The notes below the pieces were generated by a model that ran no database searches, was not told the origin of the DNA, and saw only the letters and a program-made list of their open reading frames with translations. Both the position numbers and the translations under genes were made by a program. A DNA stretch of 64,000 nt, from IMG/VR virus record IMGVR_UViG_3300044630_004720. One strand, given 5' to 3'. This stretch comes from a virus (Duplodnaviria; Caudoviricetes). Of the stretch, positions 1-64,000 are shown in pieces (within the stretch, counting starts at the first letter, position 1; every line of letters begins with the position of its first letter).

Positions 1-1596
1 GTTCCTGCTAAAGATGAAAAACGAGCAATCACAGGAGGTCTATCACGTTTATTAAATGTTGGGTACTCAAAGAACATTGTTAAGTTTGACTACGCTTCAC
101 TTTATCCATCTATTCAACTTGTGTATGATGTATTCCCCGAATGTGATATTATGGGTGTACAGAAATCAATGTTAAAGTATTTCCGTAACATTCGTATTAA
201 GTACAAAAGATTAGCGGGAGAACTTGCGAAAACAAATCCCGTAGAGGCGGAAATGTACGACCGTAAACAATTACCAATTAAGATTTTTATTAACGCTTAT
301 TTTGGTAGTTTATCTGCACCACAAGTATTTCCTTGGGGAGATATGAATATGGGTGAAACTATCACTTGTACAGGTCGTCAATGTTTACGTATGATGATTA
401 TGTTCTTTATGAAGAAAGGTTATAAACCTCTCGTAATGGATACAGATGGTGTGAACTTTGAAACTCCTGACACAATTAACGAGCACAAGTATATTGGTAA
501 AGGTTTAAATGAGTTAGTGGAAGAAGGTAAAGAATATCAAGGTATTGAAGCGGACACAGCAGAATTTAATGATATCTTTATGAGAAACGAAATGGGTCTT
601 GATATTGACTACACTGCTCCGGCTTGTATTAACGTATCTCGTAAGAACTACATCATTAAATTGATGAAGAAAGGAAAAGAGAAAATTAAATTAACGGGTA
701 ACACTATTAAATCTAAAAAATTACAAACATACATTGTTGAATTTTTAGATGAAGGTTTGAAAATGTTATTGAATGGTGATGGTTTATCTTTCGTTGAATT
801 GTATTATGAATACGTTGAAAAGATTTATAACAAAGAAATCCCATTAGCAAAAATTGCAAACAAATCACGTGTTAAACAATCCGTAGAAGATTATAAAAAA
901 CACATCAAGAAGACAACTAAGGCAGGTTCATTAATGTCACGTCAGGCACATATGGAGCTAATTCTTGAAAACGATTATCCTGCCGGACTTGGTGATACTA
1001 TCTATTACATCAATAATGGTACAAAGAAAACCTCCGGTGATGTTCAGAAGATAAGTAAACCAACCAAGAAACAACAAGAAGAATATCGTGCAAAAAATGG
1101 TGTTGATATGCCAAATGATTTTATAGAAATCAATTGTTATATGATTCCTGAAAAAGATATTGTAAATAATCCAAATTTAACAGGTGAATACAATGTTGCG
1201 AGATATCTATCAAACTTCAATAAACGTATTGAACCTTTACTTTGTGTGTTTAAAAAAGAAATTCGTGAGGATATTTTAATTGAAGACCCAAGTGATAGAC
1301 AATACTTTACTAAATCTCAATGTGAACTTATTAATGGTCAACCGATAAAAGAAGACGGTCAAGATAAATTTGATGAAGTGATGACATTGTCAGATAGTGA
1401 GGTGTTATTTTGGAACAGAGTTGGTCGTGACCCGTTCTTTATGTATGTAGAAAACAGCTTAGAACTTGCGGACCCATATTGGGTAGACCACAATAGGAAA
1501 GTAGTTTCTCTACAAGCGGAAAGTATTAAGAGTAACGAAGATGAAATTATCGAAACCAATGGAAACGACTTTGCTTTACACGCAGTTGAAAGTTAA
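1..1596 (+). CDS. polB: Family B DNA polymerase, 5'-truncated at the window edge
   Basis: Frame is open from base 1: motif A FDYASLYPSI (upstream of the ORF-track start), motif B KIFINAYFG, motif C MDTDG. Confidence 0.95.
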   Translation, partial: VPAKDEKRAITGGLSRLLNVGYSKNIVKFDYASLYPSIQLVYDVFPECDIMGVQKSMLKYFRNIRIKYKRLAGELAKTNPVEAEMYDRKQLPIKIFINAYFGSLSAPQVFPWGDMNMGETITCTGRQCLRMMIMFFMKKGYKPLVMDTDGVNFETPDTINEHKYIGKGLNELVEEGKEYQGIEADTAEFNDIFMRNEMGLDIDYTAPACINVSRKNYIIKLMKKGKEKIKLTGNTIKSKKLQTYIVEFLDEGLKMLLNGDGLSFVELYYEYVEKIYNKEIPLAKIANKSRVKQSVEDYKKHIKKTTKAGSLMSRQAHMELILENDYPAGLGDTIYYINNGTKKTSGDVQKISKPTKKQQEEYRAKNGVDMPNDFIEINCYMIPEKDIVNNPNLTGEYNVARYLSNFNKRIEPLLCVFKKEIREDILIEDPSDRQYFTKSQCELINGQPIKEDGQDKFDEVMTLSDSEVLFWNRVGRDPFFMYVENSLELADPYWVDHNRKVVSLQAESIKSNEDEIIETNGNDFALHAVES

Positions 1597-2711
1597 ATTA
1601 CATTAAACGGAGAAGGCATTGGTCTATATTTTAATGCCTTATTAAGATTTTCCGCCTCGGCTCCTTTTCTCTCGAGAAGTTTGTCGGGGCGAAGTCTTTC
1701 TAATCTAGCAGCCAACTCTTCAACAAGTTTTAATCTTTCGTCTTTACCCTCGGTAAGTAAAGAACTATAATCTAATTTAATTGTACTATCAGGAACCTGT
1801 AAGTCACCTGAGAATTTACCCCAAATACGACCTAAACCTTCTTTAGCATATCCGATTAGATATTTTCTAACCCAGTTTTGTGCGGGTTTATTTAATCTAT
1901 CCCAAGTCAATTGTTCAGTTTCAACGTCTGATGGTAACTTAATAACATCTGCGTTTTGTTCTAAACAAGTATCTCTGTCCATAGTATCATAATACCAATA
2001 CCAAACTCTGAAATTTGCGTTCTTTATAGAACCAAAATCAAATTTTCCACCCGGTACGTTCATTAAGTGTACAATTTTAGTACCATTAGGACCTGCGGTT
2101 ATTCTATATGTTAATTCACCACCAATAAGACGATTTTTTAAGTTTCTGTCTTGCATTCTCAATAATAAATCAAATGCAGGTAACATAAAGTAAGAACCTG
2201 ATGTACCGATTTGAGCAAAACCACCCACACCACCGAAACCTACACCACCAAGTCCACCAAAACCACCTAAGAAAGGGTCTACGATAGAATCGGTAAGTTC
2301 AGCTCTTGTGAACCATAAAAGTTCATTTATTTCACGACCCGCGGGAATCACATATGTTTGAGTACCTCCTGATAATGTGATGTAATCTTTTTTCAGTTCG
2401 TGAGGTCCATTAGCTTGAAGACCTACAATCTTTGAATATGAGTAGGTATATTGGGTTTCATAGTCTAAACTTCTTGTTGTAAAGGCTCGAGTTAAAGATT
2501 GTGTATCAACGTCTAACCCCGCCAAAGCTGACCACTGAGATTCAATTAACCAATCAGACACATATTGTTCGTATTCTGAAATTGAAAACTCAATAAAGGT
2601 GTCCATTTGTTCTTCGGTTAATTCAATACCTCTAACAGGCATACCTAATAAATGGAATACTTGAGAGTATAGTTTTTCTTTTTCTGGTTGTGATATAACA
2701 GTAGTAGCCAT
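1593..2711 (-). CDS. Neck/head-completion protein, T4 gp13-like
   Basis: N-terminus LGMPVRGIELTEEQMDTFIEFSISEY resembles gp13 (LGxP...VExTxxQ); C-terminal WGKFSGDLQVP..TIKLDY..LL.EG..E; sits next to other neck genes. Confidence 0.75.
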   Translation of the reverse strand: MATTVISQPEKEKLYSQVFHLLGMPVRGIELTEEQMDTFIEFSISEYEQYVSDWLIESQWSALAGLDVDTQSLTRAFTTRSLDYETQYTYSYSKIVGLQANGPHELKKDYITLSGGTQTYVIPAGREINELLWFTRAELTDSIVDPFLGGFGGLGGVGFGGVGGFAQIGTSGSYFMLPAFDLLLRMQDRNLKNRLIGGELTYRITAGPNGTKIVHLMNVPGGKFDFGSIKNANFRVWYWYYDTMDRDTCLEQNADVIKLPSDVETEQLTWDRLNKPAQNWVRKYLIGYAKEGLGRIWGKFSGDLQVPDSTIKLDYSSLLTEGKDERLKLVEELAARLERLRPDKLLERKGAEAENLNKALKYRPMPSPFNVI

Positions 2712-2712
2712 A

Positions 2713-2744
2713 TTTGTTTTATTTCTATAAATAGTTTATATTTT
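2713..2744 (+). promoter_or_regulatory. Putative early/middle promoter TTTG-N20-TATATTTT
   Basis: TTTG 2713-2716 and TATATTTT 2737-2744, 5 nt before the ATG at 2750; same spacing as the promoter upstream of the SSB gene. Confidence 0.45.
2726..2733 (-). promoter_or_regulatory. Putative late promoter motif TATTTATA for the gp13-like gene
   Basis: Reads TATTTATA on the minus (sense) strand, 14 nt before the gp13-like ATG; the motif recurs before most structural genes. Confidence 0.55.
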
Positions 2745-2749
2745 AGAAT

Positions 2750-3775
2750 ATGAATATAAATTCAACTCAAAAATTAGATTATAGTTTCTTTCAAAACCTT
2801 TACGAGGAAGGTAAAACGGGGTGGAAGGGACTTTACTTTGAGGAAGCTCAAAGATGTTTTGAGTCCGCATTTTCTAAAATTAATAGATGGGGGTGGTTTG
2901 AAAAAGAAGAAAGGTATGGTATATTAAGTGAAGATGGAAAATGGGACGCTTTAAATAGATTCAACACTCACCCGAATTTATATCGGTTTGTTTATGAAGA
3001 ATGTATAAACTCAAACCCAAATTGTTTTACTGATTTTGGTAACCCAATTTATCACGAGAAAAATATAAAAGTGATGTGGGAGTTTTTAATGGAAAATTTT
3101 GATTTGTACTTCACAAAAAACATAACACCAAAATATTACAATAAAATATATTATCTATTAAATAAATCTTGGCAAACAGGTAATATAACAACAATCATTG
3201 CAGTATCTCACTTGAAAAATGCGTTTCCGAATATTACTGAGATGAAATACGGATTTGAAGCTGGTGATAAATCAGATATGATGGGAGTGGATATTGAAAT
3301 TAAGTTAGATAATGATGAAATAAAAAAATTTCAAGTTAAGAGTGGTAGATATACTGATAAAAGTTATGGTGGTATCTATTACGTTAATGGTTCTGCGAAT
3401 GATTTGAGTTATAAAAATTGTGATTACTACATTTATGGTCAACCTAAGTGGCAAGACACATTATCACAAGTAATAATTTTTAAAAATAGTCCTGATTTAA
3501 AAAAGAAAGATAAAAAGACATTACTCGTACCTCAAAAAAATATTATATATAAAACACAACAATTTATGTCAATACCTGAAAATTTATCTAAACTAATGGA
3601 GATATGTGGTAAAAACGATATCGAGTTTAGAATATTAAAAGAAGAGGAGGAAAGTTCAGTTTCATTTAACGAAGAAGAACAAATACTAACAGTTAAATTT
3701 ATTGGTCCTGATGATTCTACTTTATTAAGTAAGATTCAGAACACAATAAAAACATTAGAAGAGAGATTTAAGTAA
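2750..3775 (+). CDS. Hypothetical protein with a putative PD-(D/E)XK nuclease motif
   Basis: DMMGVDIEIK...KFQVKSG fits the D...(Q/E)xK pattern of restriction-like nucleases; remainder not recognised. Confidence 0.4.
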   Translation: MNINSTQKLDYSFFQNLYEEGKTGWKGLYFEEAQRCFESAFSKINRWGWFEKEERYGILSEDGKWDALNRFNTHPNLYRFVYEECINSNPNCFTDFGNPIYHEKNIKVMWEFLMENFDLYFTKNITPKYYNKIYYLLNKSWQTGNITTIIAVSHLKNAFPNITEMKYGFEAGDKSDMMGVDIEIKLDNDEIKKFQVKSGRYTDKSYGGIYYVNGSANDLSYKNCDYYIYGQPKWQDTLSQVIIFKNSPDLKKKDKKTLLVPQKNIIYKTQQFMSIPENLSKLMEICGKNDIEFRILKEEEESSVSFNEEEQILTVKFIGPDDSTLLSKIQNTIKTLEERFK

Positions 3776-5506
3776 GTCCTTACTGAATGTTTCTGAGTAT
3801 TCTCCGTCACCCATCACTTGGTCGATGATACCTTTTTTCTTCTGTAATATATTGTAAACAATCTTCTCAATAGTGTTCTCAAATATTGGATAATATACGA
3901 GGACACTATTTTTTTGCCCGTATCTATATGCTCTATCTTCTGCTTGACTATGATGTGCAGGGACAAATGACAAATCATTCATAATTACAACTTCAGCCGC
4001 GGTTAATGTAATACCAACACCACCGGCAACAATGTTAGATATGAATACTTTTACCTTATCATTGTTTTGAAATTTATCTACCGATTCTTGTTTACGCTCT
4101 TTAGACATACGACCATCGAGAGTAACCGAATTCTTTTTGTATTTTTCGTGAATCAATTCTAATGATGATGTAAAATTGGTAAATACAATTACTTTCTTCC
4201 CTTGTTCAAGACATTTGTCAATAAGTTCACAAGTGTACGATACTTTTTCAATCGCAATCAATTGACGAATCTTCATTAAACGATTTAAGGTAACAGTAAT
4301 ACTTTCATTTTCTTTGTTGTCTTTACTGATTCTCATAAATTCCTCTAACTCATCGTCATAGAATGTATTTTTCAATTCTAAATAAACGGGGGTTACTATT
4401 TTTTCAGGTAAATCGAGAATGTCAGTTTTCATTCTTCTTAAAACTAAACTTTTAGTTCTTTCCCTTAGTTCATCTAAATTAGACGCTCCACTAGTGTTCC
4501 AAACCTTTCTATTACCAACTCTAAATTGATATCCTGCACAATATCTACGAACATATGATTGCCAATTAAGTGTTAATGGTGATTCGACAATTTTTAATAG
4601 ATTAAAATAGTTAATAGGTCTTGATGTCATCGGAGTTCCTGTAAGTAACCAAACCTTTGGTATTTTTTCTAATACGTCATTTAATAATCTTGTCCTTTGA
4701 GCAGTATTGTTAGATATGTAATGAGCTTCATCTACAATCGCCAAATCAAAACCTGCGTTTACCAATAGTTTATAATCTTCACTATCTTCACTATTGTCTG
4801 TGGTATGGAAGTTCTTTAATATATCATAATTTATAATATAATAATCAAAAGTAGAACCCCACTTACGACCTTCAATTAGTAAGATTCTTCTATCTGTATA
4901 ATTTTCAATTTCTCTTTGCCAGTTAATTTTGAGGGATGCCGGACAAACTATCAGAATTTTTCTGGCATTACTTTCTAAAGACGCAATAACCGCGGACGTA
5001 GTCTTCCCAAGACCCATATCATCCGCTAAAATAAATTTATCGTTTGCTAATAATTTCTCGATGGCGACTTTTTGATGTTCCATCGGAGCTCTCTTACTAT
5101 AGGGACTATAGTCAATTACTCTATTGAGTTTCTTTTCTTCTTGTAAGATTGCGGCTTTAGGTACCCACATTGCCTGTAGTTTATCCGAATCTAAAACCTT
5201 ACCCCAAATGTGGTATGCTTTGTCTGTTTCGCAAAGTAATTTCTCGACCCATATTTTTTGTGGGACTGAAACCAAAAATCTTTGCTCCATTATCTTCTCT
5301 CCGAACGATTCAACTATTGAAACGTATTTTTTTGCCACCTTTGGTGTAATTGAGTGATATTTTAAAACATAATCAGCCTGTGGCCTTGTAAAACTAAACC
5401 CCTTTGCAGTTTGGGATTTAATTTTCCATTCCAATAATTGATTATTGGAACCATCATAATTTTCTAATATTTCTCTTGCCTCTATCTCAGGAATTTTTCT
5501 TTCCAT
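3755..5506 (-). CDS. SNF2-family (SMARCAL1/HARP-like) helicase
   Basis: LADDMGLGKT (motif I), IVDEAH (II), LTGTP (III), HSQAEDRAYRYGQ (VI). Start placed at MERKIPE (5506) after TATATTTT. Confidence 0.9.
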   Translation of the reverse strand: MERKIPEIEAREILENYDGSNNQLLEWKIKSQTAKGFSFTRPQADYVLKYHSITPKVAKKYVSIVESFGEKIMEQRFLVSVPQKIWVEKLLCETDKAYHIWGKVLDSDKLQAMWVPKAAILQEEKKLNRVIDYSPYSKRAPMEHQKVAIEKLLANDKFILADDMGLGKTTSAVIASLESNARKILIVCPASLKINWQREIENYTDRRILLIEGRKWGSTFDYYIINYDILKNFHTTDNSEDSEDYKLLVNAGFDLAIVDEAHYISNNTAQRTRLLNDVLEKIPKVWLLTGTPMTSRPINYFNLLKIVESPLTLNWQSYVRRYCAGYQFRVGNRKVWNTSGASNLDELRERTKSLVLRRMKTDILDLPEKIVTPVYLELKNTFYDDELEEFMRISKDNKENESITVTLNRLMKIRQLIAIEKVSYTCELIDKCLEQGKKVIVFTNFTSSLELIHEKYKKNSVTLDGRMSKERKQESVDKFQNNDKVKVFISNIVAGGVGITLTAAEVVIMNDLSFVPAHHSQAEDRAYRYGQKNSVLVYYPIFENTIEKIVYNILQKKKGIIDQVMGDGEYSETFSKDLLKSLF

Positions 5507-5541
5507 ATTAAAATATAACAAAATGGATTGTATTATTAAAC

Positions 5542-5549
5542 TATTTATA
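5542..5549 (+). promoter_or_regulatory. Putative late promoter motif TATTTATA
   Basis: 5 nt before the ATG at 5555. Confidence 0.55.
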
Positions 5550-5554
5550 CGTAT

Positions 5555-6067
5555 ATGGAAAATAAATTACCCATAAACAGATTATCTAAATTCTTCTCAA
5601 CAGACGACTTTGACCTCCATATTCAAATGGGTCAGGAGTATCTACACGGAGATTTAAATATGAAATTGGTTCTATATAGAGTAGATAGAGCCAAAACAGA
5701 TAAGGACGCAGTTTATGCAGAAGTGGGTAAGGATGAGATAAAATATTTCCCTCCTATTGAATTTAATGCGTTAGTTAAAATTGATGAACCTAAAAATAGT
5801 TCTTATAAGAATGGAACTCTTAGGTATTTGGAGCCTGGTAATTTACTAATCCAAGTGTATATAAAACACTTAGAAGAATTGAAGATAGATGTTAGATATG
5901 GTGATTATATCGCGTATCCCGAATCGGAAGGTCGAGTTAGATATTATAATGTTATTAATGACGGAAAAGTAACATCTGACAATAAACACAATCATTTCGG
6001 GTTCAAACCATATTATAGAACAATAACTTGTGCACCTGTTCAGGAAGGTGAATTTAGAGGAGTTTAA
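5555..6067 (+). CDS. Neck protein, T4 gp14-like (head closure)
   Basis: 170 aa; pattern LYRVD...DAVYAE...F..PIEFNAL...GD.I; lies between gp13-like and gp15-like genes. Confidence 0.55.
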   Translation: MENKLPINRLSKFFSTDDFDLHIQMGQEYLHGDLNMKLVLYRVDRAKTDKDAVYAEVGKDEIKYFPPIEFNALVKIDEPKNSSYKNGTLRYLEPGNLLIQVYIKHLEELKIDVRYGDYIAYPESEGRVRYYNVINDGKVTSDNKHNHFGFKPYYRTITCAPVQEGEFRGV

Positions 6068-6069
6068 TT

Positions 6070-7305
6070 ATGCCATTACCAAAAAGAAAAAATAACATAT
6101 CCATCTACGGACAAAAGGAACTGACAGAAAGGAGACAAGAGTTGTTGGATAGAATAACCAAGTCTGACACTTATCTTCCTGATTCCATTTTACACGATGA
6201 CCTCGACTTGGGTATGCTTGAATTTATTAAAGATAATTTCAAAGTTGTTTCTGATGGTACAAAAATTCCTATCATTGATAAGATTTTAACAATACAGAGG
6301 TGGGGTGAGATTTTAAATAATTGGGAGTTTTCTGATGATGACGGGAATATGAAGATTCCATTCATTGCTATTATTCGTAGACCTGATGTTCAGCCAGGTA
6401 CAAACCCTGTAGTTCAAAGAACTATACCTGATAGACGTACATTCTATTATGCTTCTGTCCCAACTTGGAATGGAACACAAATGGGGGCCGATGTATATAA
6501 AATACCACAACCTGTTGCTATTGATATTAGTTATGAAGTGGTAATTTTATGTAACAAGTTTAGAGACCTTAATAGATTTAATAAGGTAGTTCTTCAAAAG
6601 TTCTCATCAAGACAGGCGTATACAACAGTTAAAGGTCACTATATTCCTATTATATTAGATAAAAATGGTGACAACTCTCCGATTGATAATATGGATGGTC
6701 GTAAATACTATATGCAAACTTACGATTTTACTATGTTAGGGTTTTTAATCGATTCGGAAGAATTTGAAGTGAAACCCGCAGTTAGTAGAATGTTTTTACT
6801 TACTGAGTTTATAGGTACAAAACCATTTGAAAAGAAATTCTTTAATAAATCTATTGAAACAACGACCGTAAAATTTATTGCGGATGGAATGCAAACCACA
6901 TTTAGTGTGGGAGAGTCTATTGGATTTTTATTTTCAGTTGCAATTAATGGATTAGTTCAGGAAAGGGATGTTGATTATTTCCATATTGCAGGTACATCCA
7001 AAATAACATTTGTAGAACCCCCAATGGAAGGTTGGGAAATCACGGTTTCATACTATGCAGGTAGAAATAGTGTCTTTATCGACAGTTATGGTAAACCTTT
7101 GTTTTTGGAATCTGAATATTTTGTGTACGATGGTAGTACATTAACGTTTACACTTCTAAATAAAATAGATAGTATCATTAATGTTACAATTAATGGTCTT
7201 ATAGATGAGGAAGGTGCGGGTTTTGCGGTTTCGGGTGATAATGAGATAACTTTACTTTCGTCTCCTGTTTTAGGTTCCAATATTGGTATTACCTATATAC
7301 GTTAA
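6070..7305 (+). CDS. Tail terminator/sheath stabiliser, gp15-like, with a C-terminal two-repeat beta extension
   Basis: N-terminal part has IPFIAIIR and PQPVAIDISYEV...YTFTMLG-type segments; directly upstream of the sheath gene; C-terminal repeats VAINGLVQ / VTINGLID. Confidence 0.6.
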   Translation: MPLPKRKNNISIYGQKELTERRQELLDRITKSDTYLPDSILHDDLDLGMLEFIKDNFKVVSDGTKIPIIDKILTIQRWGEILNNWEFSDDDGNMKIPFIAIIRRPDVQPGTNPVVQRTIPDRRTFYYASVPTWNGTQMGADVYKIPQPVAIDISYEVVILCNKFRDLNRFNKVVLQKFSSRQAYTTVKGHYIPIILDKNGDNSPIDNMDGRKYYMQTYDFTMLGFLIDSEEFEVKPAVSRMFLLTEFIGTKPFEKKFFNKSIETTTVKFIADGMQTTFSVGESIGFLFSVAINGLVQERDVDYFHIAGTSKITFVEPPMEGWEITVSYYAGRNSVFIDSYGKPLFLESEYFVYDGSTLTFTLLNKIDSIINVTINGLIDEEGAGFAVSGDNEITLLSSPVLGSNIGITYIR

Positions 7306-7460
7306 TCTTCCCCGTATAAATCCTTCTTTTTAGGTTTACAAAATTCATCAATCCACTTTTCTAAAACTTTGTAGATTTTTAAACCATTTTTCTCACAATA
7401 TTTTTTTAACATTTCGTGATGTTTTTCACTGATTTTTACATTTTTTGATTTGTTTTCCAT
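7302..7460 (-). CDS. Small ribbon-helix-helix (Arc/CopG-like) DNA-binding protein, 52 aa, absent from the ORF track
   Basis: Translated by hand: MENKSKNVKISEKHHEMLKKYCEKNGLKIYKVLEKWIDEFCKPKKKDLYGED; alternating strand KNVKI followed by two helices joined by NG. Confidence 0.65.
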   Translation of the reverse strand: MENKSKNVKISEKHHEMLKKYCEKNGLKIYKVLEKWIDEFCKPKKKDLYGED

Positions 7461-7464
7461 ACTA

Positions 7465-7543
7465 AAGATATATTAAGATATAAAAAGATAAATAACTATC
7501 TTTTTTGAAAAAAGTACGGAAATCTTTGCTAAAAACAAAGATA
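7465..7543. promoter_or_regulatory. AAGATA repeat array (putative RHH operator) overlapping divergent promoters
   Basis: AAGATA at 7465, 7475, 7485 (10-bp period) and 7538; inverted copy TATCTT at 7497; TATTTAT at 7542. Confidence 0.5.
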
Positions 7544-7586
7544 TTTATTGAATAAGTAATAAATTATTTTAACCAAACAACAATCA

Positions 7587-10421
7587 ATGGCAAATTCAAA
7601 CAAAGTATTCGTATCTCCGGGTGTGTACACATCAGAGAAGGATTTAACATTTGTTGCACAGAGTGTCGGAGTAACAACATTGGGTTTAGCAGGTGAAACC
7701 TTGAAAGGTCCTGCAGAAGAACCCGTTTTGATTACCAATTTTGACGAATTCAAAACTTATTTCGGCCCAACATCTCCAGAAAAATTTGGGAATGGGAATC
7801 CGAAATACGAATTGGCATATGTAGCAAAGGCTTATTTACAAGAATCAAATCAACTATTCGTAACAAGAGTACTTGGACTTACGGGTTATAAACCCAATAA
7901 AACATTTGGTATCAAAACTATCGCAGGCGTAACCTTCGATTCAGATTCAACTCCTGTTGAAACTAGTGGTACTTTAATCTCTACCGTTACAGGTGTAACA
8001 GGTAGTACATTCTTTGCAGACTTATCAGGAAAAACAGCAACAACAGGAGATAGTGTTACTGATTTCATCGTAGAGGGAGTGTATTCTAATAATGAGTGGT
8101 TTACAATTGGTTTGGTACCTGAAGATGACACCGCTTTATTATCTGGTGACCAAATTGCAGGACCTATCGGTTCATACACTAACCAAAATTGGTATAACTA
8201 TTTCTACACAACTAGTGGTGGTGGAACTGTGAATGGTTTATATTCATATTTGTTTGTATACTCAGCATCAACATCAACTTTTGTTGTGACAAGATACAAT
8301 TACACAGGTGCAACCACAAATAATTTTGGTGACATTACCGTAGCGGCATTAAGACCAAGAGGTTCATATTCAACTGAAGTGTTGAATTTAGAAACAACAT
8401 CAAATTCTGCTTTCATTGTTACATCAGATACGTTAACAACCAATCCACTGAGTGAATTCACAATTAACGTTACAGGTGCTACAAGTGGAGCTAAAGAATT
8501 TACTTGTTCATTAGATACAACATCATCAAAATACATTACTAAGGTAATTGGATTGGATGTGTTCGATAAAAAAGCAGACGAAATTCCTGTTTATGTTCAC
8601 GAAGTATACCCTACTTTAATTAAGAAGTTATGGGAAAGAGGTGAAATACGTGGTTTAAGTCTTTCTGAGGTATATCATTCAGTTGGTGAAGATTTCTTAA
8701 CTGATTGGGATACACCGGCATCACCAATGGTGGTTTCTGAAGTTCGTGGTGGTAAGGTATCTGATTTATTCCAAGTGTTTACCGTATCAGATGGTAACTC
8801 AGCAAATACTGAAGTTAAAATTACTATTCTAAATGTGGACTTAGATACTACTGAATTTGATGTACTTGTTCGTGATTTCTACGATACTGACGATAATATG
8901 GTAGTATTGGAGAAATTTACAAGATGTACTATGGATTCAACTTTACCTGGCTACGTAGCAAGAAAAATTGGTACTGTAGATGGTGAATACGAATTACGTT
9001 CAAAGTATATTATGTTAACAATGGCGGAAGAACATCCTGAAGATGCAATCCCTGCTGGATTTAAAGGTTTTGTTACTGATTCATTATCAGGAACTACCTT
9101 GGGTGATGTTAAATACAAAACATCATTCTTAGAAGCTGGTGAAGCAACAGGAACATTCACTACATCAGGAGAACCTGTTTTAGCCGCACAAGCTGACAAA
9201 TTCAAGAAAGTATCATTAGGTATCTCATCTCAAATAGGTCTTGATACCGATTTATTAAAATATAAGGGTAAAAATCCTGACAAAGTAACCGTAGGATTCC
9301 ACTTATCAACAAACGCATCAAGTATTACAGGTAATACAATTACAGGTAAAGCATTTGAATGTACTCCATATGATTTGGAGGGTGTAAATAAGGGTAAGTT
9401 AGAATCTATTAACTTCCGTAAGTTTACTTTCGCAGTATGTGGTGGTTTTGATGGTTGGGATATCTACAGAAGTTCAAGAACTAACACTGACGGATATGTT
9501 TTTGGTAAAAGAACATATGTAAGTGGACATACAACTAACAGTGGTGTGTTTAGTTCAACTGTAGGTAACTCAGACTATTACGCTTACTTAAGAGGTATCG
9601 AATCGTACTCAAACCCTGAGGCTGTAGATATTAACATATTTGCAACACCTGGTATTAACTTTAAGGACCACAATTCTTTGGTTACACAGGCGATTGATAT
9701 AGTTGAAAACGATAGAGCTGACTCTCTTTATATCATAAACGCTCCAAATGTATCAACTTCGGACGAAATTGTTGATGATTTGGATATGGCGAATTTGGAT
9801 ACTAACTATTCAGCAACCTATTGGCCTTGGATTCAAGTTAGAGATAACGATAACTCTACTCAACTTTGGTTACCACCAACAGGAGAAGTAGTGAAGAACA
9901 TCGCTTTAACTGACAACGTATCTTATCCTTGGTTCGCAGTAGCTGGTTATTCAAGAGGTTTGGTAAACTCTATCAAAGCATATAAGAAGTTAACTCTTGA
10001 TGAAAGAGATACATTATATAAGAACAGAATTAACCCAATTGCAACTTTCTCTGACACTGGTACTATTATTTGGGGTAACAAAACCCTTCAGGTTAGAGAA
10101 TCTGCACTTGATAGAATTAACGTAAGAAGATTATTATTAAGAGCAAGAAAGTTAATTTCAGCAGTTGCTGTAAGATTGTTGTTCGAACAAAACGATGAAC
10201 AAGTAAGACAAGAGTTCTTAAGGTTGGTAAATCCAATTTTAGAAGCAATTAAAAAGGAAAGAGGTTTATATGACTTCCGTGTAACAGTATCAAATGACCC
10301 AGAGGACATCGATGCAAATACACTTAGAGGTAAAATTTACATCAAACCTACTCGCTCACTTGAATTTATCGATGTTGAATTCATTATTACACCAACAGGT
10401 GCTTCGTTTGAAAACATCTAA
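7587..10421 (+). CDS. gp18: Contractile tail sheath protein (gp18-like)
   Basis: N-terminal SPGVYTSEKDLT; C-terminal YWPW, PWFAVAG..RG, RINPI, WGNKT, RINVRRL, FEQND. Confidence 0.97.
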   Translation: MANSNKVFVSPGVYTSEKDLTFVAQSVGVTTLGLAGETLKGPAEEPVLITNFDEFKTYFGPTSPEKFGNGNPKYELAYVAKAYLQESNQLFVTRVLGLTGYKPNKTFGIKTIAGVTFDSDSTPVETSGTLISTVTGVTGSTFFADLSGKTATTGDSVTDFIVEGVYSNNEWFTIGLVPEDDTALLSGDQIAGPIGSYTNQNWYNYFYTTSGGGTVNGLYSYLFVYSASTSTFVVTRYNYTGATTNNFGDITVAALRPRGSYSTEVLNLETTSNSAFIVTSDTLTTNPLSEFTINVTGATSGAKEFTCSLDTTSSKYITKVIGLDVFDKKADEIPVYVHEVYPTLIKKLWERGEIRGLSLSEVYHSVGEDFLTDWDTPASPMVVSEVRGGKVSDLFQVFTVSDGNSANTEVKITILNVDLDTTEFDVLVRDFYDTDDNMVVLEKFTRCTMDSTLPGYVARKIGTVDGEYELRSKYIMLTMAEEHPEDAIPAGFKGFVTDSLSGTTLGDVKYKTSFLEAGEATGTFTTSGEPVLAAQADKFKKVSLGISSQIGLDTDLLKYKGKNPDKVTVGFHLSTNASSITGNTITGKAFECTPYDLEGVNKGKLESINFRKFTFAVCGGFDGWDIYRSSRTNTDGYVFGKRTYVSGHTTNSGVFSSTVGNSDYYAYLRGIESYSNPEAVDINIFATPGINFKDHNSLVTQAIDIVENDRADSLYIINAPNVSTSDEIVDDLDMANLDTNYSATYWPWIQVRDNDNSTQLWLPPTGEVVKNIALTDNVSYPWFAVAGYSRGLVNSIKAYKKLTLDERDTLYKNRINPIATFSDTGTIIWGNKTLQVRESALDRINVRRLLLRARKLISAVAVRLLFEQNDEQVRQEFLRLVNPILEAIKKERGLYDFRVTVSNDPEDIDANTLRGKIYIKPTRSLEFIDVEFIITPTGASFENI

Positions 10422-10443
10422 TCTAAAAGGAGATAAAACAAAG

Positions 10444-10471
10444 AAGGGGTTCCGAAAGGACCCCTTTTTTT
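10444..10471 (+). terminator. Rho-independent terminator after the sheath gene
   Basis: AAGGGGTTCC-GAAA-GGACCCCTT (one bulged T) followed by a T-tract. Confidence 0.85.
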
Positions 10472-10500
10472 ATATGGACACCATTATGGTGGGATAGAAA

Positions 10501-10516
10501 CGTTCCACGGGGAACC
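10501..10516. promoter_or_regulatory. parS-like palindrome
   Basis: CGTTCCACGGGGAACC; the 14-bp core differs from GTTCCACGTGGAAC at one position. Confidence 0.35.
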
Positions 10517-10549
10517 AAAATTTATAAAATTAATACCATTTTATTTTAC

Positions 10550-10637
10550 CCAGTATTATACTAGTATATTCTAGTACTAGTTTTCTAGTATTTATTATTA
10601 ATATTATTCATTCTAGTTCTTTTATCTGGTGCTCTAG
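10550..10637. repeat. AT-rich degenerate CTAG(T) repeat array
   Basis: CTAG at 10561, 10571, 10577, 10585, 10613, 10634, plus variants CCAGT (10550) and CTGGT (10626). Confidence 0.7.
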
Positions 10638-10716
10638 GAAAAAATACGAAAAAAAATTGAGAAAAACAAGCTTGACACAATAATTAACCTAAAAAAATTA
10701 TTTTCCGATTTCAACA

Positions 10717-10724
10717 TATTTATA
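10717..10724 (+). promoter_or_regulatory. Putative late promoter motif TATTTATA for the tail tube gene
   Basis: Downstream of the sheath terminator, 34 nt before the tube ATG. Confidence 0.55.
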
Positions 10725-10758
10725 GGAAAGTAATAATTAAAAACTTAACAAATACAAA

Positions 10759-11247
10759 ATGGCAGATTTATTAATGAAAATGCCGGTTCCTTACGAACCG
10801 AAAAGACAAAACCGATTCATTTTAAGATTCCCTTCATCATTGGGTATCAATGAATGGTACGTAACATCAGCGTCTAGACCTAAGGCTACGATTGCTGAAA
10901 CAGAAATTCCGTTTTTAAATACATCAACATACGTTGCGGGTAGATTCAAATGGGAATCTATATCAGTTAAATTTAAAGACCCAATTGGTCCATCAGCCGC
11001 TCAAGCATTAATGGAGTGGTTCCGTTTACACGCGGAATCAGTAACAGGTCGTATGGGATACGCTGCTGGTTATAAAAAAGATATTGAACTTGAAATGTTA
11101 GACCCAACAGGTGTTGTGGTTGAGAAATGGATTCTTCAAGGTACATTCTTATCAGGTTTGGATTTTGGTACATTAGACTATAGCCAAGATGCGTTAGCTG
11201 ATATCACTGCAACGATGAGAATGGATAGATGTATCCTTGTATACTAA
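10759..11247 (+). CDS. gp19: Tail tube protein (gp19-like)
   Basis: 162 aa after the sheath gene; EPKRQNRF, YVAGRFKWESISVKFKDP, GYKKDIEL, WILQGTF, LDYS. Confidence 0.95.
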   Translation: MADLLMKMPVPYEPKRQNRFILRFPSSLGINEWYVTSASRPKATIAETEIPFLNTSTYVAGRFKWESISVKFKDPIGPSAAQALMEWFRLHAESVTGRMGYAAGYKKDIELEMLDPTGVVVEKWILQGTFLSGLDFGTLDYSQDALADITATMRMDRCILVY

Positions 11248-11274
11248 TATTCCAAATAAACATATAATCTGTCT

Positions 11275-11306
11275 TAAAGGGGTCGATTTCGGCTCCTTTA
11301 TTTTTT
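11275..11306 (+). terminator. Rho-independent terminator after the tube gene
   Basis: TAAAGGGGTCG-ATTT-CGGCTCCTTTA followed by TTTTTT. Confidence 0.8.
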
Positions 11307-11350
11307 GCCTAAACTTTACTTTATCGTAGTTATTGTATAATATTAATACT

Positions 11351-12100
11351 ATGGAAGAATTAAGAATTGACCCAACTATTGCGTACGACGTTGTGGAGTT
11401 ACCAAGTAAAGGTATTTACTACTCAACACAAAAAAAATCATTAAGAATTGCTTATTTAACAGCGGCAGATGAAAATATTTTAGCCTCACCAAATTTAATC
11501 CAAACAAATTCTTTGGTTACTGAATTATTGAAAAGAAAAATCTTAGATAAAGATTTTGATGTTGATGATATGGTCGAGGAGGATAGACAAGCGGTATTAA
11601 TCTTTTTAAGAAATACAGCATTTGGTTCTGAATATAAAATGATTGTAACAGACCCAAAAACAGATAAGGAATTTACTTTTATGGCGGATTTATCGACACT
11701 TAAAATCAAAGATTTTAAATTAGAACCCGACAGTAATGGTGAATACAAGTATCTAATGAAAAAATCTAATGTTGATATCACCTTCAAATTTTTAACTAAG
11801 AAAAATGAATTAGAAATCGATAAAATAAGGGATAGTTGGAATGGAAATGGTGTTGCACCAATTATAACAAAACAACTTGAATTTATGATTAAATCGGTTG
11901 CAGGTAACAAAGACCCTATGAATATAAGAAATTTCATTGAAAGGTTACCAATCAAAGATTCTCAAGATTTTAGAAAATACATTTCTGAAAATAAACCGGC
12001 ATTAGACTTAACACAAAAAATTATGACCCCTTCAGGAGAAGAAATCCAAGTTGAAATTGGGTTTGGGGTAGAATTTTTTCGCCCTTTCTACGGAATATAG
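11351..12100 (+). CDS. Tail assembly chaperone / baseplate hub assembly protein (gp26-like)
   Basis: Between tube and tape measure; VELPSKG, LTAADENIL, C-terminal GVEFFRPF. Start placed at MEELRID. Confidence 0.6.
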   Translation: MEELRIDPTIAYDVVELPSKGIYYSTQKKSLRIAYLTAADENILASPNLIQTNSLVTELLKRKILDKDFDVDDMVEEDRQAVLIFLRNTAFGSEYKMIVTDPKTDKEFTFMADLSTLKIKDFKLEPDSNGEYKYLMKKSNVDITFKFLTKKNELEIDKIRDSWNGNGVAPIITKQLEFMIKSVAGNKDPMNIRNFIERLPIKDSQDFRKYISENKPALDLTQKIMTPSGEEIQVEIGFGVEFFRPFYGI

Positions 12101-12107
12101 GAAAGGA

Positions 12108-12230
12108 ATGCTCGATGAGATTCTCTATCTCGTCAGAAGAGGTTTTTCATACAATGACATATTAACTATGCCTGTTTATGTAAGAAGATATTATATCAAT
12201 TACATAATGGAAATAGAAAGTCCGAATTAA
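12108..12230 (+). CDS. Small chaperone-associated ORF (gp51-like or frameshift extension), absent from the ORF track
   Basis: MLDEILYLVRRGFSYNDILTMPVYVRRYYINYIMEIESPN in the +1 frame relative to the upstream gene; resembles the 'S..DI..MP...R..Y' second-chaperone motif. Confidence 0.6.
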   Translation: MLDEILYLVRRGFSYNDILTMPVYVRRYYINYIMEIESPN

Positions 12231-12243
12231 TCTATTTATAGGT

Positions 12244-14175
12244 ATGGCGAATATGGTTGATTATAGTAAATTCCCAAGTAACTTAGATTGGGCCTCATTC
12301 CAAATTGAATACCAAAAATCATTTTCAAAAGCGAATGGAGGTAAAACATTGGACCTTAACGATAAAAACGTTATGGAACAGATGAAAAGTGCGTTCGCAG
12401 GATACCAATCAACCGCCCCAAGTGCGGGTACAACTACAACAAAAACAACTAGTACAGGAGGAGGTATTGTAGGTGGAATAGTTGCGGGTATGAAAGAAAT
12501 GGGTGTCGACCAATCAAATAGAGGTTTCGATACAAGAGAACGAATAGGGATTGAAGGTGTTTTGGGTACTGTAATCGATACTAATACCGGAAAATTAAAA
12601 TCATTTTCAGAGATTATAGACAGTATTAAATCTGGAATTGGCGATGGTATTGTTCTACAACTTAAACAACAATCACAACTCCAAGCCAAAATCAATACTG
12701 AAACAGGACTAACAGGAGAATTATCCGAAAGTCTTAGAAGTTCAATTACTGAAGCATATCCTGCGGCGGTAAGATTGGGTTATTCGTTTGAAGATATTTC
12801 CTCAGCAATATCAAGTATGACTGCGGATTTAGGAAGATTTAGACTTCTTAATGAAGAAACTATGACCGATGTCGCAATGACAAGTAGAGTTTACTTTGAC
12901 TCTATGGAAGAAGGTGGTCGAGCAGCAAACTCGTTTCAAGACGTTTCAGTCGGAGCTAGAGATGCAATGTTAACAATACAAAAGGCGGGAAAATCATCGT
13001 TAGAATTAGGTTTAAACGCAAAAACAACATCAAAAGATTTAGTTGCAAATATTGGTAAGTTAAACGAATATGGATTTAACAAGGGAATTGATGGTTTAAA
13101 TCAAATGGTTCAAAAATCAGTATCTCTTAGAATGAATATGCAAAGTGTATTCACAATAGCAGAAAAAGTTATGGACCCAGAAGGTGCACTATCAATGGCC
13201 GCTGGATTACAAGCAATTGGTGGAGCATTTGGAACATTTAGTGACCCTATAAAAATGATGTATGATGCAACAAATAATGTTGAAGACTTACAAAATTCAT
13301 TAATTGGTGCTGCTGAAAGTTTAGCAACATACAATTCAGAACAAGGTAGATTTGAAGTGTCGGGTGCAAACTTAAGAAGAGCACGAGCTTTAGCTAAAGA
13401 ATTAGGTGTAGACTATAACGAACTTACAAAAATTGCCGTGAACGCCGCACAGAGAACATCTGCAGCCGCTGATATGATGGCGAATGGTTTAACATTTAAA
13501 AATGAAGAAGATAAGGAGTTTTTAACGAATCTTGCACAAATGAAAGACGGTAAGATGTCTATTGAAATTCCAAAAAATTTACAAAAAGAATTTGCAGGTG
13601 CAACATCTGTTGCATTAGAAGATATGACATCTAAACAATCTGAAACACTATTAAAATTCAGAGAAGAGTTTCAAGAAATGTCAACCGAAGATATTGCAAA
13701 AAAACAAGTAAGTTTAGTTGAAAATATTAATAGAGATGTAAACTTTTTAGCGGCACTTGCCAGAATTAGAGCAGGACAAACAGGTGAAAATTTAATAAAA
13801 CAATTAGGATTTGACCCAGCAGCGGCAGCAAAAGAATCCGCAAAAATGGCCAATGCCGCCGCATCAGGTATTGAAGTAGTATCAACCGCAGTAAACGATG
13901 GTATCAGAACATTAACGAATGCAGATGCAAGAGAAAAGGCCGCAGCTAAACCTACTGAACAAAAATCAGTACCGGTAGCAGAGGCTGAGAAAGCAAAAGC
14001 AGATGCGGAAAAAGCTAAAGCTCAGTCACAACAACAAACACAACAAAAAACTCAAATTGATATGAACATCAAATCGAATGTAGATGGAGATTCAGTAAGG
14101 AGAGCGGTACTAAATGACCCAACAGTTGTAGATAAATTTTTCTCTGAATTTAGTTATACTTCATTACCAAAATAA
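12244..14175 (+). CDS. Tape measure protein
   Basis: 643 aa, Ala/Gly-rich and helical-looking; canonical position after tube and chaperone; TATTTATA at 12233. Confidence 0.7.
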   Translation: MANMVDYSKFPSNLDWASFQIEYQKSFSKANGGKTLDLNDKNVMEQMKSAFAGYQSTAPSAGTTTTKTTSTGGGIVGGIVAGMKEMGVDQSNRGFDTRERIGIEGVLGTVIDTNTGKLKSFSEIIDSIKSGIGDGIVLQLKQQSQLQAKINTETGLTGELSESLRSSITEAYPAAVRLGYSFEDISSAISSMTADLGRFRLLNEETMTDVAMTSRVYFDSMEEGGRAANSFQDVSVGARDAMLTIQKAGKSSLELGLNAKTTSKDLVANIGKLNEYGFNKGIDGLNQMVQKSVSLRMNMQSVFTIAEKVMDPEGALSMAAGLQAIGGAFGTFSDPIKMMYDATNNVEDLQNSLIGAAESLATYNSEQGRFEVSGANLRRARALAKELGVDYNELTKIAVNAAQRTSAAADMMANGLTFKNEEDKEFLTNLAQMKDGKMSIEIPKNLQKEFAGATSVALEDMTSKQSETLLKFREEFQEMSTEDIAKKQVSLVENINRDVNFLAALARIRAGQTGENLIKQLGFDPAAAAKESAKMANAAASGIEVVSTAVNDGIRTLTNADAREKAAAKPTEQKSVPVAEAEKAKADAEKAKAQSQQQTQQKTQIDMNIKSNVDGDSVRRAVLNDPTVVDKFFSEFSYTSLPK

Positions 14176-14216
14176 TAAAAAAATAAGATAAAACCTATTT
14201 ATAGGAAACGTTAATA

Positions 14217-17200
14217 ATGCCAAGTTACTTAGATTTCAACTCGACTAAAAATTTTAGGGATTACATATTAGGAAAAAACATATCTACTCCTAATGGTCCC
14301 CAAACATTTAATGCGAGTGGATACGATGTACAAAAGACATCAGACTATGCCGTTATTGACTCTGGTACAGTCGAAAACGACAGAGACAACCAGTTATCCC
14401 AAACACAAAATGGTAATATTTTTAAACCATTAGAATATACAATAACAGATGTTATTGACACATTACCAAGAAGAATTAATTTACAATTATACCCATATTT
14501 TACAGGTAATTTAAATCATAATATCATTGGAATAATGTCCACTGACAATTATGATAATGAATCCGAACTTTTTAAGTTTGCAGCTAACAATATTAGAAAA
14601 AATCCACAAGGACCTGTATTTGCAAGAATACAACAAAATTTATATGCATCTACGGTAGGTAGAGCAAGATTATCAGACGCATTAAATGGTAATACCGCAA
14701 CTGCAATTAATATTCTTACAGGTAGAGAACCTTTAGTTGAATTCAATAATAAAATCACCGTTGCAAAGACATTAGCGGGTAAGGGTATTGATTTTTTACA
14801 AACAGTAGCGGGAGTTGAATTTCCATTTTCTGAAATACCCGGTGACTACCTATCAAACCCAAGAAATCCAATTAATGTAAGACCACAAGCAAAAAACGAA
14901 TTACAAGCAATATATCAAGATGTTACTGGTGCAATTGGTTCATTGTTAGGTATTCAAAGAAGACCTAAGTTGTCAAGAAAACCTTCAGACTTATTGATTG
15001 AATATATGGGAGAGGGTCAAAGACAAAGATTATATGATTTAATCTCATATTCAAAATATGGACCAAATTACACCACAAGTGCAAGGTCACAGAATTCATC
15101 CAAACTATTCAATTTTGCTGATAAAATTGCGTCAGGTGCAAAGTCACTTTTAGGATTAGAAGCTCCAAGAGCGGTGTCTTATATCGGAGATGATAGGGGT
15201 AATGATGTAAAATATGCGATGAATGATTTTAACGATAGACCCGTTAGAAGTTCATTTTACCTAAGTTCAATGTTTGATTCTGTTGCTGCGGGTCTTCTTC
15301 ATCAATCAAAAAATATTACAGAAGGAGGACCAATTGGTGGAAAGTTAACTTGGATTAGTAGAAAATCACAAAATAAAATAGGATTATATAATAAAGAATT
15401 TGCTTCTGAAGAAACACAATATACTGACTCAGCGTCATATAGATTTAGATTTAGAAACGATTCAATATTAGGTATAACACAAGAAATATTAGACACTTTA
15501 CCTACAAACGGATTAGAACAACATTCTCACGTCGCAAACGTCATCGACCAAACAAGTAGAATCTTTAGAGATGGTGGAAAATCTATGTCGAGAGGTTCTA
15601 ATGTAAAATACGTAGATAAGTTTAGTGGAGATGAAACGGGTGTAGAATATTGTAGAGTATGGACAAAAGATAGGTCACATCTAAATTATTCTGACACAAT
15701 GAAAAGAACAGGTTTAATACGAAAGTTCGATTCAAGTGTAATGACCGCCCCATATAATTTAAACATATATCCAAATTCTGATGGTAAATCATCATTTGAC
15801 CAATCGACAAATATTGTTAAAGGTAATGGTGGATTTTACGCAAAGAAATATATGTTTTCTATTGAGAACTTAGCGTGGAAAGCATCGAATGTACCGGGTT
15901 ATACCTATAACGATTTACCGTATTGTGAAAGAGGACCTAATGGAGGTCGCGTTATGTGGTTTCCACCATATGATTTAAAGGTATCGGAACAAAATAGTGC
16001 TAAATGGGAGGAAAATAGTTTCTTAGGGAGACCAGAACCGATTTACACATATCAAAATACATCAAGAGCTGGAACAATATCATTTAAAATTGTTGTTGAC
16101 CACCCAAGTATTTTAAACTTATTAGTTAGAGAACATTTTAAAAATATGTCAGATGATGAAGCTGACAATTATATTAACGCATTTTTTGCTGGGTGCAAGG
16201 ATTTAGATTTTTACGATTTAATTAGAAAATATACAACACTTGAACAAAGTGATATTGAAAAAATTCAGAATTATTTAAATTATTCAGGAGATAGACCAAC
16301 AATCGAAAGATTAAGAACTCAGATTGACCCGGTTAAAGAACCAAACAAACCCGACATACCTTCAACATCCACAGTATCAGGAAACACAACTAATACAACA
16401 TCCGAACCAATCGGAAAGAAGTTTATTTTATATTTTAAAAACGATTACCCAAAAATATTGAATAATAACGAATTAGATGGATTAAAATTTTCGGATGAAT
16501 ATAAGGCATATAAAAAAAATGCATACATTAAAGAACTAACAGACGGATTGATTAAAGAAAATGATGGTTTATTTAATACATCACACGCTTGGGGTCCAAA
16601 GAGTAAAAACGATTACAAGGTTTTGTACGGTGAAGAAATTACAACTTTTCCTGACACTGCTAAAATTGCAGAATTAACCGGAAGAACAATTACGGAAATA
16701 GATAAAGGTTTTGAGACATTAGAAAAAAACTATAATGAATTAAAAACATTTTTAACGGAGTTAAAAAAATTAATTAAAGAGAAAAAAATTCAAGAAGTTG
16801 AAGTGGCAGTATTTTCATCGACATCATTTGTTGCTGACGAAAATTATAACTTGAAACTTTCATTTAGAAGAAGTGCTAGTTTGATGAAGGAGGTTTTAGA
16901 AGGTATCAAAAACGAAACCGTAACCGAACAAATAAAAATAGATTGGAAAGGCGTAAACCCACAATCAACTGACAAAAAACTTGATGTAAATTATGGACCC
17001 ATCGATTTTAAAACATTAGGTTATGATATTCCTGGTCAAGTAAAATTTATTGGTGTCTCTAATAAAGGGGAACAATTTTCAGCACAAACCGCGGAGAATA
17101 AAAATGTTAACTGTCATAATTTAGAAATAAAGAGTAATAAAAATTTACAACGCACTGCGCCTGTAACATTTTGGTGTAGAGAAGCTAGTGTTGCAATTAA

Positions 17201-19013
17201 ATATAAAACATTACCAGAGACACCACCAGAACCAACACCAACACCTGTAGTTCCTGGAGTAACTCCTGAAATTCCTAAAGTTAATATTATACCATATAAG
17301 GAAGGTGGAAAAATTCCACCTCCACCAATTGACGAATTAAAAAGAATCGTGATGAAGACATTAGGAGAATGTTACTACTTCAAAAAATTTGAAGAGACTT
17401 CACCTGTTGCATTCGGTTCTTTAAAAGAAAAATTAAAGTATTTCCATCCCGCATTTCATTCCACAACACCCGAGGGATTGAATGCAAGACTTACTTTCTT
17501 AAATCAGTGTGTTAGACCGGGAGATACCGTACCGATAAAAGGTATTAGTGACGAATCCGATTTAGCTGCAAGAAATACTACTTTCGGCCCACCACCAATT
17601 TGCGTCTTAAGAATTGGTGATTTTTATCACTCAAAAATAGCAATTAGAGATGTTAATATAGGATTTGATAACTCCCCTTGGGATTTAAACCCTGAAGGTA
17701 TTGGTATACAACCAATGATAGCGGATGTTACATTACAAGTTAGTTTTATCGGTGGTCACGGATTAGAAAAACCTGTTGAAAGATTACAGAACGCTCTTTC
17801 ATCTAACTTTTATGCAAATACTGAAATTTACGATTACAGAGCAACCGCAACCGAAGATAGAAGAGCATTTAATAAAGAGGAGTTGGAAAAGTTTGCAATC
17901 CCCCCTCAAAATAATTCTTCAGGACAAGTACCACAAAATAATCCTGATTCACCAAATAATGTTACTAGAGGAGTCTATATCGGTACACTAACAGATAAGA
18001 AATTATCATATGATACTCTTATAGACAATGTATTTAAAAACACTCAAGATTATTTAAATGGTTACCAAACCGCAGTAAAAAACAACACAAAAGAATATGG
18101 TGAAAAAATTGCAAGTATTTTATTTTCACCAACATATAGAGAAACAAAAGATTTTGTTGCTCAAACTAATGGAAGTCCAATAACAATAGAAATGTTAGGA
18201 GTCTCCAAACAATCAAAAGTCACTAGTGAATTATTAAGAATATTTCGAATGAAATTAATGAGTAAGTTAGATAAGATAACAATAACAAATCTTTTTAATT
18301 TAACAACAGAACTAAATAATCCACTGACTGGTTATACTGAAACGTATTTAAAACCGATTGTTGCTGAAGAATTAAAAAATGCTCTTACAAGTTTAGAAGA
18401 TAAGGGTATTAAATTAACAAAAGAACTTGATTCTAGTAGAAATCTACTAATCAAAACATTAGATAAATTAAATTTTATACTTGAGACAACTCACGATGGT
18501 AAAATATCTGATACTAACATAGTATCAGGTGCGACGTTTGATTATTCAAACCCAACAGGTTTTACAAAAGATAAAATTTACAAACCATATGAAGAATGTG
18601 TTGACTTTTTACATAAAATTGGTCCTAAAATGTTAGAAAAGGTAGACCAATCTTTTGTAATATCTCAATCATCAGTAATATCGGACGATGAATTTAGAGA
18701 GTTTGTTGGTATTCTTTTAAGGGAGAAGAAACAAATATTATTAGATACACTATCTAAAAAAGATTCTACAAATTTTAATGCTGCGGTAATTAAGATTATA
18801 GACAAAAAATTAACTAAGTTTTTTATAACACCTAAAGAAGTAGAACCAAAAGTCGGTAAACTACCAATTAGAAAGAACACAAATAAGGTTGAGTTTAACA
18901 TTGTCAATGAAGACTTTGTATTCCCGCCTGACCAAAAAACAAATTTAATAAAAATACATTCCGCCGACACAAAATTAGGAACTAACTTAAACTACTATAG
19001 CAAAGCAAAATGA
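14217..19013 (+). CDS. Large baseplate protein with tube-initiator-like segments and an OmpA-like insert
   Basis: FPPYDLKVSEQNSAKWEENSFLGRPEPIYTYQNTSR and PPICVLRIGDFYHSKI segments typical of gp48/gp54-like tube initiators; YNLKLSFRRSAS resembles the OmpA motif; TATTTATA at 14196. Confidence 0.6.
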   Translation: MPSYLDFNSTKNFRDYILGKNISTPNGPQTFNASGYDVQKTSDYAVIDSGTVENDRDNQLSQTQNGNIFKPLEYTITDVIDTLPRRINLQLYPYFTGNLNHNIIGIMSTDNYDNESELFKFAANNIRKNPQGPVFARIQQNLYASTVGRARLSDALNGNTATAINILTGREPLVEFNNKITVAKTLAGKGIDFLQTVAGVEFPFSEIPGDYLSNPRNPINVRPQAKNELQAIYQDVTGAIGSLLGIQRRPKLSRKPSDLLIEYMGEGQRQRLYDLISYSKYGPNYTTSARSQNSSKLFNFADKIASGAKSLLGLEAPRAVSYIGDDRGNDVKYAMNDFNDRPVRSSFYLSSMFDSVAAGLLHQSKNITEGGPIGGKLTWISRKSQNKIGLYNKEFASEETQYTDSASYRFRFRNDSILGITQEILDTLPTNGLEQHSHVANVIDQTSRIFRDGGKSMSRGSNVKYVDKFSGDETGVEYCRVWTKDRSHLNYSDTMKRTGLIRKFDSSVMTAPYNLNIYPNSDGKSSFDQSTNIVKGNGGFYAKKYMFSIENLAWKASNVPGYTYNDLPYCERGPNGGRVMWFPPYDLKVSEQNSAKWEENSFLGRPEPIYTYQNTSRAGTISFKIVVDHPSILNLLVREHFKNMSDDEADNYINAFFAGCKDLDFYDLIRKYTTLEQSDIEKIQNYLNYSGDRPTIERLRTQIDPVKEPNKPDIPSTSTVSGNTTNTTSEPIGKKFILYFKNDYPKILNNNELDGLKFSDEYKAYKKNAYIKELTDGLIKENDGLFNTSHAWGPKSKNDYKVLYGEEITTFPDTAKIAELTGRTITEIDKGFETLEKNYNELKTFLTELKKLIKEKKIQEVEVAVFSSTSFVADENYNLKLSFRRSASLMKEVLEGIKNETVTEQIKIDWKGVNPQSTDKKLDVNYGPIDFKTLGYDIPGQVKFIGVSNKGEQFSAQTAENKNVNCHNLEIKSNKNLQRTAPVTFWCREASVAIKYKTLPETPPEPTPTPVVPGVTPEIPKVNIIPYKEGGKIPPPPIDELKRIVMKTLGECYYFKKFEETSPVAFGSLKEKLKYFHPAFHSTTPEGLNARLTFLNQCVRPGDTVPIKGISDESDLAARNTTFGPPPICVLRIGDFYHSKIAIRDVNIGFDNSPWDLNPEGIGIQPMIADVTLQVSFIGGHGLEKPVERLQNALSSNFYANTEIYDYRATATEDRRAFNKEELEKFAIPPQNNSSGQVPQNNPDSPNNVTRGVYIGTLTDKKLSYDTLIDNVFKNTQDYLNGYQTAVKNNTKEYGEKIASILFSPTYRETKDFVAQTNGSPITIEMLGVSKQSKVTSELLRIFRMKLMSKLDKITITNLFNLTTELNNPLTGYTETYLKPIVAEELKNALTSLEDKGIKLTKELDSSRNLLIKTLDKLNFILETTHDGKISDTNIVSGATFDYSNPTGFTKDKIYKPYEECVDFLHKIGPKMLEKVDQSFVISQSSVISDDEFREFVGILLREKKQILLDTLSKKDSTNFNAAVIKIIDKKLTKFFITPKEVEPKVGKLPIRKNTNKVEFNIVNEDFVFPPDQKTNLIKIHSADTKLGTNLNYYSKAK

Positions 19014-19333
19014 GTAACCAATATTTTGACAGATACCAATATTTTTTAGAGGACGGTAGTTTTAAAATCGTACCAGGCATTGAAATACCAATCAAAGGCT
19101 CGGACAAGTATTTTCAATATAAAAAAGGTAAGAATAGACTTGATAAAGTTTCACAGGAATATTACGGAACACCATATTTTGGATGGTTAATTATGTTAGC
19201 AAACCCGCTTGCGGGAAGTGTTGAATTTGAAATACCTGACAATTTTCTAATTAGAGTTCCATTTCCACTAGTGCCAACTTTGCAAGACTACAAAAGAGGA
19301 ATAGAATTGTATAAGTTATACTATGGCGAATAA
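19010..19333 (+). CDS. Baseplate LysM-fold protein (gp53 / P2 gpX-like)
   Basis: RLDKVSQEYYGTPYFGWLIMLANP...IPDNFLIRVP. Confidence 0.75.
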   Translation: MSNQYFDRYQYFLEDGSFKIVPGIEIPIKGSDKYFQYKKGKNRLDKVSQEYYGTPYFGWLIMLANPLAGSVEFEIPDNFLIRVPFPLVPTLQDYKRGIELYKLYYGE

Positions 19334-22300
19334 GAGAGGAACAACAAATGACATATTAGTTAAGGTCGACCAAAACAATTTAATGTACATCGACCCCAAT
19401 AGTGTCATTAATAAAGATGGACAAGTACTACCAAGAGAAGTACAACCTGAAAACTTAGTTACCTACGTTAACTTAGAAGCGGACCTTATCCCGAGAACAA
19501 CACTTATTTCAGGAAACGATACGAATACATTAACATCAATTGCTAAGGGTACGTTTAATTTAATGCGTAACGCTGAAGGTAGAGACTTCGATAGTAAATG
19601 GACTGAGTCATATACAGAATATGACCAAAAATTTGTAAAAGACAAAGAAGGTAATAAAGTACCGATAGACGAATTCTATCAACACGACAGTACTGCTCAA
19701 AGTTTTGGTATCGATAGTATTAGTATCAGAATCGAGGGTATGAATTTAGTACCCCAAGTAAACATCAAATTTATTGATGTTAGAGGTAAGACACTTTTTG
19801 AGTCTCCTGAAAATTCACCTTACAAAGCGTTTTTTCATTTACCTTGGCCAATATTTTACCTAACGGTAAAAGGTTTTTATGGTAAAGCGATAAGATATAG
19901 ATTACACTTAGTAAAATTCAATACAAGATTCAATTCATCAAATGGTAATTTTGAAATAGAAACAACTTTTGTTGGGTCCACATATGCATACTTAAATGAC
20001 ATCCCATTGGATGGTATTATGGAAGCTGCTTATATGTACCCAATCGAAGTCGTAAAGGATACTAAATTTAATGAGAAAACCAAAACATACGATAAGACAA
20101 TTAAGAAAACAAGTAGAGGGTATTCAGTTTTAAAGTCCGTTTATTCCGAGTATAGACAAAAAGGATTATTACCCAAAACATTTCCTGATAGAACACTAAG
20201 AGAAGTAATTGCAATTGCTCGTAGATTAGAAAGTATTTTAGAAGAAGAGATTTTTTCTAAAACTGTTGACCCACGAATATTAAATGATGTAGCTCAATTC
20301 GATAGAACAATGCAAGAATTTGAAAAATCAATTAAAAATTGGAAAACAAAGTTTCTTAGTGCTGAATTTTTTACCGATAAACCTGATGAAACTATTGAAT
20401 ATAACGTTCATTTAGATAAAACAGGTAAACCCGCAACAACATTTGAACTGTTAACCGGAGAAACCGCGGGCTCTTTATTTCTAATAATAAAAAACTTCAC
20501 CAACACAATTGATAGTAACCAAGCATTTGGTAAAAGTAGAGACAACAAACTACTAAAAGATAAGACAATAAAAATTAGAACGATATCGTCATCCGCTTTA
20601 TTGAATGTTAAAAGTTATTGTAAGTCTGGTGCAAAAATCGGTGTCAATATAAATGGGATACTGAATACACTTTATACCATACAAAAAGAATACGTTGAGG
20701 AGAGAGCTAAACTCGAAAGGGTTATAGAAGAAAGAATGAACAATATCATTAAGAGAAAAGATATTGGAATTGGATTTGAACCGACTATAAGAAATGTTAT
20801 TGGTTTAATATTAGCAAACGCAGATACATATATTCGTTTATTAAAAGACGTTCATTATAGGTCCTTTCAGGTTGCGGAGGAAAGAAAAAACATTTTAAAC
20901 GCGGTTAGTACCGATAGTATCGGTGAATCGATATATCCTTGGCCTGAAGTAAAAAAACCTGCAACAGGTAAAAAACAAAATGTTTTAGTTTATCCGGGTT
21001 CCTATGAAATGTCAAGAACATTACAAAGTTATGATACGAGATTGTGGCCGGAAGTTGATTTTGTAGAAAACTACAACGCGGTTGCAACTAAAAAAACCGA
21101 ACCGGCTGACGAAAAAGAAACAGGACCTGAACTTATTAATTTCTTGTCTGATAATGATTCAGATAAAAACAAGAGAAACGAAATTAGTCTTCTCACTACT
21201 TTCATCGATGTGACACCATATGGTGATAAATCGATAAGCTCAATATTATATGAGATTTATGAGAGAGCAAAATACTTTACCACTGTCGATTCATTTAAAA
21301 ACGAAACAATTAGAGAATTAGCATTATTGGAGTTCGACAACATAAAAAACCAAATTGCTGAGGATTTTGATATTATTGAAATTCTTAAATCTGAAGTTAA
21401 AAATGTTAGTGCTCTTAAAAAATATATGTTAGGGTTTTCCGCTTATGAAAGATACCCATATTATGAAGACCAACAACCAACAATACCTTATATTAAAGAG
21501 TCGTTAGATAATGGTTTTAAGATAGAACAATATAAACCAAAAAATAATGTTGTAGACAATAAGGCACTATATCCAAACTTAGCAAAAAATTTATTGGAAT
21601 ATATTGGGGAGGAATATAGAACCAAAATGTATCCATTTAATTCCAACGAATATATTAGTTACCTAAAAATGTATGGATATTCGGGTTACACCGCAAATCA
21701 AATTCATTTAAAAGGAATGGTTAGATTGGATACTGTAGAATCTTTAGCATCCTCGTCAATAGAACCAAATATGTGGCACTATGCTGAAGATAATCAATAC
21801 GTTCAAAATACAGGTTTAACGATTAATTGGAAAACTGGTAAAAACTTATTCGATAATTCAATACCATTCGACACCTTAAACTATACAGGAGGAACATATA
21901 ATGGTAAAGAATATAGGTTTATATTAAACACACCATATTTCCATAAACAATTATATAAAGATTTTAGAAATCCAAAGACAAAAGGAAGATATGCGGGGTC
22001 CGCTTACTTACTATTGTCCCAAATGAATTTTAAAGCACTTTCACATCAGGTTGCAGACACATTAAACATCATTGTGAGTGCATTTGCACATTCACCACAA
22101 TCAGGTGTCTTGATGTCAACATTGTTTAAAGAATTAGCGGCGACACATTATATACCATATCATTTAGTACTTCAATGGGGGGCGGTGTATCATAGATATA
22201 AAAAATATCTTACAGAAGGGGAAGACATTCTTTCAGGAATGACAGAACCTATTGATATGAATTTATTCTTTGATAATAATCAAAATTTGACTTACAATTT

Positions 22301-25202
22301 TACACTGACCGGTGGCACTAATACAAATTATAGTCTAACAAGAAATAATGAAAAGAGTTATGGATTCACACCTTTTTACCATTCAATATACCACCAAGTT
22401 GTAAACGATTATACATTTTATGACCCATTGTCGGCAACCCCAAATACGAACTATGTTAACGCAATAAATCAAGGAGTAATAAAACTTTTTCCAACAAGAG
22501 GAGAAGGTTCTTTGAGTTGGAATGTGTTAATCGATAATTCAAAGTTCGACAATACCAAAAAAACATTAACCATACTACCGAGTGGAGGATTAAGGGAGTC
22601 TAATTATAGTGGTTATACAAGACAACAACAAGATAACTTTAAAACAATATGGGGGGACCCCTTACAATTTTTAAATTTAATGATAGGTTCAGCACAATTG
22701 TCGAACCCAAAGAACTATGCTCCACTATATAGTGGATTAACATCACCAACTTATAAACAATATTTTACAGATAAAGACGGAGTTCCAAGTATATCATCTT
22801 CAAATAAGAAAATTATTGATTTGATTGGAACATTCAGTCCTGAATTATTAGATACTTTTGAGGAAATGTTTTTAGACTTCTCATCGGACACAATTAACGA
22901 TGAAGTCAACCAAAATAAATTTAATTTCAAGTACAATAGTTTTAAATCAATTCTTAAAGAATTATCAACAATAGATTTTTCTTCGGAAGACAAGTTTTCA
23001 AAGACAGAAGATTTAAATAACTTCTCATTAAATGTTTATTGGAGACAAAGGGAAAAAATGTTTAAAATAACTGAATCAATACTAAGTAATGATAATTTAG
23101 TTAAACTTACCATCACTAATCCAAAAGGAATCGACGCTCACGTTTTAGGTGGTTTCGCACAAGTAAACGTTGAAAGATTCTCAACAGGTATTGATTTTGA
23201 TAGTGGACAAATCGACCAAGACACACAGAACGCGATAGAACTTTATGTTGGTGAAGATATAAGTGGATATTATGTTGACTTTTTTAGATATAACAATATT
23301 GAATTAAATGAAGAGAACGTAAAACGATTTAGGTTCTTAATTTATGTTTATGCAGGATATGTAAAATCTGGAGGAACTAATACAAAACAAGCATTCATCA
23401 ATTATTTAAGAAACAATATTATATTAAAAGACTCTGACCCAATTTCAAAAGTATCGGGACAGGAAAATAGATTGATATTATTTTTAGACACCCTAATCGG
23501 CAGATTCTCAACACTCAAAGCGGTGGCGGGGGTACAAAGATTAAAAATTGATAGGGGGTATAACGATGATTTAATTAAATTAGAATTATACAACTACTTT
23601 AAATCGTTTAATGATAAATGGATTGCGGGTAATTCAATTGGACAAAGAGGACTATTAGAGGAGTTTTTATTTTTAAATAAAGCCAATGTCGACATTGGTG
23701 ACGATGTTTACATTGATATTAAGAAATTAATTGAAATTGGAGACCAACGAAATTCAAAAAAACAAAACCTTTACGGAACAATATCAAATCTTATTGTAAG
23801 AACAGGATTTGATTTAAGACCACTTCCGGCTTATGTTAATTTCTATGGTACTAATTTTAATAATAAAGTAAAAACTACACCATCTAAAAGTGTGGCTAGT
23901 AATATTTTTGGTTCCTTTTTAGAGGTCGATTATCAAGAATCATCACCTAAAATTATTCTACAATATACAGGTCCTACATCTAAGTACTTAGAATTGAATG
24001 AGATTAATAAGAAATTCCTATACAAGGACGATAGTTTCAATATTAGTCAAACCAATAATAACCCAATATTAGTGGCGAATGATGCATTTACGAGAGTTGA
24101 TTTTTATAAATCTAATAAAGCGGTTGCGTTTGAGGTAAGTTTCGGAGACCAAAATCAAGGAATCTTCAAAGGAATTGAATTAGACCAATCTTCAGTTAGA
24201 AACACATCGGAATCTTTCCAAGTATTAGAAAATTTGGGAGCAAGTGAAACAGGTTCAAGCACCGCTCAAGTGGATGTTGGTTTGTTCGACATCTATAGGT
24301 CACAATCCTATACTTGTAATGTAACAATGATGGGAGATGTGATGATACAACCAACAATGTATTTTTATCTTAAAAATATACCACTGTTTAAGGGTACATA
24401 CCTAATTCAAGAAGTTAACCATAGTATTAGAAACAATGTGATTGAAACGTCATTTAAAGGAACTAGAATACCTATAACATCTCTACCTGACCCTAAAGAT
24501 TCGTTTATGGCTAGTTATCGTGCACTATTCGATAAGATGGTGGCAAAAGCAACTGCTAAAGTTAAAGAGGCGGATAAAGTATTGAAGAATGTTAAAAATG
24601 GTGATAAGGTGTTTACTGACACTAAGGGTAATACGTATTCATATAACACAGGGGGTAAAGAAGTTAGTGGTGAAAAGATAATCGAAAGAGCGTCAATAAC
24701 TAGTTACGGAGTTCCGTACAATGGTTATGAGGGTCAGAAAAATATACAATTAGCACAATATGAGGAAGGTGAATGGTTACGAGCAATTGTGACACCTATG
24801 GGAGGTTCAAAATACACACCAGCGGATGACGTTGATTTGGGAATTGTAAGTAGATACGAACACCTATCAGGTTCAACAGTGATTAATGAAAAGGTTAAAT
24901 GGTTGGATGTTAAAAATACAGGAGATAAACAACAATTCTACTCAACTCAAATTAATCTTGGAGGTTCATTAACTGCCAATGACCTCATTTCCAAATACGG
25001 TAATACTGAATTCTATAATCCAAAACCTAATGTTAAGAAGAAAGTAACCATTAAAACATCATTTGATTATACAAATAAGAAGTTTAATGGACCGATACAT
25101 TATGGTATGTCACCTGATTATGGTATATCAATGTCTAAGTCACTTATGTCTCAACTTGATTTATATGAGGGAGATGTGGTATATTTCAGGTTAACTACGT
25201 AA
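19323..25202 (+). CDS. Very large baseplate hub protein (gp27/late-control-D-like fold with large inserts)
   Basis: N-terminal PQVNIKFIDVRGK...FYLTVKGFYG and C-terminal CNVTMMGDVMIQP...GTYLIQEVNHSI segments; follows the LysM-fold gene. Confidence 0.6.
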   Translation: MANKRGTTNDILVKVDQNNLMYIDPNSVINKDGQVLPREVQPENLVTYVNLEADLIPRTTLISGNDTNTLTSIAKGTFNLMRNAEGRDFDSKWTESYTEYDQKFVKDKEGNKVPIDEFYQHDSTAQSFGIDSISIRIEGMNLVPQVNIKFIDVRGKTLFESPENSPYKAFFHLPWPIFYLTVKGFYGKAIRYRLHLVKFNTRFNSSNGNFEIETTFVGSTYAYLNDIPLDGIMEAAYMYPIEVVKDTKFNEKTKTYDKTIKKTSRGYSVLKSVYSEYRQKGLLPKTFPDRTLREVIAIARRLESILEEEIFSKTVDPRILNDVAQFDRTMQEFEKSIKNWKTKFLSAEFFTDKPDETIEYNVHLDKTGKPATTFELLTGETAGSLFLIIKNFTNTIDSNQAFGKSRDNKLLKDKTIKIRTISSSALLNVKSYCKSGAKIGVNINGILNTLYTIQKEYVEERAKLERVIEERMNNIIKRKDIGIGFEPTIRNVIGLILANADTYIRLLKDVHYRSFQVAEERKNILNAVSTDSIGESIYPWPEVKKPATGKKQNVLVYPGSYEMSRTLQSYDTRLWPEVDFVENYNAVATKKTEPADEKETGPELINFLSDNDSDKNKRNEISLLTTFIDVTPYGDKSISSILYEIYERAKYFTTVDSFKNETIRELALLEFDNIKNQIAEDFDIIEILKSEVKNVSALKKYMLGFSAYERYPYYEDQQPTIPYIKESLDNGFKIEQYKPKNNVVDNKALYPNLAKNLLEYIGEEYRTKMYPFNSNEYISYLKMYGYSGYTANQIHLKGMVRLDTVESLASSSIEPNMWHYAEDNQYVQNTGLTINWKTGKNLFDNSIPFDTLNYTGGTYNGKEYRFILNTPYFHKQLYKDFRNPKTKGRYAGSAYLLLSQMNFKALSHQVADTLNIIVSAFAHSPQSGVLMSTLFKELAATHYIPYHLVLQWGAVYHRYKKYLTEGEDILSGMTEPIDMNLFFDNNQNLTYNFTLTGGTNTNYSLTRNNEKSYGFTPFYHSIYHQVVNDYTFYDPLSATPNTNYVNAINQGVIKLFPTRGEGSLSWNVLIDNSKFDNTKKTLTILPSGGLRESNYSGYTRQQQDNFKTIWGDPLQFLNLMIGSAQLSNPKNYAPLYSGLTSPTYKQYFTDKDGVPSISSSNKKIIDLIGTFSPELLDTFEEMFLDFSSDTINDEVNQNKFNFKYNSFKSILKELSTIDFSSEDKFSKTEDLNNFSLNVYWRQREKMFKITESILSNDNLVKLTITNPKGIDAHVLGGFAQVNVERFSTGIDFDSGQIDQDTQNAIELYVGEDISGYYVDFFRYNNIELNEENVKRFRFLIYVYAGYVKSGGTNTKQAFINYLRNNIILKDSDPISKVSGQENRLILFLDTLIGRFSTLKAVAGVQRLKIDRGYNDDLIKLELYNYFKSFNDKWIAGNSIGQRGLLEEFLFLNKANVDIGDDVYIDIKKLIEIGDQRNSKKQNLYGTISNLIVRTGFDLRPLPAYVNFYGTNFNNKVKTTPSKSVASNIFGSFLEVDYQESSPKIILQYTGPTSKYLELNEINKKFLYKDDSFNISQTNNNPILVANDAFTRVDFYKSNKAVAFEVSFGDQNQGIFKGIELDQSSVRNTSESFQVLENLGASETGSSTAQVDVGLFDIYRSQSYTCNVTMMGDVMIQPTMYFYLKNIPLFKGTYLIQEVNHSIRNNVIETSFKGTRIPITSLPDPKDSFMASYRALFDKMVAKATAKVKEADKVLKNVKNGDKVFTDTKGNTYSYNTGGKEVSGEKIIERASITSYGVPYNGYEGQKNIQLAQYEEGEWLRAIVTPMGGSKYTPADDVDLGIVSRYEHLSGSTVINEKVKWLDVKNTGDKQQFYSTQINLGGSLTANDLISKYGNTEFYNPKPNVKKKVTIKTSFDYTNKKFNGPIHYGMSPDYGISMSKSLMSQLDLYEGDVVYFRLTT

Positions 25203-25244
25203 ATTTAAAAAATTCTTGATATTTATATTTATAACAAAAATATT

Positions 25245-25448
25245 ATGGACAATTTAAAAATAAATAATACGGCGGACCAATTCTTAAACCAAAAACAGGT
25301 TACCAAGATATCTAACGATGGAATGGAACGTGAAGAATGTGATTTAGTAACTGGAGAATGTTATGTTATCAGGTCAAAAGATGGTATAGTAGAAAGAATA
25401 AATAAAAAATACATTACCGAAGACGGTAGACAACTATTACAAGATTAA
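25245..25448 (+). CDS. Hypothetical protein (67 aa)
   Basis: ORF preceded by two overlapping TATTTATA motifs (25220, 25226). Confidence 0.6.
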   Translation: MDNLKINNTADQFLNQKQVTKISNDGMEREECDLVTGECYVIRSKDGIVERINKKYITEDGRQLLQD

Positions 25449-25452
25449 TACT

Positions 25453-26163
25453 ATGTTAAAGGAAAAACTTTTAGAAGAATTAAATCGCTACAATGCGATT
25501 AATAGATACACCCAAAAATTAGTCTTAGAACAAGATATGGGTGCAGATGCGGCGGCCGCTGCAGTTCCACCGGCTGACCCATTAGCGGGTACCCCCCCAC
25601 CGGCTGACCCAATGGCGGCAGGTGCGGACCCTATGGCTGCAGGAGCAGACCCTATGGCCGCAGGAGCGGACCCGGCAGCGGGAGGAGTTCCACCGGCTGA
25701 CCCAATGGCTGCAGGAGGAGCAGAAGCACCTGCAACCGCTGAAACTGAAGAAATTGATATTACCGATTTAGTTAATATGACCAAATCAATCAAAAATGAA
25801 ATGGACAAGAACAAAGATGAGGGTAATTCTGTAATTCAGAAAATGGATAGTGTTTTTGGTAAATTAAATGATTTGGAACAAAAATTAGCTCAAATGGACT
25901 CTGTTATTTCAAAAATAGACGAGTTGGGTGGTAAAATTGAACAAGTAAAACCAAAGACCCCTCAAGAAAAATTAGAAATGCGTTCTTTAGACTCATATCC
26001 GTTTAATCAAAATCCACAAGACTTCTTTAGTCAAAAACAAAATGAAATGCAGGCTTCAGGTAAAAATGAGTATGTATTAACAAAGGATGAGGTTGAAAAC
26101 TACGGTCAAGCCCAAATAATGAAATCTTTTAATCCAGACGAAACTAATGAACCTCAGTTCTAA
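25453..26163 (+). CDS. Acidic low-complexity/coiled-coil protein, possibly scaffold-like or internal virion protein
   Basis: ADPMAAG repeats, EEIDITDLV, heptad-like segment; cotranscription with a late ORF is inferred. Confidence 0.5.
   Translation: MLKEKLLEELNRYNAINRYTQKLVLEQDMGADAAAAAVPPADPLAGTPPPADPMAAGADPMAAGADPMAAGADPAAGGVPPADPMAAGGAEAPATAETEEIDITDLVNMTKSIKNEMDKNKDEGNSVIQKMDSVFGKLNDLEQKLAQMDSVISKIDELGGKIEQVKPKTPQEKLEMRSLDSYPFNQNPQDFFSQKQNEMQASGKNEYVLTKDEVENYGQAQIMKSFNPDETNEPQF
25603..25716 (+). repeat. GC-rich coding tandem repeat (about 21-bp unit, ADPMAAG)
   Basis: gctgacccaatggcggcaggt / gcggaccctatggctgcagga / gcagaccctatggccgcagga / gcggacccggcagcgggagga. Confidence 0.85.
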
Positions 26164-26521
26164 TGTAAATTTTTTATTACAAACCCAAACACAAATTAAA
26201 ATACTACACTGGCAGACCAAAGGTTATGCTAGACACCAAGCTTTTGGTGAAACTTATAGTAATTTAGACGCACTAATTGACGACTTTGTGGAAATCTATA
26301 TGGGTAAGTACGGAAGATTTTCACTAAGCGAAAATGAAAAGAAGATATCAATAGACAATTTAACAGAATTAGATTTAACGGCTTTTATGAAAACCGTAAA
26401 ATCCGAACTTATCGGAATGTCTAACGACTTATCTAAAGACAAAGATACAGATTTATTAAATCTTAGAGATGAGATGTTGGGACTTTTCAACAAATTATCG
26501 TACCTCTTAACGTTGGAATAA
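26147..26521 (+). CDS. Ferritin/Dps-like four-helix-bundle protein
   Basis: LHWQTKGYARHQAFGETY...IDDFVEIYMGKYGR resembles the Dps HW...H..F.E.Y...D..AE...G pattern. Confidence 0.6.
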   Translation: MNLSSNVNFLLQTQTQIKILHWQTKGYARHQAFGETYSNLDALIDDFVEIYMGKYGRFSLSENEKKISIDNLTELDLTAFMKTVKSELIGMSNDLSKDKDTDLLNLRDEMLGLFNKLSYLLTLE

Positions 26522-26543
26522 AAAATTTCCAAAAAAGAAACAG

Positions 26544-26571
26544 AGCCGGGTTTGACAATCCGGCTTTTTTT
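26544..26571 (+). terminator. Rho-independent terminator
   Basis: AGCCGG-(GTTTGACAAT)-CCGGCT followed by a T-tract. Confidence 0.8.
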
Positions 26572-26582
26572 GTTTATACTTT
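26551..26582 (+). promoter_or_regulatory. Early/middle promoter for the replication block
   Basis: TTGACA (26552-26557)-N17-TATACT (26575-26580); can also be read as TTTG-N20-TATACTTT. Confidence 0.75.
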
Positions 26583-26618
26583 ACTTATAACACATTAATA
26601 AATTAAAATTCAATTATT

Positions 26619-27467
26619 ATGGGAGTATTAGATTCAGTTCTTGCTCAGTATGAGAAGAACAAACAGTCAGCTACAAGTAGCAACACAAACAAAGTGTCTC
26701 AAGAAGACAGAATGAAAAAGTATTTCACCACCGTATTACCCAAAGGTGTACGTAGTGCTGAAAAACGTATTCGTATTTTACCGCCTGCAGATGGTGGGTC
26801 ACCATTTGTACAAGTTAAATTCCACGAGATTCAAGTGGACGGTAAATGGGTAAAACTTTATGACCCAGCTCAAGAAGGTAAACGTTCTCCATTAAATGAA
26901 GTTCACGAAAGTCTAATGATGACAGGTGTGGATTCAGACAGAGAATTGGCAAGAACATATCGTTCTCGTACTTTCTACATTGTTAAAGTTATCGACCGTG
27001 ATAACGAACAAGACGGTCCAAAATTTTGGAGATTCAAACACAACACTAAAATGGACGGTGTCTTGGATAAAGTTCATCCAATTTTTAGAACCAAAGGTGA
27101 TATTACCGACCCAACTACAGGTCGTGATTTGATTATCACATTAGCACTTACAAAAGCCGGTAATGGTAAGGAATACACAACAGTAAGTTCTGTTATTCCT
27201 GATGACCCAGCACCACTTCACACAGATGGTGCAACTTCAAACCTATGGGTTAATGATGAATTAACTTGGTCAGATGTTTATTCTAAAAAAGGAGAAGACT
27301 ATTTGGAAATGGTTGCACGTGGAGAAGTACCTCGTTGGGATAGTGAAGCGAAGAAATTCGTATCTAATTCAGCAGGAGAAGCTACAGTTGGCGGTACTTC
27401 AAGTTCAGCGGTAACATATGAAGACCCACAAGTGGACGATGAATCAGATTCTGATTTACCATTCTAA
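26619..27467 (+). CDS. Single-stranded DNA-binding protein (gp32-like)
   Basis: IRILP....SPF..V.FH, YIVKVIDRD..GPKFWRF, D...GRDLII, acidic tail ending DDESDSDLPF. Confidence 0.85.
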   Translation: MGVLDSVLAQYEKNKQSATSSNTNKVSQEDRMKKYFTTVLPKGVRSAEKRIRILPPADGGSPFVQVKFHEIQVDGKWVKLYDPAQEGKRSPLNEVHESLMMTGVDSDRELARTYRSRTFYIVKVIDRDNEQDGPKFWRFKHNTKMDGVLDKVHPIFRTKGDITDPTTGRDLIITLALTKAGNGKEYTTVSSVIPDDPAPLHTDGATSNLWVNDELTWSDVYSKKGEDYLEMVARGEVPRWDSEAKKFVSNSAGEATVGGTSSSAVTYEDPQVDDESDSDLPF

Positions 27468-27474
27468 TTAATCG

Positions 27475-27516
27475 AAGACACTCTCTACGACTATTTGGTT
27501 TAGAGAGTGTCTTTTT
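27475..27516 (+). terminator. Long hairpin/terminator between the SSB and recombinase genes
   Basis: Perfect 13-bp stem AAGACACTCTCTA / TAGAGAGTGTCTT, 13-nt loop, then Ts. Confidence 0.75.
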
Positions 27517-27530
27517 AAAACTACTCAAAT

Positions 27531-28505
27531 ATGGCAGGTATTAAAAAGAACGATTTCAGTTCGTTCAAAAAAAAGTTTTCAAAAGAGGCGGAATATAAAC
27601 CAGACCGTTTCTTTGATTTAGGTGACGCATTTTTAGATGCAACAGGTCTTCCAGGTCCGGCAATTGGACATTTAAATATGTTCTTAGGTCATAGTGACAC
27701 GGGTAAAACCACCGCATTAGTAAAGTCAGCGGTAGACGCACAAAAGAAAGGGATACTTCCTGTTTTTATTATTACGGAACAAAAATGGAGTTGGGAACAC
27801 GCTCAATTAATGGGATTTAATAAAGAAGACGATTTCTATCTCTTCAACAGTGACTTCGAATATATCGAACAAATTACTGATTTCATTAACGAAGTACTAG
27901 ACGCACAAGAAAAAGGTGAAATACCACACGATATTTTATTCCTATGGGATTCTGTTGGTTCAGTTCCTTGTAAGATGACTTATGAAGGAAAAGGTGGTAA
28001 ACAACACAATGCATCTACTTTGGCAGATAAAATCGGTATGGGTATTAATCAGAGAATTTCAGGTTCAAGAAGAACAGATAAAAAATTCACTAATACATTA
28101 ATTATCGTTAACCAACCTTGGGTTGAATTACCTGATAATCCGTTTGGTCAACCTAAAATTAAAGCAAAAGGTGGAGAAGCAATTTGGCTAAACTCGACAT
28201 TAGTTTTCTTATTTGGTAATCAAAAAGGTGCAGGAACTACCAAAATCTCAATCACAAAAGATAAGAGAAAAGTAAAAATTGCAACAAGAACCAAAATCTC
28301 AATTATGAAAAACCACGTAAATGGTTTAGGATATGAGGATGGAAGAATTCTTGTGACAGCACACGATTTTGCTAAAGGTAGAGACGATGCTGAAGAAAAG
28401 AAAAGTATTGAACAATATAAAACCGAACACGGAGATTATATTACCAACAAACTTGGCGTTAATGTTGCAGACGCAGATATTGAAGTTGTAACAGAGGAGG
28501 AGTAA
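27531..28505 (+). CDS. uvsX: RecA/UvsX-like recombinase
   Basis: P-loop GHSDTGKTT, ITEQKW, FLWDSVGS, IIVNQ, KAKGGEA. Confidence 0.9.
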   Translation: MAGIKKNDFSSFKKKFSKEAEYKPDRFFDLGDAFLDATGLPGPAIGHLNMFLGHSDTGKTTALVKSAVDAQKKGILPVFIITEQKWSWEHAQLMGFNKEDDFYLFNSDFEYIEQITDFINEVLDAQEKGEIPHDILFLWDSVGSVPCKMTYEGKGGKQHNASTLADKIGMGINQRISGSRRTDKKFTNTLIIVNQPWVELPDNPFGQPKIKAKGGEAIWLNSTLVFLFGNQKGAGTTKISITKDKRKVKIATRTKISIMKNHVNGLGYEDGRILVTAHDFAKGRDDAEEKKSIEQYKTEHGDYITNKLGVNVADADIEVVTEEE

Positions 28506-28522
28506 TAACATAAAAAATTTAA

Positions 28523-29539
28523 ATGTCAGTTTTACTTGTTGATGGAGATAATCTACTTACAATTGGTTTCTACGGTCTCAAAAATCACTACTATAAGGGA
28601 AAGCACATTGGAGCAATCTATCATTTTATTAATACTCTTAGAAGAGCGTTTGAGATTTACAAATTAGATAAAATTGTAGTTTTTTGGGATGGAGAAGATT
28701 CATCATCACTTAGAAAAAAGATTTACCATCAATACAAAGAAAATCGAAGAAGTAGACTCAGAACTGACGAAGAAATTGACAATTACAACTATCAAAGACA
28801 AAGAGTAAAACAATACCTCGAAGAACTTTATGTTAGACAAGGTGAGTTTGCAAATTGTGAAACTGATGATTGTGTTGCGTATTATGTTCAAAATTCACCA
28901 AACGAAGAAAAAATTATATACTCATCTGATAGAGATTTAGCACAACTTGTAAATGAAAAAACACAACTGTTTAATCCATCTCACGGAAAATTATACAAGA
29001 AACTAGACAAAATTGAGTATGACCACGAGAGTATCTTAATCGAAAATGTTTTATTGGTTAAGATGCTTTGTGGTGACCCCTCCGACAATATATCAGGAAT
29101 AAAAAATATGGGAATCAAAAGACTCATTAGTTTATTTCCTGAGATAAAAGAAACACCTCTCACATTAGAACAAATTAGAGAAAAGGGAAACCTTTTATTT
29201 GAACAGGACAAAGATAATTGGCTTGTCAGGAATCTATTGACTGGTGTCACCAAACACGGTGTGTTCGGAGAGGAGTTTTTCCAAGTAAATAATATGATTG
29301 TTAACCTACAAGAACCATTTTTAAGTGATGAGGCTAAAACAGTCATAAATGACTTAATAAATGAAAACTTGGACACAGAAGGTCGTTCTTATAAAAATAC
29401 TATGAAAATGATGACGGAGGATGGAGTATCACTCCTCTTACCGAAATCGGACGACCAATGGGTAAAATTTTTAGACCCATTTATGAGATTAACAAGAAAA
29501 GAAAAAAATAAGCACATCTTTAAATTTAAAAAAAAATAG
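28523..29539 (+). CDS. 5'-3' exonuclease / T4 RNase H-like flap nuclease
   Basis: LLVDGDN, VFWDG, YKENR, CETDDCVA, SSDRDLAQL, LCGDPSDNISGI. Confidence 0.9.
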   Translation: MSVLLVDGDNLLTIGFYGLKNHYYKGKHIGAIYHFINTLRRAFEIYKLDKIVVFWDGEDSSSLRKKIYHQYKENRRSRLRTDEEIDNYNYQRQRVKQYLEELYVRQGEFANCETDDCVAYYVQNSPNEEKIIYSSDRDLAQLVNEKTQLFNPSHGKLYKKLDKIEYDHESILIENVLLVKMLCGDPSDNISGIKNMGIKRLISLFPEIKETPLTLEQIREKGNLLFEQDKDNWLVRNLLTGVTKHGVFGEEFFQVNNMIVNLQEPFLSDEAKTVINDLINENLDTEGRSYKNTMKMMTEDGVSLLLPKSDDQWVKFLDPFMRLTRKEKNKHIFKFKKK

Positions 29540-29543
29540 AAAA

Positions 29544-29987
29544 ATGAACAATCAAGACGTAACTAAATTTGAGTTCCTTTTAACCCTTGAAGGTAACTTT
29601 ATCATTCAGAGATTCTTTAACGTTAAGGGATATAACCCAAGAGCAAGACGTTCTATGGATTTACACTACACCGTAAAAAATATTTGTGACGAAATTGCGG
29701 AAGATTTGAAAATAAAAAGTTCTGATTATATGTGTGAAAATCAAAATTATTTCCTATCTAACGAGAATGTGGAAGATAACGAACCACAAAAAGAAGAGCA
29801 CTTTTTATTGGAAGTTAAGTTAAATGACGATGTATTTATTTCAAGAATCTTCCCAGCTCACGTCTATCATCCAAAGGCAAGATACGCCGTTGATATTAGA
29901 CCAAAAGTTAGGAAAATTTTGTCAGAGTTAACTGATGTTTTGTCAGACTACGAACTCGAAACAACTTACTTACAGTATGAACTTTAA
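29544..29987 (+). CDS. Hypothetical protein
   Basis: 147-aa ORF tightly packed in the replication operon; no motif recognised. Confidence 0.6.
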   Translation: MNNQDVTKFEFLLTLEGNFIIQRFFNVKGYNPRARRSMDLHYTVKNICDEIAEDLKIKSSDYMCENQNYFLSNENVEDNEPQKEEHFLLEVKLNDDVFISRIFPAHVYHPKARYAVDIRPKVRKILSELTDVLSDYELETTYLQYEL

Positions 29988-30022
29988 TAAAAGAATTTTT
30001 AATATATAAACATATACATCAA

Positions 30023-31414
30023 ATGAGTGAAAAGAATTTTGGGCAATTAGGACCGACATTTCAAAAATCGTTAATCAAAGTAATAATCGAAGACAAAAAG
30101 TTTGCGGTAACCATCATTGATGTAATTGAAAGTAAGTATTTTGACGGACCATATTTCAGGTACATTATCGAGAATGTAAAAGAAATGTATTCAAAGTATG
30201 GTGAAATTCCTTCATATGACACTGTTGGTCAGAAAATTATGAGTGAAAATACGAAAGACACTACTACGTCTATTCACATTGACACCTTAAAAAATATTAG
30301 AGACCACGAGTTAACTGACGAAGGATGGATTAAAGACACCGCAATGAATTTCTGTAAACAACAAGTCCTTAAAAAAGAACTTAAGTTGGTAGAAAAAATC
30401 ATTGAGAATGGTGACTTCGAAGAATATAGAAAAATTGAAAAAATAATTCAAAATGCATTACAAGTAGGTGCATCATCTGATGATATTAGAGATGTATTTG
30501 AGAACATCGCAGGAGCATTAGAAAAAGATTCTAGACTACCGGTACCATTAGGTGTTACAGGTTTGGATAACTTGTTAAAAGGTGGTTTGGGTGTTGGTGA
30601 ATTAGGTGTTATCTTAGCACCAACAGGTACAGGTAAAACTACGTTCTTGACCAAAATCGCGAACACCGCATATAACCAAGGAAAGAATGTTTTACAAATC
30701 TTTTTTGAAGACAACGTAACTAACATCTTAAGAAAACATTACACAATTTGGACAGGTATCGCACCCGATGACCAAATTGAAAGAAAGGAAGAAGTTATTG
30801 AACTTGTCAAACAAAAAGAATCTGAGTCAGCAGGAAAGATTAAATTACTAAAAATGCCAAGTGACTCTGTTACTATTTCTGAAATTAAATCAAAATTAAG
30901 AAAACTTCATTCTGAAGGTTTTAGTGTGGATGTTTTAGTAATTGATTACATTGATTGTATTTCACCCGAAAAATCACATTTTGGTGAAGAATGGAAAGGT
31001 GAGGGTAATGTAATGAGAAGTTTAGAAGCAATGACTTCAGAATTTAATCTTGTTATTTGGACAGCAACACAAGGTAACCGTGAATCAATTTCTTCCGAAG
31101 TTGTAACAACAGACCAAATGGGAGGTTCAATTAAGAAGGCACAAATTGGACACGTTGTTGTTTCAATTGCAAAAACACTTGAACAAAAAGAACATAATTT
31201 AGCAACAATTACACTATTGAAATCACGTATTGGTAGAGATGGTGTTATATTCCAAAACTGTAAGTTTAATAACGAATATCTCGATATTGATACCGACAGT
31301 CAAAATACTCTTTTAGGTTTTGAAGAACAGAAGACACAAGAAAGAGCCAACAGGGCAGCAGAAGTATTCAAAAAGTCACAAGAAAAAAAGGGTATCACAT
31401 TAACAAACCAATAA
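30023..31414 (+). CDS. dnaB: Replicative DnaB-like helicase (gp41-like)
   Basis: Walker A APTGTGKTT, VIDYID, WTATQGNR, MGGSIKKAQI, LLKSRIG. Confidence 0.92.
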   Translation: MSEKNFGQLGPTFQKSLIKVIIEDKKFAVTIIDVIESKYFDGPYFRYIIENVKEMYSKYGEIPSYDTVGQKIMSENTKDTTTSIHIDTLKNIRDHELTDEGWIKDTAMNFCKQQVLKKELKLVEKIIENGDFEEYRKIEKIIQNALQVGASSDDIRDVFENIAGALEKDSRLPVPLGVTGLDNLLKGGLGVGELGVILAPTGTGKTTFLTKIANTAYNQGKNVLQIFFEDNVTNILRKHYTIWTGIAPDDQIERKEEVIELVKQKESESAGKIKLLKMPSDSVTISEIKSKLRKLHSEGFSVDVLVIDYIDCISPEKSHFGEEWKGEGNVMRSLEAMTSEFNLVIWTATQGNRESISSEVVTTDQMGGSIKKAQIGHVVVSIAKTLEQKEHNLATITLLKSRIGRDGVIFQNCKFNNEYLDIDTDSQNTLLGFEEQKTQERANRAAEVFKKSQEKKGITLTNQ

Positions 31415-31430
31415 ATAAAAATTAAATACT

Positions 31431-32405
31431 ATGACCGAGAAGATTTTATCAGAAAATCCCGGACGTTTCGTCCTTTTCCCTATCGAACATCACGACTTGT
31501 GGAAATTATATAAACAACAACAGGCCTGTTTTTGGACCGCAGAAGAAATTGATTTAGCTCAAGATATTTCTGATTGGGAAAACAAGTTAAATAATGATGA
31601 ACAACACTTCATTAAACACGTATTAGCGTTCTTTGCGGCGTCAGATGGTATCGTAAATGAAAATTTAGCAATGAACTTTGTTAATGAAGTTCAATATACT
31701 GAAGCTAAATTTTTCTACGGATTTCAAATTATGATGGAGAATATTCATAGTGAAACATATTCATTATTAATTGACACCTATATCAAAGATAGAGAAGAAC
31801 AAAATATACTTTTCAACGCAATTGAAACTGTTCCGGCAATTAAAAAGAAGGCCGAATGGGCAATTAAGTGGATTAACTCGGAATCCTTTGTTGAACGTCT
31901 TGTTGCTTTTGCGGCAGTGGAAGGTATTTTCTTTTCAGGTTCATTCTGTTCAATTTTCTGGTTAAAGAAACGTGGTTTAATGCCAGGTCTAACCTTTTCA
32001 AACGAATTAATTTCTCGTGACGAAGGAATGCACTGTGATTATGCTTGTCATTTGTATAACAACCACATTGAAAATAAACTTAGTGAAACTAAAATAAGAG
32101 AGATTATTTGTGGAGCGTTAGAAATTGAAAAGGAATTTATTACCGAAGCATTACCTGTTAGGTTAATTGGTATGAACTCAGATTTAATGCGTCAATACCT
32201 TGAATTCGTAACGGATAGATTATTAGTGTCATTAGGTTGTTCAAAAGTTTACAATTCAACTAACCCATTTGATTTTATGGAAAACATCGCAATTCAAGGA
32301 AAAACAAATTTCTTTGAGAAAAGAGTTGCCGAATATCAAAAAGCGGGTGTACATAATAAATCTGAAGAAGAACTGTCAAGTGCGTTTTCAGATATGGATT
32401 TCTAA
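31431..32405 (+). CDS. nrdB: Ribonucleotide reductase class Ia, beta subunit
   Basis: [48 protein letters not shown]. Confidence 0.97.
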
Positions 32406-32426
32406 AATTAAAATTTTTTTGGTAAA

Positions 32427-34856
32427 ATGAAAGTAAAGAAGAGAAACGGTGAATTAGAAGAGATGAGGTATGATAAAATCACTAAACGTATTAGTGCACT
32501 ATGTGAAGACCTCAATATGGAGTATGTGGACCCAACATATATAACACTTAAGGTTACACAAGGAATTTATGATGGGATATCAACAATAGAATTAGATAGA
32601 TTAGCGGCTGAAACTGCGGCATCAATGACTACAACTCATCCTGATTATGCAAAATTAGCAGGTAGGATTGCAGTATCTAATTTACACAAATCAACACCAA
32701 GAAAATTCTCACAATGTATTAAGGAATTATATTCTTTTATTGAACCAAAAACAGGTAAAGAATCTACTTTAATTTCTGACGAAGTATACGAGTTCGTAAT
32801 GGAAAATAAAGAAGTTATCGATGGAGCCATTGATATGAATAGAGATATGGATTTCGATTATTTCGGGTTCAAGACTTTAGAACGTTCATACCTATTAAAA
32901 ATTGGTAATAGAATTGTGGAAAGACCACAATATATGTATATGAGAGTTGCCGTGGGTATTTGTAAAGGAGATGTAGAAATGGCTTTGAGAATCTATGATG
33001 ATTTATCACAACACTTTTACACACACGCTACCCCTACATTATTCAATGCGGGAACACGTAGAGCACAAATGTCATCTTGTTTCTTAATTGGAAATAAAGG
33101 TGATGACATCGATGGATTGTTTGACACAATTAAAGACGTTGCAAAGATTTCTAAGTGGGCTGGCGGTATTGGATTACACGTACACGATGTTCGTGCTAAA
33201 GGTTCTTATATTAAAGGAACTGGCGGAGAATCTGATGGTTTAATCCCAATGATGAAAACATATAATGAAGTCGCTCGTTGGATTAACCAAGGTGGTAAAC
33301 GTAAAGGTTCGTTTGCAATTTATCTAGAACCTTGGCACTCAGATGTATTTGATTTTATTGATTTAAGAAAGAATCACGGTAAGGAAGAAATGAGAGCAAG
33401 AGATTTGTTCTTAGCTATGTGGACTCCTGATTTATTTATGAAACGTGTTGAAGAAGACGGTGATTGGTCTTTATTCTCACCTGACGAAGCACCAGGTTTA
33501 TCAGATGCTTATGATAGTCCCGAAGACAAAGCTTTCACTCGTTTATATGAACAATATGAACAAGATGGTAAAGCGAGAAAAGTTGTTAAGGCGAGAAAGT
33601 TAATGGATGCAATATTAACAGCTCAAATTGAAACAGGAACACCATATATGTTATATAAGGACCCTGCAAACTATAAATCAAATCAAAAGAACTTAGGTAC
33701 GATTAAGTCATCAAACTTATGTACCGAAATTATTGAGTATAGTTCACCAACTGAACAAGCGGTTTGTAATCTAGCATCAATTGCATTACCAAAATATATT
33801 ATTGATGGTGAATTCAATCATCAATTATTGTATGAATACACATACCAAGTTGTTAAAAATTTAAACAATGTAATTGATTTGAATTTCTACCCAACAGAAG
33901 AAACAAAACGTTCTAACTTTAGACATAGACCGGTTGGTTTGGGTATCCAAGGATTGGCGGATGTATTTTGTATGTTAGGTTTACCATTCGAAAGTGAAGG
34001 TGCTGATAAATTACAAACAGAGATTTTTGAAACCATTTATTTTGCTGCCTTAACATCGTCCAAAGATTTATCCAAAACTTTTGGTCCATACGAGAGTATA
34101 GTGGGTTCCCCAATAGAAAAGGGAATATTCCAATATCAGGTATGGGACAAAACTGATAAAGATTTATCAGGTCGTTGGGATTGGAAATCATTAAGAAAAG
34201 AGGTCGTTAATTACGGAGTTAGAAACTCATTATTAGTTGCACCGATGCCGACAGCATCAACCGCACAGATTTTAGGTAACAACGAAGCGTTTGAACCATT
34301 CACCACTAATCTTTATCTTAGAAGAACATTAGGTGGAGAGTTTGTTGTAATTAACAAACACTTGGTTAATGACTTATTGAAAATAGGTATGTGGAGTGAT
34401 AGTATCAAAAACAAATTAATTTTTGAAAATGGTTCAGTTCAAAATATCCCTGAAATACCAACTGAGTTAAAAGAGATATATAAAACTGTTTGGGAAATGT
34501 CACAAAAGAGAATTCTCCAAATGGCGGCAAATAGGTCAGTTTTCATTGACCAATCCCAATCTTTGAATTTATTCATTGATAATGTGACCAAACCAAAATT
34601 ATTGGCAGCACATATCTACGGATGGAAATTAGGATTGAAAACAGGTATGTATTATTTAAGAACAAGAGCGGCGGTAGACGCAATCAAAACTTTAGGTGTT
34701 GATATTAGTGCCACACAAAAAATAGAAGGTTCGATTACCCAAACAACCCAAGCTCCGACCGCACCAACTAATTCAATTCATTTTGAACAAAATGAAACAG
34801 CGTTGAGTATGAAACCATCAGACTCACCGTTTGAATGTGAAGGTTGTGGTTCATAA
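32427..34856 (+). CDS. nrdA: Ribonucleotide reductase class Ia, alpha subunit with ATP cone
   Basis: ATP cone VKKRNG..E; TPTLFNAG, SSCFL, SNLCTEI, VCNLAS, APMPTASTAQI, KTGMYYLR, C-terminal CEGCGS. Confidence 0.98.
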   Translation: MKVKKRNGELEEMRYDKITKRISALCEDLNMEYVDPTYITLKVTQGIYDGISTIELDRLAAETAASMTTTHPDYAKLAGRIAVSNLHKSTPRKFSQCIKELYSFIEPKTGKESTLISDEVYEFVMENKEVIDGAIDMNRDMDFDYFGFKTLERSYLLKIGNRIVERPQYMYMRVAVGICKGDVEMALRIYDDLSQHFYTHATPTLFNAGTRRAQMSSCFLIGNKGDDIDGLFDTIKDVAKISKWAGGIGLHVHDVRAKGSYIKGTGGESDGLIPMMKTYNEVARWINQGGKRKGSFAIYLEPWHSDVFDFIDLRKNHGKEEMRARDLFLAMWTPDLFMKRVEEDGDWSLFSPDEAPGLSDAYDSPEDKAFTRLYEQYEQDGKARKVVKARKLMDAILTAQIETGTPYMLYKDPANYKSNQKNLGTIKSSNLCTEIIEYSSPTEQAVCNLASIALPKYIIDGEFNHQLLYEYTYQVVKNLNNVIDLNFYPTEETKRSNFRHRPVGLGIQGLADVFCMLGLPFESEGADKLQTEIFETIYFAALTSSKDLSKTFGPYESIVGSPIEKGIFQYQVWDKTDKDLSGRWDWKSLRKEVVNYGVRNSLLVAPMPTASTAQILGNNEAFEPFTTNLYLRRTLGGEFVVINKHLVNDLLKIGMWSDSIKNKLIFENGSVQNIPEIPTELKEIYKTVWEMSQKRILQMAANRSVFIDQSQSLNLFIDNVTKPKLLAAHIYGWKLGLKTGMYYLRTRAAVDAIKTLGVDISATQKIEGSITQTTQAPTAPTNSIHFEQNETALSMKPSDSPFECEGCGS

Positions 34857-34871
34857 GAGAAACCCCCCACT

Positions 34872-34897
34872 AAAACCCAACTTCGGTTGGGTTTTTT
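34872..34897 (+). terminator. Rho-independent terminator after nrdA
   Basis: AAAACCCAAC-TTCG-GTTGGGTTTT; C(UUCG)G tetraloop. Confidence 0.9.
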
Positions 34898-34934
34898 ATT
34901 TATTACCATTTTGGTATTGTTTATATTTATTGAT

Positions 34935-35390
34935 ATGGCGTTAACATCATATGGAATTGATTTTCCATTTAGAGATAGTAGATACGGTGAATATTTAAAA
35001 ACAACCGAATCCCCTCAAAGAGAGGTAAGAGCGAATATTATACACCTTCTTTTAACGAGAAAGGGGTCAAGATATTTTTTACCTGACTTTGGTACCAGAA
35101 TTTACGAGTATATTTTTGAACAAAATGATGTAGTGTCATTTGGACAAATCGAAGAAGAAATTAGGGAAGGGATTAGAAAATTTATACCAAACGTCGAAGT
35201 AAAATCATTGGAAATTATGTCAGCGGAGGATGACCCCGACCAAACAAAAACATATTCCCAAGATGAAGATGAAAGATTATTCAGGGTTTCAGATTATTCA
35301 AGTAAACCTTATACCGCTAAAGTGAAACTTGATTATACCGTAAATAACGGAGCATTTTCAGTTTCAGACTTTATAATTATTAACATATAA
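34935..35390 (+). CDS. gp25: Baseplate wedge protein gp25-like
   Basis: YGIDFPF, IIHLLLTRKGSRYFLPDFGT, I....IPNV. Start moved to the ATG 4 nt after TATTTAT (34924-34930). Confidence 0.9.
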   Translation: MALTSYGIDFPFRDSRYGEYLKTTESPQREVRANIIHLLLTRKGSRYFLPDFGTRIYEYIFEQNDVVSFGQIEEEIREGIRKFIPNVEVKSLEIMSAEDDPDQTKTYSQDEDERLFRVSDYSSKPYTAKVKLDYTVNNGAFSVSDFIIINI

Positions 35391-35391
35391 G

Positions 35392-37221
35392 ATGGCAAAA
35401 GAAATATCATACGCAACCAGAGACTTTGCAGGATTAAGAGAAGAGTTGGTAACACTAACCAAAAAATATTATCCTGACCTAATAAGTAACTTTAACGACG
35501 CATCAATTTATTCTGTATTATTAGACTTAAATGCTGCGGTTGCTGATAACCTTCATTTTCATATAGATAGAGTTTGGCAAGAAACAATGTTGGACTTTGC
35601 TCAACAAAGACAATCATTATATCATATTGCTAAAACATATGGATTAAGAATACCTGGTTTAAGACCTTCAGTTGCGTTATGTGACTTTTCAATAAACGTA
35701 CCGGTTAGAGGTGATAAGGATGATGAAAGATATGAAGGTATTTTAAAATCGGGAGCTCAGGTTTCGGGAGGAGGACAAGTTTTTGAAACAATAGATGATA
35801 TTGATTTTTCAAGTCCATTTAATAGTAAAGGAGAACCAAATAGATTAAAGATTCCAAATTTTGATAATAACAACAAATTAGTTTCATATACCATAACAAA
35901 AAGAGAAGCTGTGGTAAACGGAACAACAAAAATATACAGAAGGGTAATTAATGAAATTGACCAAAAACCATTTTTAAAAATATTTTTACCTGAAAGAAAT
36001 GTGTTGGGTGTTGTCGGAATGATTCACAAATCAGGTACCAACTTCATATCGAACCCTACATACGATGAATTTAATGGTGACAATAAATGGTACGAAGTGA
36101 AGTCATTAATGGAAGATAGAGTTTTTATTGAAGACCCAACAACAGTATCAGATAGAGACAATTTTACGTCGGGAGATTATGTTAGAGTTGATAATAAATT
36201 TATATCAGAATACACACCCGAAGGATATTTTCATATAACTTTTGGTTCAGGTAATGTAGACCCAATGGATAATTTGGACAACTATATGAACGGAACAATG
36301 AAGGTTAACATATCAACTTTCTTGAATAACGTATCATTAGGAACAATTCCAAAACCTGGTACCACCCTGTTCATCAAATACAGAGTTGGTGGAGGTAAAG
36401 ACACCAATTTAGGGGTAAACGTGATTTCATCGATAGATACGATTGATTTTGCATTAAACGGACCTAATAGTTCAATTAACGACCAAGTATCACAATCCTT
36501 AAGTGTAACAAACATTACACCTGCGGTTGGTGGAGCTGATTCCCCAACAATCGAAGAAATTAGAGGAATGATAGCATATAACTTTGCAGCACAAAACAGA
36601 GCGGTTACACTCAATGACTATAAATCGTTAATTGAGACAATGCCATCAACTTATGGTGCACCGGCCAAGGTTAGTGTTATGGAAGAAGACAATAAAGTAA
36701 AAATAAAATTATTGTCTTATGATGATGAAGGTAATTTGACTGATATAGTATCCAATACTTTGAAACAGAATGTATTAAATTACCTATCTAAATTCAGAAT
36801 GTTAAATGATTATTTGGATATTGAAAGTGGTGAGGTTATTGACTTAGGTTTAGAAATTGATTTGGTTGTTAATAAAAATGAAAGTCAAAGTGACGTTCTT
36901 AAAGAAACAGTAAAAACCATAACAGGTTTCTTCGCAATAGACAAAAGAAAAATGGGAGACCCATTATTTGTTGGTGATTTGAAAAAAGAAATAGGTAATG
37001 TTAGTGGTGTGATAAACGTCGTTGATGTTAGAATTTTTAACAAAATCGGAGGAAAATATTCTTCAGCTGAAGTATCACAAACATACAAAGACAACATCAG
37101 TAAAGAGATTCTACAGTCAGACTCAACCATATATATGAAGTCAAATCAAATCTGTCAAATCAGATTCCCTCAAACGGATATTAAAGTGAGGGTAAAAACT
37201 CCAACTTCGACTACATACTAA
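35392..37221 (+). CDS. gp6: Baseplate wedge protein gp6 / baseplate-J-like
   Basis: RDFAGLREEL, ITFGSG, YRVGGG..TN, GGAD...IEEIR, QNRAVTLNDY. Confidence 0.9.
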   Translation: MAKEISYATRDFAGLREELVTLTKKYYPDLISNFNDASIYSVLLDLNAAVADNLHFHIDRVWQETMLDFAQQRQSLYHIAKTYGLRIPGLRPSVALCDFSINVPVRGDKDDERYEGILKSGAQVSGGGQVFETIDDIDFSSPFNSKGEPNRLKIPNFDNNNKLVSYTITKREAVVNGTTKIYRRVINEIDQKPFLKIFLPERNVLGVVGMIHKSGTNFISNPTYDEFNGDNKWYEVKSLMEDRVFIEDPTTVSDRDNFTSGDYVRVDNKFISEYTPEGYFHITFGSGNVDPMDNLDNYMNGTMKVNISTFLNNVSLGTIPKPGTTLFIKYRVGGGKDTNLGVNVISSIDTIDFALNGPNSSINDQVSQSLSVTNITPAVGGADSPTIEEIRGMIAYNFAAQNRAVTLNDYKSLIETMPSTYGAPAKVSVMEEDNKVKIKLLSYDDEGNLTDIVSNTLKQNVLNYLSKFRMLNDYLDIESGEVIDLGLEIDLVVNKNESQSDVLKETVKTITGFFAIDKRKMGDPLFVGDLKKEIGNVSGVINVVDVRIFNKIGGKYSSAEVSQTYKDNISKEILQSDSTIYMKSNQICQIRFPQTDIKVRVKTPTSTTY

Positions 37222-37274
37222 ATTGTTTTTTAGTTATCTTATAAGAAATTGATAGAGTTTCTATTTATTATAAG

Positions 37275-40200
37275 ATGATACAAAAGCATAGAATTTATAC
37301 AAACATAGGTGAAGACCAGTATATCAAATTTGAAATAAAACAAGACTTTGATTTACTTGAGGTCTTATCTTTAAAAATGTCTCAAAGAGACGTTTATACA
37401 TCCCTTTGTGCCGATTATGGTGTTGTTTGCGGTAGACTAACAGTAAATAATGGATTCGGTGTCCCAAATGCAAGAGTATCTATATTCATTCCATTGGATG
37501 ATGACGATTCCGACGACCCTATAATTTCTGCATTATACCCTTACACAGACCTAACCGAAAAAGACGAAGATGGTTTTAGATATAATCTATTACCTGCCAG
37601 AAGACAACATAGTGGACACGCAGCCACAGGTACATTTCCGGACCAATCAGATATTCTTAATAGAGAAGAAGTTTTAGAGGTATTTGAAAAATATTATAAG
37701 TACACCGTAAGAACTAACGATGCGGGAGATTTTATGATTTGGGGGGTACCGTTAGGACAACAGACAATTGTTTGTGATGTTGACTTATCAGATATCGGGT
37801 GTTTTTCTTTAAGACCCGATGATTTTTTAAGACTTGGTTTTGGTGTTGATGATTTTAAAAACAAATATGAGTTTAAAGCATCAATGGATTTAGACTCATT
37901 ACCACAAATTAAAACATTTAGTAAAACAATTGAGGTATACCCATTTTGGGGTAATGAAGATTTATGTGAAATTGGGATTACAAGAACCGACTTTGATTTA
38001 TCAGACCAAGGAGTTAAGATAGAGCCGAAAGCTTACGTGATTGGTGGAACATATACTGAAGAAGGTAAAAAAGTAATCAATAGAAACTGTAGCGTCCCTA
38101 AAAATATGGGGAGAAAATGTGACCTTAAAACAAAAAAAGGTAAGATTGAGGCGATTAGATTTAAGGCGGAATATGATGCAAATGACAGACCAATCTTAGA
38201 ATTGTACGAAACAAACGAAGACATTCCTGAAGACGGTTCATTTATCATCTCAATTCCTATGAATATGGATTTTCTTTACACAAATGAGTTTGGTGAGAAT
38301 GAATATACAAATGACCCAAACAAAGGAATCCCAACATCCGCTTGTTATCGTTTTAGATTTTCATTATTAGATACGCCAACGGCAAGTTACTTAGCACCAA
38401 ACATTAGAGAATATCCAAATTACCTTAACCAACCACAAAGCCAATCATATGCTTGGTCATTAAATTATAAAGACTATCCATCACTTGCTCATAGTTTAAT
38501 ATTAAATAAAGTTGATGGATTTTATGTCCCACAAGATTATTTTTATCGTTTTAGTTATAATAAAGTTTATACTGTATCATCATTTCATAGTGCACAATAT
38601 AGAACAACGGGTCTATCAAGTAATAGAATTGTAGGGAGTAAGTTCGTTGGAATTAAAGATTTAGTTCCAAATGAACAAAATGAGTGCAATGATATTGCAG
38701 TTACTCCGCCTGTAAATTATGGATTTAGAAATTTTACATTCACATTATTAATTGCGGATGTTCTATTGTTTCTTGAACAGCTAGGTGTTAGTACGGGTTT
38801 GATTTTTAGTAATACCGTGGCTAAAATTTTTCACAGATTTGCAGATGCGGTTGATTTCTCTCCAATCAAAAAATTAAGTAAATCAATACGAAAATTTGCC
38901 TATGGTATACAAGATGGTGGACAAAGAGATTTATACTTGATTGAATATCCGTCTTGTCTTGAATGTAATAGAGACAATGAATATGGTACGTCCGGTGGTA
39001 GAGCGGGAGATGTTTCGGACTATTGCGTTGTTGGTACTGCACAAGTCGTAGGCTCAAGTAACGAAATGTCAAGAACATTAACTGTTAATAGTATTTCATT
39101 TGCAGTTGCAGACCCAATTATATGTTCAGGAGCAACGGCACCAACAGCTGTGTATTTTTATAATAATCAAACAGAATATTATATTAGTCACGGTGTTGAA
39201 GGTTATACTTTGGATGCAAGTACAAAGTTTGTTTCAGGAGCAACAATTACCTTTTTAGACCCCAACTCAATATTTCCCGATTCACAAACATATACTGTTG
39301 AAATTAGACAGAAAAGTGCATATGTCGGAACTGAGGAAGCTTTAGAAGAATTGGAAGAGGGATGTGAACTTTTTGATGTACCATATGATGAATCGGTAGT
39401 ACAATTATATTACACAAATACAGGAAGAACACCAACATCCCCGTCAATTAATGGAACTCCAACATATACTCCAGGTATGAATGTTCAGGCAACATTAATT
39501 TCTGATATCGCCCCCCGTAACTATCCATTATTATTAAATTATGAAGGGGACTCTTTTGTTCCGTTAACACCATCTGGTCAATCTGAATTTAAAAATGGAA
39601 TATTCACGATAATACCTGGTACATTAACGACAGGAAGAATTGTAAGAATAATGAGAGAATATAGAAAAAGAAGAAAGGTTGCTAAGATGTTTTGTGGAGG
39701 CGCTGTAAATTACTCTTTTGTTGATAATTGGTTATCTGGTTCATTATACTTTCCTCCATTTGAAATTAAAAGAAGAAAATATTGTGGTAATGTTGTTACA
39801 AAGGTAACTCAAACCAATATAAAAACGGGAGCACAAGAAGATATTTTCTATTATAAATCCGCCGCGTATAATGATGTTACTGGCGTGTGGGGTTCTACAA
39901 CATACAATACAAATAGAAGATTAAATAGACCAACAACTTTTGTCGATTTAGGACCAAGAGATGAGTTTATTAAAGAGATTTGTGTTGACCCTAATTTAGA
40001 CCCTAACTGTTCTGTTTCAAGAAACATCGGACCTACAACGTATAAAGATTTTGGTGAATTGTTAGGATTGGCAATTAATTATAGATTAGATGTTGGTCCA
40101 TATACTTTTGACTTTAACAATTTTTTTGATAACAATGGATACCCTTATTCAGGAGTAGGACATAAAGTTTTAGATGGTGATATTTTACAACTAATATCAA

Positions 40201-41042
40201 TTAATAATGAAGTAGGTATTGAAGGATTTGATTTACAAAACCCAAAATATATTGGTTACAGTTATCAGATATTAGACCCTGAAATCTATCCTGACATTTT
40301 CAAAAAAGGTAGTGTGTGGGGACCTTTACCCATTACTTTAGATTTAGATGAGGACGGTGAAAGAATTAGATTGTGTTTAAATGAACCATCACACCTTGCA
40401 AATGACGGTATTACACAAGTTCAAGGTAGATTAACTGAATCATCACAACCGGTACCATTCTTTTTATGGGATAAAAAAGGAACAGGATTTGGAGCATATA
40501 ATACATCGACACTCGATGACCAATCTTTTTCTTATACGGGGGTTACAGTACAACCTTTACAGGGAATGACATATGCGTACAACTTAACAGGTACCACTGA
40601 CGATTCATCAGACAAGTATCTATTGTTACCAATCACATATGATGGTGACGGGTTGGCGATATCAAACTTAAATGTGGTTGATGATGAAGGTGAAATGTTT
40701 GACTCAATAGTTTCAGGTGTCACAGGAAACGAATATCAACAATATAACACAGAATATCCGGGATACACGGTTCTTGTTGTTACGAGTGGAACACTTGAAA
40801 ATCCTTTGACAGGTACACTGTGGACACGTTATAGTTCGGCGGGTACTTGGCATAGTTTAGCTTGGACAAGCGGCACTGATTTTATTATTAGAAAAACAAG
40901 AGACTATTATAGTGGTACAAAACAAATATTATCAACACCATTCTTATTCTATTTTGGATTGAAACCTGGTGCAACAGGATTAGATAAGTTCATTGAAAGA
41001 TTTGGACCTAAAGATGCATTTAAAACAACAGATGATTTCTAA
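37275..41042 (+). CDS. Large baseplate/virion structural protein
   Basis: N-terminal transthyretin/carboxypeptidase-regulatory-like segment (VCGRL...GVPNARVSIF...TNDAGDFMIWGVPLG); follows gp6; TATTTAT at 37262. Confidence 0.5.
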   Translation: MIQKHRIYTNIGEDQYIKFEIKQDFDLLEVLSLKMSQRDVYTSLCADYGVVCGRLTVNNGFGVPNARVSIFIPLDDDDSDDPIISALYPYTDLTEKDEDGFRYNLLPARRQHSGHAATGTFPDQSDILNREEVLEVFEKYYKYTVRTNDAGDFMIWGVPLGQQTIVCDVDLSDIGCFSLRPDDFLRLGFGVDDFKNKYEFKASMDLDSLPQIKTFSKTIEVYPFWGNEDLCEIGITRTDFDLSDQGVKIEPKAYVIGGTYTEEGKKVINRNCSVPKNMGRKCDLKTKKGKIEAIRFKAEYDANDRPILELYETNEDIPEDGSFIISIPMNMDFLYTNEFGENEYTNDPNKGIPTSACYRFRFSLLDTPTASYLAPNIREYPNYLNQPQSQSYAWSLNYKDYPSLAHSLILNKVDGFYVPQDYFYRFSYNKVYTVSSFHSAQYRTTGLSSNRIVGSKFVGIKDLVPNEQNECNDIAVTPPVNYGFRNFTFTLLIADVLLFLEQLGVSTGLIFSNTVAKIFHRFADAVDFSPIKKLSKSIRKFAYGIQDGGQRDLYLIEYPSCLECNRDNEYGTSGGRAGDVSDYCVVGTAQVVGSSNEMSRTLTVNSISFAVADPIICSGATAPTAVYFYNNQTEYYISHGVEGYTLDASTKFVSGATITFLDPNSIFPDSQTYTVEIRQKSAYVGTEEALEELEEGCELFDVPYDESVVQLYYTNTGRTPTSPSINGTPTYTPGMNVQATLISDIAPRNYPLLLNYEGDSFVPLTPSGQSEFKNGIFTIIPGTLTTGRIVRIMREYRKRRKVAKMFCGGAVNYSFVDNWLSGSLYFPPFEIKRRKYCGNVVTKVTQTNIKTGAQEDIFYYKSAAYNDVTGVWGSTTYNTNRRLNRPTTFVDLGPRDEFIKEICVDPNLDPNCSVSRNIGPTTYKDFGELLGLAINYRLDVGPYTFDFNNFFDNNGYPYSGVGHKVLDGDILQLISINNEVGIEGFDLQNPKYIGYSYQILDPEIYPDIFKKGSVWGPLPITLDLDEDGERIRLCLNEPSHLANDGITQVQGRLTESSQPVPFFLWDKKGTGFGAYNTSTLDDQSFSYTGVTVQPLQGMTYAYNLTGTTDDSSDKYLLLPITYDGDGLAISNLNVVDDEGEMFDSIVSGVTGNEYQQYNTEYPGYTVLVVTSGTLENPLTGTLWTRYSSAGTWHSLAWTSGTDFIIRKTRDYYSGTKQILSTPFLFYFGLKPGATGLDKFIERFGPKDAFKTTDDF

Positions 41043-42829
41043 TGGAAAAAAGAAAAGTCATATTACCAGAAAAAAGATTTGCTAAGGCATCCTCCGAAGA
41101 TTTAAATTTATCAATTAAATTATCTGAAGAAAAAAGTTTGTTAACAAACGACGAGAGAGAATATATTTTAGATATAAATGAGTTGTTTAGTGCCGAAAGA
41201 AATGATTGTAAGAGATATAAAATATTTGGTAAAATAAGACCAATATTTAGAAATATGTACAGTGGTACCACATCATATGGACCACTAAGTGAACAATTGG
41301 CGTTGGTCGGTGATGGAACAGGAACTTATGTTGGTTATTTACCATATAACGAATTCGCATTTCTAAGAAATGATGTTTATAGAGAATCTATTCCTGACAT
41401 TGACGTATCATCACTATCAACATTTACAGGTTTTACACTAAGTAAAACAGGAACAACATCACATCAAACAATAACACCAATGGAGGCTCCATATCACAAT
41501 TGGAATCTTTATGTAAGTTATGTCTATACAGGTGATACAAATTACCCAATGAAGTATACTCTTTCAGGTAATACTGTGCAATCATTTGTAAGTGGTGACG
41601 GAATACCTTTTAGAGTAAGTGATAACGGGGTTTCATATAGACTAACGAGTCCAATGGACCACGGTCTAGGTGAAGGTGAGTTTATAATATTGGATGATTA
41701 TCCATATTATGTAAATTCAATTGGTAATGAATATTACAACTCAGAATTATTTGTTGTTGATATTTTAAAATCACAAATACCGTCAGGAACAACTACATTT
41801 AATAATGCAATTGTCATTGGTAAGAGGTGTATAGATTCAAAAAATATAAACGAAACTACATCTCAATATTATGTTCATAAATTAAAAACACTTACCAATA
41901 GTGAGGATTATATTTTAGATAAAGCAGGATTTGAAAATCAAATTTTTGAACACGAAAGAAAATTATTATTTGAGAATGCCGCACAACAAAATGATGTATT
42001 GGTAGAAAGAAATAGACCGGAAACACTTCTTTTTGATTTCAAAGAACCATTTGTTTTAACTGGTTTAACAAATAATTTAAATTACGAACCAACAGAATTA
42101 TACCTATCAATCTTATTTAGAAATGGAAATGGGTACTTCCAATATCCACCAAAAGTTGGATGGAAAATGAATCTTCATAACGAATGGATTGACACTCATT
42201 TCAGTGGTACAACTAAAACATTACCACCATTTGAAAGTGGTATGGGGTCCGGCTATACATTTACAAATAGTGGAATCACTTTTACAAGTGGAACCACACT
42301 CCCAATAGGAACGATTTTAACAGGTGCATTCGTTGAATATAATCCATATGAAATGAAAGAAAGAATAATTTCAGAATCATATCATAGAATTGCAAACCCA
42401 ACAACAATATTTAATTACGACCAAGACGATACTCAACCAGGATTTAGTGGTGCAACAGCTAGTAATATGTTTGGTGTAATTTATCAACCACATCATCGAG
42501 TAAAAGTAAGAGAGTTATCACCTTATACTGAAACATCCACATCTCCCGATGTGGATAACATTCCACAGAACGCTAGATATTTTCCGAACGAGAATTTATG
42601 GAAGTGGAGAGACGTGTACGATTATGGATATATTGATGATTTAGGATATGGTGTGGATTTTCCATTTATGAACAATGTACATTACGTAAGAAACGATATT
42701 AATTTTTATATGAGAAATGAAAAATCATATAAACACAAGGCTGATGGTTTATTTGATTTTGATTCTTTCTTTAATAAGAACAGTAACAAGAATAAGAAAT
42801 TAAACAGAAATAGAAATAAAAAGTGTTAA
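41042..42829 (+). CDS. Putative baseplate structural protein
   Basis: Stop/start-coupled to its neighbours in the baseplate operon; SGT-rich. Confidence 0.5.
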   Translation: MEKRKVILPEKRFAKASSEDLNLSIKLSEEKSLLTNDEREYILDINELFSAERNDCKRYKIFGKIRPIFRNMYSGTTSYGPLSEQLALVGDGTGTYVGYLPYNEFAFLRNDVYRESIPDIDVSSLSTFTGFTLSKTGTTSHQTITPMEAPYHNWNLYVSYVYTGDTNYPMKYTLSGNTVQSFVSGDGIPFRVSDNGVSYRLTSPMDHGLGEGEFIILDDYPYYVNSIGNEYYNSELFVVDILKSQIPSGTTTFNNAIVIGKRCIDSKNINETTSQYYVHKLKTLTNSEDYILDKAGFENQIFEHERKLLFENAAQQNDVLVERNRPETLLFDFKEPFVLTGLTNNLNYEPTELYLSILFRNGNGYFQYPPKVGWKMNLHNEWIDTHFSGTTKTLPPFESGMGSGYTFTNSGITFTSGTTLPIGTILTGAFVEYNPYEMKERIISESYHRIANPTTIFNYDQDDTQPGFSGATASNMFGVIYQPHHRVKVRELSPYTETSTSPDVDNIPQNARYFPNENLWKWRDVYDYGYIDDLGYGVDFPFMNNVHYVRNDINFYMRNEKSYKHKADGLFDFDSFFNKNSNKNKKLNRNRNKKC

Positions 42830-43632
42830 TGGAAATAAGAAAAGACGATATCGGTAGCGTGTTTTTAAATATGGAAACAAACTTCAAACCCGATTTAGGG
42901 AGAGAAGAGAGTTTACAGTTATTTGAGTCTGAGACTATCAGAAGTATAATAAACCCTATTGACAATTATGAAACTGTCAGATTCATACACAATCCATATT
43001 CTGGTATCACTTCAAACTCAACTGACACGCAATCTGACATTTGGTTTCAATTTTATTTTTATAACGGTTCAACACACACAGGAGGTTTAGACTATTCTTT
43101 AGTTGGTATTGATAATATGACCAACGCAAAACAATTAAGACAAACAACAAGCACGTTTTTCAAATTAGAATTTTTTATAGTACCTGATGGACAACAACCT
43201 GAAAGAGGAAATAGAAAATTAGTTTTTTCTAAAACACTAACGATGCCTTTGGGTGAAAAAGTTTTCTTCACACCATTCGGTGATTATATACACGTACCTA
43301 TTTTCAGTGGTTCAAATTATAGAAATAAAGAAAATATGTATCTTTTTTGGTTTCAGGAAATTGATTCTTTTGAAGGAACATATCTAACAGGAACTACTTT
43401 TTATATGACTGCCAGATTTTTTAATGGAAATGATGGTAGTATTCTTAATTTTTCTAACACATCAAAATCTAAAACAACTTCAATAAATGAGTCAAATGAT
43501 TTATATTATAAGGTAATTATAGATAGGTCTAATTATTCGTATGAGGTTTTCAGATATACGGGAACCACAGGTTCAAGAATAGGTAAATCAGGAGACCCAA
43601 TAAAATTTTATGAAGTAGAATCTGGTGGTTAA
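42829..43632 (+). CDS. Putative structural protein
   Basis: TAATG overlap with the upstream gene supports a start at 42829; ends ...EVESGG. Confidence 0.5.
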   Translation: MEIRKDDIGSVFLNMETNFKPDLGREESLQLFESETIRSIINPIDNYETVRFIHNPYSGITSNSTDTQSDIWFQFYFYNGSTHTGGLDYSLVGIDNMTNAKQLRQTTSTFFKLEFFIVPDGQQPERGNRKLVFSKTLTMPLGEKVFFTPFGDYIHVPIFSGSNYRNKENMYLFWFQEIDSFEGTYLTGTTFYMTARFFNGNDGSILNFSNTSKSKTTSINESNDLYYKVIIDRSNYSYEVFRYTGTTGSRIGKSGDPIKFYEVESGG

Positions 43633-44576
43633 TGGAAAAATTAGAATACAAAATATTAAAAACAACTACCGGTTTAACTTATAATCTACCTATTTTTTTA
43701 GGTCAGGGTATTAAGGATTTGGGACAAATGATTGGTTTTGACGGAGAAATAAGTCAAATAGAGCAGAAATGTAATTTTACTTATAGCGGGAGTTCAAACA
43801 ACATCAAAATTTACAACACCGTAAACACAACAAAATACCCAACGTTATTTGATGCTAACTTTACCATTAATTGGGGAGACGGGACTACAAGTTCAATATC
43901 AACATCCAATATTAATGAATCAAATGAAGTTGCATTGAAAACTGCAAACCACACTTATTCAACTTCAGGAACGTATATAATTAAAATTACATTAAACTCA
44001 CCTTGGATTGTAACCGAAGTGAAGAAAAGTGTTAAAGTACCATTTGTCCAATCTTTTGGATACCCTACCAATTTAGGAGAATTAACATTTACAATACCAT
44101 ATTCAAATCCACCAATTACTGGTGTAACACAAGATTACCTACTTGATTACCGAACGACCACAGGAACTACGAATCACACGACCATTTCCTTTTTGGGTTT
44201 AGGTAAAAGTAGAATCGATGAGAAAAAACTTTATGGTGCAACAACATCATACACAGGTGTAACCACAACAAGTGAATACAAAGAATATAATATTGACGGA
44301 TTAACATATAGAGATTATAATGACGGTTACACCTACATATCAGGTTCAACTTCAGGAAGTACAAGTACTTTCTTTACTGACGAGGTATATAACGGAATGA
44401 TAACGAGAAATGAACATTTTTTGGGATTTATCGACGAACCACAAATTTTCTCAGACATTTTTGTGGATAGAGGTAAACAAGGAATTATGGAAAAAAATTT
44501 CAGATTAACGGAAATCGACAATACCGGTGAATTGAGTGTGTACGGTAATGGATATTTTATAGTAAGAAAACAATAA
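43632..44576 (+). CDS. Structural protein with a PKD-like domain
   Basis: FTINWGDGTT...HTYSTSGTYIIKITL is a PKD signature. Confidence 0.6.
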   Translation: MEKLEYKILKTTTGLTYNLPIFLGQGIKDLGQMIGFDGEISQIEQKCNFTYSGSSNNIKIYNTVNTTKYPTLFDANFTINWGDGTTSSISTSNINESNEVALKTANHTYSTSGTYIIKITLNSPWIVTEVKKSVKVPFVQSFGYPTNLGELTFTIPYSNPPITGVTQDYLLDYRTTTGTTNHTTISFLGLGKSRIDEKKLYGATTSYTGVTTTSEYKEYNIDGLTYRDYNDGYTYISGSTSGSTSTFFTDEVYNGMITRNEHFLGFIDEPQIFSDIFVDRGKQGIMEKNFRLTEIDNTGELSVYGNGYFIVRKQ

Positions 44577-44600
44577 AAATTATATTTATAGATAAAAAGT

Positions 44601-45512
44601 ATGGCAGTAGGTAGTTACGGAACAATAAGACCAGCAGATGTATCCCCAGCGGACGTTGATATTTTCTATCATTACGTTTCGGGAAGAACTGCCAGTGCTG
44701 AAGTTCAGTTCGAAAAATTAGATAATTCACAAGATATTTTGACCCCTGTATTCCATAATGCAAATACAGGAGGTAATGCCGATACTGAAATATTAGGTGG
44801 TTTGTATAACTTGAAATTAGAATCTTCACGATTCTCTGAATTAGGAATATATACACTTTACCTAAGACCAAAACAAATTAGAACCACGGTTTCGGATTGT
44901 GGTGTCTTATCGTCACTTCCTTCTGTTAGAGGTTTGGTAATTGATTTAAGTGTAATAGACCCCGCAGATAGAAATAAATTTACACCACAAGGATTGGTAG
45001 GGTATAGAATAGAATATTTGGACGCCGATTCGGGTGCAAAAATTCCTAATTTCTTTAGAATAGTTACATCATCCTTTTATTGTGAACCAATTACCTCAAA
45101 CTTAAGTAATTCATCACAAAAAGCAATTAGATACCGTTATTCCGATATTGCAACCAATTTAATGTTTTTAACATTAACACCAAGTTCATCACCAACTAGT
45201 AGACCCAACACCATTCCGTTTATTGGTCAACCGAACCAAAGTATCATTTTATCGAACACCTTTTTCAATCCTGTTATGTTAGAGATTGATATGGTAGAAC
45301 ACGACGCAACAACATTGGCACACGCACTTTACGGTAACCAAAGTAAGTCGGTTGAGGATGGTATTTACACGATTTATGACCAAAATAATAATATCTATAA
45401 GCAATTTAACTTATATGAAATCAAAGATGATGTTAATGAAACGTTATACGAAATTAGAGAAAAACGTGATAACATTGACGAATCATTAAATTTTGATGTT
45501 ATAACTGAATAA
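44601..45512 (+). CDS. Putative baseplate structural protein
   Basis: TATTTATA at 44583; coupled to the downstream giant ORF; no named family recognised. Confidence 0.5.
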
Positions 45513-48500
45513 TGGCAACAAGGAAAGTCCCTAGTCAGGCGGCAAGTGGTGGTGAAACTTTTAATGACAAGCTGATTGGTCTACAGATTACAGACGGTAG
45601 TTCTCAGCTGGCTAACACCGCGTTCCTTATAGATAGAGTAATTCCAGAAAAAGACAGTAAGAATTTTTTAACCCAACCCTTTTCTGATTTTCTAACATTA
45701 GATACATTACAAGAAGAGACAAGTCAGATTTACGAAAATAACTCAACAAGTACTTCATTTGAAAGAAGTAAAAAGATTAAGTTTCACAATTCAAAATCTG
45801 ATGCGACAAAATCATTGTTTGGTTCTTTAAGTGTTAGGTTAAGTGTTGCAGTTTCAAATGTTATAGAAAAATATCCGGCAGCGATGTTAGTCGATGTTGA
45901 CTCTCCGGTGTCAACAACAAGTATCAGTGCTGAAGACATTTCATATGACGGTATTGCCAATACCACACAATTTAAATTTAAGAAGTCTTTAATTTACAAT
46001 CCGTTCGACATTGTTATACAACAACCAGAATCAGTTGTAATTTTAAATTCTAAAAACACATATAGAGATTTTTATTCTTCATATACAAAATATGTAATTG
46101 ATAATTTAAGCGGCTCAACCTATGAAATCTTATCTTATGATGAACCAGATAATAATGGTTACATTAATTTAAGAGTTTCAGGTAAGTGTTTTGCAAATAC
46201 AACGGGGTATACCGAAAATTATTTGATAAGACCAAATAATGGTGTTACTGAAGAATTTTTTAATAGTTTAGACGAACTAGAAACATCATTAGTCGATAGA
46301 GAATCATATCCAAAATACACCGCGTCATTTAGAATTCCAATGGATTTATATGACGGGGCGGTTAGTGAATTACAAACAGAAACCGCAACTTGGCCAATAT
46401 CTAGAGATGGATGGAACTTACAAATTATCGGTTTAGATTATGAATCTTACATTACAAGATTAAGTAACATTGGTAATATCGTTGATGATTACAAATCAAA
46501 TTTAATTATTAGATTTTTATCATCACCACAACTTTTCGAATTTGATACCGAAGAAAAAAAGGCGGAAGCAATTTTCCAACTTTATGGTCAAAGTTTTGAC
46601 AAGGTAAAAAAATTCATAGACAATATTGCTTATATGAGGAATGTTAGTTATGACAAAACTAACAATGTTCCTGATGTATTGTTAAAAAACCTATCCGAAA
46701 CTTTAGGATTATCAACAGTAAATTTATACGATGAGAAATCGTTACAGGATACCTTATACACAAGACATACACAACAATATGATGGTGTATTAACAGGATT
46801 AAACTTGTTAGAAGGTGAATATGAGTTTTATAGAAGATTAATTGTAAACTTAGCACATTTATATAAAACGAAAGGTACAAGGTTAGCCATTGAATTTTTC
46901 TTAAAGTTCATAGGTGCTCCTGAACCAATGATTAGGTTGGACGAATACATCTATAAAGTAGATGGATTATTACCAAAATCAACGTATGAGAATGACATCA
47001 GAGAAGTAATTTTAGGTGTTAAAGAATTCCATACGATGGAATTTGTTCCAACAACCACAACGATAAATGGTACAACATATTCAGCATACACATATCGATT
47101 AGTTACCACATCGGGTTCCACAACATTAACAAGAGACGAATATCCTGTTTATAGTGATGGAACACCAAAAGCAAAAAATAGTTTAGATGGTAGTCATTAT
47201 TTCGCTAAAGGTGCTGGTTGGTATAGAAAAACATTAGACCATAGGTCAATTGATATATTAGATACTGAAAATTCAGTTTTAACAGGAAATACTAAAGTAT
47301 TAAAAACCAAATCAAAACCGTTCACATATGGTGAAGATTATTTTAATGTTTATAGAAAATTACCCGGTTTAGATTATGGATACGATTTAAATGGAGAAAT
47401 CAATAATGATAAAACAGAAATTATTGATGATAGTGAAGTTGAACATATTTTAAATAGAAAAAATGTAAACATTTTCTTAGACGGTTCAAGAGCGATTGAC
47501 TATGACATCTACACAAAAAGTAGAAACTTAAGTTTAACATTTGGTACATTACCACCACAAGAAAAACCTTCTTTTGCTGAGTTTTTAAAGGAGGCAATTA
47601 GTAACGTTATTCGAAATTCTAATACTATTAAGTATAGAAAAGAGTATCGTTTATTAAAGAAGGTTTATGAAGACTATGCAAATAGTAATGGATTCACTCC
47701 ATACAACTATATTAAAATAAATGAATTCATTCAAAGAATGAGTCCATATTGGGTTAATATAATTGACCAATTTGTTCCTGCAACAACTCAATGGTTGGGA
47801 GGTAATTTAATTGAAAACGGAACATTCGGAAGGTCTAAATTTCAATACAAACAACCTTGTACACCAAAAGAATTTGTTGAAGTTCTATATCCTGATTTTG
47901 AAACTGTAATTGAAGAAGATTTAGAAACAATATTAGGAGGGGGTACAACAACATATGAAGCATCAAATTATGATAGTTTAAGGGGATTATCAATATTAAC
48001 TGGTTTAACATACACAATTTATTTAAGAATAAATGATGTTGAATTTAATCAGAGTACATCAGTTTTAAATGATGAGATATTTGGAACCGGTTTCACTTCA
48101 ACAGCATCTTGTCTTCCTTTAGTATATACGGGTTCAACATCAGGTATACCACTTATTTGTGGATATAAGGGTGACTATAGTAATAGTGATAGTACCGTAA
48201 ATGGAATTAATAATTGGCAGGGAATTAACTTAGATTTACCAACAATAAAAACTATTTGGAAAAATAGTTTAACAAGTTTGGTACAAAAAATTAACGATGG
48301 TTTAACGGGTTTAACTGAAAACAATACAATTACAAAAATCACATTTGATGATTATGGTTGTATTGATGAATATGCACCATATACCGCTCAAACAAATACT
48401 TCTAGTTGTAGGCAAGTCACAAAGAATTCATTATCCGTAAACTTTTTTATTGATACTGATGGTGTTGAGAAAGCTAAATTCATATTGGACACAACAGATT

Positions 48501-51500
48501 GTAGAAACGGTGAAGATATTGATTTTTACTTTGAACCAATCTATGGAATAAAAGAAGAAGAATGTGGTTTAAAGGTTGTTGCCGCAGGTCCTTGTATACC
48601 ATATAGTGGAGATATAGAAAACTGTCAATTAGTTGAAGATGTTTATATTTTCGTATCAGGTTTTACAGGTATTGAAGCGGACACTATATGGGATGTTAAT
48701 TTTTATATTACAAGTGGAACCACCTGTGATACTGGTGTATGCACCAATTGTGAGTTTATTGAAATAAATGACCCAAAACCAATACAAAGAGGGGTTAACC
48801 CATCTACATTAGCAGTACAAAATTGTGTAACTACAGGTGATGTTACAGGTAAAGTTTACGTTATACCGGCAGTTAAAGAAACCGATGTGTATGATATTAT
48901 AGTATCAGACGCATCAAACTGTGAACAGAAAATTAGAATAGAAGGATTACAAAGAAAAATTGTACAATTATCTGACGAAGTTAGTGGATACACAATTAAT
49001 CCTAAAGTACAATATAAAACATCATTTGATTATGGTTTAAAGAAAGGTAGTAAAGTATACAAATATGTAAGCAACGGAATACCAACAACTTGGAATGATT
49101 TACAAACACATATTCTTTCTGGTTACACGGTTGAAGTGTTAATAGACGACATTCAAATCGGTGATGTAATATTATCGATAGAACAAAAAGATTGTGGAGA
49201 ACTGCCATCAAACCTATTTAATTTTATTGATGACCAAGGATATCAATTTACGTTTGACTATAAATGGGTTACGGTTAATAGAAAAGAATGTTTCTCTTCT
49301 ATTAAGAAAGATATCATAAATGATGAATTTGAAATTTTACCAACTAGTAAAGTTTTAGTATACACTAATATTGATGAAAATTTACAACCAATTCCGTATC
49401 AATTTAAATTCAAACATCCTGAAGATTTATTTGTAAGACCCGAACAACCTGAAGAACCTTGTTGTGAATATCCTGAAAATTATTTTCAAAGTGGTGATTT
49501 CTTAATCAACCAATTTGGTTTTCCAATAGAAGTAACAAGTGTAGATTTAAATTATTGTGATAGAGGAATTTATTATACGTTGGTAACAACAAATGATGAA
49601 TTATCTACAAATAGCAATAACATTATTGTAAATGGTAAGTCAGGGGAGACAGACAGATTAATAGTTTCTTTCATTAATAATTCAAAACAAGACGGAACAT
49701 CAAGTTCATTTAAATTCGAATGTTTAGATATTGACATTGAGGAGTGGTACTATGGTTACATTTGTGATACGGGTAAAACAATAACAAGAGACATAGATTG
49801 TACTGATAGTGTTTGTTCACAATCACCAGTAAGTAGTAGTACCTGTGAGGCGTTTGTTGGTGAAATAACAACTCCTACACCTACCCCAACCCCAAGTCCT
49901 ACTCCAACACCGACCGCAACACCTACACCAACTGCAACTGCAACGCCGACTGTAACGCCAACGCCGACTGCTACGCCAACACCAACCGCAACGGGTACAC
50001 CAACACCTACACCAACTGCAACACCTACACCAACATCAACTCCTACCCCAACACCAACTGCAACAGGTACACCAACACCTACTCCAACCCCTACCTCAAC
50101 ACCAATATGTGATTTTGATATTGATGTGGTTGTAACATACACAACAGCGACACCAACTCCTACTCCTACGGCAACCCCTACACCTACCGCAACACCGGTT
50201 TGTGATTTTGATATTGATATTGTTGTGGCAACATCAACCCCAACCCCAACACCTACGCCAACACCAACACCAACTGCAACACCAATATGTGATTTTGATA
50301 TTGACATTGTTGTAGTAACAGCAACCGCAACCCCTACACCAACACCTACGGCAACAGGCACTCCAACTCCAACTCCGACCGCAACACCAGTTTGTGAGTT
50401 TGACATTGATGTTGTGGTAGTATTAGCAACTGCAACTCCTACACCAACACCGACAGCAACGTCTACACCAACACCGACACCTACTTCAACCCCAATATGT
50501 GATTTTGATATCGACGTGGATATATTAACATCTACGCCAACACCAACCCCAACCGCAACACCTACACCTACACCAACAGAGACTGGAACACCGACACCTA
50601 CACCAACATCTACTCCAATTTGTGAGTTTGATATTGATGTTGTAGTGGTAACATCGACTGTAACTCCCACACCAACAGCAACAAGTACACCAACCCCTAC
50701 ACCGACTCCAACGGTTGACCCTTGTATAGATTGTCCTGAAGGTTATGTATGGACATATGTTGGAGATGGAATTTGCACCTCAACTGATGTTGTATCTGCA
50801 ACTCCACCAACGTCATCATATACTGCGTTTGAAAGAAAGTACTTTGAGTACAGTATGAGTGGTACAACGGTTTATCAATCAGGTTGGAATATAAATGGTA
50901 CAGGTACATCACAAGTACAATTAAACACTGCAAATCTTTGGAAGAATACAACTGGAACGTCTCCAAGTAATCCAGGTAACGGACCATTAAACAGAACAGG
51001 GCTATGGGCAAATCTTGACACTGCGGACCCAATTGATTATCCATTACAAACGTGGTTAGGATTTAATGCTTGTATCACAGGATTTACAGGTGGATTATAT
51101 TATGTAGGTATTGGTGCCGATAACGAATTCAGATTAGAAGTTGATGGTGTTGTTGTGTTAGACACATTTGCCAATTCAGGTCTTAATGAGCTAGCTAAAT
51201 TTAGAACTTGGCACGTTTACCCTGTAACATTAAGTGCGGGAGACCACATCATTGGATTGTATGGTTATAACTTATTAGGAAATCAAACGAATCCAGCAGG
51301 ATTTGGTTGTGAAATATATGATAACACATTAGCAGAATTAACAGGAGCAACATCAGTAAACGATTTGAATATCGTGTTCACCTCAACAGACTTTATTGGT
51401 GATATTATCCCTGTTGTTAAAGATGTAAATGGTGTTTATTTAGCGTCAGGATATACTTGTCCAACAGGATATGAATACGCACAATGTACAGGAAATTGTT

Positions 51501-52852
51501 GGAAGACAATATATTGTCCTGATAATACTACACCAACTCCTACACCAACCGTAACACCAACTCCTACAGAGACCGGAACACCAACACCTACGCCGACACC
51601 AACTGATACGGGTACACCAACACCAACGCCAACGGCAACTCCTACTCCAACTCCTACACCAACTGCAACACCGGTTTGTGAATTCGGAATTGAGGTAATT
51701 GTTATACCGGCGACACCAACCCCTACACCTACCGCAACACCAACCCCTACACCTACTGAAACAGGTACCCCAACTCCAACCCCAACGTCGACTCCAATAT
51801 GTGAGTTCGATATTGATGTCGTTGTGGTACAACCAACAAGTACACCTACACCGACCGCAACTCCGACTTCAACGCCAACACCTACACCAACCGATACCGC
51901 AACACCAACACCTACCCCTACATCTACAATAGATTGTACGTTTGAAGCGTCATTCACAGAATATTTCGAATCAACACCAACACCAACACCTACCCCAACA
52001 CCAACAATCACACCGATATGTTGTGTATCAGGAGTTACATTAAATGTAACAGACCCAGGATGGATTAAATTTAAACTATGTGACGGAACGGATGAATATC
52101 GTGAATACACTACTACAGGTACTAAAGTTATCACCGAATGTATTCAACAAAATAGTGTTGCGGTTGGTGTACCATACGCTGACTTAGCCGCGTTCACAGT
52201 TAGTGGAGGAGGTACAAATTGTGGAGGAGATTGTCCTCCGGCAATTGTGATTGATGAGAACACAAAAATTAACATATTCTTTGATAGTTCGGGTTCTATG
52301 AACGACACGTTACCACCATTACAAACAATGAGAAATTCAACATTGAAGAATTGTTTATTACCATTCTATAATAACAATAGTGCAAAATATGATAGTTTAG
52401 TAACAATTACATCATATCCGAATGAAAGAACATTTTTTTGGTTAACAACAACTAGTGGAACCACTACAAATGTTTCAAAAGTTATAAACCTTGTGTTTAC
52501 TGATGAAAACTCACCATACGGAGCTGGTCAAGAACACACAACTCAATGGAATACAAGAACATCAGACTATAACACAGATATGTCTCTGTTAAGAAGTGTT
52601 TTAAATCGTACACCTAATTCAGAATATTATAGAGCAATAATTTTTAGAGTACAGGGATATAACGTATTCAGTAATTTCTTAACAGCAGTATTCAATGGTA
52701 CGGGTTCATACTCAGGAACGAATGGATTGTCTGATAAAACTAATATGGTAAGTTTTATTCCAAATGTAACAGCGGCATCGACAGCTCAATATTACACAAA
52801 CCAAATAATAAGTGCAATTAATACTTTAGGATATAACTTAAGTCCGTGTTGA
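45512..52852 (+). CDS. Giant baseplate wedge/fibre protein: P2 gpI/gp7-like region, degenerate Hint-like domain, PT repeats, PA14-like and vWA-like domains
   Basis: [14 protein letters not shown]...[14 protein letters not shown] (gpI-like); [12 protein letters not shown]...[15 protein letters not shown] (Hint-like); [12 protein letters not shown]...[12 protein letters not shown] (PA14-like); FFDSSGSM (MIDAS). Confidence 0.65.
49871..52010 (+). repeat. Pro-Thr coding repeats (two blocks) punctuated by (I/V)C(D/E)F(D/G)I(D/E)V motifs
   Basis: Degenerate ACN-CCN hexamer repeats at about 49871-50712 and 51526-52010; eight spacer motifs counted. Confidence 0.95.
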
Positions 52853-52871
52853 TAGATAATTAAAATAATAG

Positions 52872-54356
52872 ATGGCAAGATATTTTTACATATTAATTAC
52901 AGGAGGAACATCATCAGGACCTTACTCTGCGTATTATGATACTGTGAGTTCTTCTAACTATGCCACAAAAATCAGCACAAATTTACCCGCAACTGGTATG
53001 ACATATAATGATTTGACAACAGGTCAAGGAGTTAATGTATCGATACCAGACGGAAGTACTTCAATTATTTTATATAATGAATTATGTAATAGTGATATTA
53101 CTTTAATATTCCCAACACCAACCCCAACCCCTACACCTACGGCAACAGGTACACCGACCCCTACACCGACAGTAACACCAACTGAAACTCCAGAACCTAC
53201 ACCAACGGCAACTCCTACACCAACTCCTACACCAACTGCAACACCGGTTTGTGAATTCGGAATTGAGGTAATTGTTATACCGGCAACTCCAACCCCAACA
53301 CCAACACCTACTAACACATCAACCCCAACTCCAACCCCAACACCAACGGATACAGCCACTCCAACCCCAACTCCTACTAACACCCCTACGCCTACACCAA
53401 CTAACACCCCAACTCCTACACCGACCGCAACACCAATATGTGAGTTTGGAATTGACGTTGTGGTAATACCTGCAACTGCTACACCAACACCTACACCAAC
53501 TGCAACACCTACGAATACACCAACCGCAACACCAACACCTACACCTACGGCGACACCAACTGATACACCAACACCTACGCCGACACCGACCGCAACACCT
53601 ACTAACACTCCTACGCCAACACCAACTAACACCCCAACTCCTACACCAACTGCAACACCAATATGTGAATTTGGAATTTATGTTACTGTAATACCAGCAA
53701 CTGCAACTCCTACGCCAACACCTACGAATACACCAACACCAACACCTACTAACACTCCTACACCTACACCTACGGCGACTCCAACAGATACGCCTACACC
53801 GACACCTACGGCGACTCCAACAGATACGCCTACACCAACACCAACTAACACTCCAACTCCTACACCTACGGCCACTCCGACATCAACACCAACACCATTA
53901 CCTTGTGTGGCTGAAATTACAAATGTAAGTAATCCAACAAGTTGTGGTAACAATATTGATGGTTCATTCACATTAACATCTTCAGGTGGTGTTTGGAATA
54001 GAACTTATGAACTATTTAAAGATAGTTCGTTCCCATATGAAACAACTGGAGGTATCTCAATTCAAACTTGGACTGACGTAACAGAATTTGGTAAAAATAT
54101 TTCAGTTACAGGATTAGAACCAGGTGGATACTATTTGAAAATTACAGATGTTGGTGGATGTGTTGATTACAGTGAAGTTGTGGTATTACCATTCGATGAT
54201 ACACCTTGCGTCACACCAACACCTACGCCATCAGTACAATACTGTTATACGGACGGAAATGGTATAGTACAAGGACCATTCTCGACATTACAAGAATGTA
54301 CAGCGAATTCTGGCGCTAGAGTATGTGAACAATGTGTTGGTGAACCAATAACTTAA
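52872..54356 (+). CDS. Pro-Thr-rich fibre-like protein with a SprB-like repeat
   Basis: PT tract with three CEFGI.V.VI spacers; [17 protein letters not shown]...[17 protein letters not shown] resembles the SprB repeat. Confidence 0.6.
53113..53900 (+). repeat. Pro-Thr coding repeat block
   Basis: Degenerate ACN-CCN repeats seen directly in the sequence. Confidence 0.95.
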
Positions 54357-54433
54357 AAGTATATGTCGAAGAGCTCAGATTGTTTGTACACAATTTGAAG
54401 TTTAAGACTTTAGAATAATAATAAAAAATAAGA

Positions 54434-54441
54434 TATTTATA
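54434..54441 (+). promoter_or_regulatory. Putative late promoter motif TATTTATA for the stand-alone Hint gene
   Basis: In the 101-bp intergenic gap, 16 nt before the ATG at 54458. Confidence 0.55.
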
Positions 54442-54457
54442 TAGAAACCAAACAGAA

Positions 54458-54919
54458 ATGAAAAATCAAAAAGGAGGATGTTTAATCCAAGGAACTTTAA
54501 TTACATTATCCGATGATACCACCAAGTCAATAGAAAACATTGAAGTGGGTGATATTGTAAAATCAATGGTATATGACAGTGAAACAAGTGGATTCACAGA
54601 AACAACAGGAACAGTTGTTGAATTACAACAAGTTGAAGCCACTGTAGTGTTTTCATTGAACGAAGGTTTAATAACTGTGTCAGAAGACCATAAAAATATT
54701 GTAAAGCAATCAGAATCAGGAAATATTGTTGTAACAGAAACTGAATTTGTTTCTGTAGGTGACAAATTATTTGACATAAACGGAGCAGAAGTTGAAATTA
54801 CAAGTAAAGATGAAATTGAAACACCTCAAACTGTTTATAACATCGTTGTAGATAATACACATAGTTTCTTTGCCAATAATATTTTAACACATAATCAAAT
54901 TCTACCAACAGAAGAATAA
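54458..54919 (+). CDS. Stand-alone Hint (bacterial intein-like / Hedgehog-intein) domain protein
   Basis: MKNQKGG|CLIQGTLI...KSIENIEVGDIV...SEDH...VGDKL...VYNIVVDNTHSFFANNILTHN|QILPTEE. Confidence 0.9.
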   Translation: MKNQKGGCLIQGTLITLSDDTTKSIENIEVGDIVKSMVYDSETSGFTETTGTVVELQQVEATVVFSLNEGLITVSEDHKNIVKQSESGNIVVTETEFVSVGDKLFDINGAEVEITSKDEIETPQTVYNIVVDNTHSFFANNILTHNQILPTEE

Positions 54920-54932
54920 ATTTTAAAACAAT

Positions 54933-55619
54933 ATGTTAGTAACATTTTATTTATCAGGACCATATTCATCAACAACAGTATCAAGTAAATTTACGATTGT
55001 TGGTAACCCGGGTGCGGAAACATTTACGGGAGTAACTAAAACACAATTGTTAACGGGACATTCGTTAACTTTCTCAGAATCGGTAACGGGTGGTACAGTA
55101 ACAACAACCGAACCTGAAACTTGCGTTGGTACAGTTGTTAACTGGTTTGTTGAACCACAAACAACCCCAACCCCAACCCCAACTCCAACACAAACACAAG
55201 GAGATGGATATTGTTACAGCTATGAAGTTAGTGATACTGTAAATCAAAATAATTATGGTGTAAGATATACTGACCCTAACGTTGGTACAAGTCAAGATGT
55301 TAAATTTGATATGTTAATGGGAATTGATGATAATGGTTTCACAACATTTAACATATGTAGTACTGTTGACCCAACATTGTTAGATTACACAATAGCACCA
55401 CCTAACCCTACTGGCGTTGGTTCAGTACCTGGCGTGGCACGTTTTGGTGGTCTTACTCCTTGTACATCATCTCTTGGTTGTACATCATCATCAGGACCTG
55501 AATACTGTTATGTGAATGGACAATCTGTAGTAGTGGGACCATTCTCTACATTACAAGAATGTCAGGACGCTGCAGGTTCGTTTATATGTAGCCAATGTTT
55601 TGGTGAACCAGAACCTTAA
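54933..55619 (+). CDS. Cys-rich fibre-like protein with a short PT linker
   Basis: TPTPTPT linker; C-terminal YCY...GPFSTLQEC...C..C.GEP shared with 52872..54356. Confidence 0.55.
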   Translation: MLVTFYLSGPYSSTTVSSKFTIVGNPGAETFTGVTKTQLLTGHSLTFSESVTGGTVTTTEPETCVGTVVNWFVEPQTTPTPTPTPTQTQGDGYCYSYEVSDTVNQNNYGVRYTDPNVGTSQDVKFDMLMGIDDNGFTTFNICSTVDPTLLDYTIAPPNPTGVGSVPGVARFGGLTPCTSSLGCTSSSGPEYCYVNGQSVVVGPFSTLQECQDAAGSFICSQCFGEPEP

Positions 55620-55643
55620 AAGTATAATTAAAATCATAAAATT

Positions 55644-55671
55644 AAACCCCTTTATTTTAAGGGGTTTTTTT
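55644..55671 (+). terminator. Rho-independent terminator
   Basis: AAACCCCTT-TATTTT-AAGGGGTTT followed by Ts. Confidence 0.8.
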
Positions 55672-55715
55672 ATGGTTTATTTTTAATAAAAAAAAGGATA
55701 TACTATTTATGTATT

Positions 55716-57263
55716 ATGGGATTGGTAATCAAATTAAATAACATTATTTCACCAAATGCATTTACGGTTTCATATAAAACGGGACCAAATCCTTATCCGT
55801 TGGATTCAGGATTTACTCCGTATGGTGGAACGTATGGTGCAGGAACAACATTGGTTGTTGTTAGTGGTATAACTATTAATTTTAATAGTTCGTATTGGTT
55901 TAAAATTACCGATAATGTTACGAATAGATATATTATTGAAAATGTTGAGACAAACGACCCAATAGCATATATGAGTTGTTGTCCGATACCGGTGGACCCA
56001 ACCGCAACTTGTTATCACGAATGTTATCCACCGTCAAATGTGGATGCAGATTGTACTGGAATATTATCAACCCCTACACCAACAGCAACACCTACACCAA
56101 CAGCAACTCCTACACCAACTCCTACACCAACCCCTACACCAACAGCAACCGTGGAGGGACCAACACCAACACCTACCGTAACACCAACTCCTACACCAAC
56201 TGCAACTGCAACACCTACTCCGACCCCTACCCCTACATTGAATATTGTTGACCCTGAAGACCCTACTGTTTATTACTACTATGCAATGGGTGATTGTAAT
56301 GATATGAGATACGCGGGTACCGAAACAACTGTTTTTGGTTTCGGAGCACCAATGGTGGTTCCTGTTTGTATGACCTCCGCACAAATTACTCAATGGTACT
56401 CTACAGCTAATTTTGCACAACAAACGTTAAGTATTGATTACGATGACCCTTGTGCTTTTGGTGAAGGTTATTCAGGTGTAACAGTTGGTAGAAGTACAAC
56501 ACAATTAACAGAAGGAACCGTTTATCTTGTTGATAACCAATGTTTATCTGTTATTTCTGTTAATGAACAATACGTTGGACAATGGGGTGTTGATTTAGAT
56601 AATAGAACCCCAATAGGTGGTAGTAATCCTTGTGGGGCTTGTGACCCACCATTCACTGGTTATACATTAACAGGATATAGTGGTGTGACTTGCGATACAG
56701 GTGAAAATATCCTTGCGGTATCAATACTTGGTAGTTTAGTGGTGGGTAATGAATATGGAATACAATTGTATAGTGGAAATACCCCTATGGGTGATGCTAG
56801 ATGTATGACCATCAACGCCAATCTCGGTCCTCAACTTACTCTTACAGACCCAATAAATAATCCATATTCAGGATATCATATCACAGATGGAGGACCATTT
56901 GAATTAGGACAACCAATGTTCCAAGGATATACAGATTGTGGAACCTGTAATGCCGTACCTAAAAAATATAAAATAGATGGAGTAAGGTGTGACAACTCTC
57001 AATATAGTGTAACTGTATGGTCAGATACATTACCAACAATTGGAATTAATGATACGTTTAGAGTTAATGATTCATTCTTAAACACATTCTGTTGGAAGGT
57101 AACTGCAAAAGATAATTATAAAACAGTAGTATATGGATATCCTGAATATAACATTTTGGATACAGGATGTTCACCTTGTGATGGGTCGGCACCGATAACA
57201 CCGACTCCTATCCCAACTGATGATGGAGGTAGTGGAGGAAGCTCAGGAGGATACGGCGGTTAA
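55716..57263 (+). CDS. Cys-rich, Pro-Thr-rich fibre-like protein
   Basis: PT tract, then repeated Cys modules ending C..C (CGAC, CGTC, CSPC); Gly-rich C-terminus; TATTTAT at 55704. Confidence 0.55.
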
Positions 57264-57276
57264 AAAAATTAAATAT

Positions 57277-57921
57277 ATGGGAACATTTAATAGAGAAGCT
57301 AATTTAAACGATAGTATTTTTTTTCAAAGAGGAGTTGTTAAATCAACAAATCATTGGACAAGACCATCGTATCAAAAAGTCTATGATTTTTTATTTAATT
57401 TATATCTTAAATCGACAATCATTAAAGATTATGATGTTTATTTAATGGGAGGAGTTTTATTTGATTTCAATAACACTTGGGATTTAGATATGTGTCTTGT
57501 TGGTGGTAACCACACTGATGAAAAAATAGAAAAAGATTTAAATTTTATGATGGATATGGGATTAAATCAATTTAATCTATTATTAGATGTCACTTGGTAT
57601 GAACAAAGACCATCCAATTTAAGATATGACCAAATGGTTGAAAACGAGTTTAAACCAGACAATATTATTCACAAAAAAATAGGATATACCAAAAAACAAA
57701 TTAATAATGAATTTGAAGAAAAAGATTTAAGAAATGACCCAAACTTTATTTTATTGAGTGACTATTTGGTTCAAGGAAATTATGGAGTAAATGGTAGACA
57801 TACCGAAAAAATGATAAATAAAGTTCAAAATAACACGAAACCGGAAACAATAACAACATTTAGTGTTATGGATTTTTTAAAAGAAAATGAAAGTTATTTC
57901 CATTCTAACACAAATAGATAA
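57277..57921 (+). CDS. Pol-beta superfamily nucleotidyltransferase
   Basis: YLMGGVLFDFNNTWDLDMCL fits hG[GS]x9-13DhDh; likely third carboxylate in LLDVTW. Start placed at MGTFNRE. Confidence 0.65.
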   Translation: MGTFNREANLNDSIFFQRGVVKSTNHWTRPSYQKVYDFLFNLYLKSTIIKDYDVYLMGGVLFDFNNTWDLDMCLVGGNHTDEKIEKDLNFMMDMGLNQFNLLLDVTWYEQRPSNLRYDQMVENEFKPDNIIHKKIGYTKKQINNEFEEKDLRNDPNFILLSDYLVQGNYGVNGRHTEKMINKVQNNTKPETITTFSVMDFLKENESYFHSNTNR

Positions 57922-57946
57922 AATAAAAAAAACGTATTTATAATAA

Positions 57947-59074
57947 ATGGCAAATTTAACAATATCTTGGACGGCACCAACACCTTGTGTTGGATGTACT
58001 TACGAATATAGATATAAATTATCTACTGATACGACTTATATAACAGGAGCAACATCAAATACTTCTGTGTCGATTTCATCATTAACAGACGCGGCGACAT
58101 ATTATTATGGTGTAAGAACTGTTTGTGGTAGTATAAGAAGTGCTTGGTCAAACACATCCAATCCATCTGCTTTTACTGTTACTTGTGATAGTGAACCACC
58201 ATTAACTGCTACACCTACACCAACACCTACATCGACACCTACAATTGGACCAACTGCAACACCAACCGCAACACCAACCGCAACACCAACACCAACTGCG
58301 ACAGCAACCCCAACACCTACACCTACGGCAACTTTAACATCATATTGTGTTAGATTAACAATAGGTACTGTACAAAATGGTGGCGTTTGTTCATATGACA
58401 AATACAGAACTGCGACAGTAACATTGTACGATGCAACAGGCACTAACGTTGTTAATGCACCATCTGATATTGAAATAGTATTAGAAGTCTATACTGATGG
58501 AATATTTTCACCTGTAACAATAACAATACCTAGTGGACAACCTTCAGGTTCAGATGACATATATGTTTTAGTTTGGGATGATTGCGGTGAAAGAAATGAA
58601 TCATTCGCAAGCACAATAGATGGTATATGGAGCACTCCTGCAAATATTACCGAATGTGTGACTCCTACACCGACACCTACATCACCACCAGTCTACCTTT
58701 ATTATAGAGCAAATGAAATACTTTGGGATAACGTAGGAACAACATATTGTACTTTACCAGGGTATACTATGACGGGTCCATTATATTCTCTTAGTGCAAC
58801 GTTTACACCGGGTTCAACAGTATTATATACTGATTACGGATTACAAGATACATATGTGGGTCAATGGACCAATAGTTCAAACTATCGATTTGCATATATT
58901 TCACAAGCACAACACGAAGCATATTTAAATTATCCAAGCTACCCTAACACATATGACCCAGACGGTGATGGAAATATGGGAGGAATATTTAAGTGGGCAG
59001 GAGTAGACGCGTCAGGTGTGGTACAAACAACAGGAACTTATAGTTGTTCCGGTGGCGGCGGCGGAACCGAATAA
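57947..59074 (+). CDS. Fn3-domain, Pro-Thr-rich fibre-like protein
   Basis: LTISWTAP...YEYRYK...SVSISSLTDAATYYYGVRTVC is a fibronectin type III pattern; two PT tracts; TATTTATA at 57935. Confidence 0.65.
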   Translation: MANLTISWTAPTPCVGCTYEYRYKLSTDTTYITGATSNTSVSISSLTDAATYYYGVRTVCGSIRSAWSNTSNPSAFTVTCDSEPPLTATPTPTPTSTPTIGPTATPTATPTATPTPTATATPTPTPTATLTSYCVRLTIGTVQNGGVCSYDKYRTATVTLYDATGTNVVNAPSDIEIVLEVYTDGIFSPVTITIPSGQPSGSDDIYVLVWDDCGERNESFASTIDGIWSTPANITECVTPTPTPTSPPVYLYYRANEILWDNVGTTYCTLPGYTMTGPLYSLSATFTPGSTVLYTDYGLQDTYVGQWTNSSNYRFAYISQAQHEAYLNYPSYPNTYDPDGDGNMGGIFKWAGVDASGVVQTTGTYSCSGGGGGTE

Positions 59075-59096
59075 TAAAAAAGAGTATTTATAAGAT

Positions 59097-61307
59097 ATGA
59101 GTTTTTTACACGAAAATGAATCAGAGCATATAGCGGCAAGAATTACCAATGAAGGTAGACAAAAAATTGCTGAGGGTAATTTCAATGTTGAATATTTCCA
59201 AATCGGGGATTCTGAATTTGATTACAATTTTGATGCTTACAATGGTATAACAGGAACAACAAATCCTTCACAAAAAGTTTTTACACCATTAGATAAAGAT
59301 TCAATCGTGAAATACCCATATAAAGTTTCACAATCATCAATTACGGGTACAACATACGGTACACCCGTACAAGTTTCTCAAATTGAAACAATTAGAAATG
59401 AGATGGGTCCTGCTGGTTTTGTTTCAGCGTATTTAGAATTTGACGACAGTACGAGTCCTTGTACAGGTTCAACTATTGAATGTACACACACTCAGGTATC
59501 AATATCTGCGATTTCAGGAACAACAACTTTATATATAACAGGAGGAACATTTTCAGATTGTGAATTTATAACAATCGCATTTACACAACTAATTGGAACT
59601 GACCCATCTCATCCAATCATCAGCGGCTCATCAACAAGTTTAATTTATAAAGTATTAAGTTACACATCAGATGTAACTGTAAACACATTAACATTAGATA
59701 GAAATATGCCAAATATGGCATCAATATGTTCGGGAGGATTTGCAACAGTTATTTGTAATAAGTGTAATCCATTTTTTTCAGGACAATACGATACTGATTT
59801 AACTTGTTTACCAAATACACAAAATCCTGAAGACCAACAAGACCCTTGGACGTTAAATATCGTTTGGAGTACGGAACCCGCGGGTATGGATGTTTTCGAA
59901 GCAAATCAAGATGATAGAGATGAAGAAATATCCGGATACACTTCAAACATATTTGTATCAATAAAAGAATTTTTAGGATATGGTTCATCATCAGGTCAAA
60001 CATCAAATACGGGAACAACAATCACAAACACATTTGGTGACGTTGTAATCGTAACACCTGAAGAACAACATTCATTGGCTATATTACACTATTCGGAATT
60101 GAATAGTGAGAGAGAACCTGAAAAGTTTTTTAAATACGAAGATTATATTAGTACGAATGATAGTGTTGAAGATGCTTTACTTTACGATGAAGATAATGCG
60201 GAAGTAACTGATAGGCAATACTTTGAAATTTATATACCATTTCTTTATTATGAAAGAAATACCGGTTCAACAATAGGTGCTAGATTCTTTATGGGTACGA
60301 CTGATTATTACATTAACTCAAGTGCAATTGATACTAAATTGAATAAGTTGAAGTATCGTTATTTGATTGATGAGCAAAATGTAAAAGTTGGTAAGATATT
60401 CTACAATCACAAAACGATTGTATTTGACGACCAAGAAATTGTTGCAACATTAGATTATAAATCAAATAGAAAATATACATTGCCAATTCCGAGAGTTGCA
60501 CAAGTTCCTGTTGATACAAAATGTGGTGTTGATGGTAATCCATTAGAACCATTAATGAGTGGAACAACAGGTCAGACAGTATATGTAAGTTATCTATTTA
60601 GTGGAAATACTTCACTTAACGGACTACATTGTAATCATTATTCAAAAATAACAGGAACAACATTAAACGCTGATATTTCATTTAAATTTTCCGACAATAG
60701 TTTTCAATTTATGAGAACAACAGATTGTGGAAATATATCGGGATACACAGCAACTAAAATGTATGCTTTAGTGCAGTTAGTAGATACAGGTGAGCAACCG
60801 GAACCAAGTAATTGGAGAAAAATTGATATAACGTCAGATATACCCGGTCATACTGTTGGTTCATTAATTAATCCCATTAATTTAAGAGGAACAAGATTTA
60901 TAATCACAAACAATGATTATGAATTTATTTCATTTGGCGGAAACGCAAGTCGTTATGATATTGAGGATTATCTTGGTAATTTCCCTGATAATCCCGCGGC
61001 AGACCACCCAATATATTCAGGTAGTAGTTATTTAATGACAACTCCTCAGTTCGGAGATAAACAACCATTCCCCGGTTCAATTAAATTGGTAAGAGCAAGT
61101 GATTTAGCTGTGATGAGATTCTTAGTGAATCTTCCATCAGGAACATTTGAATCAACTCAAAACCCAACATACGTTTCAGGTAAACAAAAGAAGATAACGG
61201 AGATTGCATTACTAAATGCAAACAAAGATGTTATTGTAATTGGAAAAACACCAAAACCAATCAATAGAACAGGTACACAAGTCTTCGCAGTTAAAATAGA
61301 TTTATAA
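59097..61307 (+). CDS. Tail-collar/fibre-attachment-like structural protein
   Basis: N-terminal ITNEGRQKIA...EYFQIGD and C-terminal ITEIALLN...IVIGKTPKPI match the two ends of the tail-collar fibre (DUF3751-type) pattern as recalled; TATTTATA at 59085. Confidence 0.5.
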   Translation: MSFLHENESEHIAARITNEGRQKIAEGNFNVEYFQIGDSEFDYNFDAYNGITGTTNPSQKVFTPLDKDSIVKYPYKVSQSSITGTTYGTPVQVSQIETIRNEMGPAGFVSAYLEFDDSTSPCTGSTIECTHTQVSISAISGTTTLYITGGTFSDCEFITIAFTQLIGTDPSHPIISGSSTSLIYKVLSYTSDVTVNTLTLDRNMPNMASICSGGFATVICNKCNPFFSGQYDTDLTCLPNTQNPEDQQDPWTLNIVWSTEPAGMDVFEANQDDRDEEISGYTSNIFVSIKEFLGYGSSSGQTSNTGTTITNTFGDVVIVTPEEQHSLAILHYSELNSEREPEKFFKYEDYISTNDSVEDALLYDEDNAEVTDRQYFEIYIPFLYYERNTGSTIGARFFMGTTDYYINSSAIDTKLNKLKYRYLIDEQNVKVGKIFYNHKTIVFDDQEIVATLDYKSNRKYTLPIPRVAQVPVDTKCGVDGNPLEPLMSGTTGQTVYVSYLFSGNTSLNGLHCNHYSKITGTTLNADISFKFSDNSFQFMRTTDCGNISGYTATKMYALVQLVDTGEQPEPSNWRKIDITSDIPGHTVGSLINPINLRGTRFIITNNDYEFISFGGNASRYDIEDYLGNFPDNPAADHPIYSGSSYLMTTPQFGDKQPFPGSIKLVRASDLAVMRFLVNLPSGTFESTQNPTYVSGKQKKITEIALLNANKDVIVIGKTPKPINRTGTQVFAVKIDL

Positions 61308-61348
61308 AACCATTTACAAAACAAAATATATTATTTATATATTGTTTT

Positions 61349-61960
61349 ATGGAGAATAGTCTAAAAAACAAAGCGAAGATTTTGGGTCTCGACATCTCAA
61401 CCAAAACTATTGGTTGGGCTCTTTTTGATATGAATGGTTCTAAACTTTTAGAACTTACTCATTTCTCACCCAAAATAAAACCACAGCCGGAGGAAAAGAT
61501 TGAGGAGTTGTTATTGAAAGCAGAAGCATTCAAAAAACACATCGAAGGTTATAAAAATATGGGTATCTCAAGAATCGTAATTGAAGAACCTTTACTACAA
61601 TCTAATAACGTTTATACTGTCGGTACATTATTAAGATACAATACATTGATTCTTAAGAATTGTTATGATGTGTTTGGTATCGTACCAACATTTATATCGA
61701 CCTACAATGCAAGAAAATTTGCGTTCCCTGACTTGGTTGGAGAAAATGATAAAGGTAGAAACGTACTATTTGGTGGATATCCAAAAGACATCGATAAGAA
61801 ACACGTCATTTGGGAACACGTAAATGCAGTTTGTCCTGATGTTAGTTGGTTATATGGAAAGACAGGTAGTCTGAAAAAAGAAAATTATGATATGGCGGAT
61901 GCTGCAACTGCGGTGATTGGTTTTGTCAATATGTTGAAATCAGAAAAATCCGGCAAGTAA
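61349..61960 (+). CDS. ruvC: RuvC-like Holliday junction resolvase
   Basis: ILGLDIST..IGWA, IVIEEP, DMADA. Confidence 0.8.
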   Translation: MENSLKNKAKILGLDISTKTIGWALFDMNGSKLLELTHFSPKIKPQPEEKIEELLLKAEAFKKHIEGYKNMGISRIVIEEPLLQSNNVYTVGTLLRYNTLILKNCYDVFGIVPTFISTYNARKFAFPDLVGENDKGRNVLFGGYPKDIDKKHVIWEHVNAVCPDVSWLYGKTGSLKKENYDMADAATAVIGFVNMLKSEKSGK

Positions 61961-62000
61961 AATTTTACATTAGGAAAAAACAATAATATATTTATTAATA

Positions 62001-62072
62001 GGACGGGACGTGGAGATAAAAATCCGCGTTTGGTTGGTGTTCCCCCGGAGTGGTGTCCGGGGGATTTTTTTT
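62001..62072 (+). ncRNA. Candidate structured small RNA (two hairpins, the second a terminator)
   Basis: GC-rich island directly after TATTTAT (61989-61995); hairpin GGACGTGGA/TCCGCGTTT, then perfect TCCCCCGGA/TCCGGGGGA and T8. Confidence 0.45.
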
Positions 62073-62101
62073 ATCCCTTTTTTTTTCTTATATTTTGTAC
62101 T

Positions 62102-63043
62102 ATGGGTACATCCGATTTTGATTACGGACCAATAGTAGACATTCTCGAAGACATTTTGGGTGATTATCGAATGCATAATGACTACAAAGGTCAGATGTCT
62201 TTTGATTGCCCTGTTTGTTCGTATGAGATAAAAGGGTTGGACCACGGAGATGGAAAAGGTAATCTTGAGGTGAATTACAAATATAACGTTTATAAATGTT
62301 GGTCTTGTGGTGAAACAAATGATACCCACGGGTCAATACATAAATTGATTAAAAAGTACGGAACCACAAAACATTTAAAAAGATACGAATTGATTATGCC
62401 TGAAGAGGCATATGAGAACACTAAAGTGAAAAAAAATTATGTAAGATTACCTAAGGAGTTCATCCCATTCACATCAGTTAGTGAAGGATTAAAGAAAACA
62501 CATTTTTATAAACAAGCACTCAATTACATACAGAAAAGAAATATAACAGATGAAATAATAAAAAGAAATAATATTGGATTCTGTTATGATGGTCATTATA
62601 TGAATAGAATTATTATACCATCATATGATGAGAATAATAATTTGAATTATTTTATTGCTAGGTCCTACGAACATAAACCAAAATTAAAATATAAAAACCC
62701 CGAAGCTCAAAAAGAAATAATCATTTGGAACGAACACTTAATTAAGTGGGACGAACCAATATACATTGTGGAAGGTGCATTTGATAGTATCTTTTTAGAA
62801 AATTCAATCCCGATGTTAGGTAAAGTGATGAGTGAAAAATTATTCTCATTACTTTATGAAAAGGCTAAAGAGATTATTGTTGTACTTGATGGAGATGCTT
62901 GGGAAAACACACAAAGAATATATAATAAACTAAATGGTGGTAGATTGTTTGGAAGTGTGTGGGCAATAAAATTACCAATCGATAAAGATGTTGCAGATTT
63001 GCAAGGAGACTTATCCCAATTTGAAAAAATACAATTAAAATAA
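62102..63043 (+). CDS. dnaG: DNA primase (Zn finger + TOPRIM)
   Basis: CPVC...YKCWSC, RIIIP, YFIARS, IVEGAFD, LDGDA. Start placed at MGTSDF; the upstream in-frame extension is structured RNA/poly-T. Confidence 0.9.
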   Translation: MGTSDFDYGPIVDILEDILGDYRMHNDYKGQMSFDCPVCSYEIKGLDHGDGKGNLEVNYKYNVYKCWSCGETNDTHGSIHKLIKKYGTTKHLKRYELIMPEEAYENTKVKKNYVRLPKEFIPFTSVSEGLKKTHFYKQALNYIQKRNITDEIIKRNNIGFCYDGHYMNRIIIPSYDENNNLNYFIARSYEHKPKLKYKNPEAQKEIIIWNEHLIKWDEPIYIVEGAFDSIFLENSIPMLGKVMSEKLFSLLYEKAKEIIVVLDGDAWENTQRIYNKLNGGRLFGSVWAIKLPIDKDVADLQGDLSQFEKIQLK

Positions 63044-63900
63044 TGGATTTAAAATTAATATCTGAAGAGATAAATGAATTACTCGAAGTAAGACGTAAAG
63101 AATTAGAACTAACCTTTATAGAGGACCAACACACGTATTATATGAAAGATACGAATGGTGTGTTGAGAAAAACCTTTCCATCGGTATCAAAAGTAGTTAA
63201 AAAGTTTCATAAACATTTTGATGCGGAAGGTACCGCACTAAGAATGTCAAATGGTGACCCTGAAGCTGCTAGGTTATTACAAGAACAGTGGAAAGAAGCT
63301 GGTTCATATTCTACAAATATGGGAAGTAGAGTTCACTTTGAATTGGAGAGTTATACTGTCGATATGTTCGGTGGTTATAAAGATGTTAGACAACCAATAT
63401 TTGAAGTGGATGAATCTCAAATATTGAAGAGTGATAGTATGATTAGTGCAGGTAAAGAGTTCGTAGAACTAATGGTTAAAAGAGGTGCAATTCTAATTGA
63501 TACGGAAAGTGTACTTGGTGACAATGAACTTGAGTATACAGGACAACCAGATAAGTTGTGGTTAATGATGAATAAAGAACAAACCGATTTTGGATTGGTG
63601 ATTACCGATTGGAAAACAAATCAACCTAAAAACTTCGAAGTTCAACATTATACAGGAAGAATGTTTGCTCCGTTTCAAGAATATCACGACACTGCTTTAG
63701 GACATTATTATTTACAATTACCATTATATGCAAGATTGTTCTTAAAAATGTTGAAAGGAACAAAATATGAAAATATTAAATTGTTGGGTTGTGTTATTGT
63801 TTTATTAAAAGATGACGGAACATTCGTTGAATACAAAGTTCCGGCTCAAGTGAACAACACAATTTTAAATATGGATATTACAAAATACACAAAGAAATGA
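63043..63900 (+). CDS. PD-(D/E)XK (RecB/Cas4-like) exonuclease
   Basis: PSVSKVV, GSRVHFELE, TGQPDKLW, ITDWKT, YYLQLPLY. Confidence 0.85.
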   Translation: MDLKLISEEINELLEVRRKELELTFIEDQHTYYMKDTNGVLRKTFPSVSKVVKKFHKHFDAEGTALRMSNGDPEAARLLQEQWKEAGSYSTNMGSRVHFELESYTVDMFGGYKDVRQPIFEVDESQILKSDSMISAGKEFVELMVKRGAILIDTESVLGDNELEYTGQPDKLWLMMNKEQTDFGLVITDWKTNQPKNFEVQHYTGRMFAPFQEYHDTALGHYYLQLPLYARLFLKMLKGTKYENIKLLGCVIVLLKDDGTFVEYKVPAQVNNTILNMDITKYTKK

Positions 63901-64000
63901 TAAAGAAAATAATTCACATTGCGGACTTACACATTCGTACAATTCAACTACACGAATTGTATAAAACACAATTTGATAGATTCATTGAAGAAATTAGAGA
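63897..64000 (+). CDS. Metallophosphoesterase (Mre11/SbcD/gp47-like), 3'-truncated
   Basis: MIKKIIHIADLHIR: DxH motif I; ATGA overlap with the upstream stop. Confidence 0.75.
   Translation, partial: MIKKIIHIADLHIRTIQLHELYKTQFDRFIEEIR

Follow-up and report, generated by a model that had tools for sequence, protein, structure and literature searches.

Where Hint domains have been described, they belong to larger proteins, which they cut, splice or lipidate. The type-A bacterial intein-like (BIL) domains combine a Cys1 and a C-terminal His-Asn pair with the absence of a nucleophile at position +1 (PMC4031507), and they mainly produce N- and C-terminal cleavage, with splicing by aminolysis as a minor outcome (PMC4031507, PMC7664689). 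In BIL2, from the BUBL1 locus of the ciliate Tetrahymena thermophila, the upstream ubiquitin-like domain is conjugated to lysines (PMC8616854). In Hedgehog HhC (1AT0), the Gly-Cys junction needs only an N-S acyl shift (PMC7664689). A literature search for free-standing Hint proteins, or for phage fibres that end with a Hint domain, returned no paper.

Here we describe a Hint gene reduced to little more than the domain itself, which lies in a 64,000-nucleotide stretch of tailed-phage DNA (hereafter the window; IMG/VR record IMGVR_UViG_3300044630_004720). Among the products of the window are a gp6-like baseplate wedge protein, a ribonucleotide reductase, a UvsX-like recombinase, a DnaB-like helicase and a gp32-like protein. 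Flavobacterium myophages are the nearest relatives in culture (28% identity), and the stretch recurs in metagenomes of lake water and other fresh water obtained in many studies. A related viral contig of 81.7 kb was estimated to be 24% complete, so that a very large genome is probable; a single Hint was counted in this partial record. The features of the locus are as follows:

45512 to 52852, plus strand: giant fibre/baseplate-associated protein of 2446 amino acids
52872 to 54356, plus strand: 494-amino-acid fibre-like gene with Pro-Thr repeats, a variable upstream neighbour (absent in the related loci L001 and L003)
54376 to 54405, plus strand: non-coding relic, the last nine codons and the stop (QIVCTQFEV-stop) of an older fibre-gene tail
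54404 to 54448, plus strand: conserved promoter-like element of about 45 nt, with TATTTATA at 54434-54441
54458 to 54919, plus strand: Hint ORF, 153 codons, ATG start
54458 to 54478, plus strand: N-terminal flank (leader) MKNQKGG, seven codons, a length found in 10 of 10 full-length relatives
54479 to 54895, plus strand: Hint core, from Cys8 to Asn146 (Pfam, PDB, AlphaFold2 and Foldseek)
54896 to 54919, plus strand: C-terminal flank QILPTEE, seven codons and the stop
54933 to 55619, plus strand: partner gene, receptor-binding-fibre-like, 13 nt downstream of the Hint ORF and present in every locus

The product of the ORF is, with near certainty, one complete Hint domain belonging to the HINT superfamily. 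Cys8 (codon 54479-54481) directly follows Gly-Gly, the block-B motif Ser75-Glu-Asp-His78 is of the Thr/Ser-x-x-His type (His78 codon 54689-54691), and the core terminates with His145-Asn146 (54890-54895), the +1 residue being Gln147. All these residues had been pointed out in the initial annotation, together with the two seven-residue flanks, and they stand: the in-frame stop at 54419, 13 codons upstream, leaves at most 12 codons for an N-terminal extension, and the C-terminal flank is closed by the in-frame stop at 54917. In an HMM search against Hint profiles, PT-HINT (PF07591) was the sole Pfam model to score above its cut-off (30.6 bits versus 27.7), with weaker matches to Intein_splicing, Hint and Vint. 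The best PDB sequence matches were Tetrahymena BIL2 (6TMM/6Y75; E 2e-10) and the Clostridium thermocellum BIL (2LWY; E 8e-6), which bears out, along with the Gln at +1, the earlier assignment to the BIL kind of Hint that lacks a +1 nucleophile. The AlphaFold2 model (40-row alignment; pLDDT 89, pTM 0.83) is disordered only at residues 1-4 and 149-153, and its top 50 Foldseek matches are exclusively Hint domains (TM 0.56-0.77), with BIL2 first (TM 0.77), followed by 2LWY, then by mini-inteins and Hedgehog HhC. The protein has the beta-fold with pseudo-twofold symmetry, the N-terminal nucleophile and the block-B Ser-x-x-His of the superfamily. A PHROGs search with the Hint protein gave no useful match, and the cultured-phage records searched gave only three, all partial and weak. 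A fusion to either neighbour by readthrough or frameshifting was ruled out, as the reading frames differ on both sides and the relative L003 has a second in-frame stop.

How does this protein compare with the described families? Like type-A BILs, it has Cys1, the block-B His, the C-terminal His-Asn and a non-nucleophilic +1 residue, and in its fused relatives (see below) the likeness extends to an association with variable surface proteins. The Clostridium thermocellum BIL is 32% identical to it (Foldseek E 9e-10). Described type-A BILs are embedded in larger proteins that they process, whereas the window Hint has no host protein, such embedding being seen solely in the fused relatives. It shares with BIL2 (28% identity) the Gly-Gly before Cys1, the C-terminal His-Asn and the lack of a +1 nucleophile, but BIL2 lies between two ubiquitin-like domains in a ciliate and the window Hint between two seven-residue flanks in a phage, so that Gly-Gly before the cysteine is the only feature of BUBL-type flanks that the two have in common. 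Although its profile score exceeds the PT-HINT cut-off, it differs from the PT-HINT domains of polymorphic toxins, which have a toxin domain downstream and a secretion-related N-terminal part, in having just seven residues after Asn146 and in lying in a fibre operon. Hedgehog HhC has the same fold and a Gly-Cys junction but, unlike the window Hint, it possesses a sterol-recognition region and an N-terminal signalling domain, it is only 13-14% identical, and the terminal His-Asn is a feature of the window Hint. Nor is the window Hint a canonical class 1 intein, as its +1 residue is Gln and there is no conserved host protein to rejoin. Among the matches listed, the nearest proteins outside its own clade are uncharacterised phage fibre-like proteins with a C-terminal or internal Hint (such as P0025, P0043, P0162 and P0164; 34-47% identity), which share its catalytic residues, a K/Q-x-x-P linker after His-Asn and a protein style with Pro-Thr linkers and Cys-rich tails, but which possess N-exteins of 100 to more than 1000 residues and often a Cys-rich C-extein, whereas the window protein has neither. 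Judged from its sequence, the window Hint bears the catalytic signature of a type-A BIL and lacks the context features of every described family.

The minimal layout of a seven-residue leader, a Hint and a short tail is common to 11 free-standing sequences with 47-98% identity, namely the window protein, nine close relatives from a word-indexed search (47-98% identity, 144-167 amino acids) and a tenth on an IMG/VR contig. A maximum-likelihood tree built from 40 Hint domains (midpoint root) unites these 11 sequences in one clade with a support of 100/98. Cys8, Ser75, His78 and Asn146 are invariant in this clade, as is the -1 Gly of the leader, the length of which is fixed at seven whereas positions 2-6 vary; the -2 position is Lys in two members, which have Lys-Gly instead of Gly-Gly. 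Among all 40 Hint sequences (mean identity 42%), the only three invariant columns are Cys8, Asn146 and Asn68. Of the features whose conservation the initial annotation asked to be checked, Cys8, His78, Asn146 and the leader length are conserved, but not His145, which is replaced by Tyr in about half of the clade. The +1 residue, Gln in the window, is Glu in two relatives and Lys, Val, Leu or Ala in the fused relatives. The C-terminal flank is better conserved than the domain average and shows synonymous changes between loci; in the L001/L003 branch it comprises 15 residues with a different end. The dN/dS values range from 0.09 to 0.24 (pairwise, closer pairs), no frameshift or stop was found in the Hint ORF of any of 11 relatives, and no homing endonuclease is associated with the free-standing Hint. 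The possibility that the gene is broken was ruled out by this monophyletic and syntenic clade evolving under purifying selection. Homologues fused to long N-exteins, which had been named as the mark of a broken gene, are routine among the distant relatives, but the free-standing form is a clade of its own, syntenic and under purifying selection.

The Hint ORF had been proposed to possess its own promoter motif, and we indeed found TATTTATA within the upstream element, which is nearly identical in seven loci where the Hint proteins are just 48-84% identical and is conserved more strongly than the Hint coding sequence. The motif occurs 12 times in the window (at 2726, 5542, 10717, 12233, 14196, 25220, 25226, 44583, 54434, 57935, 59085 and 61332), a number equal to chance, and all 12 copies are located 3-34 nt before an ATG, on the strand of the gene concerned. 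The copies at 25220 and 25226 lie ahead of a small, unlisted ORF whose start is at 25245. The placement of the copies is consistent with a phage promoter whose mRNAs would have very short leaders or be nearly leaderless. Four RNA libraries yielded contigs covering the Hint ORF. One contig of 872 nt extends from the Hint into the beginning of the partner gene, the contigs of three runs begin at 54452-54460, and positions 53881-54366 are left uncovered. These contigs are a weak hint of transcription, as RNA ends cannot be defined from contigs and RNA libraries can carry DNA.

The position of the Hint among fibre genes was also confirmed, fibre-like genes being present on both sides. The partner gene starts 13-18 nt after the Hint in all eight locus types and encodes 179-228 amino acids, arranged as a conserved N-domain of 75 residues, a Pro-Thr linker and a hypervariable C-terminal part. 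In the comparison of its equivalents (L013, L014, L017, L019, L020, L001 and L003), the N-domain is 62-80% identical across loci, and the C-terminal part is unrelated even where the Hint proteins are identical (L017 versus L019). The partner is likely a receptor-binding protein, in which a conserved anchor would carry a tip exchanged as a cassette. A complex prediction for the Hint and the conserved N-domain of the partner gave a score of 0.00, which counts neither for nor against binding.

The upstream side of the locus has been rearranged. The relic lies between the stop of the 494-amino-acid gene and the promoter element of the Hint, and its letters are those found at the ends of the giant fibre genes that, in L001 and L003, lie immediately upstream of the Hint. 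The first 1450 residues or so of the 2446-amino-acid protein are 72% identical to the 1936-1941-amino-acid proteins that directly precede the Hint in L001 and L003, and the 494-amino-acid protein shares a C-terminal segment with the giant protein of L003 up to Cys-Val-Thr-Pro, after which the tails differ. Fibre tails seem to have been swapped at this Cys-Val-Thr-Pro junction, the same place at which the fused relative P0164 carries its Hint. Pfam identified no family (E <= 0.01) in the C-terminal parts of the giant and 494-amino-acid proteins or in the upstream genes of the relatives, and possible vWA and PA14 assignments were accordingly not confirmed. In the conserved part of the giant protein (45512-52852), a profile of 40 Hints gave two collinear sub-threshold matches at residues 1210-1373 or so (whole-sequence E 0.095); Pfam found nothing in the region of about residues 1175-1376, for which AlphaFold2 yielded a pLDDT of 28 from an alignment of only three rows.

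From these observations we propose, with about even confidence, that the window Hint is a type-A BIL-like domain derived from a fibre protein and retained by the phage, which sheds its leader and leaves a core of about 16 kDa to work with the fibre. First, Cys8, with the help of Ser75-x-x-His78, would perform an N-S acyl shift at Gly7-Cys8; we think that this reaction still occurs because the protein has the sequence features of type-A BILs and because Cys8 and Asn146 are among the three columns invariant in the 40 sequences. Second, the resulting thioester would be resolved by water or by a small nucleophile, and the leader would probably act as a self-removing propeptide, so that the mature protein begins at Cys8. 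That its length and its -1 Gly are fixed whereas its positions 2-6 vary points to a disposable propeptide rather than to a recognised tag. Third, cyclisation of Asn146 may trim the C-terminal flank in the His145 forms and would probably be inefficient in the Tyr145 forms. As Tyr replaces His145 in about half of the clade, the protein can probably do without C-terminal cleavage, and the conserved C-terminal flank may stay attached after maturation and serve as a short docking motif. Fourth, as the Hint is fixed directly before a fibre gene and under its own promoter, the core probably serves as a factor for assembly or attachment, together with the fibre protein transcribed along with it. One lineage of large lake phages would have kept the domain as a fixed cassette made of the promoter element, the Hint and the fibre gene. 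It counts against the propeptide reading that a leader and a tail of seven residues each give the cleavage chemistry no obvious purpose.

This same consideration, that the flanks are too small for their release to be useful, lends some weight to the idea that the Hint fold was co-opted by the fibre apparatus as a small protein with a structural, adaptor or chaperone function, with Cys8, His78 and Asn146 kept for folding or metal binding and not for bond rearrangement. Such a role, which we regard as unlikely, would agree with the fixed position before the fibre gene, with the free swapping of His145 for Tyr, and with the binding of Zn by BIL2 via His residues (PMC8616854). It would leave unexplained why the two residues of the scissile junctions, Cys8 and Asn146, account for two of the three invariant columns and why the free-standing clade has likewise retained the -1 Gly and Ser75-x-x-His78, and a purely structural protein would need no leader of fixed length ending in Gly.

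An acyl transfer is conceivable as well, in which the heptapeptide would be attached as a tag, via the Gly7 thioester, to a small molecule or to a lysine or amino terminus of a virion protein, or in which an exposed Cys8 would capture thioesters made by other Hint-bearing proteins. Such a transfer of MKNQKGG, put forward in the initial annotation, has a precedent in BIL2, the best solved relative, which attaches its Gly-Gly-terminated N-extein to lysines in an ATP-independent manner, and most of the clade likewise has Gly-Gly before Cys. Yet the leader varies at positions 2-6 and two members have Lys-Gly, a heptamer lacks a fold that a reader could recognise, and only one Hint was seen in the 81.7 kb of the relative. 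We consider this transfer distinctly improbable, and the heptapeptide tag less likely than the propeptide since the leader sequence varies. There is likewise a slender chance that the Hint serves as a single-use, ATP-independent ligation reagent, which would either join the Gly7 thioester to an amine of the fibre or use Cys8 to capture the thioesters of others; in the latter form the leader would be shed and Cys8 would become covalently joined, in the manner of native chemical ligation, to other Hint-bearing phage proteins.

It is very improbable that the Hint is a peptide maker, in which Asn cyclisation would free an amine that attacks the thioester, thereby joining the two flanks into a functional 14-residue peptide. 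This mechanism has been described for type-A BILs (PMC4031507), and it would account for the unusual conservation of the C-terminal flank at the protein level, with synonymous changes; it conflicts with the poor conservation of the N-terminal flank, the minor share of splicing in BILs, the probably poor cyclisation of the Tyr145 forms and the different, 15-residue C-terminal flank of the L001/L003 branch. We strongly disfavour, as highly improbable, a decaying or selfish remnant without function for the phage, left after a fibre gene was split or rearranged: the more distant relatives among the 159 matches listed are all fused and the surrounding fibre genes are visibly recombined (as the relic testifies), but the ORF is intact and under purifying selection without a homing endonuclease, its dedicated upstream element is conserved, and synteny is fixed down to 47% protein identity.

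Returning to our preferred reading, that a fibre-derived Hint was retained to work with the fibre, its origin can be traced in the fused relatives. An exhaustive profile-free search found 2473 relatives, 159 of which were listed; outside the cluster of the query itself, all of the listed matches are fused or partial, and every full-length protein has its Hint inside a longer protein. The closest fused group among the matches listed (34-47% identity) comprises proteins with Pro-Thr linkers and Cys-rich segments, which have one Hint each, at the very end of the protein, and a junction made of a small residue followed by Cys. After His-Asn, the proteins of this group have either Lys and a stop, a K-x-x-P-P linker or a peptide of about 40 residues with six Cys, and the C-terminal flank of the free-standing Hint aligns with the K-x-x-P-P linker. 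Structure-based searches (BFVD and ESM Atlas clusters) indicated that Hint-bearing fibre proteins are common in uncultured tailed phages, where they carry fn3, Laminin_G_3 or collagen parts.

Other arrangements were seen among the relatives. In a large tandem group among the matches listed (P0020, P0023, P0026, P0039 and others), two to seven complete Hints are arrayed head to tail without a spacer, so that the N-extein of each Hint is the preceding Hint. P0064 (201 amino acids) has a lipoprotein-type signal (a hydrophobic stretch and a Cys) and a Gly-rich stretch ahead of Cys1; it looks like a membrane-anchored Hint, which would release itself on N-terminal cleavage. On a related marine-type contig (L024, 10894-11325), the fibre-Hint fusion P0162 is directly followed by a SegE-type GIY-YIG homing endonuclease gene. 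The Hint-only matches P0165, P0167, P0169-P0173, P0175 and P0178, from a search restricted to small proteins, were rejected as free-standing proteins, as each either begins within the Hint or forms a portion of a longer frame (for P0172, an ORF of 393 amino acids or more), and P0179, which has a two-residue leader (Met-Phe) before Cys on a 907-nt contig, was left out of the free-standing count. As these small-protein matches are truncated gene calls, the minimal free-standing form appears to be essentially confined to the present clade.

The fused protein P0164 is informative as to how this form may have arisen. It starts with an N-domain of the partner type (profile E 4e-4, among 192 proteins), which is followed by a Hint. 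Directly after His-Asn comes a Cys-rich tail, which matches the tail at the C-terminus of the L001 and L003 giant proteins with 58% identity (E 3e-14, from a small search). In L001 and L003, this Cys-rich tail ends the gene located 59 nt upstream of the free-standing Hint gene. Hence, three modules (anchor domain, Hint and Cys-rich tail) that make up one polypeptide in P0164 occur as neighbouring pieces in other phages. P0164 is the only fused relative with a significant match to the N-domain of the partner; BLAST gave no significant match between the fused protein P0044 and the partner gene, and a profile-profile comparison of the partner N-domain with the N-domains of the fused relatives was weak (hhalign probability 24%, P 8.5e-4). 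From the modules of P0164, the relic at 54376-54405, the alignment of the C-terminal flank with the linker and the fused relatives, we infer that a BIL-type Hint of a fibre protein, placed where the fibre body meets a small Cys-rich tail, gave rise to the free-standing gene; both of its exteins would have been lost during recombination between fibre genes. The direction from fused to free is suggested by parsimony and by the relic, the tree being midpoint-rooted.

Together, these data connect Hint domains with the way in which phage fibres are built from recombining modules, and the presence of the same Cys-rich tail after the inserted Hint of P0164 and upstream of the free-standing Hint of L001 and L003 suggests that Hints move in and out of fibre genes. 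Purifying selection has maintained the catalytic residues of a protein with virtually nothing to cleave. Either the Hint chemistry has an undescribed use (self-activation, transfer or capture) or the fold plays another, non-catalytic part; the question is directly testable, as the protein is small and easy to express. If the domain did serve as a ligation reagent, in either of the forms considered above, it would represent a new covalent assembly chemistry for phage fibres.
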